Source of the DNA: Candidatus Krumholzibacteriia bacterium
GTDB taxonomy: Bacteria > Krumholzibacteriota > Krumholzibacteriia > Krumholzibacteriales > Krumholzibacteriaceae
Length of the DNA stretch: 64,000 nucleotides
NCBI GenBank assembly: GCA_963836185.1
Contig: CAWIIQ010000003.1
Coordinates: forward strand, 224,001-288,000
Direction: 5' to 3'
Below the pieces are notes generated by a model that ran no database searches, was not told the DNA's origin, and was given only the letters and a program-made list of their open reading frames with translations. Positions within the stretch are counted from its first letter, which is position 1, and the number at the start of each line of letters is the position of its first letter. The position numbers and the translations under genes are program-made. Shown piece after piece: positions 1-64,000 of the stretch.

Positions 1-45
1 CTCGGCAGATGCGGGTGTTCCGGCATCTGACGGCAAGGAGGAGAA

Positions 46-372
46 ATGAGCGACAAGGTACTTCATGTGGGCGAAGATGAATTCCAGGCACAGGTGCTCG
101 ACTCGGCTGTTCCGGTAGTAGTGGATTTCTGGGCGCCGTGGTGCGGCCCCTGCCAGATGATCGGACCGATCATCGATGAGCTGGCCGGCGAGTATGAAGG
201 AAAGGTCTCTTTCGCCAAGGTCAACACGGACGACGCGAAAAGCATCGCTATCAAGTACGGCATCATGGGGATCCCGACGCTCAAGATATTCAAGGGCGGC
301 GAGGAAGTAGCTTCCGTGTCGGGTGCGCTTCCGAAGGAACATCTCAAGCAGTGGATCGACGAGGCCGTATAG
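46..372 (+). CDS. trxA: Thioredoxin
   Basis: VVVDFWAPWCGPC active site, GIPTL cis-Pro motif, 108 aa, AAGGAGG RBS. Confidence 0.97.
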   Translation: MSDKVLHVGEDEFQAQVLDSAVPVVVDFWAPWCGPCQMIGPIIDELAGEYEGKVSFAKVNTDDAKSIAIKYGIMGIPTLKIFKGGEEVASVSGALPKEHLKQWIDEAV

Positions 373-394
373 CGGCACTAATAAAGAAAAGCAG

Positions 395-447
395 GCAGAC
401 GGCGGGCCGCTGAAGATGTATGTTTTTGCATCGGGCGGCCCGTCTGC
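395..447 (+). terminator. GC-rich hairpin after trxA
   Basis: gcagac(gg)cgggccgc...gcggcccgtctgc inverted repeat; no strong U tract. Confidence 0.45.
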
Positions 448-524
448 TATATACTCCACCTGCGCGAAGAGACCTCGCGCGGGGATACGATAAATACTAG
501 ATGGAAAGAGAAGGAGACCGGTTG

Positions 525-1951
525 ATGAAGATCAAAGGATGGATAGCTCGCGGCGGCGCTGGCGGCCCTGGTCGCGGCGGGATGCTCGCGGCAGGCCGAC
601 ATAGGAGGCAAGGGGCTGGTCCGGCTCGATGAGAGGGTCTATGCCCTGATAGCGTACGGGCCCGCGTCGGCTGAGGGCCTCGGCGCGAACTCGGGTTTTA
701 TCGTGGGGGATGAGTCGGTCCTCGTGGTCGATTCGAGATTCACCTACAACCACGCGAGGCAGCTGCTCAAGGCGGTCCGTTCCGTCACCGACCTTCCCGT
801 CAGGTATCTCGTCAACACGCACTATCATCCCGATCACGTCTGGGGCAACTCGATCTTCCGTGCCGAAGGAGCGATCATTCTCGCCAGGCCGGAGACGAGT
901 ATCGAGATGGAGAGGTACAGCCCGGTCTATATGGATTATTACAGGGGCCGAAAGCCCGATGTCTACGAGATGATCAAGGAAGTCGAGCCCGCCCTTCCCG
1001 ACTCGTTCGTTACCGATGAGCTCCGTCTCGATCTCGGGGCGATAGAAGCGGTCGTCAGCTTTCTCGGGACCGGCGCATACGGCAGGCGATCTCGTCGTCT
1101 CTGTCCCGTCGAAAAGGATCGTTTTCACCGGAGGACTGGTCAGCAACGGGTATCATCCGAACATGGGCGACCAGGGCGCGGATTTCGTCGAACTGGCTCG
1201 TCATGCTCGACAGGCTCGGCGACAGCGCAGCCGAAGATCGTTGTCCCCGGGCAGGGGCCGGCCGGAGATGCCGGTATGATCGAAATTCAGAAAAGTTATC
1301 TCGTGGACCTGACCGCCTTGACGGTCGATGCGATGAGAAGGGGGCGCCCCCTTTCCCGGGCGATCACTCGAGATCAAGATCCCCGGGACAGAGGGATATC
1401 TGCAGGACAACCTTCTTCCCTTCAATATCCAGGCAATATACCGTACGAAGGCTCTCGAAACGGTCTCACCCCGCGTCGAGATGGATATCCCCGCCGTGAT
1501 GGCTGTAAGCGATGCCTACGGGGGACCCGATGCCGGCATGGTCCAGTGGGTCGTGCAGTCGGACGAAGGATATCTCGAGCTTGAGATGAGCTGGCAGCCG
1601 ACGAGCAGGAACGAGGTGATCCTCGAGGACATCCACGACAGGATAGCCCGGTATGAGGGATCCAGTGACGGGCTGTACAAGCTTACCCTGGAAGGCTCGA
1701 AGAAGCTGATAGTGGGAGAAGATACCGCTCCGGCGGCATACGGCAAGTGGGCATATCGGAAGGGTATGGGGGCGAGCGGCGGTGGAGCCTGGTCGTGGAC
1801 GATGATCCTGATGGACGGGAAGAGCTACTCTTTCAGGATGCTCACAAATACGGGGGGCGACTCCGGGCTGGAAGAACGGAACATCGCCGCCCTGGAACAG
1901 ATCATCTCGATGGTCAGGAAAAAGCAGGGCGTCACGCGCCGTACTTCTTGA
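525..1951 (+). CDS. MBL-fold metallo-hydrolase lipoprotein with extra C-terminal domain (single gene with about 5 frameshifts)
   Basis: AAGGAG RBS before ATG 525; lipobox LVAAGC; ANSGFIVGDESVLVVD, NTHYHPDH; GPAHTAGD in shifted frame; continues ...EGYLQDNLLPFNIQAIYRTKALETVSPRVEMDIP into ORF 1481..1951. Confidence 0.75.
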
Positions 1952-3141
1952 GCCTGCCCGCGTTTGCCAGCGCCAGCGTCATGATGTCTACGGCCGGGAA
2001 TATTCCCAGCCCTCCCCGGTCGCATTCAGCTTCGCTGAAGGCTGCCGCGCCGTCTATGCCGCAGAATTCCGACTTCAGGACAAACGGCAACGGGATGCCA
2101 CGAGTGGCTCTTCATCGCGCATGGAGTGGAGTGGTCGCCCGTGACGATCAGCACGTCTGGCTCGAGGCCGAGCAGGACCGGCAGGCAGGCGTCGACCTCC
2201 TCGATGACCCCCTTCTTTCCCTCCAGGTTGCCGTCCTCTCCGTAAGAGTCGGTCTTCTTTATATGGATGAAGATGAAATCATGTTCTCCGCGGCGGAAGA
2301 TCTCCGAGGCCGTCTCGAACTCCTCCTTGACAGAGAACCCGGTATCGGCCAGCTCCATCCCGCAGAGCTTTGCCACGCCTCTATAAAGCGGGTAAGCGGC
2401 GACGGCGGCGCCCGAAAGCCCGTACCTCTCTGAAAAGGGCTCGATGGCCGGTTTGCTCGATATCCCTCTCATCAGGACAGCGTTGGCTTTTTCTTCGTCG
2501 GCGAGGACCTCTCCGGCCATCTCGACAAAACGGGCGATGATCGCGGCCGTTCTCTCCGCGGCGGGAACCATGGCAACCGGCGGCAGGGGTTTTTTGCCCG
2601 TCACCTGGGGGTCGGTCTCCTCGACCTCGGGGGAGAGGCCCTCTCCCCTGAGGACAACGCCGAACCTGTATTCCCGAACCGGCATGACGATTACCTCGAT
2701 GCCGTCGATCTCCCTGATCCTTTCGCCGAGCTTCGCGCAGATCCTCATCCCTTCCTCGTGCGGGATCCTTCCGGCCCGCCGGTCGGTCAGAACGCCTTCG
2801 GCATCGACCGTCGCGAAGTTGCCCCTGATGGCCACATCGCCCGGGAGGAGATCGTACCCTGTACCCGTGACTTCGACGACTCCCCTGCCCGCGTCATTTT
2901 CAGGCGCCAGCGGATCATATCCGAACAGCGAGAAATGAGCAGGTCCGCTTCCCGGCGTTATCCCCCTCGCTATCGGAAGGGATCTGCCGCATATGCCGCC
3001 GGCGGCGACTGCGTCGAGGTTGGGAGTGACAGCTTCGTCGAGTGCGGTCCCGGGCATGGACGGCGTGCGTATCCCGCCGAGGCCGTCCATCACGAGGAGG
3101 ATTATCTTCGAGTCGTTCGCGCTGATCAGATGGCGGAGCAT
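1932..3141 (-). CDS. apgM: 2,3-bisphosphoglycerate-independent phosphoglycerate mutase, archaeal type; frameshift near 2085
   Basis: LLVMDGLGG, PGSGPAH, DRRAGRI, GDHSTP, HSWHPV; true C-terminus ...LANAGRLKKYGA* (stop 1932-1934) is in another frame. Confidence 0.9.
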
Positions 3142-3296
3142 ATCGGTTCTCCTTTTCGTTAGTGTTCCAGATTACAGCCGCCTGCCGCCCATGTCAACCG
3201 GCCGATGCGGCCGGCCCTCCTCAATCGGTTTGGGAATGAGGCGGAACAATGTTACAATACGAGGGTAGAGGATATTCTGACGTAACAGATGGAGGA

Positions 3297-4814
3297 ATGA
3301 TGATATCGACAAGGATTAGGGCCTGGTTGTCAGCGGGTGTGCTCATCGCGCTGGCAGTTGCGGCGGGGTGTGGGCAGAGATCCTCCGTCGTGCTCGAGAA
3401 GCCGCTGCGAAAAGTGGTCAAGACCGAGAGCAATTCGCAGACACTGATGGCCTGGGCGGAAGCGGGAGTAAGAGCAGATGTGCTCATCCATATTGACGGC
3501 ACCGATGACCTGGCCATCTTCCCGACAGCGCTCCACGAAACGATAGAGAATACGGCCGATCACCTCGAGAGGAAAAACGCCGAGGTCGTCTACAGGATCG
3601 CGACGATCATCGAGAAGGGCGGCACGGTAAATATCGGCATGAAGGCCGGGATGTACGACAGGGTCATCTGGGTCCTTCCATCTCCCGCCTCCGTGACCGA
3701 TCTTTCACTCGAGAACTTCAAACAGGTGCTGATGACAACGCGCGGATATCCCGCACAGGAGCTGGCCGACTTCGCCATATCGGGCAGGCATATCACCGGA
3801 ACGATCGCCGGGGTGCCGCTGACGATAACTAACATCGAGGATCTCGAAATAAACGACGAGACAGCGCTGCTCGATATCGATCTCGCGTATTTTACAGGGC
3901 TCCAGGCAGCATCGGCCGAATATAGACCGGGCACGGCGGCCCTGCTCGATTTTCTCAGGGTCCTGAAGAGCAAGAGAGTCTCCGCGGTCATGGCCACTGT
4001 CAACCGCACGGCAGGGTTCCAGCCGGTGCCGCTCGATATCAGGTATTTTGCCACTGTCATAGAGGAGACGCTTGCCGACCCCTCTCTTCTGGAAAACGCG
4101 TTTTCGGGGAAGTACGGCATGATGATGGAGGCGGAGAAGTCACTCACTGAAGGAGACTTCAGCAAGGCGGCCGCTCTGTACACGGGACTGACTGGAAGCT
4201 ATCCCGATGATGCGGGGCTGCACTTCTCGCATGCGGTAGCTCTCGGGTTCCTCGACAAGGGTACAGAGTGCCGCGAAGCGATGGTCAAGGCTTACGGTAT
4301 CGACGCCGTCTACCTGAAGGGCTTCTTCCAGCTTGCCAGGGTCCTCGGGGCAGGTGGCCGTATAAGCGCCGGAGAAACGCTGCTTGATACAGCCGACCTG
4401 TACAAGACCCTTTCCACGGAAGACATGAAATATCAGAGGGCGCTCTTTTACATGCAGGCGGGCCTGCCCGACAAGGCTTCGCAGTTACTGGCCGAGGTGG
4501 CGCAGACCAGGCCCAAAGATTTCGCCGTCAGGACGGTCCTTTACCGCGCGTACGAGGAACTCGGGAATACGCAGGAGATGTATCGCGTCCTTGAAAATCT
4601 CTTCAGGCTCGACAGGGAAAGGTTAGTGCGCGACATGCCCTGGGCCTTGAAAAAACTCGGTGATCTGGCGAGGGACGTCCGCACCGATCTGGTCGCGGCA
4701 TCCTGGTATGCGAGGTATCTCGTGCACGTCCCCGATGATCCCGATGCCGGGATGATGCGCGAGTTTATCGAAGAGCAGGGGTATGTCAACCCGCGCACGT
4801 CAAACGTCGAATAG
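3297..4814 (+). CDS. Lipoprotein with UPF0489/arginase-like domain and C-terminal TPR repeats
   Basis: Lipobox AVAAGC; VLIHIDGTDDL and LLDIDLAYF resemble UPF0489 motifs; helical TPR-like second half. Confidence 0.65.
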   Translation: MMISTRIRAWLSAGVLIALAVAAGCGQRSSVVLEKPLRKVVKTESNSQTLMAWAEAGVRADVLIHIDGTDDLAIFPTALHETIENTADHLERKNAEVVYRIATIIEKGGTVNIGMKAGMYDRVIWVLPSPASVTDLSLENFKQVLMTTRGYPAQELADFAISGRHITGTIAGVPLTITNIEDLEINDETALLDIDLAYFTGLQAASAEYRPGTAALLDFLRVLKSKRVSAVMATVNRTAGFQPVPLDIRYFATVIEETLADPSLLENAFSGKYGMMMEAEKSLTEGDFSKAAALYTGLTGSYPDDAGLHFSHAVALGFLDKGTECREAMVKAYGIDAVYLKGFFQLARVLGAGGRISAGETLLDTADLYKTLSTEDMKYQRALFYMQAGLPDKASQLLAEVAQTRPKDFAVRTVLYRAYEELGNTQEMYRVLENLFRLDRERLVRDMPWALKKLGDLARDVRTDLVAASWYARYLVHVPDDPDAGMMREFIEEQGYVNPRTSNVE

Positions 4815-4847
4815 CTCCCCGCGCGGGCGGCACAGACATCATACTTA

Positions 4848-4874
4848 CAGGGCGGCCGCCGGCCGCCCTTTTTA
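4848..4874 (+). terminator. Rho-independent terminator
   Basis: agggcggcc-gcc-ggccgccct followed by tttt. Confidence 0.8.
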
Positions 4875-5052
4875 TCATAAAGATGTAACAATACAGCGCT
4901 GGCCGCCGTATTTGAAGATAGATGGCGGCATAAGGAACAGGAACGTCCCGGTCTTGCCGAGCATAAAAGATATTGAGGGGGCGCGTTGTTCAGTTGAAAG
5001 CTGACTGAATACCCGGAACGCTCAGCCCAGCGCGCGCCCCCTCATTTTCATG

Positions 5053-6033
5053 TCAGGACCTGCCCCGCAGCGCTTCGAGAATACTTTCCACAAGGCCGTC
5101 CTCGAGCGCCTCGTTGAGCCGCGAGAGTGAGATCCGCAGATCGTCCCCCTCACGGACCCTTATTTCCACACTGAAGCAGTTTCCCTCGAGGTTTTCAGGG
5201 AAGTGCACGGATGCCGCCGGCGGGAGCTCGATCTCCGAGACTGTGCGCTTCAGGAACGAGATGTCGTCATTCATCCTGGGGTGAGTGATGCTTCTGACAG
5301 CTTCGTCGAGCGGCGCCTCCTGCGGATCGTACTCCTCTGCGAACCGTGCGAAGAGATCCCGGCCGTTGTCAGCCATGCTGAGCATTCCCCGGACAGCTTC
5401 GCGCCTGCCGCTCCTGCTCAGGCCGCTTCCGGCGAGCATGCGGGCGGCATCCTCGAGATCGATCCCCGGGTGAACGCCGAGCTGGAGCAGGTCGCCGGGA
5501 GATACCCTGCCCTCGTGAATGGCCAGCCTTACATCCGCGTCAAGCCGGGAGAGGCCGGCGAGTCTGTCGAGGAAGTCCGGCGTGATCTTCCTGCCGAACA
5601 ACCGGGAGAGGAGCGGGAGGGACTCCGCGATCCGGTCGCCAGCGATGGCTAGTGTCTTCGATGCGAGGATCAGCTTCTCCATCTCCGACAGGGGATGGCC
5701 GTGGGGTGAGGATTCGAGCCAGACTGGAAGGGCCGCGAAGCGGCCTTCAGCCCGGGTGTCGATCACGAGCGCCCTGATCTTCCCGAGGCCGGCCGCACGC
5801 GCCGCCGCTATCCTTCTGAATCCCGAGACGACATCGAGTGAATTCCCTGTCCCGGCGAGGACCGGAGGCGAGATCATCCCGAGCCGTGTGATCGATTCTG
5901 TCAGTGCGGCATCCGGGGCGGCGCTGCCTTCCTCGCCAGGAAGCGTCCACCTGAACCTGAAGGGCGCATCCGGGCCGAGCTCGAGGGCGCAGATATCTGA
6001 AGGCATGTATTCCATTTCGAAGGGCTTTGTCAT
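5053..6033 (-). CDS. ParB/Srx N-terminal domain protein
   Basis: LTESITRLGMISPP...VVSGFRR (ParB box-like), followed by a helical region. Confidence 0.7.
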   Translation of the reverse strand: MTKPFEMEYMPSDICALELGPDAPFRFRWTLPGEEGSAAPDAALTESITRLGMISPPVLAGTGNSLDVVSGFRRIAAARAAGLGKIRALVIDTRAEGRFAALPVWLESSPHGHPLSEMEKLILASKTLAIAGDRIAESLPLLSRLFGRKITPDFLDRLAGLSRLDADVRLAIHEGRVSPGDLLQLGVHPGIDLEDAARMLAGSGLSRSGRREAVRGMLSMADNGRDLFARFAEEYDPQEAPLDEAVRSITHPRMNDDISFLKRTVSEIELPPAASVHFPENLEGNCFSVEIRVREGDDLRISLSRLNEALEDGLVESILEALRGRS

Positions 6034-6681
6034 TCAGCGCTCTCCATTTCCGACGAAGGGGCAGAGGGCAGAGATCCCGCATTCGCCGCAGCGTGGCTTC
6101 GGCGCTTTGCAGACTGTCCGTCCGTGGTTCTTCAGGTAGAAGGGGAGCCATTTCCATTCGGATGGGGCGAAAAGGGCCATGAGGTCACGCTCGATCTTCA
6201 CGGGGTTTTTCTCGCCGGTCCAGCCGAGCCTCCCTGCGACCCTGATCACGTGTGTATCGACTACGATCCCTTCCGTCTTCGAGAATCCATGCTGAAGGAT
6301 GGCATTGGCCGACTTTCTCGCTATGCCGGGAAGCCCGGTGAGGCTGTCCATCTCTCCGGGGACCTTGCCGCCGTACTTTCCGGCAATGATCTCGCTCGCG
6401 CCCTTTATCGATTTCGCCTTGTTTCTGAAGAAGCCCGTCGGCCTCACCGCCTCCTCGATATCCTCCAGGGGAGCGGCCGCGAAGGCCGCGGCGTCGGGGT
6501 ATTTCCCGAAGAGAGCGGGTGTGGTAAGGTTGACCCTCTCGTCCGTGCACTGAGCCGAGAGGATAGTAGCGACGAGAAGCTGGAACGGTCCATCGAACTC
6601 GAGATAATGCCTGGGCTCCGGATAGATCTTCTTAAGGCTGCCGAGCGCCTTTTCAGCAGCCTTTTCATTTCCTGATGCCAT
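6034..6681 (-). CDS. nth: Endonuclease III
   Basis: LLVATILSAQCTD, HhH LPGIARKSA, VVDTHV, 4Fe-4S motif C-x6-C-x2-C-x5-C; ATG at 6681 preferred. Confidence 0.95.
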   Translation of the reverse strand: MASGNEKAAEKALGSLKKIYPEPRHYLEFDGPFQLLVATILSAQCTDERVNLTTPALFGKYPDAAAFAAAPLEDIEEAVRPTGFFRNKAKSIKGASEIIAGKYGGKVPGEMDSLTGLPGIARKSANAILQHGFSKTEGIVVDTHVIRVAGRLGWTGEKNPVKIERDLMALFAPSEWKWLPFYLKNHGRTVCKAPKPRCGECGISALCPFVGNGER

Positions 6682-6860
6682 CTTTTCTCCATCGGGGGAT
6701 GCGCGTGTGATATTGCTGCCCGCATTGTATTGGAGGCCGGCCGGCATTTTCAATATCGAAGATGAATTAAAAAGGGCGAATCGGGCGGGGAGCGGTGTAT
6801 CACTGATTTGCACGCCGAGGATTGATTTTTAACCCTTTCGGCTTTATATTGACTGCCGAT

Positions 6861-7385
6861 ATGAGATTAAAGAGAGCAATAGCGCAGGCTGCGGCACTTA
6901 TCCTTTTGGGGACGGCTGCCGGGCTGATCAACAACAGTTTCTCGGTCAACGGGATCGATCCGTTCCGCAGTCTCGATGATATCCCTGTCTATGAGAACGG
7001 GGATACCCTGGCGACGGGATCGGATTCTCACGATCACGACGGTATCTGCTTCGTGTCGTTCGAGGAATTCCGCCGGATGATAGCCGCCGGATACCCGATC
7101 CTCGATTCGCGGACCGCCTCCGAGTACGAGGCCGGCCATATCCCGGGCGCGATCCTCTGTGACTATTTCGAGATGGGCCGCTATTTCGAGACCGTTCTGC
7201 CTCGCCTCGACATCGGTGGCAGGATCGGCGTCTACTGCACCGGCCCCGACTGCGACGATTCCGAGATGCTCGCGAAGGAGCTCTACACGCTGGGGTACAC
7301 GAAGCTCTGCGTCTTCAAGGGTGGTATCGAGAAATGGGAGGAAGCGGGGCTGGAGCTCGAGTACGGGCCGGAGGAGGAATGGTGA
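6861..7385 (+). CDS. Membrane-anchored rhodanese-like protein
   Basis: N-terminal TM, ILDSR..EYEAGHIPGA, YCTGPDC, FKGGIEKW. Confidence 0.85.
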   Translation: MRLKRAIAQAAALILLGTAAGLINNSFSVNGIDPFRSLDDIPVYENGDTLATGSDSHDHDGICFVSFEEFRRMIAAGYPILDSRTASEYEAGHIPGAILCDYFEMGRYFETVLPRLDIGGRIGVYCTGPDCDDSEMLAKELYTLGYTKLCVFKGGIEKWEEAGLELEYGPEEEW

Positions 7386-7897
7386 TGGACCGGCAGGCCG
7401 ATACGGGACTCTTTTTCGAACTTTCCGCCGGTACGGGGCGCAGGCAGCTGCTTCTGCTCGCCTTTCGCATAATCCTTGCCGCCGTATTCATATATGCCGC
7501 CCTGCAGAAGATCGGCCGCCCCCTGATGTTTGCCGATGAGATCGAGATGTACAGGGTCATCGGTTACGGTCCCCTGCTTTACCTCGCGGCGATCATCCTC
7601 CCCTGGGTGGAGCTGTTGTGCGGATTCGCGCTGCTGACCGGGATCTTCATGAGAGGCGCCGCCCTGATACTCTCGGCGATGAACTTCGCTTTTATCATTG
7701 TCATCGCATACAGGACTGCTGGTATAATGTCCGCCGAAGGGACGCCGCTGAGCCAGGTCTACTTCGACTGCGGCTGCGGGTTCGGCGCCACCTACGCATG
7801 GAAGAAACTGATCGAGGACGCGATCCTGCTCGTGTTCTCGATTGTCATACTGTTTTCATCGTCTTACCGATTTGTCATCGGAAGAAAGAAGGGGTAG
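7379..7897 (+). CDS. MauE/DoxX-family membrane protein
   Basis: RIILAAVFIYAALQK, LPWVELLCG, DCGCG; overlaps the rhodanese gene. Confidence 0.85.
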   Translation: MVMDRQADTGLFFELSAGTGRRQLLLLAFRIILAAVFIYAALQKIGRPLMFADEIEMYRVIGYGPLLYLAAIILPWVELLCGFALLTGIFMRGAALILSAMNFAFIIVIAYRTAGIMSAEGTPLSQVYFDCGCGFGATYAWKKLIEDAILLVFSIVILFSSSYRFVIGRKKG

Positions 7898-7900
7898 GAA

Positions 7901-8410
7901 ATGAATATGAGGAAAGTGGTCCCGGCGGCGCTGATCGCTCTTTTATGTGTGTTCTCGATGGCTGCGGCCGTCTCGGCTCAGGATGATACGGCGGGCGCTA
8001 CAAAGCCCGCGTCGAGCTTCGAGCACGGCAAATTCGGCATCGGCGTGATCTTCGGAGAGCCGTCCGGCCTGAGCGCCAAGATGTGGACGACGAATACCAC
8101 CGGGTTCGATCTCGGGCTGGCCTGGTCGTTCTCGGGAGATGGGAATTTCCATATCCACGGCGACTATCTCTTCCACAACTTCGGCGTTTTCGACGTGAGC
8201 AAGGGATCGCTGCCGGTATATATCGGTATCGGCGGCAGGATACTCTTCCAGGATAACACGAAGGTAGGCATAAGGCTTCCGATCGGGCTCGAGTATTACT
8301 TTGCCGACTGGCCGCTCGCCGTCTTCGGCGAGATCGTACCGATCCTCGACCTCGCGCCAGACACGGAATTCGATATAAACGGCGGCATCGGCCTGCGGTT
8401 CTATTTCTAG
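7901..8410 (+). CDS. Small outer-membrane beta-barrel protein (DUF3996-like)
   Basis: Signal peptide, GIGVIFGEPSGLSAK, GIRLPIG, C-terminal beta-signal GLRFYF. Confidence 0.75.
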   Translation: MNMRKVVPAALIALLCVFSMAAAVSAQDDTAGATKPASSFEHGKFGIGVIFGEPSGLSAKMWTTNTTGFDLGLAWSFSGDGNFHIHGDYLFHNFGVFDVSKGSLPVYIGIGGRILFQDNTKVGIRLPIGLEYYFADWPLAVFGEIVPILDLAPDTEFDINGGIGLRFYF

Positions 8411-8439
8411 GGACGGCAGCCATATGAACTGAGATTTCG

Positions 8440-8469
8440 AGGGCCCGGCCTGTTGAGCCGGGCCTTTTC
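8440..8469 (+). terminator. Rho-independent terminator
   Basis: ggcccggc...gccgggcc followed by tttt. Confidence 0.75.
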
Positions 8470-8605
8470 ATGAAATACTTGCCTGAGGCCCTGCATGTTT
8501 CATATTTTCCATAAAGTTGAATTATCTGCCGATAGCGAACGGCAGCGTCGGCACATTTGTCTGAAACGCGTTATTGCTCAGGAAGTTACGTCAGGAGGTC
8601 CCTGG

Positions 8606-10330
8606 ATGAGCACCGAGAGAAAAAGCATTTCCAAGGTCGGGAAGAGCTACGTCTTCGTTGGTTCCGACGAGCCCCTCATCGGGGAGACGATCGGGTTCAT
8701 GCTCGAGCGGATCGTCAGGACATACCCCGAGAACGACGCACTCGTATTCGTTCCCGATGGAAGGCGCTGGACCTACGCGCAGTTCTACAGGGAGTGCCGG
8801 ACGGCGGCGAAATCATTCATGGCTATGGGGGTCCAGCGCGGCGACCGCGTCGCGATATGGGCGACGAACCATCCCGAATGGGTGATCGCGCAGTTCGCTA
8901 CGGCGCTTATCGGCGCGGTGCTCGTTACGGTCAATCCCGCTTACCGTACGCATGAGCTCAGGCACGGCCTCGGCGATTCCGAGGCTCAGACGCTCGTGAT
9001 GATCCCTTCTTTCAAGTCTTCCGATTACGTGAAGATGCTCGGCGAGGTCGTTCCCGAACTTGCCGCGAGCGAGCCGGGAGCCCTCGATTCGAAGACGCTT
9101 CCTCTTCTGAAGAACGTCGTGCTGATCGGGGCGGAATCACCGGGTATGCGATCATGGGAGGAGTTCATGAAACTCGGCGCCGAGGTGAGCGAAGATGATT
9201 ACGAGAAGCGCCGGCGTGAGCTCGACTTCGATGACATCATCAACATACAGTATACATCGGGCACGACGGGGATGCCGAAAGGCGCGAGCCTGACACATTT
9301 CAATATCCTCAACAATGGTTACCATGTCGGCGAGACGATGAAGCTTACCCACCGCGACAGGCTCTGCATACCGGTACCTTTCTACCACTGCTTCGGCATG
9401 GTCCTCTCGAATCTCGCCTGCGTCACCCACGGAGCGACGATGGTCGTCCCCGGCGAGTACTTCGAGCCGAAGACGGTGCTCGAAGCGGTCGAGAAGGAAA
9501 GGTGCACCGCGCTGCACGGCGTCCCGACCATGTTCATCGCCGAACTGGCTATGCCCGAGTTCGGCGACTATGACCTCGGTACGCTGAGGACCGGGATCAT
9601 GGCAGGCGCCCCGTGCCCGGTCGAGATCATGAAGAGGGTCAATGACGAGATGAACATGAAGGAGGTCACGATCGCCTACGGCCAGACCGAGACCTCGCCG
9701 GTGATCACGCAGACGCCTTACAATGGTTCGCTGGAGATGCGTACTACGACGGTCGGCCCTCCGATACCTCACACCGAGGTGAAGATCATATCGCCCGATA
9801 CGGGAAGGACAGTTCCTGTCGGCGTTCAGGGAGAGTTGTGCTGTCGCGGCTATCAGGTAATGCGCGGCTACTACAACAATCCCGAAGCGACCGCCGAGAC
9901 GATAGACGAGGCGGGGTGGATACATTCGGGTGATCTCGCACTGATGAAAGAGGACGGTACCTTCAAGATCACCGGCCGGATCAAGAACATGATCATCCGC
10001 GGCGGGGAGAACATCTACCCGCGTGAGATCGAGGAGTTCCTATATACGAACGAGAAGATCCGCGACGCCCAGGTCTTCGGGGTTCCCGACAGGAAGTACG
10101 GCGAGGAGATCGCAGTCTGGATCCAGCTTCACGAGGGAGCGGAATCGAGCGAGGACGATATAAAGGCCTTCTGCAAGGGAAAGATCGCCCACTACAAGAT
10201 CCCCCGCTACATAAAGTTCGTCGATGAGTACCCGATGACAGTGACGGGCAAGATCCAGAAGTTCAAGATGAGGGATGTCTCGATCGCCGAGCTCGGCCTC
10301 GAGGAGGACGCGGGTATTGAGACGGCGTAG
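8606..10330 (+). CDS. AMP-dependent fatty acyl-CoA synthetase
   Basis: QYTSGTTGMPKG, AYGQTE, WIHSGD, IIRGGENIYPREIE, TGKIQK; AGGAGG RBS. Confidence 0.93.
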   Translation: MSTERKSISKVGKSYVFVGSDEPLIGETIGFMLERIVRTYPENDALVFVPDGRRWTYAQFYRECRTAAKSFMAMGVQRGDRVAIWATNHPEWVIAQFATALIGAVLVTVNPAYRTHELRHGLGDSEAQTLVMIPSFKSSDYVKMLGEVVPELAASEPGALDSKTLPLLKNVVLIGAESPGMRSWEEFMKLGAEVSEDDYEKRRRELDFDDIINIQYTSGTTGMPKGASLTHFNILNNGYHVGETMKLTHRDRLCIPVPFYHCFGMVLSNLACVTHGATMVVPGEYFEPKTVLEAVEKERCTALHGVPTMFIAELAMPEFGDYDLGTLRTGIMAGAPCPVEIMKRVNDEMNMKEVTIAYGQTETSPVITQTPYNGSLEMRTTTVGPPIPHTEVKIISPDTGRTVPVGVQGELCCRGYQVMRGYYNNPEATAETIDEAGWIHSGDLALMKEDGTFKITGRIKNMIIRGGENIYPREIEEFLYTNEKIRDAQVFGVPDRKYGEEIAVWIQLHEGAESSEDDIKAFCKGKIAHYKIPRYIKFVDEYPMTVTGKIQKFKMRDVSIAELGLEEDAGIETA

Positions 10331-10372
10331 GGCCGCCCGCGTAGCGATATCCGATCAAACGGGGCGTTCCAG

Positions 10373-11509
10373 TCAGCCGGAGCGCCCCATTGTTATGCCC
10401 AGAGCTTCGGCGGTCTTGACGAGCTGACCTTCGGGATCGACCCAGTTGATCTGCTTAATCGCCTGCTTGATCTCCTTGCTGACTATTTTGGTCCCCTTCA
10501 GGCAGACCATGTGGCCGTAGTATCCGAGGGCAATGTAATTGATCGCCTCGACACCGAATCTCGTCGCGAGGATCCGGTCGTAGGTGGTCGGGGTGCCGCC
10601 TCGCTGCATGTGACCGAGGACCGCGGTTCTGATCTCGGCCTTTGTGACCTCGCCGATCCTGGCGGCGACCCACTCTCCGATGCCACCAAGCCTTCCCGGG
10701 GAGCCCTCGTCCGGTTCCTTTTCGTAGATCTTCCCGCCGCCCTTCGGGAAAGCCCCCTCAGCGACGACCGCTATGCTGAACCTGCTGCCCGTCTTCTTCC
10801 TCTTTTTCAGATGAGCGATCACCGAGCCCATGTCGAACGGGATCTCGGGGATCAGTATGACGTCGGCCCCGCCTGCTACGCCCGCCTCCAGTGCTATCCA
10901 GCCGCTGTCGCGTCCCATCACTTCGAGTATCATGATCCTGTGATGACTCTCCGCGGTAGTGTGCAGCCTGTCGAGGGCCTCGGTGGCGACCGATACTGCG
11001 CTGTTGAAGCCGAAGGTCACCTCGGTCGCTTTCAGGTCGTTGTCGATCGTCTTGGGGACCCCCATCACAGGCACGCCTTTTTCGAAGAGAGCCTGGGTGA
11101 TCTTCATCGTGCCGTCGCCTCCGACCGAGATCAGGACGTCTATCTTGAGCTTCTTTATGTTTTTTACAATAGTGCCGGTGACGTCCTTGTATACGATGCC
11201 GTTCTTTCCCTCTACGGGGTAATGGAGCGGATTGCCCCTGTTTGAGGTTCCCAGTATGGTCCCTCCGCGCGCCTGGAGCCCGCGGACATCCCTCGAGGTG
11301 ATATTGCGGCTCTTTCCTTCGATGAGCCCGTCGAATCCATCGAGGATGCCGGTCACTTCCCAGCCGTGCAGGTTGACGGCGGCCCGGACCACGCCTCTTA
11401 TCACGGCGTTCAGGCCGGGACAGTCGCCGCCGCCGGTCAGAATCCCTATCTTCCTTATATCTTTCAGAGCGGGCATCTTCTGTGAGGATTTCCTTGTTTT
11501 TGGTGACAC
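10373..11509 (-). CDS. pfkA: 6-phosphofructokinase (group III/mixed-substrate type)
   Basis: TGGGDCPGLNA, GGTILGTS, GGDGT, PKTIDND, EVMGR, LGHMQRGG. Confidence 0.93.
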   Translation of the reverse strand: MSPKTRKSSQKMPALKDIRKIGILTGGGDCPGLNAVIRGVVRAAVNLHGWEVTGILDGFDGLIEGKSRNITSRDVRGLQARGGTILGTSNRGNPLHYPVEGKNGIVYKDVTGTIVKNIKKLKIDVLISVGGDGTMKITQALFEKGVPVMGVPKTIDNDLKATEVTFGFNSAVSVATEALDRLHTTAESHHRIMILEVMGRDSGWIALEAGVAGGADVILIPEIPFDMGSVIAHLKKRKKTGSRFSIAVVAEGAFPKGGGKIYEKEPDEGSPGRLGGIGEWVAARIGEVTKAEIRTAVLGHMQRGGTPTTYDRILATRFGVEAINYIALGYYGHMVCLKGTKIVSKEIKQAIKQINWVDPEGQLVKTAEALGITMGRSG

Positions 11510-11643
11510 GTCAGGTCCTTTCTGCGTCGGATCGTTTCTGCCAGCATATACGGTAACGGGATTCCCGCAGTGAGGCGATTTTACACCAACGCCTCTTCTC
11601 TCTCAAGGACAAGAAAAAGGTCCCTTCTGCAAGTCCGGTACCC

Positions 11644-11672
11644 TTGACTGATACAGGCTAATCTGTTATCTT
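11644..11672 (+). promoter_or_regulatory. Putative sigma70 promoter of YHS gene
   Basis: TTGACT-N17-TATCTT with TGn extension. Confidence 0.55.
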
Positions 11673-11709
11673 CGCCGTGCCTGAACAATGTGAACTGGAG
11701 GTATGCAAG

Positions 11710-11979
11710 ATGAAAAAACTACTAGTGATCTGTCTTGCGCTTGTCATTTTTGCTTCGGTGGGATGCGGCAACAAGCCTGACAGCGCCAGGGAATCGTCCG
11801 AGACGGATACCGAAACCGCGAGACTGGTCCATATCTGTGACCCGGTAGACGGAAGCGAGCTAAATCCGGGTATCGATTCGAAGTACATGTACGTCTACAA
11901 GGACACCGAGTACCACTTCAACAGCAAGGACAACTACGAAGCCTTCAAGAAGGACCCCGAGAAGTATGTGTCACAGTGA
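11710..11979 (+). CDS. YHS-domain lipoprotein
   Basis: Lipobox SVGC; DPV..., YKDTEYHFNS..., FKKDPEKY. Confidence 0.75.
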   Translation: MKKLLVICLALVIFASVGCGNKPDSARESSETDTETARLVHICDPVDGSELNPGIDSKYMYVYKDTEYHFNSKDNYEAFKKDPEKYVSQ

Positions 11980-12042
11980 TCGAGGCGGGTGCTTCCATGA
12001 AGTAATTCGTGTTCTGACAAGTCCCTGAATGGAATTCATCCA

Positions 12043-12070
12043 CGGCCCCCTTCGCGGGGGCCGTTTTTTT
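12043..12070 (+). terminator. Rho-independent terminator
   Basis: cggccccc-ttcgc-gggggccg followed by T7. Confidence 0.9.
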
Positions 12071-12087
12071 ATCCCCCCTCTTCCTCG

Positions 12088-12126
12088 TCGTTCTCCATCG
12101 TTCCTTGTCGTTCCCTTACGTTCCTT
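12088..12126. repeat. Four CGTTC motifs with exact 10-bp period
   Basis: CGTTC at 12089, 12099, 12109, 12119. Confidence 0.7.
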
Positions 12127-12232
12127 CATTTCTTAATTGCCGCTGAAATAGTCAGTTAGGTCCATGATGCCCTGGGAATCCTTTTAGGGTGTTACCCCTG
12201 TTTTGCCCTCCAGGCCGCTTGAAACGGCCCGG

Positions 12233-12250
12233 TTCGGCATATCCCTTGCG
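12233..12250 (+). promoter_or_regulatory. Putative sigma54 (-24/-12) promoter of DUF11 operon
   Basis: ttcGGCAtatcccTTGCg: GG-N10-GC, resembles TGGCAC-N5-TTGC. Confidence 0.6.
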
Positions 12251-12393
12251 CAATGGCCCGATCGTAGGAGTTTTCCGTGACCGCCGTCCAGGCGGAACAC
12301 GGATCTTGAAATCAGACCTCCATAGACGAGATGTCCGTGCATCACCGCGTGCGAACTCCATTCGGACTGGAGGAAAACAAGGAGGACAGCCAG

Positions 12394-12885
12394 ATGAGAA
12401 GGAGTCTTTCCGTAGCGATCCTTCTTCTCTTCGCAGCCGTCTCCGCAGGCGCCGCCTTTGCCCAGGGCCCCGAGCTCAAGGGTGAGATGGCAGCCGCGAA
12501 GATCGTTGTCGATGAGGAAAAGGGAGAGATCGCTCTGCCCGCCGAGCAGGTCTACCCGAACGATATGGTCGAGTATACGCTGAAGTATACGAACTCCGGC
12601 ACCGCTACGGCGGCCGGTGTCGACCTGATCGGGCCCGTTCCGGTCGGAACGGTCTACATCGAGAAAACAGCAACCGACATCCCCGGACTCAAACCCATGT
12701 ACAGCATCGACCAGGGCAAGACCTGGCATGAAGCGCCGGTAATAGTCGAAGTCGCCCGCAAGGACGGGACGGTCGAGAAGAAGAAGGCCGACCCGGAGTT
12801 GATCACTCATGTCAAGTGGTCGATGGCGGAGAACCTCGATGTCGGGGAAGAGATCATGGTCAGCTACCGCGTCCATGTGAAGTAG
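12394..12885 (+). CDS. Small secreted single, C-terminally incomplete DUF11-like domain protein
   Basis: Signal peptide (AFA-Q), PNDMVEYTLKYTN, YSIDQGKTW, ends VKW..LDVGE..VSYRVHVK. Confidence 0.8.
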   Translation: MRRSLSVAILLLFAAVSAGAAFAQGPELKGEMAAAKIVVDEEKGEIALPAEQVYPNDMVEYTLKYTNSGTATAAGVDLIGPVPVGTVYIEKTATDIPGLKPMYSIDQGKTWHEAPVIVEVARKDGTVEKKKADPELITHVKWSMAENLDVGEEIMVSYRVHVK

Positions 12886-12987
12886 GCCGCAGAGGCTTCA
12901 GAAGTTTCGTTTTTCAAGTTCCCCGCGAGGGGATAGTTCCGTTTGAGGATGCTCTCCGTACGGAGGGCGGAAGGATGGTGATCAGGC

Positions 12988-15676
12988 ATGACTTTCAGAA
13001 AGTCAGCTGGGCTCCTGGTGCTCCTGGCGATAGCGCTTGTCGTATCGTCGGCTGCCAACGCCCAGACGCCTGCCGGAACATTGATTCAGAACCAGGCTTC
13101 GGCCACGTTCCAGGATCTCTCCGGCAACACTTACACGGCGACCTCTAATCAGGTCACCACGATCGTACTCCCGGTATACGGGGTATCAGTCCTTCCGGAT
13201 GGTACCGTGGCTGCCCCGGGTATGGTCGGAACCTCGATACCCGGACAGACGGTATACTACAGCTACAACCTCACCAACACGGGTAATGACCCTGAAGATT
13301 TCACGATCGTACCTATTATCGACGCGGCCACGACGATGACGCTCGGGCTGGGCGATATAGACATCTACCATGATGTCAATGGTAACGGCGTGCTCGATGG
13401 CGGCGAGCCCGTTATCTCGGCTGGCGGCGTGGCGGGCAATACCGGCCTCGTTGCCGCCGGTACGACGATTCAGCTTCTTGTCGAGTATCAGGTCCCCGCG
13501 CTGGCTGCCGCCGGCGAGGTCGCCTATGTCGGCATGACGGCTACATCGGTCACCGACATCACCCAGGTAGATACGGGAAACATCCACCAGACAGACGTAG
13601 TGAGCGATGCTTCGCTGACCGCGACGATGTCCGGCCTTCCGGCCAGCCTCGATCCCGGCGACATCGCGACCTACACGATCACCGGACAGAATGTCGGTAA
13701 CGACATCGCCAACGGCGTCACCGTAGCTTCGGTAGGCCTGACCGGCGTTCTCGTATATGACATCCTCCCGACCGATCCTTCGACCGGTAACCCGCTGGCT
13801 CTCTCCGGCGCTCCTGCCGGCGCTCCCGCGGGCGGCACGGTACTGTACCTGCCTGCCGGAAGCCCGACAGTCGGTAACCCCGAGACGTGGGCATGGTCGA
13901 CCTCCGCCGCTGCCGGCGACATAGCGGTTGCTTATGTCACCAACGGCGGCCTGACGATCGGCATGAACTACAACTTCACCTATGACGTGACCGTTCCTCT
14001 GACGATGCCTGCCGGTATCATCAACAACTTCGGCGATGTCGCCTACGTGGACAACAACGCCGGCACGGCCGATCCGACGATCGTCACGACAAACAACACG
14101 CAGATCGATGTGAACGTCCTTGCCGACGTCCTCGTCGGTCCGAACGGCGTCCCCGATGCTGGAACGCCTCCTGCGTATAACGACGATTCACAGGCTGTCG
14201 CGAACGCCTACGCGAACGAGACGGTCGACTTTATCAATACTGTAAGGAACGACGGCAACGCCGCGGACGTTATCAATATCGTCCTCGATGCCGGCGCTTC
14301 GACATTCCCTCCGGGATACGGCATCCAGTTCTTCCGTATTGACGGTGTCACTCCTCTGAGCAATACCGGCGCGGACGCGATCCCCGATGTCGGCAACATC
14401 AACCCCGGCGCGACGCAGGACTTCATCGTCCGAGTCACCATACCGGGTAACGCCGTTGCTGGCGGCCCCTACCTGGCCGTAATCAACGCCGTTTCAGAGA
14501 ATGTCCCGGCCGAGCTCAACGTCACCACCGACGAGATCACCGCGGTCAACCCCGCGTCGGTCGATATCGGCAACTATGACGGACTGGTCGGAACCGACAA
14601 CAACCCGCTTAACATCGATACCGATCCGGGCCTGTCGGTCGACTTCGCTCTCGACGTGATCAACACAGGTGGCTCGAGCGACAACTTCGATCTGTCCGCG
14701 ACCATCCCGGCCGCCTGGACAGTTACTTTCTATCTCGATGCCAACGGTAACGGCATTCTCGACAACCCCGAGCTCACCCCGATCGCGAATGTCGGGCCGG
14801 TAGCCGCGGGCGGCGAGGTCAATGTTATCGCGCGCGTCGATGTTCCCGCCGGCGAGGTTCCCGGCGTGAACGCTACGACATTCAGAGCCGCTTCGGCTCT
14901 CAACGCAGGCATCTTCGACGAGATCGCCAACACTGTGACCGTGCTCGGCGCGGCCGCCGTGACGATCACGCCCGACAGAAACGGTACCGGTACCGCTAAC
15001 GGAACGATCCGTTACCAGCATACCGTGACCAACACGGGTAACGTCGACGATACCTTCATGCTCAGCGCGCTCAGCTCGAACGCGTGGAGCTACGCCTTCT
15101 TCGATCTGGCCAACAACCCGATCCCTTCGGTCACCCTTGTTGCCGGCGCCACCCAGGACATTATCGTCCAGGTGTCGATCCCCGGAGGCGTGGCTGTTGG
15201 AACGATCGAGACCGGCACGATCACAGTTACCGGTAACGGTACAGGCGCCACCGATTCGGCTGTCGACGTCACGACGATCGTCGCCGGAAACCTCGTACTC
15301 GCGAAGTTCGTCAATCCTGTGGGCAATCAGCTTCCCGGAACGGAACTGACCTACCGCACGGACTACTCGAACGTGGGTGTGGCGGACCTGACAAGCATAG
15401 TCATCTATGACGCGATCCCTGCCTGGACCCAGTTCAGGGTCGGCTCGGAGTCCGACGGCACACTGGCTCCCGGGATCACAGCGATGACGATTGAGTTCTC
15501 CAGATGACGGCGGCGCGACGTGGGTATACGTGCCTGTCGAGCGGCGGCAGGCGGAGCCCCCGCGGGCTTCGACGCCACTCGTGACCAACGTACGGTGGAC
15601 CCTCACCGGTACGCTGGCCGGCGGCGACAGCACTGTCGACGGCGTCTCCCTCATAGTGAGGATCATCGCGGAGTAG
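12988..15676 (+). CDS. Secreted DUF11/Ig-repeat protein, putative major fimbrial subunit (frameshifts about 15500-15580)
   Basis: Signal peptide (ANA-Q), TPAGTLIQNQA, repeated xxNTGNxxD Ig domains, DxNGNG loops; C-terminus continues EFSDDGGATW...TNVRWTLTG...LIVRIIAE*. Confidence 0.85.
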
Positions 15677-15690
15677 CAGTACGCAAAAAT

Positions 15691-15777
15691 AAGGCGGGAG
15701 GGGCCGCAAGGCCCCTTACGCCTTACAGTTAAATGACGTATTCAGAGGCAGGTCCCCATGGCGGGGCCGCCTCTGAA
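15691..15777 (+). terminator. Two tandem hairpins after the putative major subunit gene
   Basis: aaggcg..aggggcc-gcaa-ggcccct..cgcctt and ttcagaggc...gcctctgaa; no U tract. Confidence 0.6.
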
Positions 15778-15891
15778 TCAGTAAAAGGGGAAAAGGCGGA
15801 AAGACGGAAGGCACAAACGCAGCAACTGCAATAAACAGAGAGAGTTATGAAGTAAGGCACATACAGGAAAGTTAACCGGCGAGGCGGCGCC

Positions 15892-18800
15892 GTGAAGAGA
15901 AGGAATTACATCACTGATTTTTCCACCGGGTCCACCGGCAGGGGGATACTCCTGTGCGCGCTGGTCCTGGCCGCCATTTTTGCGCTTTCCTCGCCCGCAT
16001 TCTCCCAGATCCCCCCGGCCGGCACGGTAATATCGAGCCGGTCGTCCGCATCGTACGTCGACAACGGCAATCAGCTCACGATCCTCTCCAACGAAACAGC
16101 GTTCAGCGTTCTGCCGATGTTCGGGCCCCTTCTGACGCCTGACGGCACTTCCGCCGCGCCTGCCGCCACACGGACGGCGTTCAGCGGGGAGACGGTCTAC
16201 TACCCGTTCACACTGACCAACACGGGAAACGCCGACGATACGTTCGGATTGGCAACGGTCCTGGCGGCGCCATCCGATTTCGTTCCCTCGGCCACGGCGG
16301 TCTATCTCGATGGAAACGGTGACGGAGACGTCGACCCCGGCGAACAGGAGATCACAGAGGCCGGACCGCTCGCTTTCGGGGAGACGGTGCAGCTCGTCAT
16401 GTCCGCCACCCTTCCTTCCGGCCTGACCGGGGGAGAGATCGCGCACATGGATCTCGAGGCGAGATCGCTCGGCGACACATCGCAGGTCGATCGCGGGAAT
16501 GTCGTACGCGTCACGGCACGCGACGAGGCGAGAGTGGAACTTGCGCTCGAATCGGATGTCTCATCCGTCATGCCCGGCGGATTTGTGACATACACGATGC
16601 GGTACGTAAACACCGGTGAACGGACCGCGACCGGTGTCTCGATCACCAGCATGATCGACACCCTTGGATTTATCGATGGAACAGAATACCTGGCAGGAAG
16701 CGCGTCCGCCGTGCCCGCCGGACTGATCGAATATTTTGACGGCGAGACGTCGGCCTGGATCGATGTCGCCCCGCCGGAGAACAGGGTAAAGGGCGCCCGC
16801 CTGCGCCTCGATACCCTCGCCCCCGGAGAGGCGGGATCCTTCTCACTGACCGTCCGCGTCGACGACGATCATGCCCGCGGCAATATCGTGAACACGGCCA
16901 CGGCCGGATTCACGGGAGGCGACGGGTTGCCCTACCAGCTTCTTTCCAACGAAGTGACGGTCCTCGTCGGCATGATAAGCGAGGTCTGGCTTGGACCGCT
17001 CGGGGATCCGCTCGCGACGCCCGGGTCGGATGACGACAGGGTCGTGATCTCACTCGGCGCCGCGGATTCGGTCTGCGTCTTCAGGCATGAGATCCTCAAC
17101 GCCGGTAATTTCGCCGACACCTTCAGCCTCGTGCTTTCCGACTCGGTGATGATCCCGTCCGGCTGGCAGGTCGAGTTCCTCGGTCCCGGCGACGTGGTCC
17201 TTCCATCCCTTTCGGCGTGGTCCGCGAGGCTCGGTCCGATCGAGATCGGAGGAACCAGGGAAGTCGCGGTAAGGATATCGGCCAGCGCCGAGATACTCCG
17301 CAGCTTCACGGGCCGGGAATTCGCTTTCGATGTCGATGCGAGATCGCTTGTCGACGATGCGGCGCGTGACGAGGTGCGGAACGTGCTCGTCAAGGGGGAC
17401 ATGCCTCTGCTGTCGGTCAAGCAGTCGATCCGCGAGCCGAACGCGATGATCGGCGACGTCGTCAGTTTCATCATCACTGTCGAGAATATGACCGAAGAGA
17501 CGGTCATCGACAGTGTCAAGCTCGTCGAGAACTTCCCCTCAGGGCTGAAATTCTCCAAGGGGTACGAGCAGCCCGTCATCGAGAACAACAAGCTGATATT
17601 CGATCTCGGGCAGCTTCTGCCTGGAGCGAAGAGAGACATCGTCATCAGGGCGACAGTCGCGGCGGGGCAGGAGAAAGACGAGCTCGTAACGACCGCCTAC
17701 GTCTACGGCTCGACGCAGTACGGCGAGGCCGCTGAAGACGGTCCTGCCTACGCGTCCGTCAGGCTCTACGAGGGAGAGTTCACCAGGCGCGGGATCGTGA
17801 TGGGAAGCGTCTTCATCGACCGTGACGGAGACGGGATTCGCGGTCGGGAAGAAGAGGGTGTCCGCGGGGCGGCCGTCTTCTACGAGAAGGGCACATACGC
17901 AGTAACTGACTCGAGCGGGCTCTGGTCGATACCGGGCGTCGAGGAGGGAAGGCACGTCTTCCGTGTCGATCCCAAGTCGCTGCCCGATTCGCTTGTGCCC
18001 GGTCCGGCTGGACATTTCGGAATGGGTATCGCGGGGCAGTATCTGATCGATCTCGCCCCGTCGGGCAACCGCCGTGTTGATTTCCCTCTGCAGGTGACCG
18101 AGGTCGCTTCGGACGGGGACGCTTTCGCCGCCATTGAAAGCGACAGCGCGGCGGTTACCCGACAGGGCTCCGTCGGTACCGAGACCGCTGCGGCATCAAC
18201 ATCACCGGAGAGCAACGGCGCGAGCGATGACGCGGTGTCCGGGCCGGCGGGGCCGGAGAGTTCAGCCGATACGTCAGGTACGTATGATGCCCTTAACCTT
18301 CCGGGAACACTCTTCGCCGCGGGAAGCTCCGTGATGGAGGAGATCCCGCTGCGCGAGGTGGCGGCCCTGAGTCTCTGGGTGCGCGAGCATCCCGGCTGGA
18401 AGATTGAGATCGCGGGACACTCGGACAGCACGCCGATCAGGACGGCGGATTATCCGTCCAACTTCGAGCTTTCACTCGCCAGGGCGCGGAGCGTATACCA
18501 GCTCCTGCGGATGAACGGGATCCCTGAGGGCGTGATGGACTACACCGGATACGGCGCGAGGTTCCCCATCGCGAGCAACGACACGGCCGATGGAAGGGCG
18601 AAGAACAGGCGAGTCGAGATACGCGCCCTGCCGCCTGAGGGTTACGCGGGAGTCGATCCCGACATTCCTGCCGCGCTCGCGATGCCCGACACGACGGCGC
18701 CGAAGGAGTTCCAGCTCGCAGACGACGCAGGCCTCTGCGCCGAGATCGTCAAGCCGGCCGAGGGAACGATCTTCACTGAGAGGGACGGGATCGACATCGA

Positions 18801-21730
18801 AGTCGTCGCTCCTCTCGTCTCTACGGTGGAGCTCTACGTTAACAATATCCCTGTCGGCAGGGAGAAGATCGGGCAGAAGCAGATCGACATCGGCGAAGGC
18901 ACGCTCGGATTCATATTCTACGGTGTCAAGATCTCTCCGGGACTGAACAATATCCTCGTCGTCTGCCGATCACAGGGTGAGAAGAATGTCTGCGTCCGCC
19001 ACGTATATCTCGCCGGCAAACCCTCCCTGGTCGTTGCCGAGCACAGGGATGTAGAGGTGCCGGCGGACGGCAGATCGAAACCCGGGCTCGTGTTCCTCGT
19101 CAGCGACGAGCACGGCCTGCCCGCCAGGGACGGACTGTTCCTCACCGTGTCGGGCCCCGGCGACCTGATCGACAAGCTCGACGTCAATCCTCAGGTAAGG
19201 GGCGTACAGGTAGCCACGAAAGACGGCCGCGTCTCGGTCGATCTGCCGCCCTCCGATTATTCGCGCAGGGAGAAGATAGCCGTTACGCTTGAGGATCTCA
19301 CCGCCGAGAGCCGCCTCGAGTATGTCTCGCCGATGCGCGACTGGTTCCTCTTCGGATTCGGCGAGGGGGACGTCGGATACAGCAGCCTGACGGGGACCGG
19401 TTCTACACACAGGACATACGAGCGGTATCCCGACGGTTTCTATGCCGAGGGCAAGCTCGCCTTTTACGGCCAGGGCGAAGTAAGCACGGGCCATCTCCTG
19501 ACGATGGCGATCGATACGAGGCCGATAGTCGAGGATAAGCTCCTTGACCGGATCGAACCGGAAAAATACTACCCGATATACGGCGACGCCAGTGAACTGA
19601 GATTCAACTCGTACTCGAAATATGGTACCTACGCGAGACTCGAGCACCGCAGCTACAACGCGATGATCGGGGACTACAAGACAGAGTTCGGCACGATGGA
19701 GTTCACCAGATACGACAGGACCTTCTCCGGATTCAGGGGATGGGGGCGTCGCGGCCGGTTCGATGTCGCCGGGTTCATGTCTTACAGCGACCAGATCACC
19801 GTCCAGGACGAACTGCGGGCGAACGGGACTAGCGGATTCTACTTCCTCCACAGGTATCCGCTTCTCGAGAACAGCGAGAAGATCAGGATAGAGGTCCGTG
19901 ACAGGTACCAGCCGGAGAAGATCGTCCGCGTCGACTATTACAGCATCAACAAGGATTACGACATCAATTACCTGGACGGCTCGATACTGTTCAAAAAGCC
20001 GATCCTCGCCTTCGACGAGAACTTCAACCCGAGGCATATCGTCGTGACATACGAGTGCCGCTCGGCCGATGACAACAATGTCATCGCCGGTATCCGGCCG
20101 ACCATCGAACTGGCCGACTCGCTGATGATGGGAGTCACGGCGGTCATCCAGGACGAGGGCGAACACAATTACTCGCTTGTCGGCGTCGATCTTGCCGGGC
20201 ACCTGTACAAGGATCTGTTCATCGAGAGCGAATACGCGCACAGCGAGAAGTTCATCGTCGGAAGCGGAGACGCCTTCAGGTTCAAGCTTATGGGACGGCA
20301 CGACCGGATGCTTCGCTGGAGCGCCTACTACCGTGATATCGACGAGAGCTTCTTCAATCCCTCATTCTCCGGAGGAAAGACAGAGCTGGGCAGCAGGAAG
20401 ATCGGCGGCGGACCTCGACTGGAGGATCGGACGCGGATGGTCGCTGATCTCGAACGGATTCGGACACAGGTACGCACAGCGAAACGAGAAGAAAAGTTAC
20501 ATCGACGTAAAAGGAAACTATCGCTCCGGCGCGCTCGATGGATCCTTCGGCCTGGCGCACGCGACGTTCAGCGATTCGAGGGACGGCTCCTCCGCTTCAG
20601 GGCTTCTCGTCGCGGCAGGAGGGTACGGCAGCGAGAATACGAAGGCCGAACTGCAGCTCGACAAGAACGTCACCGGCGATGAAGTGCCCGATTATCCCGA
20701 CCGGATACAGGCGAAGCTGACACAGAAGATATGGAGATGGCTCAACGGTGTCCTCTCATACGAATACAGGTCGGGTAGCCGCTCCGGCTCGAGGCATCTT
20801 ACTCAGCTCGGTATCGAGTCGAGCATAACAGAGAATCTCAGCGCCTACTCACGCTACCGGATGGAAGGCGCGATGAGCGGTGAGCGCTCGCAGGCGATGA
20901 TCGGGATGAAGAACAGGTTCAGGCTCTCCCCCGGGCTGACATCGACCCTCTCGGTCGAGAAGCTCGCTACGGTAAGCGGGACTGATCTCGAAGACTTCAC
21001 GGCGTTTGTGACAGAGTGGCTCTTTACGCCGCCGGGTAAGGATTACAAGTTAAGCGGCGGGTACGAGATCAGACTCGACAGGCAGAGGACGAAGCATCTC
21101 GTAGGATTCGCGGCACTCAAACGCCTCAGCGAGACCTGGGCGGGTCTCATCAAGGTCGATGCCTGGCTGTCCGATGAAAAAGAGGGGATGAACCAGTCGA
21201 AGAGCTCGGGAAGGCTCGGCTTCTCGTACAGGCCGGCATACAAGCCACTGACTGTTCTTTCGATGATAAAGGGTGTTTATGAGAAGAACAGCCCCGCTCA
21301 TCCGTTCGGGGTAGACAAGGCCCTTACCGTGATGACCGAGGCGAACTATCACCTCAACGACAGGTGGGAGATCGAGGGCAAGGTCGTCGGCCGGTGGGTC
21401 GAGAACACCTTCAGGCTGCTTACGGTCAGCTCATCTTCGTACATGTACCAGGCCCAGCTGATCAGGATGTTCGGCAAGGCCTGGGACGTAAGCGTCGCCG
21501 GGCGCGTCGTGCAGCAGATAGAGACGGGCACCCTGAGATACGGCGGCGGGATCCAGGCCGGCAGGATGATCCGCGAGAATGTCTGGGTCGGCGCCGGGTA
21601 CGATTTCGGCGGTCACAGGGACGAAGACACCGAACTGAACGAATTCACGCAGAACGGGTTCCATATAGGCGTCAAACTGAAATTCGACGAGAAGCTGCTC
21701 GGCTATTTCAACGGCAGCTCGGGAGATTGA
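15892..21730 (+). CDS. About 1945-aa DUF11 + SdrD-B-like + OmpA + outer-membrane beta-barrel protein (frameshift about 20410)
   Basis: Signal peptide; pilin-like N-terminus; GSVFIDRDGDG..GE.GV SdrD-B motif; OmpA GHSD...NFELSLARA...NRRVEI; ORF 20177..21730 supplies amphipathic strands ending GVKLKFDE. Confidence 0.85.
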
Positions 21731-21759
21731 GATAGAGAACACGGAGCACTGAAAAAGAA

Positions 21760-24660
21760 ATGATGAAGAGAAGTATCAAAAGTAAGACATTCAGAACGGC
21801 AGCACTCTTTGCCGTCCTTGTCATATCGGCAGCTGGAAGTGCCGGCTCTGGCGAGACAGTGATCGAAGGCGGGTTCGAGGGTGGATCGTTCGGTGCGGGC
21901 TGGGTGCATGGCGCGGCAAGGCTCAACGGGAATGAGAACGCCTTATGGGCCGACCATGATGTCGTTCTCGACCTTCCGTACACGGGAACCTGGTCTGCGC
22001 TGCTCGGCTACAAATACACAGCGGTCGCGAAGGACCGCTATGGATACATGTACCAGGAAGTCACGATCCCCGCGGACGCCTCCAGCGCAGTGTTCACCTT
22101 CCGTTACAGGCAGCAGGGATTCGATGGGCGCGCAAACGATCCTTTCGTGGCGGCAGTACGCGACCTGGCGGGCAACGTCCTCGCTACGATCGTCGATGTC
22201 GCCTTCGACGATCAGAGCAGCCACTACAAGGACAGCGGATGGGTCGATGTCACCTACGACATGAGCGCGTTCGCAGGCCAGACGGTACGTCTCGATTTTC
22301 GCCAGCACAACCTCCAGGACAACAGGTTCGAGACGTGGGTCTTCGTCGATGACGTCTCGTGTATATACAGGAAACATGTGGACCTTGCCGTCGACGGAAA
22401 CGGCGACGACGAATTCGGGGCCCCCGGAACAGGATCCGGGGGAATATCTGTTTCCAGCGGCGTGGCGGGTGGGACGGTTACCTACCTCATAGATATCGAG
22501 AACGAAGGTCTCGATATCGACTCCTACACAGTCTCCGCCTCACCCCCCGCCGGCTGGAGCGCCGTAATAAGATACGGCGGGGCCGACTATACCTCTCCAT
22601 GGACCACTTCGGCTGTCGCGCCGGGAACGACGATCTCGGCCGAGGTCATTTTGACTATATCAGCTGGTGCACCGGCAGGCAGCTATTCATCGATAGTCGA
22701 TGCCGTTTCGGTGTCCGATGGAACGAGATACGACAGCGTCACGCTCGGCACCACTATCACTTTAGTCCCGTTCGTGGCCGACCTCGTCATCGACGGTGAC
22801 GGACTGGGCACGATCGATCCCGCCGGAGGAGGCGGATCGTCGTCGGGAAGTGCCTATCCCGGAGCCTTTGTCGACTACGCTATCGAGCTTGTGAACGGCA
22901 GCAGCCAGCAGGACGATTTCACGATCAGCTTCGATTTCGATCCGGGAATAAGCGCAGTAATTATAGACGGAGCCCTGACCCATACGGCTTCGTTCAGTTC
23001 CGGGACGGTCGATTCCGGCGACTCGCGGACATATACGCTTCGCGTGACGGCCGATCCGACCTTTGCAGGAGGGGATTATCTCTCACACGTCTACGCCGCA
23101 TCCTCCGGCGATCCCTCCTCCGTGGACGGCGTCACGGCGACACTGACGGTCATCGCTCCCGTGCTCGACCTGGTCATCGACGGTAACGGAGACGGGATAT
23201 ACGATCCTTCCGGCAACGGCTTCGGTGGTGCGTACACCGTCGACGGCCTTCGTGGCACGACCGTTTATTTTTCGATCGCAGTGCAGAACGAGGGGGGAGT
23301 AGCGGATTCCTACACATTTACCTGGGACAGGCCTTCCGGCAACTGGTCCGCCGTGATCAACGACGGCACAACGGACCACGCTTTCCCGTGGACCTCTCCA
23401 GCCTTCGCTCCGGGTGAGGAGCGGACGTACACGCTCGCCGTCTCTATACCGAATAACGCGGCTTTCAATACCTGGGTATCGATCCTCGATGCAGTATCGG
23501 TCAGCGACGGCAGGATCGCGGAGAGTGTCTCGGCCGTCATCATGGTAAGCGACAAGATCGGGGTAGATGTCATCATCGACGGTAATGGTGACGGGGTTTA
23601 CGGTGGCCAGGGGACGGGAGCGGGCGGGTTGTCCTCCATTATGGCGGCGCCCGGCGACACGGTGACATTCGCGATAGTGGTCGAGAACGAGGGCGGAGTG
23701 GACAGCCACGACATCCAGTGGAACACTCCGGCAGGATGGTCGGTCCTTCTCGATGGGCAAGTCTCCCCGGTAGCCTCGGCGCCGGCGGGAGCCTACACCC
23801 TGCAGGTGATAGTGCCGCTGATGAGCCCGGTCGGGACCTTCGACATAATCCTCGACGCCATAAAGAGCAACAAGAACTTCTATGTCGACAGCGCGACCGG
23901 GCGGATCACCGTAACGGCCTCGCGACTCGTCGACGGTGTGATAGACGGGGCCGGCGACGACATCTTCGGCTCGGCGGGCCTCGGTGACGGCGGAACGTCC
24001 ACGCGCGGGACGGTGGCTGGAGTGGCAGTCGCGTTCATCGTCGAGATCCAGAACCAGGGGACGTTCGATGAGAGCTATACGGTAACGTGGAGCGAGCCGG
24101 CGGGCTGGACCGGGATCCTGGATGGATCGGTGCAGCCTTTCTCGACCGGTGTGATTCCCTCCGGAGGATCCGTGTCATACATCTTCGGGGCGACTGTGCC
24201 ACTGAGCGAGGTGCCTGGAGATTTTGATTATATCATCGATATAGTCTCAATCGACGATCCTCTGAACACGGAGAGCCTCACGGCACGTGTGACGGTTTAT
24301 CCTCCGCCGACGGTCGACCTGGTCAAGGCTGTCGACCTGGCCGCTGCCCAGCCGGGCGAGGTGGTCACCTATACACTTACATACTCGAACCCGAGCGCGG
24401 CGCCCATCATCGAGATCGAGATCGTCGATCCGGTACCGCCCGAGATGGAGCTCGTCCTTGACGCGTACGGCGCGGGGAGCGATATCTCCTGGACGACAGG
24501 GGCGGGCACAGTCTACCTTACGGCCGACCCTGCCGACGCAGATGAGGCCCTCTTCGACCCTGGCACGGGCGTCCTGCAGGTCATCCTCTCGCGGCAGGCA
24601 CCGTACATGCTCTCGACGGGTGAATCAGGCGTCATCGAGTTCCAGGTTAGAGTCAGGTAG
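21760..24660 (+). CDS. Secreted adhesin-like protein: N-terminal beta-sandwich, 5 Ig repeats, terminal DUF11
   Basis: Signal peptide; EGGFE..GW...WVFVDDV (CBM-like); repeats DLxxDGxGD; VDLVKAVD..PGEVVTYTLTYSN..IVDPVP..EFQVRVR*. Confidence 0.8.
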   Translation: MMKRSIKSKTFRTAALFAVLVISAAGSAGSGETVIEGGFEGGSFGAGWVHGAARLNGNENALWADHDVVLDLPYTGTWSALLGYKYTAVAKDRYGYMYQEVTIPADASSAVFTFRYRQQGFDGRANDPFVAAVRDLAGNVLATIVDVAFDDQSSHYKDSGWVDVTYDMSAFAGQTVRLDFRQHNLQDNRFETWVFVDDVSCIYRKHVDLAVDGNGDDEFGAPGTGSGGISVSSGVAGGTVTYLIDIENEGLDIDSYTVSASPPAGWSAVIRYGGADYTSPWTTSAVAPGTTISAEVILTISAGAPAGSYSSIVDAVSVSDGTRYDSVTLGTTITLVPFVADLVIDGDGLGTIDPAGGGGSSSGSAYPGAFVDYAIELVNGSSQQDDFTISFDFDPGISAVIIDGALTHTASFSSGTVDSGDSRTYTLRVTADPTFAGGDYLSHVYAASSGDPSSVDGVTATLTVIAPVLDLVIDGNGDGIYDPSGNGFGGAYTVDGLRGTTVYFSIAVQNEGGVADSYTFTWDRPSGNWSAVINDGTTDHAFPWTSPAFAPGEERTYTLAVSIPNNAAFNTWVSILDAVSVSDGRIAESVSAVIMVSDKIGVDVIIDGNGDGVYGGQGTGAGGLSSIMAAPGDTVTFAIVVENEGGVDSHDIQWNTPAGWSVLLDGQVSPVASAPAGAYTLQVIVPLMSPVGTFDIILDAIKSNKNFYVDSATGRITVTASRLVDGVIDGAGDDIFGSAGLGDGGTSTRGTVAGVAVAFIVEIQNQGTFDESYTVTWSEPAGWTGILDGSVQPFSTGVIPSGGSVSYIFGATVPLSEVPGDFDYIIDIVSIDDPLNTESLTARVTVYPPPTVDLVKAVDLAAAQPGEVVTYTLTYSNPSAAPIIEIEIVDPVPPEMELVLDAYGAGSDISWTTGAGTVYLTADPADADEALFDPGTGVLQVILSRQAPYMLSTGESGVIEFQVRVR
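22381..24300 (+). repeat. Five approximately 130-aa repeats starting D(L/V/G)xxDGxG
   Basis: Starts near 22381, 22780, 23167, 23566, 23932. Confidence 0.75.
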
Positions 24661-24819
24661 TCGGCCGCAGCCGACCGGGCTCTTCATTGCCGACACCCGT
24701 TTTCTGTGCTATAATCCCTATGTAACACCACGGCAGCTTATCCTTTTATTCGGCCCGCGCCAGTGGTCCCTCGACCCTTTACGGCCGGATTACAGTTTCT
24801 GTCATTGTCTGGAGGGGTG

Positions 24820-27800
24820 ATGATGAGACGCGCCCTCGTTCTATTTATTCTCCTGGCTATAATTCCGTCCACAGCACCGGCCCAGTCTCCTGAAATCGGG
24901 CGTATCGCGCTCTACGCCGATTCATTCAGAACATCCAGTGAAGTCGACCTGCCCGAGGCCTACACCTCGTTCGATCTCTACATCTTCTGCCAGCCGAGCG
25001 AAAACGGCATGTCATGCGCCGAGTTCGCCCTGGCCTCTACGACAGGATCGATGGTCGTTGCCGGGGGTGACTGGCACGATGGGTTGTCCGTGACGCTCGG
25101 GGATCTGATGACCGGAGTGAGTGCGTGTTTCGAGGAGTGCCAGACCGACTGGGTCTGTTTAGCCAGGGTGACGATGCTGAACTCTGATACGGACCCGGCT
25201 GTGATAGAGGTAGTGAGACATCCGGAGGCAGGTTACTACCAGTTCAGCAGCTGCCTTCCCGACCGTCCGATCGAACCGGTCTTCTTCGGGCCGGGCCTCT
25301 GTGTCAACTCTGACTGCACGCCTGATACAGATCCTCCCGTACCTGTAAGCATAGCTGTCGAGGACGATCTTCACATGACCCTGTACTTCGATGAAAAGGT
25401 ATTCGAGCCCGACGCTCTGGATCCGGGCAGCTACATCGTCTATTCGACAGAGGGCACACCGGATTCCATCCCTGTCATCTATGCGCTGCTGCGGCCCGAG
25501 GAGGACAGGGTGTGGCTGGTGCTCGGCGAGCATCTCACCGCGGACCCTTACAGGCTGGAGATAAGGGATCTCAGGGATGTCACGGGCAACCCCTCCCTGC
25601 CCGGAACCGGGATAGCGTTCGGCGGCGAGGATACTACTCCTCCCGATCTTCTGTACGCATACGCTCCGGACGATTTCAATGCGATCCTGGTCTTTACCGA
25701 AACGCTCGATCTAGTCTCGGCTGTTGATATCTCGAACTATACGACCGGTTGCGATGGTTGCCCCTCTGTCCCTCAGCCTGTCTCCGTGTCGATGAGGTCC
25801 GACGGCAGAAGTGTGTCACTGGCCCTCGACCGGCAGATGGACCAGGAGTGGATATACAACGTCACGGCCGGGGGTATCTTCGACATCTCGGGTAATGAGA
25901 TGGCTGCGCCTGTAACGGTCTTTTTCAAGGCGCCCGATACGACCCCGCCATCTATCGGCGAGGTATCGATCTCGTCGGATACCACGTTGAGGATACTCTG
26001 GAGCGAGACGCTCGATCCCGCATCGGCGGTCGATCTGGAGAACTACTCCTTTTTCAGGGACGGGCCGCCGGCCGAGCCGATGAATCTTGTATCAGCCGAA
26101 CTTTTCGGCGGCATCCATGTCAGTCTCGATTTCGAGCCCGCGATAGAGATCGATTGCGGGTATACACTGTTTGTAAGCGGGGTGACGGACAGCTCGATGA
26201 ATGTGATGCTTCCCGACACCTTATATGTAACACCTCTGGATACGATCCCTCCGGTCCTGCTCGGCGCTGAATGCATGGGGCTCCGGGACGTCGACCTGAC
26301 ATTCGACGAACCGGTCGATCCATCGGTGGCGGGAGCGACCGGATTTTTCCAGGTCTATCCGGCGGGAGATCCGGGGACTCTCCTTGATATAGACGGGATC
26401 TCTCTCTATCTCGGTGATACGGTAACCCGCCTTCATCTGATCGATGACCTCGCACACGGGATGAGTTACACGGCCCGCGTCATCAGCATCCGTGACCCGG
26501 CCGGGAACTCACTGCCCTCTCAGCAGCGCGATTTTACCTGTTACGACATATATTCCCCCGAAGTCCTCGAGATATTCCTGTCCGACCTCACGCATGTAAA
26601 TATCCGGTTCGATGAGATGGTCGATGGCGCGGCGGAACAGACGGCCAGCTATATCCTCCGTGAAGCGGCCGATTCCACTGCCGTGGTCGATCTGGCCTCT
26701 GCCGCCCTTTTCGATGGAGCGACGCGGGCAGTGCTGATAACGGCGGCGCCCCTCGGTATTGGCGAGATGTATATCCTGAAGATGAGCGGGATAGGGGACA
26801 TGATCGGGAATATGGTCGACCCGGACACTTCTTGGACCTTTATCGCTGAAGATACGGTCGATCCGGTCCTTCTCGGCCTTACCGTGACCAGCGACAGCAT
26901 CATCCATCTGGAATTCAACGAGCCCCTCGACCCGGCGGCGGCTGAGGATATCGCGAAATATGCCGTCGTGGAAACGGGCGACACATCAGTCAGGCTGCCG
27001 CTCCAGTCGGCATCGCTCGATCCGGCCGGCACTACGGCAGATCTCGAGATCGACGGGCGCGCAGCGATCGGGACGACGTACGCCGTCTGGATCGCCGGTG
27101 TGACGGATGTAGCGGGAAACGCATTCTACGGGGCCTCCGGCGACTTCCAATTCATCGACGACATCCCTCCGCGCCTGCTCTCCGTTGCCGGGGTGACGAC
27201 GAGGGATGTCATCGTCTTTTTCGATGAAGCGGTCACGGACGCCACGGCCGGTGACGAGCTCAACTACAGGCTGTATCCGACGGGCGACCCGGCATCAGAG
27301 GTCGGCATATTCCAGGCCGACAGACTCGCGGACCAGGTGACCGTCAAGCTCATGCTTTTCGAGGACCTCGCTCAGGGTACGGACTACACCCTCGATGTCG
27401 CCGATATCATGGACCTTGCCGGACATGCCATCGAGCCGGTTTCGATCGAGTTTCATTTCCTCGACCTCTTTCCGCCGGGGATCGTGGATGTGGACCTGAT
27501 CGACCCTTCGAGGCTGTCGATAGAGTTCGACGAACCTGTCGATTCGGTGACGGCAAGTGATATCAGGCAACTACGATGTATATCTGAGTTCTGATCCATC
27601 TGAGCTGATATCTGTGAATTCGATAGACTGGATGACCGGCGAGGTCCGGCTGAACCTCGCTACCGAGCCCCAGCCGAACGTTGACTACACGGTAAGGATC
27701 GATGGGGTCGAGGACCGGTTCGGCAATGCCTGCAGTGGACTCTACGGAAGCTTCAGGCGTGATGTCCTCGCGCCGTCGACAAAGATGTACCTCTTCGCCG

Positions 27801-28771
27801 ATGAATACAGGAGCACACACGATGTAGATGCCGATGTTCTTTACCAGCCTTTCAGTTATTACGTCTGGCTCGAGCCCGGCGGCAACGGAGTCTTCAGCGT
27901 CGATTACTCCCTGAGCGGGCCGGAGACGTATGTCCCGATAGGTATAGAGATGAATCCTGCCTGTGTGTCCGGGGTCCTTGGGGACCCCTGGATCGGGCAC
28001 ACCGTCGAGCTGTCGGTCTGTGAGCACGACTGGCTCTGGATCGCCCGGATCGACTGTATCTGTATCGATCCTGGAGAGCAGGAGGTAGTATGGATCGTGC
28101 CGCATCCCGGCGAGGGAGCGGTACAGGTCGCTTCATGCCTGGCAGGAAATCCGGTGGAGCAGGTGGTGGCGACATACCCGCTGCTCATAAACGCTGTTTA
28201 CATAGGCACGATGCTGGAGAGCTGGGACGTATCGCTGAGTGGCGGCGGTATCGAGCTGACCTGGTCGATCCTCCAGGCGGCGGGTTCGCCGGGGTTCGAG
28301 GTCTCACGAAGTTCCGAAGGCGCTGATATGTGGCAGAACCTCGACAGCGAGCTGATCCGCGGCGACGGCCTGAACTATTCGATGCTCGACATCGATGTCG
28401 AGTTCGGCCTGTCGTACAGGTACCGGGTCGAATGTGTCGAGGATGACGGGCGAAAGATCCTTTTCGAAACAGGTCCGGTCGCGACCCCGGCCATGCCGCT
28501 CACGCTCAGGCAGAACAATCCCAACCCGTTCAATCCTTCGACCCGCATCGAATTCCTCCTGCCGCGTCCCGGCCACGTCCGCATCGAGGTGTTCGATGTC
28601 AACGGGAGGCTGATCAGGGTCCTCGCCGACGGGCACTTAGCGAGCGGCGGGCATTCGGTCGACTGGGACGGACGGGACCGCACAGGCACGATGGTATCGT
28701 CGGGAGTATATTTCTACAGGCTGACGGCGGGGAAAGAGAGCCTGTCGCGGAAAATGGTGCTTCTGCGGTGA
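24820..28771 (+). CDS. Secreted protein with 8 Big_5/SbsA-like Ig repeats and FlgD/T9SS-type tail (frameshift about 27565)
   Basis: Signal peptide; eight DxxPP...F(D/N)E...NY...D.(A/S)GN repeats; QNNPNPFNP...KMVLLR. Confidence 0.85.
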
Positions 28772-28774
28772 TGA

Positions 28775-29908
28775 TCAGACCGAGCCGACTGTCTCCCTGA
28801 CAGCCTCGATCACGTACTCGACCTCTTCGTCGGTCAGCTTCGGGTAGAGTGGAAGGCTGATCGTCCGCACGCCGATCTCCTCGGCCACCGGGAACATCCC
28901 CTCCCTGAATCCGAACCTCTCCCTGTAATAGGTCATCTGGTGGACAGGGACGAAGTTTATCGATACGCCGACTCCGCGCTCCTGGAGGCCGTTCATCACG
29001 GCGTCCCTTTTGGCGGGATCGACGAGGATCGTCAGAAGGTGGTAGGCGTGCATGGCCTCGGGCCTTGTCGTATGGAGATCGATCCCGTCGATAGCGGAGA
29101 ACGCCTCGGTGTACCGGTCGAATATCTCTTTTCTCCGGGCGCTGTACCCGCCGATCTTCTTGAGCTGCTCGATCAGTATCGCTGCATGGATCGAGTCCAT
29201 GTTGTATTTCCAGCCGAACATGCCGATGTCGTACTTCTCGTAATTACTCGTGTACCTGTCGACGGCGAGCTGGTTGAACCCGTGAAGGCGCAGCATGTTG
29301 ACCAGTTCGTACTGCTTCTCGTCGGCGACTGTTACGGCGCCGCCCTCTCCCGAGGTGATGTTCTTTGTCGCGTAGAAGCTGAAGGCGGCATATTCGCCAT
29401 AATGCCCCGGCGCTTTCCCGTTCCATTTCGCCTCGATAGCGTGAGCGGCGTCCTCGACGATAAATAGGCCGTGCCTGTCGGCCACCGCCCTGAGTGCGTC
29501 CATGTCGCACATCTGCCCGTAGAGATGGACGGGGATTATCGCCTTCGTGCGCTCCGTGACTGCGGCTTCGACTGCCTCAGGGTCGATATTACCGGTGCCC
29601 CGGTCGACGTCGGTGAGAACAGGCGTCGCTCCTGCCATCAGCGCCGCGTTGGGAGAGCCGATGAATGTGAGCGTAGACGTGATGACCTCGTCGCCCGGCT
29701 GAACGCCGCCGGCGAGCAGGGCGAGCTGCATGGCCGCGGTGCAGCTCGTCACCGCGACTGTATGCGGCAGATCGAGATACTTCGCGAAGTCGTTTTCGAA
29801 TTCGTAGACGGCTTTGCCTGTCGTGATGAACAGGGAGCCGAGTACTTCACGCAGCCTGTTGAGCTCCTCTTCTTCGATGCCATGTTTGAAAAACTCGACC
29901 TTTTTCAA
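28775..29908 (-). CDS. DegT/DnrJ/EryC1/StrS PLP aminotransferase
   Basis: SCTAA, IIPVHLYG, EDAAHA, FSFYATKNITSGEGG. Confidence 0.93.
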   Translation of the reverse strand: MKKVEFFKHGIEEEELNRLREVLGSLFITTGKAVYEFENDFAKYLDLPHTVAVTSCTAAMQLALLAGGVQPGDEVITSTLTFIGSPNAALMAGATPVLTDVDRGTGNIDPEAVEAAVTERTKAIIPVHLYGQMCDMDALRAVADRHGLFIVEDAAHAIEAKWNGKAPGHYGEYAAFSFYATKNITSGEGGAVTVADEKQYELVNMLRLHGFNQLAVDRYTSNYEKYDIGMFGWKYNMDSIHAAILIEQLKKIGGYSARRKEIFDRYTEAFSAIDGIDLHTTRPEAMHAYHLLTILVDPAKRDAVMNGLQERGVGVSINFVPVHQMTYYRERFGFREGMFPVAEEIGVRTISLPLYPKLTDEEVEYVIEAVRETVGSV

Positions 29909-30849
29909 TCCGTGCTCCCTTTCTCCCCGTCAACGCGATGTTCTTCAGCGAACGCGCCTCTGTCCGGGTCAACATGAACGAGGACCTTGTCGACGTCCTC
30001 GAATTTTCCGGTTATCACCTCGACTACATCGTCGATGATATCATGAGCCTCTGCAACGGTCATGCCGGGATCTACCACAATATGCAGTTCCATCCGTATC
30101 CGCCGCGCGTAATATCTCGCCATGATGTCGTGACACTGCCGTACGCCGGGCACCCGTTCCACGCTGATCCTGACCGCGCCTATGAACTCGGCCGAGGGTG
30201 CCGTGTCGACTATCTTCCGCAGCGCGCTCCAGAGGATGCCGGCCGCTACGCGCACGATGAAGAAGGACACAAAGAGCGCCGCGTATGAATCGAGCACCCG
30301 CAGGCGCGGCACGAAGACGGCGGCCGATACTCCGACGAGAGTGACGACCGATGACCACGCGTCGCTGCGGTGGTGCCAGGCGTTGGCGATCAGCGCTTCG
30401 CTTCCGACGCGCCTGCCGATCCTGACGGTGACCTGGTAGAGGGCCTCCTTGGCGACGACCGAGAGGCCCGCGATGATTATCGTGAAAAGGTGAGGCGCCG
30501 AGATGTCGCCCCTGTAGATCGCTATGGCCGACTCATATCCTATCTTCGTCGCGGCGGCGAGAAGAAGCAGGCCGACTCCGACAGCAGCGAGGGTCTCGAT
30601 CTTGCCGTGGCCGTAGGGATGCTCCTCGTCCTCCTCCTTGCCGAGGAAATGAAGGCCGACGAGCACGATGAAGTCCGATACGAGGTCGGAGATAGAGTGG
30701 ACCGCGTCGGCGATCAGGGCGCGGCTCCGTCCTGCCAGGCCGCCCCACAGTTTGAGCGCAATAAGGACGGCATTGACGCCTATCCCCACCCAGGTGATCC
30801 TTCGGCCTTCCTCGAGGTCGTGATGATGATCGTGTGAGTGCCCGCCCAT
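29905..30849 (-). CDS. Cation diffusion facilitator (FieF-like) transporter
   Basis: His-rich N-terminus, ADAVHSISD, HPYGHGKIE, AWHHRSD, C-terminal VHVDP. Confidence 0.93.
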   Translation of the reverse strand: MGGHSHDHHHDLEEGRRITWVGIGVNAVLIALKLWGGLAGRSRALIADAVHSISDLVSDFIVLVGLHFLGKEEDEEHPYGHGKIETLAAVGVGLLLLAAATKIGYESAIAIYRGDISAPHLFTIIIAGLSVVAKEALYQVTVRIGRRVGSEALIANAWHHRSDAWSSVVTLVGVSAAVFVPRLRVLDSYAALFVSFFIVRVAAGILWSALRKIVDTAPSAEFIGAVRISVERVPGVRQCHDIMARYYARRIRMELHIVVDPGMTVAEAHDIIDDVVEVITGKFEDVDKVLVHVDPDRGAFAEEHRVDGEKGSTD

Positions 30850-30875
30850 TCATTCTCCGTAAGCTTCTATAATGC

Positions 30876-30901
30876 AGGGCCGCCCTGTAAGGGGCGGCCC
30901 G
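30876..30901 (-). terminator. Terminator hairpin after C1 protease gene
   Basis: gggccgccc-tgtaag-gggcggccc. Confidence 0.7.
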
Positions 30902-30938
30902 TTGTTATGGTCTCGTTATGCGGATTCTACAGCCCGTA

Positions 30939-33900
30939 TCAGCGGAGGTAAACCATCTTTCTCGTCTGCGTGAACTTGCCGGTGCTGATCTTCGCGAAGT
31001 AGACCCCGGAGGTCACGGCTCTTCCGGCATCGTCCTTGCCGTTCCATTCGGTGACGTGCCTGCCTGACGGCCTCGATACCGCCGTCTCGACCGTTTTGAT
31101 AAGCCTTCCAGCCGTATCGTAGATACGCAGGTCGACGACCCCGGCTTCGGCCAGGGTATACGCGATGTTCGTCACGCCGTTGAACGGGTTGGGGTAGTTC
31201 TGTTCGAGAGACGTTACGTATACAGGCGTCTCTTCCTCTTCCCCCTCTTCTTCGCCGATCGAGGTCTGGTCCTTCACGGAGAAGTATTCCTCGCTGATCC
31301 CTTCGCCCGTATTGAGCGACGGATCATAGGCGACGATCCTGATCACGCACGAGTCGGCGTCCATCATCGGGATCACCCACTCGCACAGCGAGTCGTTCGG
31401 TTCGCTGCTGAAGAGGATCTCGTAGTCGGCGCCGGCGTTGACCGACAGCCAGATGCTGACCGAATCGACAGCGTCGTTATCGGTCGCTATCCATTCGATC
31501 CCCATCGTATGCCCGACGTAGAATCTCTGTGATCCGTTCGGGTGGACGACCTGTACTACGGGATCGATATCATCGCCGGATGTGCAGTCGCCGGTGATGT
31601 TCGACCAGCCGCCGCTGTATCCCGCCGCGTTGACCGCGGCGATCCGGTAGTACGTGCAGACGGTCGGCGGCACATGGTCGAAGGTAGCCTCTGTCGACGG
31701 GACCGTCCCGAGCAGGGTCGCTACGCCTGGTGTAAAGCTGGACGAAGGTGATCCGTATATGTGGTAAAGGTCCGCATCCGGGAGCCCTGTCCAGCTGACC
31801 TGCAGGGTCGTATCATCGAGGGTCGAGGCCTGAAGGTCGCTGACGAAGGTGGGAGCGGCGAAATCGGCCGCCGGCCCTCCGAACGCTCCCTGGTCCGCTC
31901 TCGATCCGTCGGGGTCGGAAGGTCCCGCTGGGTCGCCCGCGTCGATAGCTCCGGAATGAGATCCGAGATGATAGTCGAAAGCAGTCGTGTCGGCATAGAA
32001 CGGATCGCTTCCCGCGTTCGTCCCGTCGGGGGTCACGACGTAGTAATCGGCGGGCGAGTTGCCGAAGGCGTTGTTGTATCTGAAGTCGATGTTATCCAGG
32101 CTGATCGCCTGGAACCCGTAACCGGTGCCGAAGGTGAAGAGATTGTTCTTCACGGTCATCGTCACGGTTGTGCCGAGCATCGTGTTGCCGCCGCCGTACA
32201 GGGCTGTGTTGCGGTCGAAGACGCTGTGTTCGATACTGCCCCAGAGGCTGTCCGCGTATAGCCCTCCGCCTATCAATGACGCTTCGTTCGCCGCCAGGAT
32301 CGAGTTGTCGATATCAATCGAGGCGTAACCGTGATAGATGCCGCCGCCCATCGAACCGGCGGTGTTGCCCGAGATGAACACGGCTGAGGCTGAGAGCCCT
32401 GCACGTTCGGTGCAGATCCCGCCGCCCGACGCGTTGCATGTGTTCGAGGATATCGTGTCGCCGTCGAGGGAGATCGAACCGAACTTCGCAAAAATCCCGC
32501 CTCCATTGACGTAACCGCTGCAGTCCTCGATCACGTTGCCGGACAACGCGGCATCCGAGTACAGGGAGAATATCCCGCCGCCGTTCTTCGTGCCGTTATA
32601 CTCGAGGAAGGGGGAGGTCCCGCTGATCGTGTTGCCCGTGATCACGGCCGATGCCTGATAGAGGTATATCCCGCCGCCGCTCTGCGCGACACAGTTGCTG
32701 ATCGTGTTGCCCGCTATCGTCACGGTCCCGTCGTAGCAGGCGATTCCGCCTCCGCCGCTGAACTGCGAGGCGTTTATATATCCGCAATCAGTTATGATGT
32801 TCCCTGTGATCGTCGGTGAGGCGATGTATGCGAAGATGCCGCCGCCGTAGATCCCGTTTTCGGGGAGCTGCGCGCTCTTGCCGGACCCGCCGGTGATGGT
32901 GAATCCGTCGATGCCGCAGAAACCGTCGATATTCATGAAGGCGACGACGCTTCCGGGGTACTGTAAGGGTAGTCACATTCACGGACGGGTCGCGCGACTC
33001 GAATCCAGCGTCCCATCCTCCGAGAAGCATTACGGCTTTTTCGACTACCACGGGGTCATTGTAGGTCGCGGCGGCGACCATGATCGTATCGCCGTCCCAC
33101 GCGACGTCTTCCGCGTCCTGGATATCGCGGGCCGCCCACTCGGGCAGCGAGTACGGGAAGATGTTGTTGCCCGTGGGCGAGACGTAACGGTAAGGCTTAC
33201 CGATGATCCTGAAATCAGCCCTCGCTCGCGTCCGAGCCTCCGACCTCTCCTTCGGAATACGCGACGACCTTGATACGCATCGTGCGGACGGGCCATTCGG
33301 GAACGGTCCACATGTAGCTTGTCGCAAGGCTGTCAAGGCCGGTGACTATCGTCGAGTCGAAGCTCGCCCCGCTGTTGAGGCTCGCGAAGACGCTGATCGA
33401 ATCGGGGGTCTGGCGCGAGGTGGCCCAGGTGATCTCGAATTCCTCGCCGACATCGAGTTCCTCGCCGCCGTTGGGCGAGGTCACGTTGACGAAGATCCTG
33501 GCCGGGATGTAGTCGGGCACATATACGGAGCCTTCGCCGATGCCGCAGGCTCCGTACGCGATGTATGCGTATCCGTTGTCGCCCCAGCTGAGTCCCCAGC
33601 TGTTCTTGACTATCCACGCGCCCTGGCCGCCGCACAGGTTGTCGTTCCAGCCGACGATGAGCATCGCGTGGTTCGGCTGGCTGGCGTCGTCGTAGCTCCA
33701 GCATCCGCCTGTGTAGTCGTAGAAGTTGTTGTGGACGTAGAAGGATGACGTGACCGGGCCGTAGTCGAATATTGCCTGCTTCACGGCGTCGACGGTCCTG
33801 GGGACATCGTAATATTCGGGGCCTATCCTGGCCTGAGGCTCGCAAAGGTCCTGCCTGCAAGTATGGCCGTCTGATTCCGTATAGGGCATGCAGGCCTCCG

Positions 33901-34435
33901 CCACTGCGCCGTAATCCCAGAAGACATAGTAGGCCGACTCTACCCAGCCGCCGCTGCAGTCCGCTCCGTGAGGGTTGCAGTCGATCACTGCCTGTTCGGA
34001 GAGATCGAGCAGGCGCGAGTCGTAGATCCTCGCGAACGATTCGAGCTGCGCGACCGCGGCGAATGCCCAGCACGACCCGCAGCTGCCCTGGTTGGTTATC
34101 GGGGTCGTTCCGTTGAGTGCCCGCCAGTCGAACGAAACGGGGAGGTCGGCACTTCCGGCCGGGGCGGCAGGCAGGGAAAGCCTCGGAGCCAGGCCGGCAG
34201 GCGCCTGAGCCGGAAGCAGGCCGAGCAGATTCTTTTTCTCCTCGGCGGAGAGGGAGCCGGGCCATGTCATACCCGCCGTCCAGGTGTCCCCGCTCTCGGC
34301 GATCTCGCGGTTCAGCCGCGCGACCCTCTCAGCCTGCGTCTCTTCGGCGGACGAAGGGGCAGAGAAGGCGAGGATCGAGGCAAGTAATACGGCAGAAAGA
34401 AGAAGGGCGGGCAGAATTCGGAATCGGTCTCTCAT
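30939..34435 (-). CDS. Secreted papain-family (C1A) protease with beta-helix, FN3/Ig domains and FlgD/T9SS-type tail (frameshifts about 33222 and 32960)
   Basis: FDWR, NQGSCGSCWAF, NHA, KNSWG; GGGI beta-helix repeats; SPNGGE Ig motif; QNYPNPFN...KMVYLR; three ORFs join end to end. Confidence 0.85.
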
Positions 34436-34673
34436 CGGAATGTTTCTCCTCAGGTGGCGGAACCCAGGTGTCAGGTCGTATGTAGCCGTCGGTAAAGGAA
34501 TAGTATACTATATCTGTAACTAAAATAGAAACACTGGATACTGCTCACAAGGGAATTCTCGCCCGCCCGGGGCGCCTCGTCTTGAAAGGGCGGCTCTCAT
34601 GCGTTAGATTGTCCGTTGTACGCAGCGGTAGATCTTCTGCCTCGCTGCTCGTCGCTCAGAACGGGAGTGAACG

Positions 34674-36164
34674 ATGGAACTGAAAAAAATATCGATTGCT
34701 GTGATAGCCACGGCGCTGCTGCTTTCGGCTGTCGGCGGTCTCAGGGCCGACGGGAAGAAGATGATCGACGCGGCCGACATGACCCGCGGCGAGAGGATCG
34801 CCGCGGTAACGGGGCAGGTCATGGCCGGCTCGGAGATCCGCGAGAACCTCGGGTGCTCTGCGATGAGATCGGCGGCAGGGTGACAGGGACCGAGGCGGGC
34901 CGGAAGGCCCGCGACTTCGCCGAGAGGACATTTGCCGGGTACGGGCTTGACAATGTCCGCCAGGAATCGTTCGGCATGTTCGGCTGGGAGGGCGGCGACC
35001 TGAGGGCCGAGATCTTATCCCCGAGGGCATTCAGGCTCGACGCGCTCGCCCTTGCCTACACCCCCTCGACCCGGCCCGGGGGACTCGAAGCGGAGGTAGT
35101 GGACGCGGCTCACGGGAATCCCGTCGAGCTCGACAAGCTCGGCGATACGCTCAACGGCAGGTTCGCGCTCATAGAATCGGGCCGTATGCCGGGTGGCAGG
35201 TGGATGCACCGCTCCGAGGTCATGGCGGAGGTCGCGAAAAGGGGCGCCGTCGGGATGCTCTACCAGAACAGGAGCGAGGGGAGCCTTCCAGTACTGGGGA
35301 TGTGCTGGCACGGCGGCCTCAGCCCTATACCGGGCATCGGCATCTCGAAGGAGGGGGGCGAGTCGATAAGGCGCATGCTCGAGACGGGGTGAGAAGGTCG
35401 TTCTGAGGCTCACTGCCGACAACCTCTCGGGAGACATCAGGAGCGCCAACGTAATCGCCGAGATACCGGGCAGGGGCCCCGACGTGGTCGTCATCGGCGC
35501 TCATCTCGACTCGTGGGCGAACGGGCAGGGAGCGGTCGACAACGGGACGGGAAGTGTTTCACTGATCGAGGCGGCCAGGGCGATAAAAGCGGCGCGGATC
35601 CGACCCGAGGCAACCATACGATTCGTCCTCTTCATGGGCGAGGAGATGGGCCTCGACGGTTCGAGGTCGTATGTCGAGACGCATGCCGGCGAGCTCGACC
35701 GCCACAGGGCGATGATCAACCTCGACATGGAGGGTACTCCGCTCGGGATAAGGGCGATGGGACGCGAGGAGGCGGGGAGCTGGTTTGAGGAACTTCTCGA
35801 AGATCTCGACGCTTTCGACCTGACAGAGGGGATCTCGTACAGGGCGAGCCTGTACGGCGATCATCACTTCTTCCTGCTTGCCGGGGTACCGGTCCTCATG
35901 CCGGTCTCGAGGGTCGAGAACGACGCGGCCCGTTACTATCACACGGCAGCCGACACATACGACAAGGTGACCTTCAGGCAGCTCAGCCTCAACGCCGCCT
36001 TCGTCGCCTCCCTGGCGCTCGAGCTGGCCAGCACCGACAAGCCGGTCATGGAGAGGCTCGACAGCGAGGGGATGAAGGAGTTCATCGAGAAGCACGGGCT
36101 CAAAGGGGCGATCGAGGTCTGGGGAGGCTGGGACTACGAGACGGGATGGTTCGAGGCCAGGTGA
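34674..36164 (+). CDS. Secreted M28 aminopeptidase/carboxypeptidase Q-like with PA domain (frameshifts about 34855 and 35390)
   Basis: Signal peptide; LCDEIGGRVTG; GAHLDSW, GAVDNGTG, GEEMGLDGS, NLDM, YHTAAD. Confidence 0.88.
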
Positions 36165-36208
36165 CTTAAAATCCAGGGGGAACGATTTCTATACTGGAAT
36201 TCCAGTAC

Positions 36209-36240
36209 GTAATTGACTATATTGGTCAGGCATTTATAAT
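36209..36240 (+). promoter_or_regulatory. IscR/Rrf2-like operator overlapping a sigma70 promoter
   Basis: gtaattGACTatattgGTCaggcat; TTGACT-N16-TATAAT. Confidence 0.6.
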
Positions 36241-36279
36241 ATCAGTAGATCGACCGGTAATCAGACGGAGGTATGGATC

Positions 36280-36504
36280 ATGAAGGAACAGGTAGCAGCG
36301 GTACTCGAGGAGATCAGGCCCAGCCTTCAGGCTGACGGCGGGGACATCGAGCTCGTGGACGTCGTCGACGGAGTGGTCAAGGTAAGGCTCAAGGGCGCCT
36401 GCGCGGGCTGCCCGATGTCCCAGATGACACTGTCAAACGGTGTCGAGAGGGTCCTGAAAGAGAGGATCCCCGAGGTCGTAAGGGTCGAATCGGTATCGAT
36501 GTAG
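36280..36504 (+). CDS. NifU/Nfu-domain Fe-S carrier
   Basis: IRPSLQADGGD, GACAGCP. Confidence 0.93.
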   Translation: MKEQVAAVLEEIRPSLQADGGDIELVDVVDGVVKVRLKGACAGCPMSQMTLSNGVERVLKERIPEVVRVESVSM

Positions 36505-36539
36505 GCTCCGGCTGAGAGGATTTCAACGATCAGATTTAT

Positions 36540-36561
36540 GGGGGCGCAAGCCCCCTTTTTT
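36540..36561 (+). terminator. Rho-independent terminator
   Basis: ggggg-c-gcaa-g-ccccc followed by tttttt. Confidence 0.85.
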
Positions 36562-36679
36562 ATTGTGGTTAGGCCGAATCACGACAGACATGCCCTCTCC
36601 TCCCGTTTTGTCATAATTCTTGCAAATCACCCGCCTGGAAGTGAATGAAACCCGGGTTTCGTCCGCACGGGAGTGCATC

Positions 36680-37180
36680 ATGCGACGTATACGTGATTTT
36701 ATCGGCATTTTTGCAAGGGTTTCAAATGCCCGCAGAAAGCGGCGCGGGCTCGGAAGGCTCGGATTCACCCTTCTCGAGCTCTTTATCGTGATAGAGATAA
36801 TCGGATTCCTTGCAACTATAGTGCTTTCAAACTATTACCGCTCCAAGAAGGCCGCCCAGGTGGCCGTGACGGTCCAGAACCTCAAGAACGTCCAGGTGGC
36901 GCTGACCTCGTACTTCGCGATGGAAGGCGAGTTCCCTGCCACGATCAACACGATCTGGCTCCAGTTCTACGGAGGCCGCGTAGCCGAGGACCTAGAGTAT
37001 ATCGGCGGAACAACGGCCGCCAACCAGGGGGGATGGGATTTCTTCGCCAGCAACAGTGACGATATCAGGTTCGGCGGGCCGGATTTCCAGGGATACGCGA
37101 TAAGAAGCAAAGAGAACCTCCTTCCGTATGCCCTGTATGTCTACGGCGATGTCGCCACTGCGGCAAAGATCGTCCACTGA
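36680..37180 (+). CDS. Type IV pilin/pseudopilin-like protein
   Basis: Basic leader then G|FTLLE class III signal and hydrophobic helix, AL..Y....G.FP. Confidence 0.8.
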   Translation: MRRIRDFIGIFARVSNARRKRRGLGRLGFTLLELFIVIEIIGFLATIVLSNYYRSKKAAQVAVTVQNLKNVQVALTSYFAMEGEFPATINTIWLQFYGGRVAEDLEYIGGTTAANQGGWDFFASNSDDIRFGGPDFQGYAIRSKENLLPYALYVYGDVATAAKIVH

Positions 37181-37248
37181 GCGGGGCGCCTGTGCGCCGG
37201 GATGTCAAATCTGCGTGACAAAAACCGCAATGCGAGTATAATCGCCGC

Positions 37249-38349
37249 ATGGATGACATGCGGCGATTTTTTGTGTTCGACGCTCACTGCGACACCGCGC
37301 TGAGGCTCACCGGGGACAAGCGGGTCGATCTCGGAAAAAGGCTTGCCGACGGGCATGTCGACCTCCCGAGGATGGCCGATGGCGGAGTCGGCGCGCAGGT
37401 CTTCGCCTGCTGGGTCGATCCCGACCTGAACGCCGGCAGATGGATGCCAGATACCATGGAGATGATTGAGGCCGTTCACGGCCAGGCGAAGAGACACTCC
37501 GACAGGTTGACCGTCGCCCTTTCGGGATCCGATATCGTTTCCGCAAAGGATTCGGGCAGGATAGCTGCCTTGATCGGTATCGAGGGGGGGCACGTGCTCG
37601 GTGGAAGCGTCGAGAGACTCGAGGAGTTCTACCGCGCCGGCGTGAGGTGCCTGACCCTTACCTGGATGAACACGAACGAGATCGCCGACTCGTCAGACGG
37701 CGAGTCCGAATGGAGCGGCCTCAGTCCCGCCGGGCGGGAAGTGATCGCCGCGATGAACCGGCTCGGAATGGTGATCGACCTCTCCCACGCCTCTGACAGG
37801 ACCTTCTTCGATGTCATCGAGGCCTCCGCACACCCTGTGCTCGTATCGCATTCAAGCTCGAGGGAGATCTGCGATATCCCGAGGAACATCAGCGATGAGA
37901 TGCTCCGGGCCCTCGCGGAGAACGGAGGCGTAGCCTGCGTCAACTTCTTCCCCGCTTTTCTCGACAAGAAGTGCCACACGAAGGTCTTCGAGATATGGGG
38001 AAGCTATCGTGAAGAGCGCAGCCGGCTGGCCGCCGAGTACGGCGGCGACCCGAAGCGGGTCGATGAGGAGATAGGCGGAGCCTACATCGAGCGGATAAAG
38101 AAGATACCGATGCCGGGGATAGAGGCGGCCGCCGATCATATCGAACATATGGCCGAGGTCGCCGGAGTAACTCACACAGGTATCGGATCCGATTTCGACG
38201 GCATCATGGTTGTCCCCCCCGGACTCGAGGATATCTCGAAGATGCAGGCACTTGCGGCTGTTCTGGCCGGCCGGGGCTGGAACGATGACGATATCGCCGC
38301 GGTGATGGGCGGGAATCTCCAGAACCTCTTTACAGCGGTTTGCGGCTGA
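37249..38349 (+). CDS. Membrane dipeptidase family M19
   Basis: DAHCD, IGIEGG, LTLTW, IDLSH, SHS, RNISD, GSDFDG. Confidence 0.93.
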   Translation: MDDMRRFFVFDAHCDTALRLTGDKRVDLGKRLADGHVDLPRMADGGVGAQVFACWVDPDLNAGRWMPDTMEMIEAVHGQAKRHSDRLTVALSGSDIVSAKDSGRIAALIGIEGGHVLGGSVERLEEFYRAGVRCLTLTWMNTNEIADSSDGESEWSGLSPAGREVIAAMNRLGMVIDLSHASDRTFFDVIEASAHPVLVSHSSSREICDIPRNISDEMLRALAENGGVACVNFFPAFLDKKCHTKVFEIWGSYREERSRLAAEYGGDPKRVDEEIGGAYIERIKKIPMPGIEAAADHIEHMAEVAGVTHTGIGSDFDGIMVVPPGLEDISKMQALAAVLAGRGWNDDDIAAVMGGNLQNLFTAVCG

Positions 38350-38640
38350 ACCTTCGGAATTCTCCGAGAAACTGCCGGATAGGGGTAAACATCTATTTAC
38401 CTGGATCCGTATTAATTATGAAGGATATTCGGGATTCAGGCGTTTATAATAGTAGTGAGAGGATTTTTCAGGCCGATTCGAGTAAAAGCCATTTCCTACC
38501 AACCGGTTGAAAAAACAGCTCATTGGCCGTGAATCGCTTTGCAGGGAGGGGAAGGTGTCTCCCTGGCGTGCGTCATGTCAGGAGATCCTCGAGAGGGCGC
38601 TCCAATGATCGACTGGTCAGACAGAAACGAAAGCAGGAAA

Positions 38641-41422
38641 ATGAGAAGATTATCGAGGCCGATCCCCGTCGCGACGGGGATTTTCTGCGTTTTACTCATC
38701 CTAGCGATGATCTCATCGCCCGCAGGGGCGGCGAGAAAGGGAAGGCTCGTCGGCAAGGTCATGGAGACGACCTCGAGAAAGCCGGTCCCCGAGGCGATCG
38801 TGGCGATCCAGGGGACGACGATGAGTACGATGACCGACAAGAAGGGGAAGTTCCAGTTCGACCTCGACCCGGGCAAGTACGGCATCACGATCTTCAAGGA
38901 AGAGTTCTTCAGCACGAACTACCAGGATATCGAGGTAGAGCCCGGGAAGATCACGACATACGAGTGCGAGATGGTCTTCGGCGATCCGACGCAGAACATC
39001 TTCTTCTCGATCGCGGGAATCAATGTCCTCGACAAGCGCGAGCTCCTGCCGGAGCAGATCGAGACGACCCACGAGATCTCGAGCGCCGAGATCGAGCATA
39101 ACCTCTCGACCAACCTCGGCGATGTCCTCGAGCTCGTCCCCGGTGTCGAGAGAACGGCGCCTCCGGGACTTTCGAGAAAGACGAACGTCGGGCTGAGGGG
39201 CGCCGGCGATGTTTCCGGCTCCGAGGGAACGGCTGCCCTTTTCGGCACGAAGGTAATGATCGATGACATCACGATGTCGAACAACGCCAACCTCCAGTCG
39301 GGAACAGGGACGTCGTACGGGGCGACCAGCACATCGGCGGGCGGCCAGATCGACCTGAGGACGATCCCCGCCGACAACATCGAGAATGTCGAGGTCATCA
39401 CGGGCGTGCCGTCGGTCGAGTATGGCGATGTGACGACCGGCCTGGTGAAGGTCAGGACGAAGATGGGCCGCCAGCCGCACAGACTCAAATTCAAATCGAA
39501 TCCCGACACGAAGGAAGCGAACTTCAACGGAGGGATCATCGTCGGGGGAGGGACGGGACTTTCGTACAACCTCAACGGCGCCTACAGCGAGAGAGACATA
39601 CAGGCGCGACGGGGACGAGTATTACCGGTACAGCGGCAGGTTCAATGTAAGGAGCCTCCTTTTCGGCGCCAGGATGGACATGCTCAACATGTTCGGCCTC
39701 AGGGGGGTCCAGGACGAGCAGAACGTCGACGTAAACGATCCCCTTTCGATAGAGACATACAACAGGGACAAGACATACATATACGGCAATACGATCGACT
39801 ACAAGCCCACCGCTGACACCAGGATCGAGTGGCGCGGCAGTCTCACATATACGAACCGCGACAGCTATCAGCAGAAGCTCGTCGGCTCAGACGTGAGAGT
39901 CCTCACCGATGCCACGGAGAACGGGACCAATCCCGGATTTTTTGACGCCGGAGCCTATCTCTCCCAGATATGGACAAAGGGAGAGGAATGGAACGTCGGC
40001 GCGAAGCTCAGCTTCCGCTGGAACACGAACACCTACAGGTTCGACCACGGCTTCCTGCTCGGAGGCGAATATACATACGACAACAACACCGGACAGGGCA
40101 AGATCTTCGATCCCTTCCATCCCCCTTACGGCAACCCGGGGCAGCGTCCGCTGTCGTTCGATTACTCGCCCGCCCTTCAGACGGCAAGCCTCTACTTCGA
40201 GGACGAGATAAAGGGATCGCTGAGGTTCAGGCCCTGGTCGCTGATAATCGGCGCGAGATATGAGATGTATACGCCGCAGAGCATCAACTGGGGCGGACTG
40301 TTCGACAGTGAGGATTTTGTCGAGTCGAACAACGGTTCGTTTCTCAATCCCCGCATCAGGTTCAGGTTCGATTTCTCGGACGATACCCGCCTGCGCCTGA
40401 GCTGGGGCAAGGCCTCGAAGATGCCTCCGATGACGAACATCTACCAGTCGCCGATGTATCTCGACGTCACCGAGGAAAACGTCTCGCCTCCCGACTCGAT
40501 GCCTCTCGTTTCGACTTACGTATACAACTGGGACAACAAGTATATGGAAGGGTATCAGAACTCCAAGGCGGAGGCCTCGATAGACCAGAAGATCGGCCCC
40601 GTGGCCCTTATTTTTACCGGGTTCTATGACGAATCGAAAAATCTGCCGCGAAGGGTGACGGACCCTATTACCATCTATCGCTACAGGTGGGAGAACTATC
40701 CTGATCCCGCGTCGGCCTCGCCTATCGATACGATCTACACCGACAATGATACGGGGCACGGATATTTTAACACGGCGGGTTTCTATAAGAAGTGGGGGCT
40801 GGAATTCCAGTTTATCACGAAGAGGATAGAGAGCATCTCGACAGTCTTCCGCGTAGACGGGTCGTACTATAAGTCCGAGTCGGGCGCTGAGGGCGTGTAC
40901 ATGACTTCCCCGAGGTACAATTCGGCACTGGACAGGACAATATATCCGATAGTCAGTTATACCGAGGGCTGGAACCAGAGGATGGTAGTAAACTACAGGG
41001 CCGACTGCCTGGTAAAGAGGATCGGCATGTGGTTGACGTTCCATGTGCAGCAGACTCTGTTTGACTCGAATCAGTCGCCTGTCGATCCGGTTGTATATTC
41101 CTCCGGATATTATGACCCGCTCCTCGGCGAGACGGTATACATCACGCCTGAGGAATCCACGGAACTGGGCCTCGACAGGCTCTACGATGATTACGACCTT
41201 TCAGTCAAGAGCAGGCCGAACGACAGGCTCCTGTTCAACATCAACATATCGAAATCGCTGGGAAGAGGCGCCGAGGTGTCGATGTTCGTCCATAATTTCT
41301 TCGACGATCCGGCCTTCTATATGAACGAACTCGGGAATTATTCCGCGAGAAATCACGATATCTTCTACGGTATCGAGTTCTCCGTGATTCTCGACAACCT
41401 CTTCAGACGAGGAGGCGAATGA
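38641..41422 (+). CDS. TonB-dependent receptor with carboxypeptidase-regulatory-like N domain (frameshift about 39603)
   Basis: Signal peptide, GKV.E...P...A.V, plug LELVPGV and IDLRTIPADNIENVEVITGVPSVEYGD.T.G, barrel LNPR...FYGIEF. Confidence 0.88.
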
Positions 41423-42555
41423 TGAAAAGAGTTTATATCATCCTGATCGCTGCTGGTTTTCTTGTCGCGGGATGCAGCAACGACAACAAGCCGACCATGC
41501 CTGACGGTGACGGGATAATGCAGATCGTCATAGTAGATACGACGGGGACGATCCCGGGCTCTACTCCAGGAATCCCGACTGTCGTCGATGGCGCCCAGGT
41601 CAGTATTCAGGCGAGGACACATGAATATATCGACATAACAGACGCAGAGGAAGGAGTGGCCGGCTTCAGCAGTCTGCCTGCAGGCGAATATTCTCTCTTT
41701 GCCCGCAGGGAACTGCCGATCGGCGCCCAGAAAAAAGTATTTACTGGATTTATCGACGTCTATATCTCCGGGCCTGAGATGCTGGTAGACACGATCTTTG
41801 TCGGCACAGTGACTGTCAATGCTCTGATGATCAACGAGATCTACTACGCGGGCGGAGATTACTCGAAATTCTATTTCTATGACCAGTTCGTCGAGTTGTA
41901 CAACTCGTCCCAGGACACGCTGTATCTCGATGGCTGTGTCCTGACGAGAAACTTCGGAACGGTCGATACCGACATAGAGGCGATCGACTACGTCCGCGCC
42001 ATCTATGCCTTTCAGTTCCCCGGCACTCCAGTCACCGGCCAGGAATATCCGATCTATCCGGGACAGCTCGTCGTCGTGGCGGCGGATGCGGTGGATCATT
42101 CTCTGTATGCCAATGCGGTAGATCTTTCCGGCGCGGACTGGGAATTCTTCAATCCTCTCGGCAGTGATTACGATGTCCCGGGGATTCCAAATGTAGTCAG
42201 CGTCCATCCTGAGAGCGGGACGGACTTCATGATCAACCTCTCCCACAATGCCGTCGTTTTCACGACCGGAGAGGAGTTCTGGTACGAATCGTATATAAAC
42301 AGCGCGGGGTACGAGAGGATAAGGATCGCCCTGCCGCTTTACACGGTAATAGATGGTGTCGAGTATGCCTCAAATTCGGATGCGACAAAAGAGCTGACCG
42401 CGCGTGTCGACGCCGGCTTCGCAGGCCTGGGATGCACGAAGTACAGCTTCCAGTCGACCGAGCGGCGCGAGATCGGGATGGACGTTAACAACTCGACCTT
42501 TGATTTTCGTTTGCTCCCCGTGCCGACACCGGGATGGACGGACCTGGAAGAATAG
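41419..42555 (+). CDS. DUF4876-like lipoprotein 1
   Basis: Lipobox VAGC; INEIYYAG, DQFVELYNSS..TLYLDG, DLSGADWE, VIDGVE, D.NNSTFDF. Confidence 0.8.
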   Translation: MMKRVYIILIAAGFLVAGCSNDNKPTMPDGDGIMQIVIVDTTGTIPGSTPGIPTVVDGAQVSIQARTHEYIDITDAEEGVAGFSSLPAGEYSLFARRELPIGAQKKVFTGFIDVYISGPEMLVDTIFVGTVTVNALMINEIYYAGGDYSKFYFYDQFVELYNSSQDTLYLDGCVLTRNFGTVDTDIEAIDYVRAIYAFQFPGTPVTGQEYPIYPGQLVVVAADAVDHSLYANAVDLSGADWEFFNPLGSDYDVPGIPNVVSVHPESGTDFMINLSHNAVVFTTGEEFWYESYINSAGYERIRIALPLYTVIDGVEYASNSDATKELTARVDAGFAGLGCTKYSFQSTERREIGMDVNNSTFDFRLLPVPTPGWTDLEE

Positions 42556-42557
42556 AT

Positions 42558-43673
42558 ATGAAGATAGCGATCTCTATAACCTTGCTCGTTCTTTTTGCTG
42601 CCTGCAGCAGCTCGGAGAAGCCTTACGCTCCGGACGGCGAGGGCGTTATCACGCTCCTGCTGGTCGATACGACGGGGACCGTCCCGGGCTCGGTTCCAGG
42701 CGAGCCATCCGTTCTTCAGGGCGCGAAGGTAAGCATTCAGGCGCGTACGCATGAGTATGTCGATGCGAGTGAATCTGACGATACCGGCGTCGCCGGATTT
42801 ACGGGGCTCGCGGCAGGCGACTATACCGTATTTGCGAGGAGTGAGATCGTTGCCGGAGCGCAGAAGAAGGTGTTCACGGGGTTCACGGAAGTGCATGTTG
42901 CAGGGACCGACGCGGTCTCGGACACCCTCTATCTCAGCACGGTGACGGTCAATTCACTTATGATTAACGAAGTATACTACTGCGGCAGCGATTACTCGAA
43001 GTTCTACTTCTACGACCAGTTCGTCGAACTGTACAACTCATCAGCGGATACGCTCTACCTCGACGGGTGCATCATCACAAGAAACTCATCGGCGAACGTG
43101 ACCGATATCGAGGAGATAGATTTCATCAGGGCGGTATATGCCTTCCAGTTCCCCGGCACCCCGGTCACGGGGCGGCGGTATCCGATAGTCCCCGGACAGT
43201 TTGTCGTTATCGCCGCCGACGCGATAGACCATTCAGTATATGCCAACAACGGGGCCGATCTTTCCGGCGCCGACTGGGAATGCTTCAATCCCCTCGGCAG
43301 TGACTACGACGTGCCGGGCATACCGAACATCATAAGCATCCATCCCTCAAGCAGGACCGATTACATGATCAGCCTTTCCCACGACGCGGTTGTCCTGGCG
43401 ACGGGGGAGGAGTACTGGGTTGACGTGGTCGATGGCGCCACGAGGATCGCTCTGCCCCTGTACTCGGTGATCGATGGTGTCGAGTACGCTTCGAGTTCCG
43501 ACAAGACCAAGTATCTGACATTGCGCGTCGACGCCGGGTTTGCCGGTCTCGGATGCGCCAAATACAGCGGCGAGTCGACCGAGCGTCGCGAAGTGGGTAT
43601 GGACGTCAATAATTCAACATTCGATTTCACTCTTCTCCCGGGGCCGACGGTCGGTTATTCGCACGTACAGTGA
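42558..43673 (+). CDS. DUF4876-like lipoprotein 2
   Basis: Lipobox FAAC; same motifs, close paralog of lipoprotein 1. Confidence 0.8.
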   Translation: MKIAISITLLVLFAACSSSEKPYAPDGEGVITLLLVDTTGTVPGSVPGEPSVLQGAKVSIQARTHEYVDASESDDTGVAGFTGLAAGDYTVFARSEIVAGAQKKVFTGFTEVHVAGTDAVSDTLYLSTVTVNSLMINEVYYCGSDYSKFYFYDQFVELYNSSADTLYLDGCIITRNSSANVTDIEEIDFIRAVYAFQFPGTPVTGRRYPIVPGQFVVIAADAIDHSVYANNGADLSGADWECFNPLGSDYDVPGIPNIISIHPSSRTDYMISLSHDAVVLATGEEYWVDVVDGATRIALPLYSVIDGVEYASSSDKTKYLTLRVDAGFAGLGCAKYSGESTERREVGMDVNNSTFDFTLLPGPTVGYSHVQ

Positions 43674-43677
43674 TGAT

Positions 43678-44787
43678 ATGAAGACAAGAGCTATAATAAC
43701 CTTTCTCGTGATCATTCTGGTCATGGCCTTCTCATGCGGTGAGGAGAAGCCGACCGTGCCGGACGGCAGCAATAACATCAAGCTCTACGCGATAGATACA
43801 TCGGGTGTGCAGGGTGGATGGAATGCGCTCGAGGGCGCCACGATAAGAGTAAGCAGCTCGACCAGCCTTTTCGAGGCGATTTATGAGACCGGGCCCGATG
43901 GATTCGTCATACTCGATGATCTTGTAGCGGGTACCTATATGCTGCAGGCAGAGTTGATCAATACTGAGGAGAGTTATACTATCCTGGGCCAGAAAGAGAT
44001 TTCCGTACTGTATGATCCGCAGATGTCCGATACGGTTTATATGAATTACCAGCAGTCCTCGCCGCTGACAATCAATGAGATTTACTATTGCGGCTGCAAT
44101 TCTTCGAGATTCTACTACTACGACCAGTTCATCGAACTGTACAACTCATCTCCCGATACATTATGGCTCGATGGCTATTTCATGTGCCGGAACACCCAGA
44201 TCGCCGAGGTGATCGATCCCGAGGTCGAGGATTATGCGCTGGCATACTACGTTTTCGAGTTCCCCGGCGAGAGTGGCGTTACGAAGACCGTACCGATCGC
44301 TCCCGGACAACATCTTGTCATCGCGGCCGATGCTCTCGACCATTCCACCTACGGCGGAACCTGGTGTGTCGACGTCTCCGGTGCCGACTGGGAGTTCTTC
44401 AATCCGCTGGGCAGCGATTATGACACTCCGGGAGTTCCCAATCTGACTCCCGTATCCAATCTCGAGGGTGAATTCTCGATGAACCTCGCCCACTGCGCTA
44501 TCTATCTGGCGACCGGAGAGGAGTGGTCGTACGGAATGCATTTCGATGGAAACGACATGAAGGAATACATACACATACCATTGTATACGATCGTGGATGG
44601 TGTCGAATACGCGAGCAACACCGACGCGACAAGATATATGACGATAAGAGTGGACGCGGGCCTTGCGGGGATAGGTATGAGCAAGTACAGCGCGACTTCG
44701 GTCCAGCGCAGGTTCCCCGGCCTGGATTCGAACAACAGTACTTTCGATTTTGAGAACACGCAGCCGCCGTCACCCGGCTGGCAGTAG
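43678..44787 (+). CDS. DUF4876-like lipoprotein 3
   Basis: Lipobox AFSC; same motifs, more divergent. Confidence 0.8.
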   Translation: MKTRAIITFLVIILVMAFSCGEEKPTVPDGSNNIKLYAIDTSGVQGGWNALEGATIRVSSSTSLFEAIYETGPDGFVILDDLVAGTYMLQAELINTEESYTILGQKEISVLYDPQMSDTVYMNYQQSSPLTINEIYYCGCNSSRFYYYDQFIELYNSSPDTLWLDGYFMCRNTQIAEVIDPEVEDYALAYYVFEFPGESGVTKTVPIAPGQHLVIAADALDHSTYGGTWCVDVSGADWEFFNPLGSDYDTPGVPNLTPVSNLEGEFSMNLAHCAIYLATGEEWSYGMHFDGNDMKEYIHIPLYTIVDGVEYASNTDATRYMTIRVDAGLAGIGMSKYSATSVQRRFPGLDSNNSTFDFENTQPPSPGWQ

Positions 44788-46287
44788 GTGGAATCGATGG
44801 AGGAGAATGTGAGAATATTCAGATGCAGGATGTCACGACTGGTCACGCTTGTCTTCATGGCGGTGCTTATTCTTCAGGCCGCGCCGGCGCGTGGAGACGA
44901 GATCAGGATCAAATCCCTCGCAAACGCGCGCCTGGCCCTTGAGGACAGGGACAACCAGATCAATCCCTATGATTTCGGGCGCAACCCTGCCTGGCTTCAC
45001 CTCGATTACGAGTTCCGTTACCTGAGGTTCAACACGAGCCTGTACGAGACGAGCGGCGACCTGAGGCGGGAATACGATCCGCATCTCGTCAACAATTTCT
45101 TCATCGGTGTCGAGGGGAACAAGCAGCTCAGCGACCGGCAGACGGTCAAGGGGTACATCGATTATCAGCGCCTGCGCGACCGTGAGGTCTATCAGAACCT
45201 CGAGATAGACCAGTATAACGATCCGTTCTACCTCACAGACCAGACCACCGGAGATTTCGATTATTACGGGCCGCGGGCGAGCGTGGACTGGGGCATCAGG
45301 CTGAAAGAGGGGCTCTGGCTCGGCGCCGGACTCGATTATTTTATCAGCACGGGGCTCAAGCAGGTCTACACAAGACCGGAGATCGTGCACAACTTTGCCG
45401 AGGCGATATTCAGCCTCGCATGGCAGCCTGCGGGGAAATGGGCCCTCGGCCTTGCTTACAGGCCACTGAGAAACCAGAACAGGACGGAATTCGCAAAGAC
45501 GGACGAGGGATACGACAATGTCATCTATGGATACTCGGGAGACGAGATCTACGAGGTCAGGTCCTTTAGCGGCTACACGATCGGGGAGGTCGAGTACGGC
45601 CACTATATCGATCTGCAGGGATTCTACATGGGTGACGAATTCAAGGTGGGCCTGAACGCGAAGGGCGGCTTCAGCGAGACAGAGGTGAAATACAGCGCCA
45701 CCCGGCAGTACCCGAAGGGATACTGGAAGGAAGAATTGATCGACGCCGAGCTGCGCGGCAGGTGGACACCGGCGGGCAAGTCGCTTGCGGTGGGATTCAG
45801 CGCTCAGTACCTCAAGAACGACGGGTGGGGCGTCAGGCCCGACTTCGACGAGGTCCTGCTGTACGACAACCCTTACGCGATGTATTCGGCGGGGCTCGGT
45901 CTGTCATACTTCTTCAGGTCGATCGACCTGCTTGTGCTAGGTGAATATACAGCCGAGCAGTATGACATCGAGGTCTGGGACAACGGAGCCAATCTTTATC
46001 GCAAGGCGGACCAGCTCTCGCAGATAGCCCGGGTCGCGGTCGAGAAGGATATATCGAACGTATACTCGTTCAGGGCCGGATACGAGTACACCGACTACCC
46101 GATCGACCGATGGGTCAAGCTCCCGAGGAACATCGATGTCTCGAGGATCACCGGCGGATTCGGTGCCTTCTTCAATGGCTGGAACATCGATTTGCACGCA
46201 GTGTATGGATTAGGAACCAAGAAAGATTCTGACCAGGAAAGGCAGGAACTCGGCGGGGCCATCTGGTTTACGAGATACATGAATTGA
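44788..46287 (+). CDS. Outer-membrane beta-barrel (DUF6850-like); start probably 44809-44830
   Basis: Signal peptide, NPAWL, aromatic-rich alternating strands; position after DUF4876-like genes. Confidence 0.7.
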   Translation: MESMEENVRIFRCRMSRLVTLVFMAVLILQAAPARGDEIRIKSLANARLALEDRDNQINPYDFGRNPAWLHLDYEFRYLRFNTSLYETSGDLRREYDPHLVNNFFIGVEGNKQLSDRQTVKGYIDYQRLRDREVYQNLEIDQYNDPFYLTDQTTGDFDYYGPRASVDWGIRLKEGLWLGAGLDYFISTGLKQVYTRPEIVHNFAEAIFSLAWQPAGKWALGLAYRPLRNQNRTEFAKTDEGYDNVIYGYSGDEIYEVRSFSGYTIGEVEYGHYIDLQGFYMGDEFKVGLNAKGGFSETEVKYSATRQYPKGYWKEELIDAELRGRWTPAGKSLAVGFSAQYLKNDGWGVRPDFDEVLLYDNPYAMYSAGLGLSYFFRSIDLLVLGEYTAEQYDIEVWDNGANLYRKADQLSQIARVAVEKDISNVYSFRAGYEYTDYPIDRWVKLPRNIDVSRITGGFGAFFNGWNIDLHAVYGLGTKKDSDQERQELGGAIWFTRYMN

Positions 46288-46448
46288 AATGTGTAAACAA
46301 TGGTTGACAAATGTGTTATAATTGTTCGGCCTTTTAAAGGTGTTCTGAAAAAAGTGATGAAGGAGGTGAACTTCTAGAGATAGAAGGTACGAAGGCTAAA
46401 TTCCCCTGTTAACAAGGTTTTGATACAGCAGATCAGGAGGTGGCTACA

Positions 46449-48647
46449 TTGAGAATTATCACCTGTTGTATCGCACTGATGCTTCTGCTCGCAGGGCCCG
46501 CCAGCGCCCAGTGGACAGTCGAGTATCAGCCGGGCGGAAATCACGATGCCCACTACGGCATCACATTCACATCCGCCAGTATCGGTTACATCGTAGGCGG
46601 CGGTGGGCTGATCCTCAAGTCGACCGATGGTGGAGTCACTTGGGTTCAGCAGACATCCAATACGACCAGTACCCTCTACGGTGTCTTCTTCAAGTCTGAC
46701 ACAGAGGGCTGGGCGTGCGGCGCCGGCGGCACACTCGTGTCGACGACCGACGGTGGCGCCAACTGGACCGTTCACGCGCAGAGCGGCGTTATCGCGGGCT
46801 CCAATTTCAACGATATCTATTTCGTTGGAAGCGCCGGATGGGCCGGTAACGACGATGACAGATTGTACGGCACGACGGACAATGGTGTGACCTGGGATAC
46901 GTTGGGTGTCTTTGCTGATGACGTCAACAGCGTCAGCTTCGCCGACGCGAACAACGGTTACATCGCTCTTGACGGTTCCGGTATCGCCTACTCGACCGAC
47001 GGCGGCGTGAACTGGACGGCCGCGTCGGTCAACCTCGGTCCCTACCCTTACACGAGGACCGATATCGAGAGGATCTTCACTATCGATGCCACGACCGCGG
47101 TCGCGACCGGATGGGGCTCGATGGTAGGATACCAGCCGACGATCATCATAGTCTCCAACGACGCCGGCGCAACGTGGAACGTTCCCAGCGTCGGGTACGA
47201 GTGGGACAGCTATGGATATGGTTACGGCATCACGATGTTCGATGACGGCGAAGTCATGATCGTCGGCGGCGGCTCCGGCTTTGCGGCGCCCAACATCCAC
47301 AGCGGCGCGACTTATGCCAACTGGGGCCGCGTTCAGGAGTTCTTCGGCGACGATCTTCGCGCCGCCGCTACCGTACCGGGAACCAACACGGTTATGGCAG
47401 TCGGTGACGAGGGCTGTATCGCCAGGTCGACCGACAAAGGCCTGACCTGGGATTACCTTTACGATCCCTGCTTCGGATTCGGCGGGATCACAAGGTTCGC
47501 CCATAGTGGAACGACGACATACGCGGTCGGTGCCAGCGGCCTGTTCATGAAGAAGGAAGCCGGCGTTCCCTGGACGGCTCCGAATATTCTGTCGCCCAAC
47601 GGGTACGCGCCCAACTTCAGGGACCTCGCCTGTATCGGTAACACGATCTACGCCAGTGCTGGGTACGACTACCTCGCCATGTCGACAGATGGTGGTGCGA
47701 CATGGACCGAGTTGCACTCTGGCGGGTCTCTTGCCGAGGGTATGTACGGTATGTCCTGGTTCAACGACGGGAGCGGCGTCCTGGTCGGTGAACGCGCCGG
47801 CGAGGATGTGATCTACCTGACCGATGACGGTGGCGTTACTCGTAACGAGGTATGGTGGAACGTCAAGAGTGCGCAGTTCAACCATGTCAGTTTCGCTCCC
47901 GGCCAGGCCAAGTTCGGAGTAATCGTCAGCGATGACAACGCCTTCTTCTACACGAATGATGGCGGCGAGACCTGGACGCAGGGAACCGAGGATCTCGTGT
48001 CGACCTCCAACGATCTCGAGAAGGTCTGCATGCTCGATGCCATGACCGCATGGGCGGTCGGCGATAATGGAACGATCGCCAAGACGACAGACGGCGGCGC
48101 GAACTGGTTCCAGCAGCCTTCCTGGACTACTGCGATCGAACTGATGGACGTCTATTTCAATCCGCTGAACGGCCATGGCTTCATCGGTGGAAACGACCAG
48201 ACTGCCATGCACAGCAAGGACGGAGGAGTGACCTGGGAAGATATGGCACCTGTTCTCGCGGCTCCTGGTGACGATATCAATGCTATCTACCTGGCCGCCG
48301 GATCGAACAAACTCTATATCGGCGCGGATCACGCTATGATCCAGTACTGGGACAACTCCCCGACTGGCGATACGCCGATGAGCCTTCCGTTCGCACTCAA
48401 CCAGAACTATCCCAACCCCTTCAACCCGTCGACGACGATAAGCTTCTCGCTCGACAGGGACGGCTTCGTAGCGCTGAACGTATACGATGTGGCCGGAAGG
48501 GTCGTTGCGACGATTCTGAACAAGTCGATGACGGCCGGCACATACGATGTCGGCTTCAACGCAAGCGGACTCTCTTCAGGCGTCTACTTCTACAAGCTCA
48601 AGACTGCTGAGCAGGAGATGACCAAGAAGATGATCCTTCTGCGGTAA
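46449..48647 (+). CDS. YCF48/BNR (Asp-box) beta-propeller protein with FlgD/T9SS-type tail
   Basis: AGGAGG RBS and TTG start; many (S/T)xDGGxxW boxes; QNYPNPFNP...KMILLR. Confidence 0.88.
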   Translation: MRIITCCIALMLLLAGPASAQWTVEYQPGGNHDAHYGITFTSASIGYIVGGGGLILKSTDGGVTWVQQTSNTTSTLYGVFFKSDTEGWACGAGGTLVSTTDGGANWTVHAQSGVIAGSNFNDIYFVGSAGWAGNDDDRLYGTTDNGVTWDTLGVFADDVNSVSFADANNGYIALDGSGIAYSTDGGVNWTAASVNLGPYPYTRTDIERIFTIDATTAVATGWGSMVGYQPTIIIVSNDAGATWNVPSVGYEWDSYGYGYGITMFDDGEVMIVGGGSGFAAPNIHSGATYANWGRVQEFFGDDLRAAATVPGTNTVMAVGDEGCIARSTDKGLTWDYLYDPCFGFGGITRFAHSGTTTYAVGASGLFMKKEAGVPWTAPNILSPNGYAPNFRDLACIGNTIYASAGYDYLAMSTDGGATWTELHSGGSLAEGMYGMSWFNDGSGVLVGERAGEDVIYLTDDGGVTRNEVWWNVKSAQFNHVSFAPGQAKFGVIVSDDNAFFYTNDGGETWTQGTEDLVSTSNDLEKVCMLDAMTAWAVGDNGTIAKTTDGGANWFQQPSWTTAIELMDVYFNPLNGHGFIGGNDQTAMHSKDGGVTWEDMAPVLAAPGDDINAIYLAAGSNKLYIGADHAMIQYWDNSPTGDTPMSLPFALNQNYPNPFNPSTTISFSLDRDGFVALNVYDVAGRVVATILNKSMTAGTYDVGFNASGLSSGVYFYKLKTAEQEMTKKMILLR

Positions 48648-48668
48648 TACCCGATACCGCGTGCAATA

Positions 48669-48700
48669 TGAGGGGGCGGTCCTGCCCGCCCCCTCAGTTT
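48669..48700 (+). terminator. Rho-independent terminator
   Basis: tgagggggcgg...ccgccccctca followed by gttt. Confidence 0.75.
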
Positions 48701-48865
48701 AAAAAAGGTGGCAGAGGGCGAAGGGAAGATACACATCCTGCAGATCACTTCAGCGCTCGCTTGATCCTGACATCATGGAATCGACAGGAACATAAGTAGT
48801 ACAAATATATTAAATGGCAGCGAGAGTTCATTTTTCAGAACACCCTTAGAGGAGGATCCACGGGC

Positions 48866-51800
48866 ATGAAGAGAACCATTACGATCCTGGCGCTTTTGCT
48901 GATCGTGTCGGCAGCGATGCTGAGCGATACGGCAGCGGCAGCCGACGGGCGCGGCGAACCAATTCGCCTGATGAGACGGCCGGACATCCACGGCGAAACG
49001 ATCGTGTTCGTCTGGCAGGGCGACCTCTGGTCGGTTCCTGCCGATGGAGGTATGGCGAAACGGTTGACCGTACATATAGGCCTGGAGGACCATCCCAAGT
49101 TCTCGCCTGACGGCACGATGATCGCTATCACCGGCGACTACAATGAAAGACACAACGCGCTCTTCGTGATGCCCGCCGAGGGTGGACGTCCGAAGCAGCT
49201 CACGTGGCACACCGACAGCGCAGAGCCGGTCGAGTGGGCTCCCGACGGGAAGAGCATCGTCTTCCGCTCGAGGCGCGATTCGTTTGTCGGCTTCTTCAAG
49301 CAGTTCTATACCGTTCCCGTAGATGGCGGCCTGCCCGTCGATATGGGCGTCGGCAAGGGGAGCCTCGCTTCCTTCTCCCCCGATGGAAAGCAGATCGCGT
49401 TCAACAGGCACCCCGAGAGGTTCTGGTGGTGGAAGAGATACAAGGGAAGCCAGAACCAGGACGTTTGGATATACGATCTCGAGAAAGAATCATACGAGAA
49501 ATTGACCGAGTACGAGGGCAACGATTCCTGGCCGATGTGGGTCGGGGACAGGATCTACTTCGTCTCGGATCGCGATACCGATGTAAAAAACATCTACTAC
49601 CTCGATCTCGGCACGAAAGAGATCACGAAGGTGACCGATTTCAAGGGCCGCGGCGTGACCTGGCCCTCGCTGAACGAGGACGGCAGCAGGATAGTCTTCG
49701 AGAACGACGCGAAGCTCTTCGTTCTCGATACGGCCAGCGGCGAGGCGAAGGAAGTTGTCGTCTACGCCCCGGCCGATGACCGCGAAAATATGATCAGCTA
49801 TATCAATCCCTTGAAATACATCCGAAGTTTCGATATCTCGGCCACAGGAAAGAGGATCGTATTCGAGGCACGTGGTGAGATCTACACTGCGCCTGCCGAG
49901 CACGGCGATGTGAGGAACCTGACGAACTCGTCCGGTTCCCGTGACTCGTATCCGACCTGGTCCCCCGACGGCAAATGGATCGCTTACATCTCCGACAAGT
50001 CGGGCGACGACGAGGTCTACCTCGTCGACCAGATGGGAGAGAAGCCGGAGAAGAAGCTGACCGATTCCGGGCACTTCAAGGAAAACATCATGTGGTCCCC
50101 CGAGAGCGACCGCATGCTTTTTTCGACCGAGGCGAACGAGCTCTACATGCTCGGCATCGACGGCAAAAAGGCGACTCTTATCAACAGGAACGAGCACAGG
50201 GACATTACGACATACGCCTGGTCGCCTGACGGCCGCTATGTCGCCTACGACTTCGCCATCAGGAACAGGGCAAGGGATATCTACCTGTACGACACAAAGG
50301 AGAAGAAGCACCACCAGGTCACAAGCCATATGGCAGATGACACAGAGCCGGTCTTTACGCCTGACGGCAAGTACCTACTTCTGATCAGCGAGAGGTATCA
50401 CGGCGCGAGGATGCTCTGCAGGCTGAGTCTCCTGCCCGAGGAGGAAGAGCCCTTCATCTTCGAGGACGATGAAGAAAAGGTCGACGGTGAGGATGACGAA
50501 GAGGAAGAAGTCGCCGACAAGGACGACGAAGATGACGAGAAGGACAAAAAAGACAAGAAGGGCAAAAAGAAAAAGGACGAGAAGGTCGTCGTGAAGATCG
50601 ACTTTGACGGTATGGAGGGACGCATAAGGCGCGTACCGAAGGCTGCCGGCAGAATGATGCACAACATCAACGCGACCGACAAATATTACTACTATCTCGT
50701 AGTCGGCCAGGTGCGGATGATGTTCCGCCGCTCGTACGACCTCTACGCGTACGATATCGAGAAGATGAAGGCCGACAAGGTCGCATCGACGATCGTCGCT
50801 TACGGCATGTCTGCCGACCGAAAGAAGATCGCCGTATTCGACGGCTCCAATTTCGAGATCTTCAAGGTAGGCGGGAAGAAATCGAGCGGGAAGAAGCCCG
50901 CCACAGCCGCTGAGGCCAAGGCGAAGACAGGAAAGCTCGACATCAAGCGCAAGGTCATCATGGATCTCGACCGCGAGGCCGAGTGGAACCAGATCTTCAA
51001 CGAAGGCTGGAGACTGGTTAAGTACCATTTCTACGATCCTAACTATCACGGCGTCGACTGGGACGAGGTTCACGATTACTACGAGGCACTTCTGCCTAAC
51101 GTGAGGACCCGTACAGAGCTCAACTGGCTTATGACAGAGATGGTCGGCGAGCTCAACGCCTCTCACCAGGGAGTCTCGGGCGGAGACGCGGGCGGTGCGC
51201 CCCGCACCTCCCTTGCTTTCCTCGGCGCGAAGCTCGAGCTCGACGAGAAGAGCGGCTACGCGAGGTTCACGAAGATATTCAAGGGCGACAAGCTCTCGAC
51301 CCGCGAGAGGTCGCCGCTCGACGCCGATTACGTCAAGGTCAGGGAAGGCGATTATCTTCTCGCTATCGACGGTATTGAACTCGAGCCTGGCGAGAACTTC
51401 TTCCAGTACCTCATAGCGCGAACGCGCAACAAGGTGACGATCACGACCAACGACAAGCCGACGATGAAAGGCGCTATCGAGACGAAGTTCACGCCAATCT
51501 CGCACGACCTCGTCCTTCGTTACAAGAACTGGGTCGACGGGAACGTTGAGCAGGTCGACAAGGCAAGTGAGAACCGGATCGGCTACATGCATCTGAAGGA
51601 CATGAGCGGCAGCGGCTGGACCGAGTTCAGGGAGAAGTTCGAGCAGTTCCGTTACAAGGATGCCGTCATCATCGACGTGCGCTACAACGGCGGCGGCTCG
51701 ATCGACACGAGAGTGATCGATTATCTCGAACGCCGACCTTATCACGTGCAGCAGTCACGCGGCGAGTCGGTCATCACCCGCCCGTGGGACGTCTTTACCG

Positions 51801-52168
51801 GCGAGGTCGTAGTTCTCCATAACGAGTACTCGTACTCCGACGCCGAGGTGTTCCCCAGCGCGGTGAAAGAACGCGGGCTCGGTACATGTATCGGTGTTCC
51901 GACACTCGGGTTCGTGATCGCCGTGACGCCGCATTACCTGATCGACGGCGGCGCGATCCGCAAGACCTTCATCGGCATCTGGGAGGAGAGCACACTCTCT
52001 CAGCTCGAGAGCCGCGGCGCGATCCCCGATATTTATGTCGAGAGTCCTCCCGAGATGGAGAAGGCAGGACGCGACATGCAGCTCGAGAAGGCGATCGAGT
52101 TCCTTCTCGGCAAGATAGGCGACAAGCCGCGCGACCACGATACGAAGGTGAAGATCGAGGAGCGGTAG
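48866..52168 (+). CDS. Tricorn protease homolog (S41B), secreted
   Basis: PD40 repeats (FSPDG), GELNASH, PDZ, GYMHL, IDVRYNGGG, SDAE. Confidence 0.93.
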   Translation: MKRTITILALLLIVSAAMLSDTAAAADGRGEPIRLMRRPDIHGETIVFVWQGDLWSVPADGGMAKRLTVHIGLEDHPKFSPDGTMIAITGDYNERHNALFVMPAEGGRPKQLTWHTDSAEPVEWAPDGKSIVFRSRRDSFVGFFKQFYTVPVDGGLPVDMGVGKGSLASFSPDGKQIAFNRHPERFWWWKRYKGSQNQDVWIYDLEKESYEKLTEYEGNDSWPMWVGDRIYFVSDRDTDVKNIYYLDLGTKEITKVTDFKGRGVTWPSLNEDGSRIVFENDAKLFVLDTASGEAKEVVVYAPADDRENMISYINPLKYIRSFDISATGKRIVFEARGEIYTAPAEHGDVRNLTNSSGSRDSYPTWSPDGKWIAYISDKSGDDEVYLVDQMGEKPEKKLTDSGHFKENIMWSPESDRMLFSTEANELYMLGIDGKKATLINRNEHRDITTYAWSPDGRYVAYDFAIRNRARDIYLYDTKEKKHHQVTSHMADDTEPVFTPDGKYLLLISERYHGARMLCRLSLLPEEEEPFIFEDDEEKVDGEDDEEEEVADKDDEDDEKDKKDKKGKKKKDEKVVVKIDFDGMEGRIRRVPKAAGRMMHNINATDKYYYYLVVGQVRMMFRRSYDLYAYDIEKMKADKVASTIVAYGMSADRKKIAVFDGSNFEIFKVGGKKSSGKKPATAAEAKAKTGKLDIKRKVIMDLDREAEWNQIFNEGWRLVKYHFYDPNYHGVDWDEVHDYYEALLPNVRTRTELNWLMTEMVGELNASHQGVSGGDAGGAPRTSLAFLGAKLELDEKSGYARFTKIFKGDKLSTRERSPLDADYVKVREGDYLLAIDGIELEPGENFFQYLIARTRNKVTITTNDKPTMKGAIETKFTPISHDLVLRYKNWVDGNVEQVDKASENRIGYMHLKDMSGSGWTEFREKFEQFRYKDAVIIDVRYNGGGSIDTRVIDYLERRPYHVQQSRGESVITRPWDVFTGEVVVLHNEYSYSDAEVFPSAVKERGLGTCIGVPTLGFVIAVTPHYLIDGGAIRKTFIGIWEESTLSQLESRGAIPDIYVESPPEMEKAGRDMQLEKAIEFLLGKIGDKPRDHDTKVKIEER

Positions 52169-52198
52169 GCGAAGCGTCATAAAGTAGATGAGATGATA

Positions 52199-52230
52199 GA
52201 AGCCGGCAGCATCCGCTGCCGGCTTCTTTT
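52199..52230. terminator. Terminator between convergent genes
   Basis: gaagccggcagc-atcc-gctgccggcttc followed by tttt. Confidence 0.85.
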
Positions 52231-53311
52231 ATATGCTGTCTATCAGCTCAAGGTACTTTGCTGCGATACGTGAGGGTGCGAAGTCCGCCGCGCGCTCTAT
52301 CCTGAGCTCGCGATTTTCCCCGGGCGATTCCAGTGCCGTGCGCATGGCCATCCCGAATCGCAGATCGGTCCCGAAGTAACCGAGATGTCCGAGCCTTTTG
52401 TCATTGATGATATCGATCGGCCCCTCCGTACTGGTGCTCACGACCGGAATCCCTGTTGACAGAGCCTCGACAAGAGTGAGTCCGAACGGCTCTGTTTCAG
52501 AGGAGAGGACGAAGACAGACGCTCTTCTGAGCCAGGCAAACGGGTCGGGGACGAATCCGGGAAGGCTCACACAATCCTCGAGCCCGAGATCCCTGATCTG
52601 AGCTTCGAGATTTTCCCGCTCGCTTCCTTCGCCGAGGATCAGAAGCCTCGAATCCAGAAATTCCTTTATACCAGCGAATGTCCTTATGAGAAAGGTGAAT
52701 CCTTTCTGCTTCTCCAGCCGTCCTATGGAGATGAATACCGGTCTGCCGCTCTCGAAGAAAGGATGCTCTGGCGGAGAACTGTCCGGATCTTCCGGCCTGA
52801 CAGCCACCGGATTATGGATCACGTGACAGTTGGCCAGGCTGAAGTCCTCCCTGAATTCGTCCGCTATGGCAGTTGAAACGCCGATGACAGCATCCGCTTT
52901 CGGCAGCAGAGACCGCTGCAGCATATCGAGGAGCGATCGCCTGCCGCCCGGCATGTTCAGGCTGTGGTACCGCCTCGATCCATCGGCCCTGACGATGACC
53001 TTTCCTTTCCAGCGTGAGAGGATACGCGCCATGAGAGCGGCTGTGCCCACATGGGCCATCGCCGCTATGACGACATCCGGATCTGCTGCTTTGAGGAATC
53101 GGGTCAGCGGCATGATACCGCTCGCTATCCTCGGTACCCCGAACACGGTCAGCTCGACACCTTCCGGGACCTCGCTCCGCAGCGGACCGTCATCCTCGAA
53201 GGCTACGAAGTGAACCTGATGCCCCAGGCGCGCGAATTCTCCGGCCAGGGTGATCTGTACCCTTTCCGCTCCACCGCCGCGGAATGACGCGCTGAGAAGC
53301 ACTATCTTCAT
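52229..53311 (-). CDS. Glycosyltransferase family 4
   Basis: GGGAER, IGRLEKQKG, EPFGLTLVEA (Ex7E). Confidence 0.92.
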   Translation of the reverse strand: MKIVLLSASFRGGGAERVQITLAGEFARLGHQVHFVAFEDDGPLRSEVPEGVELTVFGVPRIASGIMPLTRFLKAADPDVVIAAMAHVGTAALMARILSRWKGKVIVRADGSRRYHSLNMPGGRRSLLDMLQRSLLPKADAVIGVSTAIADEFREDFSLANCHVIHNPVAVRPEDPDSSPPEHPFFESGRPVFISIGRLEKQKGFTFLIRTFAGIKEFLDSRLLILGEGSERENLEAQIRDLGLEDCVSLPGFVPDPFAWLRRASVFVLSSETEPFGLTLVEALSTGIPVVSTSTEGPIDIINDKRLGHLGYFGTDLRFGMAMRTALESPGENRELRIERAADFAPSRIAAKYLELIDSI

Positions 53312-53314
53312 CTC

Positions 53315-54644
53315 TTATCTCCTGAACACGCTTCGTGCCCTGATCATCAGTTTCCATCCGGGAATCGAACCGGGGAGATTGTACAGGAAATGCCCGACCC
53401 TTTCCATAGTCGAGGGGTGTTTCAGCAGGAAGGGCATCCTCCGTCCATTTCTGCACCAGAATATCAGCCGGAACTTCCAGACCTGGAGAGTCCGGATCAT
53501 TCTGCTGATTTCCGCTCGGCGGCAGATCAAGATAGTCGAAAGCCGCCGGGATCATCATCCCCTTCTTTTCAAGCCAGACGATGCATTCCAGAGCCAGGAA
53601 GCATCTTGCTTTTGGCGATGTGACGGAGGGTCGACTTCTCGACCTGGGCGGGAGTCATATCTCTCGTCGAGATCCGTCCGGCCTGCCGGGCCGAATCAAG
53701 CATGTCGCGGCCCCTCGCTGTCCGGCAGACGATCACGTTCTCCCTGTCTCCTCCCGCGTGGATATCCCCCAGCGTTATATCGCTCAACCAGTTTCCACTG
53801 TCCGGGCAGAGAAAGCAGCGGTAGAGAGAGAAGAACGGGATCGCCAGATCGTAGTACCTGTAAAGAGGCTTCAGTGCTTCACTGCCGTCGGGACGCTCGA
53901 AGCGCAGGCCGCCGGGGTAGGGTCCGTACCTCCAGTGAGTGAGCCTGGCGCCGCCTGGATACTCAAGCCCGAGCGTTGACGCGACGAAGGTCAGGGCTTT
54001 GTAACTCTGGACGTATCCGCAGAAAAGACCGATGGAGATGACCTCGCTTTCCCGCAGTCTCGGGACATGCTCGGTGGCCTCGCGCCAGCCGGCGAGCTGG
54101 CAGGGGGTAAATGTCCCGGCGATCCGCCGCGGCTCCCTCATCAGTTCGGGGATCAGCCTGGTGAGAACCGGGACCGGTCCGTACTTGCTCCCTGCCGCTT
54201 TTCTGACTTCTTCGATATCATCCGTCAGCCTGACGAGCGGCAGATCATCCTTCATGCCGACCACGAGCACCGAGTCGATCCTTCCCGATTCGAGGAGGTG
54301 GATCAGCAGCGCGGTCGCAATGCCGCCCGAAGAAGATTCGGAACGGATGTCCGGATCTGTCTGAATGACCGGCCAGGCATTCGATGACTGGTCCGCGTTC
54401 TGGGTGAAAGAGGGCACCTTCGCAGCAGTTATTCCTGGACGGCACGGCGACCGCGTATCCTTTACCGGGGCATACATCGACGCATAATCCGCAGTCGGTG
54501 CACTTTGACTCGTCGATCACCGGCTCGTGTGACATCGTGATATCTATAATCAGGGCTCCCGCCGGGCATGACCCCGACGCAGGCGCCGCAGCCGCAGCAG
54601 AGTCCGCAGTCGATTACCGATCTTTGCAGGTCCATGCAGTTCAT
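53315..54644 (-). CDS. FrhB/FdhB-like (F420 hydrogenase beta subunit family) protein with 2x4Fe-4S domain (about 4 frameshifts)
   Basis: CCGCGAC..CP, CTDCGLCVDVCP, SSSGGIATALL, GSKY, TPCQ, IGLFC, RCFLCPD, DITLGD. Confidence 0.8.
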
Positions 54645-56043
54645 CCGGACCCCCGCAGCCGGATAGCGAAGATCCCGGTATATCATTATCGGGGAGAACG
54701 CGAACCGTGCAGTGTCGCTATTCTTGGTATATAGATATATTCCCCAGCTTCGCGGCGGCCACCAGGAGATTATCCGGACGGTTTCAGGTGTATCCGTATA
54801 TGTAAAGCGCGAGGTTGTTATGCTGACGGATCTGCCGTACGGCCTTACCTCTATCCTGTCCGCCTCTTCGACCAGAAGTGTGAGGTATTCGAAGAGCTGC
54901 GCGTTCCAGTTTGTCGAAGCGGCGACATCCTCCCACACGGTCCCTCCGCCGTCGCGTCTCCTGTGTCCCGTATCGTTCCTGCCGATAAATCCCGGGTATG
55001 ATCCGTTGGCGTATACCCGGCTCAGTATCGACTCGATCGTGTCATAAGGAATCTCCCCGATCTCATACAGACCCGTCAAGCGCCATTCCGGCGCCGGCTA
55101 TGAACTGCGGGTTCTTCTCTACGCGCCCGGTCTTTGTCGTGTGATAGAAGAGGCGCGTGTCGGGGTCCCGCATGGCGAGGATATATTCGCTCTGCGCCCT
55201 TGCTATTTCGTCGAAACGCTCATCCTTCGTGATCGCGCCGAGGCAGAGGAAGCCTCCCAGCGACAGGCCCGTGTAGAGAGTGACATAATTATCGGGGTCC
55301 CGCTGCGATCCGGTAAACTGGTACGGCATCCCTCCGGGAGCCATCCATTCCGACCGGGGGTCCCCGGCGACTGTCGTACGGCCCTCGAGGATCGTATCGT
55401 TGTATTTATGTGACTGCTCCCAACGAGCCAGGAGCCATTCACCGATTCGAAGCATGATGTCATGATAGAGGGGATCATCGGTCAGCAGGTGAAGCAAGAG
55501 CAGCGCTTCGACAGCGACCATGTTGAAGTTGACGATGAACCGGTCCTCGCCGGGGCTGTAGAAATCGGTCCCGGACACCTTGAATGCGCCCTCGGACTCG
55601 ACCCACAGGGAATCGAGCCAGTAGTGCCGGACATGGTCGATGGCCAGGCGCAGGTATCTTCCTTTCCTTTTTTCGTCCAGGAGATCGTAGACCGACAGGA
55701 GGGCGCGGATCGCGAGAGCGCAGCTGACGAGCGACTGGAAACGGTCGTCCTCGTGTCCCGTATTTCTGATCCTGCCCGTCTCCGGATCGTACCGGCTCAC
55801 GAGCAGGTCGGCCGCCTCTGTCATTGCCTTGAGCCATCGCGGGTCCCCGCCTCTACGGTAAAGGTTGGCGTATCCGCGGATCATCGCCGACTGGGTCCAC
55901 GCAGTGTCATGGACCCGCCCCATCCGTTTTGTCTCGGTGCGATGCACGACAAAGCCGTTGTAGGCCCCGCTTTCGTCCCGCCAGGTCTCCAGCCAGCCGA
56001 TAAGGCCTCCAAGAGCGCCGCGTATCGTTTCCTGGTCAATCAT
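54641..56043 (-). CDS. Hypothetical (alpha/alpha)6-barrel-like sugar-modifying protein (frameshifts about 55075 and 54670)
   Basis: Helical repeats with W/Y-rich loops (WLETWRDESGAY, WL.A...AAD.L); continues into ORF 54462..55079; ATGA overlap with the FrhB-like start. Confidence 0.5.
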
Positions 56044-58024
56044 CGTCTTCCATTTCCATTCCGCAGGAGATCGCGCCGACGACATCCATAACCATGGCTG
56101 CCTGCGCCGCTCCCGTTTCGGGATCTTTGCCGCGTTCGATACAATCGGCGAACTCGATGAACTGATCCACGCTTCCCGCTCTGCCTCGCGGACTAACGCT
56201 TTCCGGCCTTGAACCTTTGCGCTCGATACGCACAATCTTTCCGTCCGAAGTCAGTTTCCCGTCATCGAACTGGATCTCAATACGCAGATATTTCGGGGAC
56301 GAGAAGCTGGTCGACACGGCGGCATGGATATCGTTTTGAAAAGTCATCATAACGCAGCCCCACTCGAGGCCGCTCGAGACTGCCGGTATATTTTCCGACC
56401 AGCTTTCAGTATCGAGAGGGGGACCGAAGAGGTATATAAGCACATCGATGATATGCGCGCCGAGCTGCTCCATGCTTCCGCCGGGACATGACCCGGCGTC
56501 ACGCCGCCAGTCATCACGGGCGCGGCGGTCCAGGGTGTAGACTGCCTGGGCGTTGAGCGGCCGTCCCAGGGAACCGCCTTCCACGATACGCTTTATCTCG
56601 CGAAAGACAGGCTCGCGGCGCATCTGGTGACCGACCTGAAGGATGACCCCTCTTGTACCGCAGTACGCTCCGAGCTCCCGGCAGACCTCCGCGTAGACGG
56701 CCAGCGGCTTTTCCATGAAGATGTGTTTTCCCGAATCGGCAGCGGCCCTCACCACCTCGGCGTGAAACTGGTTCGGGATGGTCGCGGCAATCGCCCGTAT
56801 ATCCGGATCTTCCAGCATCTCTTCGATCCTGTCGTAGCGGTTCGTCCCGTACCTGCCGGCAAACCGTTCTGCTGCCTGTGAACGCTGGTCGAAGACGCCG
56901 ATGATATTGAACCGCCTGCTCCGCATAATATTGGCAGCGTTCGTAGAGCCCCATCCGCCTACTCCGATCAGGCCGATCCCTGTCGGACCGCGGTCAGCCT
57001 TCAGGGTAAGCCTGTTATACGCCACCCTTAACAGTTCCGCCGGTGTGACCCGTTTCTTCTTTGCCGTCTTTGTGCTCCCGGGCTTTGTTGCCGACATGCT
57101 CTCTTCCAGGCCCTCCTCCAGGCCGATGGCAGGCGTCCATCCGGTCCGGGACCGCAGCTTTTCCGTACTGTAGAGCAGGCGCCGTGTCTGGAAATAGTAT
57201 TCCGCCCTGATGAGTTTACAGGAGACCTCGGCCCTTCTGCCGAACACTATCCGGGCGATGCTTCGAACTGTCCACATCAGCCAGAACCCGAGCCTGCCGA
57301 TTCGGCGGGGCGCTTTCCGGATAATGCCGAGCTTCATCTTGAGAGTGTAAAGGTCCCTCAGTGCCGGTTGCTCATCGTCGACTACGAGGAAGACACCCTT
57401 TTCCTCCCGGCCGGCCGTTCCGACGAGAGCGTTCGCGAAGCTGTCGATATGGACGAGGGGGATCCGCTGTCCGGGATCTACAACCGGGGGGCTTGAAGAG
57501 GAAAGAGATTTCCTTCCGTAGATCAATCCGGGGCGCAGTATCAAGAGGCGGACAGGGCCGTTCTCCGCACGCTCCTGAAGCGCCTTCTCCGCGGCGAGCT
57601 TGCTTCGTCCGTAGAGATCCCCTTCGGCATGGCATGGCGGGGACGATTCATCGAGAGGGGCGCTCGAGGGCCTCGGCATGTATCCCGTCGAGGCGACGCT
57701 GCTCACATATACGAAGCAGCCCGCTCCCCCCGCCGAAGCCTGGTCGAAGAGGGAAAGGGACCAGTCCCTGTTTATCTTGAGGTAGGAGTCGAGAGAGCCG
57801 CTGTTCCCGACCATTCCGGCGCAGTGCACGAGGATCTCTCCGCCTGACAGTATCGAGGGGAGGTCGTCGTATGTGCCGCAGTCTATCCCCGCTTCCGTGA
57901 GCCGGGCCAGGGATCTGCCGGCGCGGGCCAGCCCCGTCACACTTTCGCCCCGTTCATGCAGTATTCCGCACAGCTGCCCGCCGAGATAGCCGTTCGCTCC
58001 AGTTATGATCCATCGTCTGCTCAT
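56036..58024 (-). CDS. Extended SDR epimerase/dehydratase fused to Gfo/Idh/MocA oxidoreductase
   Basis: ITGANGYLG, YGRSK, LRPGLIYG; then IGLIGVGGWG, H.E....A..GKHIFMEKP. Confidence 0.8.
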   Translation of the reverse strand: MSRRWIITGANGYLGGQLCGILHERGESVTGLARAGRSLARLTEAGIDCGTYDDLPSILSGGEILVHCAGMVGNSGSLDSYLKINRDWSLSLFDQASAGGAGCFVYVSSVASTGYMPRPSSAPLDESSPPCHAEGDLYGRSKLAAEKALQERAENGPVRLLILRPGLIYGRKSLSSSSPPVVDPGQRIPLVHIDSFANALVGTAGREEKGVFLVVDDEQPALRDLYTLKMKLGIIRKAPRRIGRLGFWLMWTVRSIARIVFGRRAEVSCKLIRAEYYFQTRRLLYSTEKLRSRTGWTPAIGLEEGLEESMSATKPGSTKTAKKKRVTPAELLRVAYNRLTLKADRGPTGIGLIGVGGWGSTNAANIMRSRRFNIIGVFDQRSQAAERFAGRYGTNRYDRIEEMLEDPDIRAIAATIPNQFHAEVVRAAADSGKHIFMEKPLAVYAEVCRELGAYCGTRGVILQVGHQMRREPVFREIKRIVEGGSLGRPLNAQAVYTLDRRARDDWRRDAGSCPGGSMEQLGAHIIDVLIYLFGPPLDTESWSENIPAVSSGLEWGCVMMTFQNDIHAAVSTSFSSPKYLRIEIQFDDGKLTSDGKIVRIERKGSRPESVSPRGRAGSVDQFIEFADCIERGKDPETGAAQAAMVMDVVGAISCGMEMEDDD

Positions 58025-59217
58025 GAATCCTTCGAAAGGCCCAGCGCTTCGGAGACAAAGCGCTTCCACGAGAATCTGTCGACAGCATATTCGCGGCAGT
58101 GCCGTGACATCTTCGCGTAGCCGTCGTCATCGAGAGAAAGAATGGAATCGATACCTTCAGCGAGGGCTCCGGCGCTGACATCCCTGACCACCGTTCCTGT
58201 CTCTCCGTTCTGGATGATCTCACTTGTCGCTGTCAGCACACGGCGTCCGTCACCGCCGAACCCGACAGCCGGCGTTCCCGAGGCGAGGGACTCCAGATAT
58301 ACCTGGCCGAACGATTCGATAGTCGTAGGGAGGACGCAGACTCGGCTCATAGCGTAGAAACCGGGAAGCATCTCCTCGTGGGTCCCGGCGAATACGGCCC
58401 TGTCGGACATGCCGATCCTGCGCGCGTATGATTCAAGTCGATCCTTGTCCCGCCCGCTTCCTGCCAGGACAAGCTTCGCCTTGTTGCCCAGAGCCAAGAC
58501 GGCGTCCATCAGCATAGGAATATGCTTGGCGCTTGAGAGCCGGCCGACATAGAGGACAAGCGGCTCGGAACGGCTGAGTCCGTAGTCATCTTCTATCGTT
58601 TTGAAATAACGTTCGCCATTTTCAGGAGAGAAGATCCCGCTGTCCACTCCGGGGCGGATCAACCGGCCCCTGCCGCCGAGCTGCTTCCGCAAGTTTTCGC
58701 TGAAGACTACAGGGGTGCACAGATCGAGAAGCTCCCTTTCGATCCGGGAGGAGACGATAAAGGCGGAGGGCCAGAGGCCGAGAAGCATCAGCCGCCGGCG
58801 TACCGGCAGCCCTCTGGTCATCAGAAAACTTCCCCGGCAGTTCATTCTCGCCGTTGTCGGGAAGATCTGAAGGAGGGGCCCGTCATAACCACCTCTTCGG
58901 AGCCCGAGGCCGACCGAGGCGTTCCGGCACCAGACCGCGTCGGGCCGGAAATCGCCAAGCACTGCCGGGATCCCCTCCCGCGCCGCTTCGACACGATTTC
59001 GGTACTGACGGTGGGGCCATCTCGAGCTCTCGCAGGGATGACGGACTATCGTGATCCCTTCATGGTCCATCCGGAGCGGTTCAGCGGGGAGGAACTGAAG
59101 GCAGAATATCCTGACTTCATGGCCCTGCGAGACAAGCTCCCGCCCGATATAACGCAGCGAGTTCTCGACGCCGCCGATATATGGATACGCTGTCGTATTT
59201 GCTAGCAGTATTCGCAT
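58021..59217 (-). CDS. Glycosyltransferase family 4
   Basis: GGVEN, YVGRL...K, ESFGQVYLES. Confidence 0.9.
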   Translation of the reverse strand: MRILLANTTAYPYIGGVENSLRYIGRELVSQGHEVRIFCLQFLPAEPLRMDHEGITIVRHPCESSRWPHRQYRNRVEAAREGIPAVLGDFRPDAVWCRNASVGLGLRRGGYDGPLLQIFPTTARMNCRGSFLMTRGLPVRRRLMLLGLWPSAFIVSSRIERELLDLCTPVVFSENLRKQLGGRGRLIRPGVDSGIFSPENGERYFKTIEDDYGLSRSEPLVLYVGRLSSAKHIPMLMDAVLALGNKAKLVLAGSGRDKDRLESYARRIGMSDRAVFAGTHEEMLPGFYAMSRVCVLPTTIESFGQVYLESLASGTPAVGFGGDGRRVLTATSEIIQNGETGTVVRDVSAGALAEGIDSILSLDDDGYAKMSRHCREYAVDRFSWKRFVSEALGLSKDS

Positions 59218-59372
59218 GGCAGAACCTGAACTCGTTGGAAATTAAATAATTCGGCATTCAGCGGTTCCATGATAAGTAAACGGTATATTCCTATCAATGG
59301 AAAACGGGATAGGTGATAATAGAAAAGTCCCGGTCCCGAACGATCCCATTTTCACGCATACAGAGGCTCATT

Positions 59373-61064
59373 ATGAGACCTGGTCGGAAGATATCACTGA
59401 TACTCCTGCTCTTTTTCCCGGGTGCCGTAACAGCGGCTGCTGTCTGCGCCCAGACGGCACCGGTATTGCCGCACAGGTGGGTCTTCTCGTCCGGGTACGG
59501 ACGGACCCGCGATGACGTGACAGAGATAAAGGCTCTCATCGATACTGCTGCGGCCCACGGGCTCAACGGCATTGTCCTGTCTTCCTTCGGCCTCGATGAA
59601 CTCTCCCGTTGGCAGGATGAGGACATCGCTCTTCTCGAGGAAATTCGATCCCAGTGCTCGGAAAGGAATATCGAACTGATACCGATCGGTTTCTCGGCAG
59701 GGTATGGTGACGGCGCGCTGAGATACAATCGTGACTTCGCGGCGGCGTTACCCGTGACTTTCGACCTTGTGGCCGGCGGCGGCAAAGTGGTTCAGGTTCT
59801 CCGGGAAGGGAACCTGATCAGGAACGGGGGCCTGGAAAAACATCATGGAGATCGTTTCGACGACTTTCTCTTTCACGATCAGCCGGGAGAGGTGTCGTTT
59901 GTCGACAGGGAAGTCGCCTTCTCCGGAAGCGCATCCATTCGAATGGAGGACTTTCGGGCAAATGAGCATGGTCTCGCGCGCATCATGCAGGAGGTCGAGG
60001 TAAAACCGGGATGCTCGTACCGGTTTTCAGTGAGGATAAAAACGAGGGATGTCCACCCGGTTTCGGGAGTCAGGCTCCTTGTCCTCGACGACAAGGGGGC
60101 TACGCTGATGATCATGCCGACCGATGTCGCTCCCACTCAGGACTGGACAGAGTCCTCCGCCGAATTCACGAGTTATTCAGACAAGAAGATCCGCGTCTAC
60201 GCGGGGGTCTGGAGAGGGACATCGGGTACTATCTGGTTGGACGATCTCGATCTGCGGCAGGTCGGTTCTCTCTCCGGGATCGTTCGAAGAGACGGCACCC
60301 CGATAGAGCTCAGAAGCAGGGACAGGGAGATGACATTCATCGAAGGGACGGATTATATGCCGGTGGAGAATCTGCCGGACCTCGATCGCATCGAACTGAC
60401 CTCCGGCACGAGGATCAGGGAAGGTGAGAATCTGGCCCTGTCCTGCTACAGGATTCCCTTCGTCAATAAGGCCCGGAGCAGGCAGACAAGTCTCTGCATG
60501 TCTAACCCGGAATTATATATCTGGTGGGAAGCCCAGGCCCGAACCCTCTACGAGTTGACCGGATTCAAAAAATTCCTGTTGTCCATGGACGAGATCCGTA
60601 ACGGGGGAGGATGTGAACTGTGCAGGCAGAGCGGCAGGTCCATGGCTCAGATTCTGGGAGAATGCGTCACAAGGCAGTACGGGATATTGAAGGAGATCGA
60701 TCCAGAGATCGAAGTGTTCATCTGGTCAGACATGCTCGATCCCGGGCACAACGCTCACGATAACTACTATGGTGTCGTCGGGGACTTTACGGGGAGCTGG
60801 GAGTATGTGCCTGATGACCTGGTGATCGTGTGCTGGTATCACGAGAAAAGAGACAGCTCCCTCGAGTTCTTCTCGAAACGGGGGTTTCGGACTGTCGGCG
60901 CGGCGTACTATGACGCTGACGATCTTGTCAGTTCGGGCGAATGGCTCGTGTCGCTGCACTATACACCCGGCGCGGCGGGGATTATCTACACGTCATGGAG
61001 GAAACGATACGGCCTCCTTGCGGACTTCGGGGACATGGTCTCGGGAACGGACGTTAAGAGATAG
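59373..61064 (+). CDS. Secreted GH20-like TIM-barrel glycoside hydrolase with inserted CBM4/9-like domain
   Basis: Signal peptide; NLIRNGGLE...IWLDD insert; LCMSNP, SMDE, IWSDM, VCWY. Confidence 0.6.
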   Translation: MRPGRKISLILLLFFPGAVTAAAVCAQTAPVLPHRWVFSSGYGRTRDDVTEIKALIDTAAAHGLNGIVLSSFGLDELSRWQDEDIALLEEIRSQCSERNIELIPIGFSAGYGDGALRYNRDFAAALPVTFDLVAGGGKVVQVLREGNLIRNGGLEKHHGDRFDDFLFHDQPGEVSFVDREVAFSGSASIRMEDFRANEHGLARIMQEVEVKPGCSYRFSVRIKTRDVHPVSGVRLLVLDDKGATLMIMPTDVAPTQDWTESSAEFTSYSDKKIRVYAGVWRGTSGTIWLDDLDLRQVGSLSGIVRRDGTPIELRSRDREMTFIEGTDYMPVENLPDLDRIELTSGTRIREGENLALSCYRIPFVNKARSRQTSLCMSNPELYIWWEAQARTLYELTGFKKFLLSMDEIRNGGGCELCRQSGRSMAQILGECVTRQYGILKEIDPEIEVFIWSDMLDPGHNAHDNYYGVVGDFTGSWEYVPDDLVIVCWYHEKRDSSLEFFSKRGFRTVGAAYYDADDLVSSGEWLVSLHYTPGAAGIIYTSWRKRYGLLADFGDMVSGTDVKR

Positions 61065-61088
61065 CCTGGACCGGTCGTATAGTATCAA

Positions 61089-61119
61089 AAAGAGCCCGGG
61101 CCGCCGGCCCGGGCTCTCT
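61089..61119. terminator. Bidirectional terminator
   Basis: aaaa-gagcccgggcc-gcc-ggcccgggctc. Confidence 0.8.
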
Positions 61120-61141
61120 GTCTGTCATGTCTCAAGGAGCC

Positions 61142-63493
61142 TTACTTCGCCGCCATAAACTCGGCGTAGTCCTTGACCGCTTTCCACTGTCCCTCTCCGT
61201 GGAGTTCGGCCTCCTCGAAGACCTTGTGGGCCTGGCCGCTTCCGAGGTAGTGGCCCTTGCGGAAGGCGTGTACCGTCCTGCGTCGTCCCTCTTCCGAGGT
61301 GACCCAGCGCATCATCGTCGGAAGGGTGAGCCCGGTCATCCCCATCGCCTCGAGCGCGCACTCCTCGGGGAAGATCTTGCGCTGCTCCTCTACCGGCAGC
61401 ATGTCGAAGAGCTCGGCGCTCGCTACGTAGAAGATGTTCATGTTCAGGTCCGCCTCGATGATCCTCGGGAGGACCTCCTCGACGAAGGTGTTGGTGATGC
61501 CGCTGCCCTGGAGGACCAGTGTGCCGTGGTACGGCTTCTTCGTCCGGTCGGCCCTGCGCATCGCGTAGACGCCCTTCGCCGCGGCGGTTGCGGGCGGCAT
61601 GCCTAGAGCGGCACGGTCGAAGATCTTCTCGTTCGGACGTGTCACGAACGGAGCGATCACCGCCGGCCTCTTCTGCAGGGCCGTTATGAGCATCGGGTAC
61701 ATCTCCTGGGGATCCCACGGCGTCATTGTTACCATGATGCCCTGCGGGAAGTTCTCCTGGAGGAGCTGCAGCGCCTGCGGATCGGCATGGGTCGGTCCAT
61801 CCTCGCCAGTCTTGAGCCCGGCATGGGCGCAGACGAGAAGGAAAGGATGGAAGGGCTCGCCGCAGTAGTCGTGTTTCATCTGCTGGCCGATCCCGTGGAG
61901 CCGTGCGGTGATGTGCTGAAGCGCGGCGATGAAGGCTCCATACGATGAGCCCGCTCCGATGTGGCAGCCGTAGGTCGAGATGCCGGCCATGACGCCGCCT
62001 ATCGCATCCTCGCAGATACCGCCTATCGAGAGGAGCCTTGCTCCGGGATTCGATACGGCGTTGAAGAATCCCTCCGGGAACCCTTTCGCGGCAACGTTGA
62101 TCGATGTCGAGCCGATAAGGTCGGCTGAAGCGGCGAAGATGCCGCCATTTGATTTCTTGTTGAGGTAGTTGAGCGCCTCGCCAAGAGCGGCGCGCAGCGT
62201 CTGCGAACCGCCGACTTCGTAGGTCAGTTCATCAGGGATCTCGGTCGCCGAGACGGCGTCGGTATAGATGACCTCGATATCAGGCGCGCCGTCGCGTACC
62301 TTCCTGTCTGCCTTCGTGAGATCCTCGGCAGCTTCCTTGAGGCGGTCGCCGAAGTAGCCGGCCAGCTCGGTATTGGTTTCGAGGATCTTCCTGATTTCCA
62401 TCAGGTAATCGAAGAAGTTCCCCTCGATGCTCGTCGGCGTCTTGTCGGCGCACCACTCGGGGAACGATACTCCGAACCTCTCTTCGAGCGGCTTGAGGGT
62501 GTTGCGGAACTCCTCGGAGCAGAAGTCGTGGCCCGCGCCGTGCGACTTGCGTCCCTCGATCCCGTACTTCCAGCCCTTGACCGTGCGGTAGACGATCGCT
62601 GTCGGCTGCGTGTTGACGTTCTCCATCGCGTATTTCTGCGCGGCGAGGACCTGGGCGATGTCATGGCCGTCCTCGACTGTGATGACGTTCCAGTCGTGCA
62701 GGTGGCAGAACTCGGCGGGCGTCCACTGTACGTAATCGCCAGGCTCCGCTCCGTCGCGGCATACCTTGTCCGAATCTATAGACGACTGGTTCCAGTCGAT
62801 GTGCATCATGATGTTCCACATCTGTGCCGTAGCCGCTGCGGCCATCGCCTCGGCGACTCTGCCGGGTGTCATTCCGCCTTCGCCCTCGATGACGTGGAGG
62901 AAGGGCGAATCCTTGCCATACATGTCCATCGCGCCGAATCCGAGGCCGAAGCTCGTCGTGACGCCGACGCCCGAGGCGCCTGTCGAGAGCCTGACAAACG
63001 GGGTCAGCGGGGTCGGGTGCCCGTCGAGCGGCTTCGCGTTATACTTGGCGAAAAGGGGAGTCTCCTGTGTCGGATTGCGGCGGAAGCCGAGAAGATCCTC
63101 GAGCCGCAGCTGTTTCTCCGGTCCGGGGAGCATATCGGGATGCGATACGCGGAGGCACTCGTTCCTCAGCGCCCACATCGCGTAGAGGCCCATTGCCTTG
63201 TGGCCCGCGGCGTAAGAGATTATGTCGGCACACTTCGCCTCAGGCTCGTTCATGCGGTACTTCATCATCGAGAAGAGGACGCCCTCGACGATCTTGCCCG
63301 AAGAGATGCTGCCGCCGGGATGCCCCGACTTCGGAACGAAGTTGTACAGGATCCCGCACAGCGTCCTGTATATAAGATCGAAATCATCGTACATCTTCAC
63401 CTGGTCCGCGGGAATGCCTTTGGCCTCTTTGGGGCCGATCTCGGCATAGTATCCCCTGCGGGGGGCGAAATCGAATTTCTTGGTGGAAGACAA
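61142..63493 (-). CDS. Transketolase-like TPP enzyme (783 aa)
   Basis: SGHPGG, AGH, LDGHP, GEGG...DWN, T.KG, SADL..S, GICE, GEDGPTH. Confidence 0.85.
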   Translation of the reverse strand: MSSTKKFDFAPRRGYYAEIGPKEAKGIPADQVKMYDDFDLIYRTLCGILYNFVPKSGHPGGSISSGKIVEGVLFSMMKYRMNEPEAKCADIISYAAGHKAMGLYAMWALRNECLRVSHPDMLPGPEKQLRLEDLLGFRRNPTQETPLFAKYNAKPLDGHPTPLTPFVRLSTGASGVGVTTSFGLGFGAMDMYGKDSPFLHVIEGEGGMTPGRVAEAMAAAATAQMWNIMMHIDWNQSSIDSDKVCRDGAEPGDYVQWTPAEFCHLHDWNVITVEDGHDIAQVLAAQKYAMENVNTQPTAIVYRTVKGWKYGIEGRKSHGAGHDFCSEEFRNTLKPLEERFGVSFPEWCADKTPTSIEGNFFDYLMEIRKILETNTELAGYFGDRLKEAAEDLTKADRKVRDGAPDIEVIYTDAVSATEIPDELTYEVGGSQTLRAALGEALNYLNKKSNGGIFAASADLIGSTSINVAAKGFPEGFFNAVSNPGARLLSIGGICEDAIGGVMAGISTYGCHIGAGSSYGAFIAALQHITARLHGIGQQMKHDYCGEPFHPFLLVCAHAGLKTGEDGPTHADPQALQLLQENFPQGIMVTMTPWDPQEMYPMLITALQKRPAVIAPFVTRPNEKIFDRAALGMPPATAAAKGVYAMRRADRTKKPYHGTLVLQGSGITNTFVEEVLPRIIEADLNMNIFYVASAELFDMLPVEEQRKIFPEECALEAMGMTGLTLPTMMRWVTSEEGRRRTVHAFRKGHYLGSGQAHKVFEEAELHGEGQWKAVKDYAEFMAAK

Positions 63494-63735
63494 GTGCGAG
63501 CCTCCTGTTCAGTGATTCTTCTCAGCCGGCTGCGGCGAAAAGCCTTGCCGGCACCGCATTGATTCAAATATAAACGGGAAATCAATATATATCATACGGC
63601 TCGGCGTTGTCAACCATGTCGCCCCCTGCAGGCGTATAAAACGCGGCCGTTGCAATCCGGTCCGAATCTCTTTATTCTGTAATGTGTTAAGCGCGGCGAG
63701 ATACGGCTCCCGCGTCACCTCCCGAGGAGATATAT

Positions 63736-64000
63736 TTGACGGATTTAAACATCGGCGCGGAAAGCATATTCTTCGGCCATTTCGGCATCCGTTCGGGCGA
63801 CCCCGATCTAGACATGCTCAAGGCCGTAGTCGCGAGCTATTCGGAGCTCCCTTACGAGAATGTGACCAAGATAATCCGCAAGTTCAACGAGCCTGATCCC
63901 GCCCTGCGCCTGAGGGGGCCGGAGGAGGTCATGACGGGTTTTATCGAGAAGCACACGGGAGGGACCTGCTTCTCCCTGACATGGTGTCTCGGCGCGATCC
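63736..64000 (+). CDS. Arylamine N-acetyltransferase family, partial (runs off window)
   Basis: AGGAG RBS, TTG start, LPYENVTK and GGTCF catalytic Cys motif; absent from the ORF track. Confidence 0.75.
   Translation, partial: MTDLNIGAESIFFGHFGIRSGDPDLDMLKAVVASYSELPYENVTKIIRKFNEPDPALRLRGPEEVMTGFIEKHTGGTCFSLTWCLGAI

Follow-up and report, generated by a model that had tools for sequence, protein, structure and literature searches.

Split CLIPPER domains and a giant predicted barrel: a candidate covalent surface fibre in a Krumholzibacteriia bacterium and other phyla

Can secreted proteins that each carry only part of a domain join into a fibre at the bacterial surface? The question is raised by four adjoining genes on the plus strand of a 64,000-nucleotide stretch of DNA (the window) from a Candidatus Krumholzibacteriia bacterium (GenBank assembly GCA_963836185.1, contig CAWIIQ010000003.1, positions 224,001 to 288,000), which encode a secreted small protein, major subunit, OmpA/barrel chain and tip, with signal peptides present in their sequences. 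A sequence-only reading had proposed that strand exchange between DUF11 domains builds these proteins into a fimbria. We consider it likely, judging from sequence comparisons and structure models, that their ends are complementary halves of a CLIPPER domain and would pair into a surface fibre, locked by Lys-Asn bonds and rooted on a predicted giant barrel that would also export it. TIGR01451 matches all four proteins, and Pfam (PF01345) is above cut-off for the small protein, barrel chain and tip. Of 26 loci from relatives, 14 show the identical gene order small-major-barrel-tip and the remaining 12 are interrupted by contig ends, and a six-frame search of the whole genome with the donor profile finds matches at this locus only.

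The major subunit (12988..15676; ~894 aa in relatives, whose full-length forms are mostly 884-920 aa) comprises a signal peptide, a donor hairpin, an Ig domain, a complete CLIPPER domain (13606..14115), three further Ig domains and a terminal acceptor (15283..15673). The donor, TPAGTLIQNQASATF..SNQVTTIV, lies directly after the signal peptide (13063..13170), where the earlier reading had placed it. That reading equated it with the two closing strands of the major's own complete DUF11 domain, and profile comparison bears this out: the donor aligns to the last 35 columns of that domain (hhalign probability 93%) and to the first internal domain of the barrel chain (96%), with all values <2% for the terminal domain and for the Ig domains, both the one next to the donor and the three later ones. 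Complete domains span 147-170 columns, of which the terminal domains of the major, the tip and the small protein match only the first 112-132; all three stop before the last two strands, so that the truncation claimed for the 21760 and 12394 proteins holds, and none of the three is complete alone.

For the major itself, the claim that the final DUF11 domain ends at VSLIVRII stands as regards the truncation; the ORF as read stops at 15507, and comparison with four relatives reveals single-base insertions at ~15503, 15540, 15549 and 15578 that put VSLIVRII into another frame. The barrel gene contains one more, at ~20409, against three relatives. Five insertions in two genes would leave the major without a full acceptor and the barrel broken if they were real, and we saw no public run covering the insertion sites at near-identity, the contigs compared there coming from relatives. 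It is nonetheless improbable that the system is decaying in this genome: every change is a 1-base insertion, with four falling within 80 bases, unrelated genes in the window are likewise shifted relative to a relative, and most codons that differ from the closest relative do so silently (162, against 73 replacements). The five insertions are probably assembly errors.

The division of the domain also divides a catalytic triad, which the sequence-only reading overlooked. In the solved CLIPPER domain the bond joins Lys715 to Asn806 with the participation of Asp748, as given in the main text of PMC12617251. In the major, Lys773 (at 15304) and Asp808 (at 15409) are in the terminal acceptor and Asn35 (codon 13090-13092) is in the N-terminal donor. 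The acceptor stops before the Asn strand and the internal domain keeps Asp and Asn with Lys absent, and the major's CLIPPER domains thus contain no continuous-domain triad. Asn, Lys and Asp are each found in 116/116 close majors, and among 102 distant representatives (<50% identity) Asn is kept in 92, Lys in 92, Asp in 98 and the full triad in 87; Asn and Lys are lost jointly in two relatives, while four distant majors have Asn without Lys and one has Lys without Asn. Since Lys is missing from the internal complete domain in 129/129 aligned sequences, the triad chemistry is retained at the split site, and its partition between donor and acceptor predicts an intermolecular lock. Mutual information between donor and acceptor places the Asn-Lys pair at the top of its block (z 4.8), with control blocks reaching 5.0-5.4. 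The Lys of the tip lines up with Lys715 of the solved domain, in a weak match (E 1.2).

Structure models with pTM of 0.53 and 0.64 are consistent with this division. In an AlphaFold2 model of a relative's major, a seven-domain rod, the donor is a confident two-strand hairpin (pLDDT ~90) with the strand pattern of the internal domain's last two strands, the terminal domain is incomplete, and the adjacent Ig domain is already complete without the donor; in this single-chain model the donor may possibly dock on its own chain. The modelled internal domain resembles sortase-pilin CnaA domains, that of BcpA matching with Z 12.8 and rmsd 2.6 over 130 aligned residues, and PDB sequence searches with the major and the barrel return nothing beyond OmpA.

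The base of the proposed fibre is the barrel chain (15892..21730; ~1945 aa in relatives, full-length forms ~1900-2000 aa), which is ordered as donor, stalk, SdrD_B-like domain (17785..18093), OmpA-type peptidoglycan-binding domain (18313..18609, from a domain match), two Ig domains and a predicted outer-membrane β-barrel (19327..21700) of ~38 strands with one inserted β domain. As the earlier reading had noted, this chain opens with a donor (16012..16113) and lacks a terminal acceptor, which is found in 0/43 complete barrel ORFs; that reading did not recognize residues 1-460 as a paralogue of the N-terminal half of the major (29% identity, E 5e-41). In the barrel donor the Asn is replaced by Ser (codon at 16036), and the donor's link would therefore be reversible in this clade; distant barrel chains mostly carry Asn in their donors, which rules out a barrel donor that is always non-covalent. 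Sequence searches of Pfam, NCBIfam and the PDB give no match to the barrel region, an absence from fold lists that does not exclude a family. A relative's barrel is modelled with 38 long strands (mean pLDDT 84), which to our knowledge exceeds any solved single-chain barrel; it has no close structural match in the PDB, and SprA, SlpA, LptD, MtrB and FimD all match with TM 0.10-0.34 and rmsd 16-37 Å, values that may be low because the model is multi-domain and 1150 aa long. SprA homology was considered on the strength of a DYDIDY..G motif similar to the barrel insert, and was rejected when profiles missed the genome's SprA-like gene.

Whether the system is fused, split or made of two genes, the SdrD-like domain is retained on the chain preceding the barrel. 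In two-gene systems a single DUF11 adhesin of 2600-3800+ aa, ending in the same SdrD-like domain, adjoins the same barrel, and this shared use by giant one-chain adhesins points to a dedicated export and anchor route. By eye, these giant adhesins also appear to have an OmpA-like tail, for which a profile gave no match.

The tip (21760..24660, 966 aa) lacks a donor; its N-terminal domain has a weak choice-of-anchor-J/MAM-like match, Ig repeats follow, and the terminal acceptor (24304-24657) contains both Lys and Asp. The small secreted protein (12394..12885, 163 aa) is a lone shortened CLIPPER/DUF11 acceptor in which Gly80 replaces the catalytic Asp, so that its link would be reversible in this clade. 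Asp is kept in 14/43 small proteins, at least 6 of them with Lys in a possible register, ruling out a protein that is always non-catalytic; a Met assigned to the Lys position is contradicted by a wider alignment that places a conserved Lys36 there. The missing Asp is firm, the Lys register tentative. The predicted non-locking links of the small protein and the barrel are limited to this clade and are not universal. The small protein likely caps or chaperones donor hairpins reversibly, a reading that suits it better than that of a fibre subunit. The head-to-tail polymer of the earlier reading is supported by the donor/acceptor pattern across phyla and by the model.

Which half each protein bears suggests the order tip (acceptor only), major(n) (donor plus acceptor) and barrel-chain stalk (donor only). 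Subunits would be exported by Sec, and the small protein would cap donor hairpins in the periplasm, in a non-locking manner because it lacks the catalytic Asp. The N-terminal two-strand hairpin of each subunit would then complete the C-terminal domain of the next subunit outward, and a self-forming Lys-Asn bond would lock the joint, making major-major and tip-major links covalent. In this clade the Ser-bearing barrel donor would hold the last subunit reversibly, so that the next major to arrive could dislodge this donor and lock in its place; growth at the base by such a ratchet is the most speculative step. The OmpA domain would fasten the base to peptidoglycan, the giant outer-membrane barrel would both root and export the fibre, and the tip's N-terminal domain may bind a surface or glycan.

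The same halves could pair in trans to give only a short fixed stalk of tip, one or a few majors and base, a modular form of the giant one-chain adhesins on the same barrel. That those two-gene systems pair one such adhesin with the barrel, that a single major makes a rod of seven domains, and that no ATPase or other energy source is encoded in the locus all fit a short stalk, which we still regard as unlikely: the major bears both halves and can therefore repeat, some relatives have short donor/acceptor subunits of 363-374 aa, and two strong RNA hairpins between the major and barrel genes (15690..15785, plus strand, by folding energy; segment 15677-15800, -60.9 kcal/mol, z -6.8), a possible step-down of expression, would fit a major in excess over the barrel. 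There is a slim chance that the chain is instead a periplasmic or envelope lattice, a covalent scaffold tied to barrel and wall in which the barrel is a pore or anchor and not an exporter. Stalk and OmpA domain share one chain, the donor-bearing stalk coming first, so that surface display requires passage through the chain's own barrel, and Deinococcus radiodurans SlpA is among the barrel's top Foldseek matches, though at TM ~0.2; yet tips vary in length and N-terminal domain as adhesins do, two-gene cargoes exceed the periplasm in length, and Thermus, Deinococcus and Synechococcus encode the stalk as a protein of its own. Very improbable is a major that completes its own terminal domain, as a closed ring or circularly permuted monomer among separately secreted adhesins, for although the confidently modelled donor and the fact that confidence is very low only at residues 740-742, where the acceptor is joined on, are as expected of a ring-closed model, the tip and small protein lack a donor and the barrel chain an acceptor, so that these can pair only in trans, and subunit length ranges from ~360 to 1000 aa while both ends are retained.

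A fibre assembled in trans is also favored by the recurrence of the operon beyond the relatives, in Thermus, Acinetobacter, one cyanobacterium and one alphaproteobacterium, with the combination of a barrel chain bearing only a donor, a major bearing both halves and a tip bearing only an acceptor repeated across phyla and both acceptor Lys and donor Asn present in 42/42 donor-plus-acceptor ORFs of this wider set. The system is found in uncultured sediment bacteria and in the laboratory organisms T. thermophilus HB8 (plasmid pTT27, genes TTH_RS10905-10925) and D. radiodurans MP1, and a metagenome scan with one protein as query gives 7 loci. The D. radiodurans major is presumably DR_B0037, a locus-tag link on which we put no weight; the supernatant table of PMC5382914 has an entry for DR_B0037. 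T. thermophilus HB8 and A. haemolyticus share the gene order of the window's operon, as does Pacificitalea, without a tip within the 30 kb examined; neither small protein nor tip was seen within the 25 kb examined around the D. radiodurans locus.

Chaperone-usher pili (FimH/FimA/FimC/FimD; PapG/PapA/PapH/PapD/PapC) use a single donor strand and a barrel of 24 strands. The operon resembles them in a proposed tip-shaft-base plan, a predicted outer-membrane barrel, a putative small periplasmic helper and an N-terminal donor that, judging from profile alignment and model, would complete the Ig-type fold of the next subunit, and differs in its two-strand donor hairpin, CnaA-like CLIPPER fold, multi-domain subunits, predicted covalent lock, a helper that is itself an acceptor and donates no strand, and a barrel of ~38 strands to which FimD aligns at rmsd 16 Å. 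The earlier exclusion of known machineries is upheld, with no usher (PF00577; E. coli control positive) or sortase in the locus or the 92.5% complete genome, no PapD match in a Pfam scan of the locus and no TasA-family match among the locus proteins. Unlike sortase pilins, majors carry no LPXTG near the C-terminus (0/116 close, 0/102 distant); unlike type V pili, made from lipoprotein precursors with a C-terminal donor strand, the donor is N-terminal and a lipobox pattern is rare (1/116 close, 3/102 distant majors). The type IX translocon SprA is a very large single-chain barrel, and type V secretion systems have passenger and barrel fused or adjacent. The operon's predicted barrel would likewise be one very large chain through which folded domains pass, with the passenger fused to it or encoded alongside; it has no sequence match to SprA, whose structure aligns at TM 0.10-0.16 and rmsd ~37 Å, and the operon's four proteins lack the C-terminal T9SS sorting domain that neighbors at 27557 and 30939 carry.

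A precedent for the predicted chemistry is Clostridium perfringens BsaA, in which donor-strand exchange is followed by an autocatalytic intermolecular Asn-Lys bond (10.1101/2024.11.04.621531); as in this TasA family, the operon has Asn on the N-terminal donor and Lys plus an acid on the acceptor, from which such a bond is predicted. BsaA/TasA as described there is Gram-positive, with a TasA fold, SipW processing, single-domain subunits and no outer-membrane barrel. CLIPPER/DUF11 fibrillar adhesins share domain family and triad, and the adhesin that yielded PDB 9IFR has an OmpA-like anchor domain as well; PMC12617251 describes the bond only as intramolecular, in tandem repeats, no split form or barrel partner was seen there, and its main text does not contain the phrase 'strand complementation'. 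Archaeal threads (PMC9715654) are also donor-strand polymers, reported to carry isopeptide bonds, with another fold and envelope; the enterococcal Elr/WxL pilus, a donor-strand polymer with tip, shaft, terminator and chaperone, is sortase-anchored, restricted to Bacillota and of other fold and envelope in the account of 10.64898/2026.10.17.759780. CryoSeek TLP-1 (single donor strand and six-strand body in PMC11494351) and Litorilinea GhlA, a one-chain DUF11 filament in its description, were considered and set aside as different. Our literature search, which covered PMC12617251 in its main text, found no prior description of such a split-CLIPPER pilus with a giant barrel.

A broader reading, on which we are evenly divided, is that these loci represent an undescribed, phylum-spanning secretion and pilus pathway, in which a ~38-strand barrel would export folded CLIPPER adhesins whose mark is an SdrD-like tether domain. 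These would form a single giant chain or else a covalent head-to-tail polymer of natural SpyTag/SpyCatcher-like split domains, which would grow without ATP by a ratchet between reversible partners (small protein, barrel donor) and locking ones. Its occurrence in T. thermophilus HB8 and D. radiodurans MP1 makes the system directly testable. If true, this would be a new pilus class and probably also a new outer-membrane export route, with a candidate for the largest single-chain barrel; it would give a role to a large set of genes now annotated as 'DUF11 / TIGR01451 / hypothetical', and protein ligation and the making of heat-stable fibres would gain split isopeptide pairs that evolved in nature.

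The four genes lie on the forward strand at 12394-24660 as read from ORFs in the window, and the start of each of the four proteins reads as signal-peptide-like. The host genome (3.5 Mb, 92.5% complete; the window is on contig C3) was searched and holds one copy of the locus, and the closest homologues are named Candidatus Krumholzibacteriota in their source records. A stop at 15507 ends the major ORF, and the barrel ORF is broken near 20409; the major gene carries four 1-base insertions at ~15503-15578 relative to four of four relatives, and the barrel gene one at ~20409 relative to all three relatives covering that place. In relatives the full-length proteins are mostly 884-920 aa (major) and ~1900-2000 aa (barrel chain). 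We read these insertions as probable assembly errors. Two unrelated genes (~1358-1383 and ~2089-2093) also switch frame against one relative, L007, which points to scattered indel errors in the window's assembly. Because both genes are frameshifted, structures were predicted for intact relatives, the L001 major subunit (88% identical) and the L002 barrel chain (80-83%).

In profile-profile comparison, the N-terminal 36 residues of the major subunit align with 93% probability to the end of its internal DUF11 domain (columns 135-169 of 170), bearing out the claim of the sequence-only reading that this motif matches the last two strands of that domain. The same donor matches the first internal domain of the barrel chain over its last 29 columns at 96%. 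The adjacent Ig domain scores below 2%, as do the terminal domain and the other three Ig domains. Fold-search rows over the first Ig domain begin at residue 37, save for two integrin rows. The terminal domains of the major subunit, the tip (21760) and the small protein (12394) cover only the first 112-132 columns of a complete domain and then stop, and none of 43 complete barrel ORFs ends in an acceptor, both as previously proposed. In the AlphaFold2 model of the L001 major subunit (129 sequences, pLDDT 92, pTM 0.53), the donor is a pair of bulged strands (7-17, 23-35) that resembles the final pair of the internal domain (318-329, 339-350); seven strands make up the terminal domain. The internal domain (182-351) matches CnaA domains of sortase pilins (BcpA, Z 12.8, rmsd 2.6 Å, 130 aligned), and none of 50 fold-search rows reaches past residue 741.

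DUF11 now bears the name CLIPPER, and its solved member has a Lys715-Asn806 bond with Asp748 in a nine-strand CnaA-like fold (PMC12617251). Asn35, Lys773 and Asp808 all occur without exception in close majors of at least 870 aa (116/116 for each). Among 150 distant representatives listed at <50% mutual identity, from 2621 matches, 102 are 740-1100 aa long; the Asn is present in 92 of these, the Lys in 92, Asp or Glu in 98, and the full triad in 87. The 15 others include two that lose Asn and Lys together, possibly in a single event, four with Asn but no Lys, one with Lys but no Asn, and eight that seem to be partial or unrelated. Lys is absent from the triad column of the internal domain in 129/129 aligned sequences, 87 of which had been picked for carrying the terminal triad. 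A triad kept at the split ends, with an internal domain devoid of the Lys, suggests that bond-forming chemistry is retained where the domain is divided between chain ends. Lys and Asp are also present in 9/9 complete tips from the first set of loci. Tip length is ~966 aa in the window and L002 and ~1300-1350 aa in most relatives (L001-L026), with a constant terminal acceptor.

In this clade the other two partners depart from this pattern, and their links would be reversible. The barrel chain opens with a paralogue of residues 1-460 of the major subunit (29% identity, E 5e-41). Among 63 close relatives, the Asn position of its donor is Ser in 58, Gly in three and Ala in two, with no Asn at all; in distant relatives Asn mostly occupies it. 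In the small protein the Asp position is Gly in 22/24 of the first set of loci, holds no acid in 10/12 diverse ones, and is Asp in 14/43 over all loci; its possible Lys position is Lys, Arg, Leu or Glu. Given this variation among loci, support for a non-locking cap is good in this clade and in the Thermus, Acinetobacter and Pacificitalea loci but does not extend to every locus.

The ~790 barrel residues give no sequence match in Pfam, NCBIfam or PDB, and top matches in the ESM Atlas are unnamed clusters only. We count ~38 strands in the alignment, and the L002 model (pLDDT 84, pTM 0.64) has 38 long strands and one inserted beta domain. Its best Foldseek matches are large barrels (SlpA, MtrB, SprA, LptD and FimD), all at TM ≤0.35, with FimD differing by an rmsd of 16 Å; the OmpA domain of the chain is recognized at Z 15-16 by fold search. 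SprA-like gene(s) on another contig (C2, 330573-335059; weak PF14349 match) carry a DYDIDY..G motif resembling the barrel's insert, with homology not confirmed by profiles.

Several other features were recorded. A pair of strong hairpins, of which one carries a GCAA tetraloop, directly follows the major gene (15690-15785; z -6.8) and lacks a T run; it may lift expression of the major subunit over the barrel. Directly after the tip gene region, two overlapping ORFs (943 and 404 aa; 24763-28771) encode a Big_5-repeat protein with a FlgD/T9SS-like tail, bearing neither donor nor acceptor; they fall in a single 4 kb match block in relatives and are probably one frameshifted gene. On contig C1, a 5372-codon open frame from 1280399, with near-identical Ig repeats every ~202 residues, is a giant adhesin.

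The four genes keep their order in 14/26 loci of relatives; the other 12 end at contig edges, and no different order was seen. The small protein is matched in 67/151 genomes of the phylum and 27/32 of the family. In L059-L064, from another family of the phylum, subunits are short (363-374 aa) and an extra acceptor-ended gene lies upstream of the small protein, a compact variant that may include minor pilins. Plasmid records extend the range: T. thermophilus HB8 has small, major, stalk, barrel and tip; A. haemolyticus and Synechococcus NIES-970 carry the gene set, the former with its major subunit (L027:8882-11716) annotated in several pieces; Pacificitalea has the set with no tip seen in the stretch examined; and D. 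radiodurans has only major, stalk and barrel within 25 kb. Four of the plasmid records examined for barrel matches (S. meliloti, Eleftheria, V. campbellii and Sulfitobacter) instead pair one giant DUF11 adhesin with the barrel; there the barrel gives no N-terminal donor match, and no small protein was seen in the stretch examined. In the two-gene version of L028, L030, L031 and L032, a DUF11 adhesin of 2647 to >3761 aa with an SdrD-like end precedes the same barrel; giant adhesin and barrel are a candidate two-partner export system in their own right. An SdrD-like domain lies near the end of the chain preceding the barrel in all three layouts.

These data support the feature as real and uphold the earlier reading. 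Pairing of donor and acceptor between chains is highly probable. The half that each protein carries would set the order tip - major(n) - base, and the complementary halves favour the head-to-tail polymer on a barrel base proposed earlier; that it forms a long, surface-exposed, locked fibre is likely, if less firmly so. Joints would lock covalently, given the CLIPPER chemistry and the precedent of BsaA (10.1101/2024.11.04.621531); the small protein is a putative cap, export would run through the barrel, and growth may proceed by a ratchet. In its predicted working the system combines traits of a chaperone-usher pilus and of BsaA, yet by their defining traits it belongs to neither family. Neither usher nor sortase was found in the 92.5% complete genome, consistent with the earlier claim that such classical genes are missing from the locus. 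A literature check, with subscription journals mostly outside its coverage, found no account of the split domain, operon or barrel. If this reading holds, the four-protein system is categorically new.

Follow-up and report, generated by a model that had tools for sequence, protein, structure and literature searches.

Gene organization at the locus

The window, by which we mean the whole analysed stretch of 64,000 nucleotides from a Candidatus Krumholzibacteriia bacterium (GenBank assembly GCA_963836185.1, contig CAWIIQ010000003.1, positions 224,001 to 288,000), contains four co-directional genes which encode a small protein, a major multi-Ig subunit, an OmpA/giant-barrel protein and a tip-like protein. 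Coordinates of these genes and of the features discussed below are presented in Table 1. One such operon was found in the source genome (92.5% complete). Searches of that genome gave no match to either the PapD (PF00345) or the usher (PF00577) family, and the Pfam scan of the small protein gave no PapD family.

Table 1. Features of the operon in the window (positions are those of the window)
Feature	Position	Strand	Remarks
AGGAGG ribosome-binding site	12380..12385	+	8 nt 5' of ATG 12394
Small acceptor-only DUF11/CLIPPER-like gene	12394..12885	+	163 aa; subject of this study
Sec-type signal peptide	12394..12462	+	ends AFA, without lipobox Cys; by-eye reading
Met32 (mature residue 9)	12487..12489	+	at isopeptide-Lys site, from complex model; Lys in 0/208 homologs
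Gly80 (mature residue 57)	12631..12633	+	catalytic-Asp site of LIGPVP, from profile alignment
Major multi-Ig subunit	12988..15676	+	has an N-terminal donor hairpin and a C-terminal acceptor; indels near 15500-15580 break the frame
Donor hairpin of major subunit (LIQNQASATF)	13063..13170	+	Asn at 13090-13092; predicted client of small protein
Major acceptor	15304..15411	+	Lys 15304-15306 to Asp 15409-15411; this Lys is the only one of the mature chain as read
Two stem-loops after major gene	15690..15779	+	no U-tail; divide small and major genes from barrel and tip genes
Outer-membrane platform candidate	15892..21730	+	Asn-less donor hairpin, Ig/DUF11 domains, OmpA domain, very large C-terminal beta-barrel
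Tip-like protein	21760..24660	+	N-terminal MAM-like domain, no donor, C-terminal acceptor with Lys and Asp

The small ORF is a real gene. An upstream start at ATG 12331 was disfavoured by the position of the AGGAGG sequence and by homolog lengths, most close homologs being 161-163 aa. The product is likely to be exported, given its apparent signal peptide, and its nearest named relatives are from Candidatus Krumholzibacteria. Terminator-like hairpins at 12042-12070 and 12165-12200, 5' of the small gene, are a probable mark of the operon start. The promoter scan gave nothing above chance level (1 vs 1.1) and no sigma-70-like promoter on the + strand. When sequencing runs were searched, no run reached half of the query words. 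Contigs of relatives from three RNA-library runs span the gene fully or partly, and these contigs neither rank the genes nor prove transcription.

Frame breaks in the major gene and in the barrel gene (near 20600-20680) are probably assembly errors. Relatives of both genes are intact, with lengths of about 894-900 aa and about 1945 aa respectively, and contigs of relatives differ from the window by single bases at 15537, 15549 and 15579. The stem-loops which follow the major gene were absent from the list of intrinsic terminators returned by a terminator scan. Directly 3' of the tip gene, at 24763-28771, lies a gene for a Big_5 repeat protein with a FlgD-like/T9SS-type C-terminal domain, which reads as two ORFs that overlap (943 and 404 aa), likely through an assembly indel.

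A structure model of the barrel protein, obtained from the relative at locus L006 (pLDDT 71), has a strand count far above that of the 24-strand usher barrel. It tied with SlpA, SprA and FimD (Z 18.1, 17.9 and 17.5; rmsd 7.7-10.5), a tie which shows a large barrel and assigns it to no family. The donor at the N terminus of the barrel protein (16006-16110 in the window) is without Asn in 21 of 32 loci (all 20 of those in L003-L026, and L032) and has it in the other 11; since the Asn is variably kept, attachment at the base of the fibre may differ between lineages, being covalent in some and releasable in the rest.

Fold and composition of the small protein

The small protein matched Pfam DUF11 (PF01345) with 24.9 bits against a cut-off of 24.6, over residues 51-94 only, and TIGR01451 with 29.9 against a cut-off of 24. 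Its structure model (pLDDT 91) is a single domain of 140 aa with a CnaA-like beta-sandwich, and this model aligned to the CLIPPER structure 9IFR over chain residues 19-109 of 123 (Z 8.6, rmsd 2.0, 90 residues aligned), with an alignment score tied with the mu-adaptin and TTHA1873 rows. The truncated fold that had been predicted from the sequence was borne out, as the alignment stops at chain residue 109 and leaves roughly the last two strands of 9IFR unmatched. The bond in 9IFR joins Lys715 and Asn806 with the aid of Asp748 (PMC12617251), and the unmatched part would hold Asn806. The available text of that paper is concerned with bonds formed within one molecule, in the stalks of single-chain adhesins, and the words "donor", "chaperone" and "operon" are absent from it. 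PDB sequence searches with the small protein gave no significant match (the best was 9IFR, E 0.066), Foldseek with its model returned nothing at E<=0.001, and the ESM Atlas returned DUF11-named clusters only, of 122-148 aa. TTHA1873 (7wrk, Z 8.7) was set aside as a fold tie only, and a literature search on it gave nothing relevant. The small protein is DUF11-derived, yet it falls outside the CLIPPER definition, having no final strands, Lys or Asp.

No donor-hairpin match was found within the small ORF. The sequence carries YSIDQGKTW, HVKW and a C-terminal YRVHVK, and the original prediction had taken these motifs to be shared with the other acceptors. They were recovered in the major subunit only (FSxDxGxTW across an indel, and NVRW); the tip has neither motif, and the major subunit ends in LIVRIIAE. 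The proposed equivalence of LIGPVP with VIYDAIP of the major subunit and IVDPVP of the tip-like protein did hold, these segments falling in the same column of the profile alignment with a probability of 99%. The description of the protein as charged and Lys-rich, unlike acidic T/G/V-rich subunits, was correct for Lys, which makes up 9.3% of the mature small protein vs 0.1% of the major subunit (one Lys in 814 aa), but the protein is still net acidic (net charge -8, pI 4.9) and its Val content (12%) equals that of the subunits.

Modelling of the small protein with the major-subunit donor hairpin

The small protein was folded together with the first 181 residues of the major subunit and gave a complex score of 0.89, compared with 0.00 for the best control; the mark applied to this score is reached by 116 of 157 solved complexes and by 2 of 215 mismatched pairs. 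Contact agreement between runs was 100% and the partner pLDDT was at least 92. The pass may reflect likeness to the solved intact domain 9IFR, because the two parts together rebuild a domain of solved type. In the model the donor hairpin sits in the gap left by the missing last two strands of the small domain, with an interface formed by donor residues 8-19 and 26-36. It is predicted that the hairpin completes the fold of the small protein, the donor Asn facing Met32, and the earlier claim that this acceptor-only protein binds the donor strand is supported as a prediction.

Three residues of the mature small protein (Met9, which is Met32, together with Tyr38 and Pro58) touch donor Asn10 in this model, the expected error for Met9-Asn10 being 0.5 A. 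Because Met9 makes this contact and Lys13 (Lys36 of the precursor) lies outside the modelled interface, we place the isopeptide-Lys site at Met32. In the profile-profile alignment a hairpin insertion prevented the Lys from being placed.

Reactive sites across the family

A total of 214 small-family domains were pooled and six partial ones dropped, which left 208 full-length homologs. At the Lys site these carry Met (110), Ile (58), Leu (19), Val (10), Ala (8) or another residue (3), and none carries Lys. The flanking inward positions 7 and 11, which cover a possible two-residue misregister in the sister-type rows, are likewise without Lys in all 208. The Asp site is occupied by Gly in 102 homologs, Asp in 85, Asn in 8 and other residues in 13. 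Asp is kept in 16 of 49 homologs at <50% identity, and a rapidly built tree of 102 rows with poor resolution shows at least nine changes of the Asp state. Both Lys and Asp were present in the acceptors of all 32 complete relatives of the major subunit, after 4 of 36 had been left out as incomplete.

Judged from this alignment, the change common to the family is loss of the nucleophile Lys and not of Asp, and Asp would appear to drift once Lys has gone. The original prediction had named the catalytic Asp as the key missing residue and had overlooked the absence of Lys at Met32. Asp loss proved not to be systematic and was rejected as the defining change; the outcome that the original prediction had named as its refutation, homologs generally keeping Asp, was in part observed. 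The conclusion that the small protein lacks covalent bonding capacity survives because the Lys site holds no Lys in any homolog. A co-variation of the residues at the two sites (M/G vs I/D) was unsupported by independent pairs (4 pairs, p 1). The family also differs from the major subunits in its A-B hairpin, which is 21-34 residues long in all 49 small-family representatives vs 8-9 residues in 31 of 32 majors.

Distribution, synteny and lysine content in relatives

A profile search of the phylum gave matches in 83 of 181 genomes, two of which (G054 and G167) matched weakly and via the larger subunits alone. In 36 of 38 genome loci the gene that immediately follows the small gene is of the major type, the remaining two loci ending at a contig edge, and the small gene adjoins a major-type gene in five plasmid loci from cyanobacteria, Deinococcota (Thermus, Deinococcus) and Alphaproteobacteria. 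Strong stem-loops occur 3' of the major gene in 31 of 31 loci and 3' of the small gene in 5 of 31 (z <= -2.5 against 12 mononucleotide shuffles per locus, with unequal windows of 100 and 150 nt, L030 left out and the loci being kin). Of 15 operons readable beyond the barrel gene, 14 encode a distinct tip protein with its acceptor at the C terminus (the window, L043, L045, L052 and L054-L063, with L044 the exception and the cut loci L041 and L042 excluded), and these 15 operons are mostly from one phylum. A search of 183 long proteins, a class for which it is weak, detected no small-type domain; the best score was 44 bits, compared with at least 92.6 bits for members of the small family, which had however helped to build the profile.

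The composition argument of the original prediction was extended to these relatives. Lys content was higher in the small protein than in the major subunit in all 31 main-type loci (median 6.5% vs 0.12%), but in a sister operon type most small proteins contain 0-3% Lys, so that Lys-richness is limited to certain lineages.

Several loci depart from the common arrangement. Many Marinimicrobia homologs (L033-L038) have an in-frame upstream extension of about 105 codons, giving ORFs of 261-301 aa (mostly 268-269), which precedes a normal signal peptide and is kept in frame and length while being poorly conserved in sequence. In the same loci the stem-loop after the major gene contains the start codon of the barrel gene (about 50 nt around the start), hinting at translational damping, and a second large gene follows that of the 2227-aa protein. 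Proteins P0061 and P0139 (about 320 aa) consist of two tandem small-type acceptor domains. The Pacificitalea plasmid locus L044:11860-22113 has three genes (small, major and barrel), the tip gene being absent from the fetched region. On Thermus brockianus pTB1 (L042:9214-15014) the operon starts 89 bases after a carotenoid gene cluster (crtI, fni) of the same orientation.

The sister type, found in the same phylum (L046-L053 and L058-L063), encodes an adaptor of about 330 aa, a small protein, a major subunit of about 355 aa, a barrel protein of about 1950 aa and a tip. Its subunits also have long A-B loops, and the Asp site of its small proteins is mostly Asn. The donor of the adaptor is without Asn in all 11 read, and Lys and Asp are both missing in four of seven tips (by-eye reading), which suggests a designed non-covalent, possibly sheddable tip junction. 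Reaction-dead acceptors can therefore be parts of a fibre, and missing catalytic residues do not on their own imply a chaperone.

Proposed function of the small protein

The small protein is a real, conserved and specialised component of an apparently undescribed pilus operon. At the level of sequence it comprises one truncated DUF11-like domain with no donor of its own, with Met and Gly at the reactive sites and with a fixed place beside the major gene. We favour, with some reserve, the reading that it probably serves as a periplasmic, non-covalent chaperone which shields the donor hairpins of a predicted split-DUF11 pilus. Since a donor and a Lys/Asp acceptor are combined in every major subunit, unshielded majors would be expected to join up in the periplasm and become irreversibly welded. 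Lacking Lys and Asp, the small protein would cover the two-strand donor hairpin at the N terminus of freshly exported subunits and hold it reversibly with no covalent lock, blocking premature polymerisation until the subunit reaches the outer-membrane barrel. There the reactive acceptor of the growing fibre would displace the small protein, in an acceptor exchange driven by bond formation, and the chaperone would then be released. In this scheme the head-to-tail covalent polymerisation, the periplasmic residence and the exchange at the barrel are what we infer.

Non-covalent shielding of the donor, as originally predicted, draws on the acceptor-only anatomy, the lack of bonding capacity and the predicted binding of the hairpin, and these points would suit a cap as well as a chaperone. 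A structural, non-covalent end cap or default tip would stay on the distal free donor hairpin, either as a payload-free alternative to the tip or as a nucleus which primes growth at the barrel. The small protein is topologically equivalent to the tip (acceptor, no donor), and the complex model, as a prediction, fits both functions equally. Reaction-dead acceptors do serve as tips in the sister-type operons, L044 has no tip gene and the sister-type small proteins have the low Lys content of fibre subunits; each of these points also counts against the chaperone. We nevertheless consider a cap unlikely. In 14 of 15 operons the small protein occurs alongside a dedicated tip, which already provides the distal donor with a partner, and with no small-type domain in any of the 183 long proteins the small protein has not been seen with an adhesin payload. 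The small protein of the window is Lys-rich where fibre subunits are purged of Lys, and the tandem domains of P0061 and P0139 would be odd for a simple cap. The small gene also lies with the major gene 5' of the conserved stem-loop while the tip gene lies 3' of it; as the stem-loop follows the major gene and rarely the small gene, the latter is grouped with the presumably abundant subunit and not with parts needed once per fibre. A point against the chaperone reading is that in the fim and pap operons, unlike here, the chaperone genes lie downstream of the major-pilin stem-loop. The chaperone reading is also favoured by the Lys excess over the major subunit in every main-type locus and by the lack of an encoded strand-donating PapD/usher system.

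It is also conceivable, but distinctly improbable, that the small protein is a dedicated partner of the barrel protein, plugging its N-terminal donor hairpin and stopping this likely terminator or anchor strand from closing the fibre early, which would set fibre length. The barrel protein does have its own donor-like N terminus, Asn-less in the window as in most loci, and the long A-B hairpin of the small family offers a possible platform-docking surface, but long A-B loops are also found in sister-type subunits, the model binds the major-subunit donor with high confidence, and the amounts of the two proteins would mismatch because the barrel gene lies 3' of the stem-loop. We give very little credence to a covalently incorporated minor subunit which bonds via another Lys (Lys36, mature 13), or to a degenerate gene with no role in assembly: 173 of 208 homologs do have Lys at mature position 13 and part of the family retains Asp, but Lys36 was rejected as a reactive residue because it is outside the interface and is shared by only 27 of 49 diverse representatives, Met9 is in contact with the donor Asn, the window protein has no Asp, and strong conservation with fixed synteny across phyla argues against decay.

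Significance and comparison with known systems

If the chaperone reading is true, it would explain how spontaneously welding subunits are exported without clogging the periplasm, by a chaperone with a polarity opposite to that of PapD/FimC. Quite possibly, though we hold this more tentatively than the chaperone function itself, the small protein represents a pilus chaperone of a new class, in which a copy of the subunits' acceptor half-domain has lost its reactivity and is displaced by irreversible isopeptide formation at a giant barrel, in a widespread, undescribed covalent pilus of diderms (Krumholzibacteriota, Marinimicrobia, cyanobacteria, Deinococcota and Alphaproteobacteria). One protein of 140 residues and one hairpin of 36 residues would provide a handle on this apparently undescribed pathway, and cultured hosts which carry the system include Thermus brockianus, Deinococcus ficus and Synechococcus NIES-970. 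If the reading is true, a new split-isopeptide ligation pair could also be had for protein engineering, with the small protein as its reversible partner of natural origin. No description of the operon or of the small protein was found in the literature covered, which consisted mainly of openly accessible text. In their accessible parts, papers on tafi (PMC11821415), CryoSeek TLP-1 (PMC11494351) and Litorilinea grappling hooks (10.1101/2025.08.19.671072), as well as PMC13297417, PMC13490349 and PMC12502724, concern other things.

The small protein resembles CLIPPER domain 9IFR in its Pfam and TIGR matches and its CnaA-like sandwich, and for both Lys and Asp of the Lys715-Asn806/Asp748 triad a counterpart position can be assigned in it, but it stands alone, without the last two strands that hold the Asn, and the residues at the two counterpart positions are Met and Gly. 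Like FimC/PapD, as presented in the accessible text of PMC13721041, it is proposed to be a periplasmic helper which binds exported Ig-like subunits and passes them to an outer-membrane barrel; in the same account PapD/FimC lend their G1 strand to the groove of the subunit, whereas the small protein is predicted to accept the hairpin of the subunit. It also has one domain and not two, is derived from the acceptor of the subunit itself, and is found in a genome with no PF00345 or PF00577 match.

The "exchange and lock" mechanism of BsaA of Clostridium perfringens, in the abstract of PMC11580942, combines donor-strand exchange with an intermolecular isopeptide bond as predicted here for the major subunit. 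BsaA belongs to the TasA family, is from a monoderm and is SipW-associated, and the abstract names no such chaperone. Unlike an exchange-and-lock subunit of the BsaA kind, the small protein has no donor strand of its own and neither Lys nor Asp at the reactive sites. ElrE of the Enterococcus WxL pilus, according to the accessible part of its report (10.64898/2026.10.17.759780), is likewise a non-PapD chaperone in a donor-strand-exchange pilus, but it is membrane-anchored, primes by donor-strand complementation and serves a sortase-anchored fibre restricted to Bacillota.

The tip subunits of the same operon type differ from the small protein in having an N-terminal payload domain. SpyDock is an engineered, non-reactive SpyCatcher, in which the catcher half binds its tag reversibly once a reactive residue has been removed. 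It is an engineered CnaB domain with a single-strand tag, whereas the pair described here would consist of a natural CnaA-like half-domain and a two-strand hairpin.

Follow-up and report, generated by a model that had tools for sequence, protein, structure and literature searches.

A split DUF11/CLIPPER domain in a four-gene Krumholzibacteriota operon suggests a candidate pilus with predicted isopeptide links between subunits

The DNA analyzed here (the window, 64,000 nucleotides of a Candidatus Krumholzibacteriia genome) contains an operon of four co-oriented genes on the plus strand, encoding a 163-aa secreted protein, a major subunit, a barrel protein of ~1,945 aa and a tip-like protein of 966 aa. 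The small secreted protein (12394..12885, +) consists of an acceptor-only DUF11 half-domain (Pfam DUF11, E 3.6e-5). The major subunit (12988..15676, +) combines a signal peptide, a donor β-hairpin, six Ig-like domains and a terminal acceptor half-domain, and directly 3′ of its gene lie two RNA stem-loops (15690..15782, +), detected by their fold z-score. The giant outer-membrane barrel protein (15892..21730, +), with Pfam matches to DUF11, OmpA and SdrD_B and homologues of about the same length, carries a donor hairpin of its own (16009..16113, +). The tip-like protein (21760..24660, +), assigned by family matches and motif positions, ends in a terminal acceptor, which is intact here (24298..24657).

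Two of these four genes are frameshifted in the assembly. The open reading frame of the major stops at 15507, following a +1 frameshift at ~15502 that the preliminary description of this locus had missed, and the acceptor end is encoded in another frame up to 15676. The early stop results from single extra bases in the assembly, which, compared with four relatives, occur at about 15502, 15537, 15549 and 15578. A tblastn search with a 92% identical relative of the major, P0001, placed residues 1–839 in frame 1 and residues 840–894 in frame 2, and intact homologues measure 884–920 aa. Comparison with homologues revealed a second +1 frameshift near 20410, in the barrel gene. Judged from relatives, both frameshifts are likely long-read consensus errors; contigs from 4 of the 22 listed sequencing runs were patchy and came from relatives. 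The named close homologues of the major belong mostly to Candidatus Krumholzibacteriota.

AlphaFold2 (AF2) modeled the P0001 monomer with a mean pLDDT of 89.7. PDB searches with single sequences returned no significant match, and Foldseek with the whole major retrieved generic multi-Ig matches only. The one DUF11/CLIPPER domain that the major keeps whole lies within the chain (13600..14121, +), and its AF2 model superposed on the CLIPPER structure 9IFR (Z 11.3, rmsd 2.4, 122 residues aligned) and on SpaD 4HSS (Z 12.2, rmsd 2.9, 131 residues aligned), with BcpA (Z 13.3) and SpaD as the top structural matches. A weak profile match to the archaeal protein AbpX covered a stalk domain only (profile 367–491), and two short 17-residue matches in viral contigs were disregarded.

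The preliminary description had taken the Lys–Asp/Glu–Asn isopeptide triad as that of CnaB-like/DUF11 domains. The label needs correction: DUF11 is CnaA-like, both in the available text of PMC12617251 and by the structural matches to CnaA domains, and its bond joins the first and penultimate strands (PMC12617251). As the penultimate, Asn-bearing strand has moved to the N-terminus in this operon, the logic of the triad holds despite the mislabeling. The Lys, Asp and Asn columns of the internal domain fall on positions 8, 45 and 120 of 4HSQ (profile of our alignment A2, E 0.0026; positions counted by hand), a spacing identical to that of K187, D224 and N299 of SpaD, the crystal-proven isopeptide residues as numbered in Table 1 of PMC12617251.

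In the major, the triad residues are Asn35 in the motif IQNQA (13090-13092), Lys773 in LVLAKFV (15304-15306) and Asp808 in YDAIP (15409-15411); in the tip-like protein, Lys856 lies in VDLVKAV (24325) and Asp890 in VDPVP (24427). All five motifs were found exactly where they had initially been placed. The claim that the internal DUF11 domains have lost part of the triad was confirmed as well, the Lys being absent from all three complete internal domains of the operon. The internal domain of the major has M214 (13627) at the Lys site and keeps D258 and N347; the two of the barrel protein read L219/S253/N334 and Q511/E546/T600.

The donor hairpin and the acceptor half-domain of the major together make up one such domain. 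In hhalign comparisons, the acceptor (residues 764–894; 15283..15673, +) aligned to positions 3–134 of the protein's own internal DUF11 domain with a probability of 99.2, against 18.3 for a stalk-domain control, and the donor hairpin (residues 26–62; 13063..13173, +) aligned to positions 138–172 of the same 174-column domain with a probability of 93.2, against 0.3 for the control. The two halves tile a DUF11/CLIPPER domain without overlap: the hairpin corresponds to the last two strands, the very strands that the acceptor lacks. K773 and D808 occupy the Lys and Asp columns of the internal domain, and N35 its Asn column. In 85 complete cases the terminal domain of the major ends before the Asn strand, and the tails of these domains contained at most one weak donor-like match (E 0.009).

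A whole-genome scan recovered two N-terminal donors (major and barrel protein) and three terminal acceptors (major, tip and small protein), all of them within the operon. The genome contains a fifth DUF11 match, at C3:55505, in an unrelated secreted protein with what appears by eye to be a FlgD/T9SS-like tail; this protein matched neither the donor nor the acceptor profile. The tip-like protein, built of an N-terminal choice-of-anchor-J/MAM-like domain, stalk domains and the terminal acceptor half-domain, had no donor match in the scan, and can therefore be completed only by another chain. With the acceptor half alone on the tip and the donor half alone on the barrel protein, at least part of the links has to be interchain. 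Related loci show the same division. Among the best 80 of 304 loci from genomes, every complete major (75 of 75) and every complete tip (21 of 21) had both Lys and Asp, and none of those tips had a donor. Asn counts from these 80 loci were excluded as evidence, the search pattern itself having contained the Asn.

We then modeled the acceptor (P0001 residues 758–894) together with the N-terminal part of the same protein (residues 26–206). The predicted complex scored 0.92 in three runs, whereas the best of three controls scored 0.00; the mark used for this score is reached by 116 of 157 solved pairs and by 2 of 215 mismatched pairs, counts that are only roughly valid with a custom alignment. 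The runs shared at least 93% of their contacts, with a partner pLDDT of at least 93. In the model, residues 804–807 pack against 37–41 in antiparallel pairing (805–40, 806–39, 807–38), L771 contacts residues 37, 39, 53 and 54, and K773 contacts 53, 54 and 56. The preliminary description had looked to such a complex for the geometry of the triad. K773, D808 and N35 are indeed all listed as interface residues, but the pair 773–35 is absent among the 25 contact pairs listed; by strand register and homology, Lys773 should nevertheless lie beside Asn35. The score itself may stem from likeness to solved complete CnaA/CLIPPER domains.

Pairing between chains and pairing within one chain are indistinguishable in a prediction of this kind, which is also compatible with a circularly permuted major that closes on itself or forms small rings, leaving only the tip and barrel contacts interchain. 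Donor and acceptor do reside in the same polypeptide, CnaA-type folds accept inserted domains according to the available text of PMC12617251, and residues 31–60 of the P0001 monomer model reach a pLDDT of 84–88. Self-closure, however, would require a full-circle turn of the six Ig-like domains, and the monomer model drops below a pLDDT of 50 at residues 765–767, the link into the acceptor, with a pTM of 0.57. In the complex, the donor hairpin exits beside the acceptor (residues 60–61 next to 781–782), likely, as strand order suggests, at the pole opposite the acceptor entry, as in a tandem chain. Moreover, a self-closed major could join neither tip nor barrel, yet the three genes travel together. 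We consider self-closure very unlikely, and an interchain bond likely. The initial proposal that the crosslink joins subunits rather than closing a domain is supported by the predicted rebuilding of the domain by its two halves and by the donor-less tip, while its exclusive form conflicts with the state of the wider family, in which most members appear to have both kinds of bond.

None of 120 close homologues of the major has another residue at the sites of K773 and D808, and N35 is likewise unchanged in all 117 that include an N-terminus. Such invariance is weak evidence when taken by itself, because 149 of 835 columns (~18%) in this set are invariant. Stronger evidence comes from the status of K773 as the sole Lys after residue 30, seen in 100 of 121 sequences. 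The complete K–D–N triad of the internal domain is found in only 13 of the 120 close homologues, while Asp and Asn, counted without regard to the Lys, are present in 118; since both persist where the Lys is gone, only the Lys discriminates. The internal Lys site switches among K, M and L at least three times on the tree, while K773 is constant in the 120 sequences.

To place these counts in the wider family, we took, from 5,869 matches in all, the 150 listed representatives of the 50% level; 86 of these 150 had both halves, and the curated alignment comprised 83 of those and three other homologues, with three partial or truncated rows excluded. An interface K–D/E–N triad was present in 79 of the 86 distant majors of this alignment and an internal K–D–N triad in 68 (Fisher p 0.029, for non-independent sequences and with alignment error that may undercount internal sites). 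The statement that the triad survives only across the subunit interface therefore describes the lineage of the window, but as a family-wide rule it is ruled out by the 68 internal triads. The usual family state, as read from these residues, is to be locked both within and between subunits.

The interface triad is missing in 7 of the 86 distant majors (about 8%); some lineages can thus do without the bond. Six distant majors lack the acceptor Lys, and five of them retain the donor Asn; coupled loss of Lys and Asn, considered as a proof of their pairing, was rejected, as it occurred in one case of six. These mostly uncoupled losses would suit a hairpin complementation without any covalent bond, in which Lys, Asp and Asn form a polar network or are a relic. 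The persistence of Asp and Asn without Lys in the internal domain points the same way, as do the Asn-less base link of the window (see below) and the existence of DUF11 domains without an isopeptide bond, described in the available text of PMC12617251. Against this reading, an invariant, core-facing Lys that is the sole Lys of most sequences would be hard to explain without a bond, and K773 has remained unchanged while the internal Lys site flipped repeatedly. We regard a purely non-covalent interface as unlikely.

The small secreted protein provides a natural control for the reading of the triad. In 77 of the best 80 of 304 related loci its gene precedes that of the major, and the site of the catalytic Asp, Gly in the window copy, is Leu in 27, Ile in 25, Gly in 22, Val in two and Asn in one, but Asp in 0 of 77. 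Only this site was used because the register of the Lys site is ambiguous (Lys in 43, Arg in 19 and other residues in 15, or an Ala two places earlier). The protein is predicted to act as a non-covalent cap or chaperone of donor hairpins. Among the Pfam and NCBIfam matches listed, the small protein and the subunits hit DUF11, DUF7507 and TIGR01451 and no PapD or Fimbrial family.

The barrel protein is ordered as a donor hairpin, Ig and DUF11 domains, an OmpA peptidoglycan-binding domain and a very large β-barrel. Its donor has Ser49 (16036) in place of the Asn, a further point absent from the preliminary description. Close homologues have Ser in 46 cases, Gly in three and Ala in two, with Asn in 0 of 51; within loci L006-L025 the residue is Ser, Gly or Ala in all 12 donors detected, and three further barrel genes gave no donor match. 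The link at the base, between the last major and the barrel protein, is thus probably non-covalent in the lineage of the window. Outside it, Asn is present in 45 of 46 downstream donors, predicting a covalent base link in most other lineages. In this respect the preliminary description is overstated: of the interfaces predicted for the operon, the one at the barrel donor has no Asn.

For the barrel protein of the related locus L007, the C-terminal 820 residues were modeled (pLDDT 78.1); beyond residue 271 the model has 31 strands, with several more ahead of it. SprA of the type IX translocon (6H3I) was the only structure that aligned across the whole barrel span (Z 17.8, rmsd 11.8, 613 residues aligned, 11% identity), a loose match that reflects size and may or may not mean kinship with the SprA family. 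FimD aligned over 325 residues of the range 64–553 (rmsd 8.3), PapC likewise over a part only, and Foldseek with the barrel gave TM-scores near 0.2 only. We infer that the chain is exported through this barrel.

The two stem-loops behind the major gene fold with a z-score of −6.45, and none of 200 shuffled sequences folded as well. In 56 of 74 loci, the sequence behind the major gene likewise folds into a hairpin with z < −2 (mononucleotide shuffles). Such structures likely set the major in excess over the downstream barrel and tip genes. This excess bears on the possibility that covalent linkage yields no more than a short stalk of tip, one or a few majors and barrel, that is, a multi-gene fibrillar adhesin whose barrel may anchor without exporting. 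The major alone is already seven domains long, which would suit a stalk of this kind. A major with both halves can, however, in principle polymerize with itself, and besides the inferred excess of the major, the dedicated cap-like protein found in 77 of the best 80 of 304 loci speaks for a longer assembly. A short stalk therefore seems improbable to us.

The reading we prefer is a fiber of the form tip–(major)n–barrel, joined by exchange of hairpins and by a spontaneous interchain Lys–Asn bond, to which we assign a probability of about 0.64. After secretion of the subunits, the small protein, as a dead acceptor cap, would hold the donor hairpin reversibly, in the manner of a chaperone. At the barrel, each N-terminal hairpin would then complete the unfinished C-terminal DUF11/CLIPPER domain of a neighbor, placing Lys773 and Asp808 of that neighbor next to the incoming Asn35, and the buried Asp808 would catalyze a spontaneous isopeptide bond between the two chains. 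The order would be a tip with only an acceptor, repeated majors with donor and acceptor, and a barrel protein with only a donor, which would anchor the chain, with its OmpA domain on the cell wall, and would probably also export it. In the lineage of the window, a covalent bond would join tip to major and major to major but not the last major to the barrel protein, and the internal DUF11 domains would be unlocked.

Related gene clusters were found in Thermus thermophilus HB8 (on plasmid pTT27, TTH_RS10905–10925), in Deinococcus radiodurans and on Pacificitalea plasmids. The HB8 cluster encodes the donor-bearing half separately from a hypothetical protein of 1,795 aa, and the barrel profile did not match the latter. 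In the literature, Thermus and Deinococcus locus tags matched a single bare row of a proteomics table. The odds slightly favor the view that these clusters represent an undescribed and widespread pilus class of two-membrane bacteria, with a covalent polymer made without sortase, a dead acceptor cap and an exporting and anchoring barrel of its own; with similarly modest assurance, its range would extend over Krumholzibacteriota, Deinococcota, Acidobacteriota, Pseudomonadota, Verrucomicrobiota and other phyla.

If this is true, a pilus class would be added for two-membrane bacteria, covalent pili being otherwise known from Gram-positives, via sortase, and a function would be given to gene clusters whose present annotation stops at "DUF11" and "hypothetical", among them that on pTT27 of HB8. 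The operon would also offer a natural CnaA-type tag-and-catcher pair in many sequence variants, some of them from thermophiles. With a base link that lacks the Asn in the lineage of the window, the welded fiber could be shed from the cell.

Several features of the operon recall chaperone–usher pili (FimH/FimA/FimC/FimD; Pap), in which an incomplete Ig-type fold is completed by the N-terminus of a neighbor: the acceptor-only tip, the small putative chaperone and the dedicated barrel. The predicted complex is of this neighbor-completed type (0.92 against 0.00 for the best control), with a donor of two strands. The operon differs from those pili in this two-strand donor, in its CnaA fold, in a multi-domain subunit of ~870 aa with a predicted covalent lock, and in a putative cap that would be an acceptor and not a donor. 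The FimD barrel has 24 strands; the barrel of the operon has well over 30 in the model and, unlike FimD and PapC, is joined in one protein to an OmpA domain and a donor hairpin. The FimD/PapC usher family was absent from the Pfam matches and from the 25 NCBIfam matches listed (38 in all).

Sortase pili (SpaD, BcpA, RrgB) are built of CnaA domains with the same triad, but there a sortase makes the intersubunit links at LPXTG and the autocatalytic bonds are internal. The majors and tips have no LPXTG sorting tail; their last acceptor strand is followed by a few residues at most. The sortase route to covalent pili is described for monoderms in the available text of PMC13721041. In the archaeal thread Saci_0406, donor-strand complementation is likewise combined with a proposed intermolecular isopeptide bond, but that bond links Asn57 with the amine at the N-terminus of subunit n+2, and the accessible part of PMC9715654 presents no Lys–Asp–Asn triad. 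The sources available describe donor strands in models of Tafi and list auto-crosslinking A-ENA fibers, and their DUF11 passages on the Litorilinea hook, F-ENA, T11SS and Bipolaricaulota concern other structures.

The closest precedent for the proposed lock is BsaA of Clostridium perfringens, in which, according to the text available of PMC11580942, an N-terminal donor provides the Asn and the accepting subunit the Lys and an acid; the intersubunit bond is autocatalytic, and N35A, K74A or E56A abolishes the oligomers. The operon has the same arrangement as these TasA/BsaA fibers, with Asn on the donor and Lys plus acid on the acceptor. As presented there, BsaA differs in belonging to the TasA/camelysin family, in SipW processing, in its Gram-positive host, in a Glu catalyst and in having no outer-membrane barrel. 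The operon proteins had no TasA/camelysin match in Pfam or among the NCBIfam matches listed.

Fold and triad are those of CLIPPER/DUF11 (PF01345; 9IFR), with the same CnaA-like β-sandwich, seen here in the superposition on 9IFR and in the tiling of the split halves, and with Lys, Asp and Asn on the first, middle and penultimate strands (PMC12617251, available text), which K773, D808 and N35 reproduce by way of the internal domain. CLIPPER is described there as an intramolecular stalk repeat, in contrast to the domain of the operon, which is split before its last two strands, the Asn being residue 35 and the Lys and Asp residues 773 and 808; the two halves occupy opposite ends of one protein or belong to separate proteins. 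"Donor strand" does not occur as a term in the main text of PMC12617251, and the openly accessible literature searched gave no account of the system described here; the hit tables in the supplements of that paper could list such split domains. We set the system apart as new because it failed a defining test of each pilus family tried. The bond chemistry is already known from CLIPPER and the idea of exchange followed by locking from BsaA; the novelty lies in the splitting of the domain and in the assembly system around it.

The complete internal DUF11 domain of the major subunit carries Met214 (window 13627) at the Lys site of the Lys-Asp-Asn isopeptide triad. This position alternates between Met, Leu and Lys, with at least three switches inside the clade, and since the Lys-bearing sequences are nested within it, their sequence relationships suggest that the internal lock can be regained. 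At the base of the predicted fibre, the donor hairpin of the barrel protein, the predicted outer-membrane anchor, has Ser49 (window 16036) at the Asn site, where none of 51 close homologues carries Asn; among the downstream donors of other lineages, Asn is present in 45 of 46. In Krumholzibacteriota, the fibre may be detachable from its anchor.

The major subunit also contains recurrent DxNxNGxxDxxE loops, such as DVNGNGVLDGGE (residues 129–140) and DANGNGILDNPE (584–595), with invariant acidic residues. We take these loops to resemble calcium-binding motifs and regard them as putative. Profile comparison further matched a stalk domain (profile positions 367–491) weakly to the archaeal filament protein AbpX (9SJ2; E 0.0005), possibly reflecting no more than a common Ig-type fold.

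Single extra bases, several in all, at window 15502–15578, about 20410 and about 27570 disrupt long genes or move them out of frame. This assembly seems insertion-prone, and gene calls of the source genome may therefore be truncated. The last position lies in a Big_5-repeat protein gene (window 24763–28771) that follows the operon and is split near 27570 by an apparent +1 frameshift. Its product has an FlgD/T9SS-like C-terminal domain and neither a donor nor an acceptor half. Secreted proteins ending in an FlgD-Ig/T9SS-like sorting domain are encoded at window 30939–32936 and 27557–28771, and elsewhere in the source genome (G000:C3:53672–57106), the last assigned by eye.

A five-gene version of the operon occupies a locus on Thermus thermophilus HB8 plasmid pTT27 (L003, 11433–25789), encoding a small protein, a major subunit with triad residues N, K and D, a donor-only protein of 901 aa, a hypothetical protein of 1,795 aa and a tip protein with K and D. 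This locus offers a tractable system for tests.

Follow-up and report, generated by a model that had tools for sequence, protein, structure and literature searches.

What kind of machine is built from the gene at 15892-21730, which joins a paralogue of the neighbouring major pilin to an OmpA-like domain and a very large β-barrel? The gene (hereafter the giant) lies in a window of 64,000 nucleotides from a Candidatus Krumholzibacteriia bacterium, next to the genes listed in Table 1. The initial annotation had taken its product for an usher and a terminator in one chain, holding the fibre non-covalently. In our reading, to which we give about an even chance, this ~1945-aa protein, in which a pilin paralogue with a donor end only is joined to an OmpA-like domain and a SprA-related barrel, is the export pore and base anchor of a split DUF11/CLIPPER surface fibre.

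Table 1. Features of the locus (positions in the window)
Feature	Position	Strand	Remark
Small secreted acceptor-only DUF11-like protein	12331..12885	+	Likely start ~12394
Major pilin	12988..15676	+	894 aa in intact orthologue P0002
GC-rich RNA stem-loop past pilin stop	15690..15725	+	No U-tract; z −4.4
Giant: GTG start and signal peptide	15892..16005	+	Cleavage AFS/Q judged by eye
Giant: donor β-hairpin, residues 39-76	16006..16119	+	Ser49 replaces isopeptide Asn
Giant: stalk of three Ig/DUF11-like domains	16120..17397	+	Paralogous to pilin domains 1-3
Giant: DUF11 and SdrD_B-like module	17398..18096	+
Giant: disordered linker	18097..18282	+	~58 residues with pLDDT under 50
Giant: OmpA-like peptidoglycan-binding domain	18283..18630	+
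Giant: two Ig domains (Big_1/GH2-C-terminal-like)	18724..19320	+	Retained N-terminally in stand-alone barrels
Giant: predicted 38-strand outer-membrane β-barrel	19321..21730	+	+1 insertion at 20407-20410
Giant: SprA-homologous stretch	19816..20292	+	Small β domain inserted after strand 7, together with strands 8-12
Tip adhesin candidate	21760..24660	+	No donor hairpin; C-terminal acceptor with Lys and Asp

Integrity and domain order of the giant

The giant is one gene, split in this assembly by one extra base near 20409, which was placed by comparison with seven of the eight loci aligned there (the eighth alignment stops short of the site). The reading frame was open through the break in all nine related loci, comprising seven complete giants of 1945-1984 aa and two truncated by contig ends, and the alignment spanned the site in 74 of 76 close database homologues; P0078 diverges ~40 residues past it and P0079 is partial. 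Because all nine relatives read through, the frameshift is likely an assembly error, and the annotated single chain stood against the possibility of two separate genes. A programmed frameshift was rejected, as no other examined homologue breaks there. The pilin ORF also had to be corrected: it is broken by four extra bases, all +1 insertions (about 15502-15505, 15537-15541, 15549 and 15577-15578), and its true end is 15676. Five insertions within two operon genes could mean that the operon of this strain is a decaying pseudogene cluster whose breaks are real, the system itself standing in relatives. We consider this very unlikely, since every break is a +1 insertion private to this assembly, an unrelated Big_5 gene is broken likewise at about 27563, SprA lies here in frames of 1275 and 751 aa as against 2163-2196 aa in three same-genus genomes, and both halves of the giant are still 87-88% identical to the intact orthologue and free of stop codons.

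The first ~500 residues had been said to parallel the major subunit. Pilin residues 10-484 aligned with residues 24-463 of the giant (139/476 identical, 29%; E 6e-39), covering the motifs originally quoted and bearing out the paralogy; as a correction, domains 4 and 5 (DUF11 and SdrD_B-like) fall outside the pilin-like stretch. The proposed succession of SdrD-B-like, OmpA and ~800-aa barrel regions was also recovered: the DUF11 (507-608, best stretch) and OmpA (808-906) matches passed the Pfam cut-off, whereas the SdrD_B match (640-691, E 0.004) lay below it but formed a folded β domain in the structure model. An SdrD_B-like domain preceded the barrel in all 211 long homologues. A fold search with the stalk returned generic Ig chains alone (TM under 0.2) and no solved relative. 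Lacking a C-terminal open acceptor, this pilin paralogue donates and cannot accept. The two Ig domains N-terminal to the barrel are likely periplasmic. The idea that the linker threads the pore was rejected as a general rule, because distant fused forms include SdrD-to-Ig gaps of 5-16 residues.

Predicted donor-acceptor pairing across chains

The major pilin carries an N-terminal donor hairpin with Asn35 (13090-13092) and a C-terminal incomplete DUF11 acceptor with Lys773 and Asp808, and these residues were invariant in the aligned rows (118/118, 120/120 and 120/120, respectively). The CLIPPER triad is Lys715/Asp748/Asn806, according to the available part of PMC12617251. In the operon, the DUF11/CLIPPER isopeptide triad was found for both the pilin-pilin and the pilin-tip joints, split across chains, and a Lys-Asp/Asn bond is predicted from the sequence at the pilin joints. 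A sequence search for solved relatives of the pilin found none, the calmodulin matches being noise from DxDxDG loops. The small acceptor-only protein has Gly at the catalytic Asp position (LIGPVP as against IYDAIP) and a counterpart in most full loci; it is likely a cap or chaperone for donor hairpins. The product of 21760..24660 is likely the tip adhesin, and its N-terminal MAM/choice-of-anchor-J-like domain gave weak matches. A hairpin at the post-pilin site was found in all eight folded sequences (z −1.5 to −4.4), with differing stem sequences. It likely stabilises the pilin mRNA relative to that of the giant, and its conservation fits an excess of pilin. A promoter scan gave a site count no higher than in shuffled sequences.

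In complex models of the L005 pilin with the L001 giant, orthologues from two different genomes, the donor hairpin of the intact giant completed the last domain of the pilin (ipSAE 0.91, 3/3 runs), as against 0.01 for the controls (best of three); contact agreement was at least 99% and partner pLDDT 90-91. Among reference pairs, 116 of 157 solved and 2 of 215 mismatched ones attained the ipSAE mark, a calibration only roughly valid for the alignments used here, and strand complementation gives a high score for any close donor. The modelled interface comprised giant residues 39-76, with Lys773 contacting residues 51, 66 and 67 and adjoining the strand position of Ser49. The donor hairpin is predicted by this model to supply the two strands that the pilin's last domain is missing.

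The annotated replacement of the pilin's Asn by Ser in the giant's donor was correct: Ser49 (AGC, 16036-16038) stands in register with Asn35. Because Ser49 is unable to form an isopeptide bond, the fibre of this giant's clade would be joined to its base non-covalently and by a link open to exchange, which preserves the claim of a non-covalently held fibre for that clade only; the donor Asn was kept in none of 70 close giant homologues but in 76 of 81 distant giants. Judged from the sequences and a FastTree tree of 94 rows (all 71 distant giants and 23 of 68 close ones), the loss of Asn is the mark of one clade, so that non-covalent anchoring appears lineage-specific and derived, not system-wide. 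That a donor can hold without its Asn has been seen in BsaA, whose N35A variant still oligomerises non-covalently (PMC11580942).

The same cast of small acceptor, donor-plus-acceptor pilins, acceptor-only tip, donor-only anchor and barrel recurred in 29 loci. Among 80 metagenome loci, the barrel stood alone in 33, immediately preceded by a gene for a DUF11-SdrD anchor (with OmpA in 23 of them), and was fused to the anchor in 18, a ratio that is biased because the loci were gathered with a stand-alone-barrel profile. Since barrel and donor-bearing anchor are separate neighbours elsewhere, the giant is a true pore-plus-anchor fusion.

The barrel and its relation to SprA

The model of the ~800-aa barrel (pLDDT 88.6, pTM 0.79) had 38 strands, counted from its secondary-structure list. 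By formula, its backbone ring would be 68-70 Å across, as against 43 Å for 24 strands, and a ring of ~68 Å is predicted to be wide enough to pass Ig domains, which speaks against the concern that the pore might be too narrow. For barrel closure, the best covarying pair between strand 1 and the last strand reached 3.9 SD versus 3.7 SD for a control strand pair. Chaperone-usher ushers are 24-stranded barrels and autotransporter barrels have 12 strands. PF00577, the usher profile, matched neither half of the giant nor the intact barrel, and it had no match in the genome (92.5% complete), although the E. coli control was detected. A PapD-type strand-donating chaperone and CUP pilins were absent, the four operon genes matching DUF11-type profiles only. 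In structural comparison, FimD (Z 14.4; 331 aligned, rmsd 7.6) and PapC (Z 14.1; 289 aligned, rmsd 7.8) were equalled by porins and exceeded by SlpA (Z 16.7) and SprA (Z 16.1), and neither of the two ushers, with which a Foldseek comparison had been suggested, was among the best 50 Foldseek ranks. With no PF00577 match, 38 strands instead of 24 and detectable homology to SprA, the barrel was rejected as an usher of the PapC/FimD family; what survives of the "usher and terminator in one chain" is the fusion of a pore with a donor-only base subunit. An autotransporter (type Va/Ve) was rejected as well, on account of the 38 strands and because the barrel is its own gene in 52 of the 80 loci.

SlpA being the top structural match and the OmpA domain being intact, the giant could instead staple the envelope: barrel and OmpA would hold outer membrane and wall together, like SlpA/OmpM, and polymerisation of the DUF11 chains would be periplasmic. 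This is hardly probable at all: OmpA is absent from 62 of the 211 long homologues and follows the barrel in nine, the SlpA match covers only 266 residues at a TM of about 0.25, and the tip, whose counterparts in relatives are up to 3,000 aa long, bears domains resembling those of adhesins.

HHalign matched the barrel to SprA at 97.4% over 143 columns (E 1.5e-11), as against 2.3% for a reversed control, a match restricted to barrel residues 166-324 and significant only with about 400 rows (a 59-row alignment gave 8.7%). Single-profile searches were weak, with a best E of 2e-4 among 35 SprA loci; SprA was not among the matches of such a search of PDB sequences, and TIGR04189, the SprA profile, did not match the giant barrel. 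The alignment of barrel residues 1-170 with SprA 281-377 respected the expected order without reaching significance (0.2%), and HHalign windows past residue 345 reached at most 8.5%. On these alignments, the barrel is a distant relative of SprA, the type 9 translocon.

A true SprA is encoded elsewhere in the genome, on contig C2, and SprA was present in all 41 genomes of the class. The pilins and the tip might, then, exit otherwise and click on outside, the barrel only displaying the stalk of its own or the adjacent anchor as an oversized autotransporter, a role that would also suit the SdrD_B-like domain that always accompanies it. We regard this as unlikely, because the small protein, the pilin and the tip, like the giant, matched neither T9SS sorting-domain model (TIGR04183/PF18962), the named homologues of the system come from Massilia and a cyanobacterium, whose groups are not known to have a T9SS, and the barrel is far bigger than single-passenger barrels. 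Elsewhere in the window, the gene at 27557-28771 matches a T9SS sorting-domain model.

Assembly and known systems

If the giant is the export pore and base anchor, the fibre subunits would cross the inner membrane by Sec and the small acceptor-only protein would cap their donor hairpins in the periplasm. The tip would leave first, pilins would join beneath it at the pore, and an autocatalytic Lys-Asn bond would lock each of them. The giant's own stalk would be the last donor and hold the fibre, while OmpA would tie the giant to peptidoglycan. With an exchangeable Ser49 link, an incoming Asn-bearing pilin could displace the tethered donor, or the cell could shed the fibre.

As a major-pilin paralogue that donates and cannot accept, the giant shares one trait of terminators of the PapH/FimI type, and its N-terminus is predicted to complete the pilin acceptor; the annotated role is nevertheless one of two growth directions with the same final polarity. 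It is not a separate, scarce subunit here, being fused 1:1 to the barrel (it is separate in 33 of the 80 loci, all distant), and the tethered donor would stand at ~50 µM locally. With terminator in equimolar amount, every usher of type 1 pili was shut down, according to the available part of PMC10673952. If termination were irreversible, a terminator tethered 1:1 should obstruct the very pore to which it belongs, which makes a primer role a viable alternative: the stalk would exit first and offer the first free donor, pilins would add distally, and the acceptor-only adhesin would cap the fibre. The parts and the final polarity are the same and the growth direction is opposite. Priming would avoid self-blocking and would fit the Asn kept in 76 of 81 distant giants, because of which an irreversible 1:1 terminator is hard to square with long fibres in the fused ones; the 68-Å ring could also house a resident stalk plus a passing chain. 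Subunits would, however, have to travel to a distant tip outside the cell, the periplasmic cap protein and the barrel's periplasmic Ig domains would better suit assembly at the pore, and where the system is split, the separately encoded anchor could control fibre length through its abundance. We think priming rather improbable, though a serious competitor, and still favour the giant as pore and terminating anchor.

If this is right, it would define a pilus pathway that shares no homologous component with chaperone-usher, type IV, type V or sortase pili and occurs in no fewer than 2,685 sequence clusters (50% identity), and would give a function to a barrel exceeding any solved single-chain barrel; SprA, with 36 strands, has been called the largest known (10.64898/2026.03.07.710327). 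With a compact SprA relative, one could test how the type 9 pore originated, and nature's own fused/split and Asn/Ser variants would be ready experiments on fibre length and release control. The self-locking pair made from a split CLIPPER domain would be a candidate tool for ligating proteins in the manner of SpyTag. More tentatively, it is possible that a widespread, undescribed class of Gram-negative pilus/secretion pore exists, in which an 800-residue, 38-strand type 9 relative exports split-domain subunits that crosslink themselves and has a terminator built in, and in which the lineage-specific change of Asn to Ser makes that terminator a reversible placeholder, ratcheting growth or releasing the fibre.

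In the literature, we found no description of such a surface-fibre system. Chaperone-usher pili (FimD/PapC; FimI/PapH), as far as the available part of PMC10673952 describes them, share the donor-strand logic of acceptor-only tip, donor-plus-acceptor rod and donor-only base, an outer-membrane barrel, and a terminator that is a major-pilin paralogue encoded right after the major pilin. They differ in that here there is no sequence homology, 38 strands replace 24, the donor is a two-strand hairpin on a CLIPPER fold whose lock is predicted to be covalent, the helper accepts a strand instead of donating one, and the anchor is fused to the pore and tethered to the wall by OmpA. SprA/Sov (PDB 6H3I, TIGR04189) is likewise a very large single-chain barrel, with ~143 homologous columns (the inserted β module and five strands) and the longest structural alignment of any PDB chain with the giant's barrel (551 residues). 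By contrast, the latter, at about 800 aa, lies outside the SprA profile class of 2,100-2,400 aa, lacks SprA's large insertions and a TIGR04189 match, has 38 strands versus 36 by the present count and no significant match in its C-terminal two thirds, and its clients lack T9SS sorting domains. Two barrel families predicted by Solan et al. 2021, 003 with 38 strands and 002 with 40, are alike by strand number alone, and the available part of that paper gives no function or operon for them (PMC8346858). CryoSeek TLP-1, haloarchaeal tafi and the Litorilinea DUF11 hook differ from the giant's system, as far as the available parts of their sources describe them. CLIPPER/DUF11 fibrillar adhesins, such as Acinetobacter silvestris B9T28_05395 (PDB 9IFR), share the DUF11 stalk, Lys-Asp-Asn and an OmpA-like anchor, but in the available part of PMC12617251 the bond forms inside one domain of one chain, whereas here two chains share the domain and there is a dedicated barrel. 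Exchange-and-lock polymerisation is shared with Clostridium perfringens BsaA (PMC11580942) and the Sulfolobus thread (PMC9715654), in the parts of these papers available, although there it operates on TasA-like or archaeal folds in single-membrane cells with no outer-membrane pore.

Reading frame and neighbourhood of the giant gene

Two overlapping open reading frames occupy the giant locus in the window (see table), and the initial annotation had suggested that a frameshift at 20410 could be repaired to give one gene. Comparison with relatives supports this repair: the junction was spanned by a single open frame in all nine related loci (mostly labelled Candidatus Krumholzibacteriota or uncultured bacterium), seven of which contained complete frames of 1945-1984 aa. 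Of 76 close homologues in the database, 74 aligned through the site, where the window has one base more than seven of the eight loci aligned there. Against the unbroken protein of the related locus L001, identity was 87.8% for the first half and 86.6% for the second. Four private +1 insertions also occurred in the pilin gene (15502-15578), an unrelated Big_5 gene had one as well, and the SprA gene of the window's genome was broken but whole in three same-genus genomes; its split is a further sign of indel noise in that assembly. Comparing these sequences, we read the breaks in all four genes as probable assembly noise, and it is less likely that the giant operon of the window consists of true pseudogenes. 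We conclude that the giant locus is real and predict that it represents a new class of fibre system. The operon was undescribed in the open-access PMC and bioRxiv literature searched, and PDB sequence searches found no solved member.

The Big_5-repeat protein (~1,320-1,340 aa in relatives) has an FlgD/T9SS-type C-terminal domain. Its gene is likely outside the fibre operon, because it is absent from the corresponding position in two related loci, L002 and L009. Directly upstream of the operon lies a short ORF that resembles a lipoprotein gene, has a YHS domain and is followed by a terminator-like hairpin.

Coordinates of the features (window positions unless a genome or locus is named)
Feature	Location	Remark
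Giant gene	15892-21730	donor only
Giant, first frame	15892-20682	1596 aa
Giant, second frame	20177-21730	517 aa
Giant, extra base	20407-20410	+1
Giant, complete DUF11 domain	17398-17775	
Giant, first residue after predicted signal cleavage	16006	Gln
Pilin, first residue after predicted signal cleavage	13063	Gln
Tip gene	21760-24660	acceptor only, Lys + Asp present
Small gene	12331-12885	acceptor-like domain, Gly in place of Asp
Big_5-repeat gene	24763-28771	cut by +1 insertion near (about) 27563
YHS-domain ORF	11677-11979	
Terminator-like hairpin	12042-12064	
SprA gene, window's genome (L090, L091)	G000:C2:331131-335548	two frames, 1275 + 751 aa
Third family (SprA/barrel dual match)	G004:C5:163500-163916; G028:C1:33072-33524; G040:C8:172697-173164; G013:C2:146256-146642	
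Asn-less pilin-like subunits	L014:21790; L019:22622; L025:17671 + 19395; L027:4252; L030:3930	

Anatomy of the giant and relatives of its barrel

An AlphaFold2 model of the N-terminal part (mean pLDDT 85.9), combined with Pfam, placed behind the signal peptide a hairpin (residues 39-76) and five domains of beta-sandwich type, then ~58 disordered residues as a linker and an OmpA-like domain. Two Ig domains and the barrel complete the protein. The proposed parallel with the major pilin was confirmed, as pilin residues 10-484 matched giant residues 24-463 with 29% identity (E 6e-39). In the giant's complete DUF11 domain, Gln and Glu stand at the expected Lys and Asp positions (consensus LSxxQS and VxExLxPG; A1/A7), which makes an isopeptide bond within this domain unlikely in the present clade.

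The L001 barrel (802 residues) was modelled from 75 sequences with pLDDT 88.6 and pTM 0.79. Reading the model's strand list by the alternation of short turns and long loops, we counted 38 strands: seven, then an inserted small beta domain (158-250), then 31. Both barrel ends lie on the short-turn side. Porins cover the first and last strands in one alignment, which fits a single closed barrel; in a covariation check of closure, the best pairing of the first with the last strand scored 3.9 SD and a control strand pair 3.7. From the predicted strand count and assumed shear numbers, the standard formula puts the backbone ring at 68-70 Å across, versus 43 Å for 24 strands; at this width the barrel would not be too narrow for an Ig domain. 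Barrel families with 38 and 40 strands have been predicted by Solan et al., with no function in the accessible part of the text (PMC8346858); the giant's barrel may belong to one of them.

The barrel matched no Pfam family and no usher was found in the window's genome (92.5% complete), arguing against a PapC/FimD-type usher. Foldseek listed SlpA, MtrB, LptD and SprA (TM 0.2-0.25), and VIA-align gave Z scores of 16.7 for SlpA (266 aligned, rmsd 4.1), 16.1 for SprA (551, 11.4), 14.4 for FimD (331, 7.6) and 14.1 for PapC (289, 7.8). A profile built from 20 complete SprA frames, all of the class to which the window's genome belongs, matched the barrel profile at 97.4% (E 1.5e-11, 143 columns; reversed control, 2.3%); the match was confined to barrel residues 166-324 (insert and strands 8-12), and barrel windows outside this region had no significant profile match to SprA. 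Four ORFs of 1,143-1,395 aa in other genomes matched the SprA model as well as the barrel profile. They point to a third family, of 1,100-1,470-aa proteins, with weak matches to positions 604-674 of the SprA model and to positions 101-230 of the N-terminal barrel profile. This family possibly bridges SprA and the giant's barrel, and is perhaps another undescribed large barrel. The 'TonB-dependent receptor' label of a barrel homologue from Almyronema (P0280, 1190 aa) is likely a misannotation.

With an E limit of 0.001, the barrel search recovered at least 2,685 sequence clusters at the 50% identity level, and 80 metagenome loci were gathered with a stand-alone-barrel profile. The barrel was a gene of its own in three kinds of locus: in 33 it directly followed a DUF11-SdrD anchor gene (23 with OmpA), in 16 it had a pilin-like gene upstream and in three it lacked an upstream module. 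A further 18 loci were fused, eight cut and two other. Because barrel and anchor thus occur as separate genes, the giant is a fused form of two parts that serve as independent proteins in other genomes. Among 211 long homologues, an SdrD_B-like domain always preceded the barrel, and OmpA was placed ahead of the barrel in 140, behind it in nine and was missing in 62.

Predicted donor-acceptor pairing and the Ser donor

In CLIPPER/DUF11 domains, Asp catalyses a Lys-Asn isopeptide bond (Lys715, Asp748 and Asn806 in PDB 9IFR; PMC12617251). The pilin's last domain contains Lys773 and Asp808, each kept in 120/120 homologues, and ends ahead of the Asn strand; the N-terminus bears Asn35, kept in 118/118 aligned rows. 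When the pilin acceptor of the related locus L005 was co-folded with L001 giant residues 39-212, ipSAE was 0.91 in three runs and 0.01 in the best of three controls, with contact agreement of at least 99% and partner pLDDT of 90-91; in a calibration only roughly valid for the alignments used, 116 of 157 solved pairs attained this ipSAE mark, as did 2 of 215 mismatched ones. The predicted interface on the giant side is the hairpin, where Lys773 contacts residues 51, 66 and 67. This co-fold supports a predicted chain order of tip, pilins and giant.

The initial annotation had also proposed that Ser replaces Asn in the giant's donor, holding the fibre non-covalently. Ser49 is indeed in register with Asn35. 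Among the 211 long barrel-bearing proteins, 74 close and 137 distant, a donor could be recognised in 70 and 81, respectively; Asn was found in none of the 70 close giants (65 Ser, 3 Gly, 2 Ala) and was kept in 76 of the 81 distant ones. A tree of the barrels built with FastTree grouped its 23 close rows in a single branch (support 100) and showed four more, scattered Asn losses. These patterns indicate that non-covalent anchoring, as predicted from the donor residue, is a derived trait of the window's lineage, whose pilins keep Asn. That a donor can hold without the lock has a precedent in BsaA N35A, which remained oligomeric until heated (PMC11580942, accessible part). Some distant pilin-like subunits carry Thr, Leu or His at the donor Asn position, which suggests that programmed non-covalent joints may exist inside other fibres.

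A proposed model for fibre assembly

Most likely, the barrel would serve as a pore for export and assembly, and the N-terminal stalk as a base subunit tied to the wall via OmpA; that the subunits use another export route, or that the giant is an envelope staple, is less likely. Our first choice of mechanism, to which we give even chances, is that the fibre would grow at its base with the stalk as last donor. Its weak point is the local donor concentration, computed at about 50 µM for a 20-nm tether, since in type 1 pili all ushers are silenced by equimolar terminator (PMC10673952, accessible part). A reversible Ser donor would ease such self-blocking in the present clade, but Asn-bearing fusions would get no relief, which keeps in play, as a distinctly less probable option, that the giant's donor acts as a primer instead of a terminator. 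A stem-loop 3′ of the pilin stop, present in all eight sequences folded (z −1.5 to −4.4), fits abundant pilin and a scarce base, as we infer. A parallel for this arrangement is papA-papH.

Signal cleavage is predicted to leave Gln as the first residue of the giant and of the pilin alike. This would permit pyroglutamate capping of the donor end, a modification of N-terminal Gln that is common in FCB-group bacteria.
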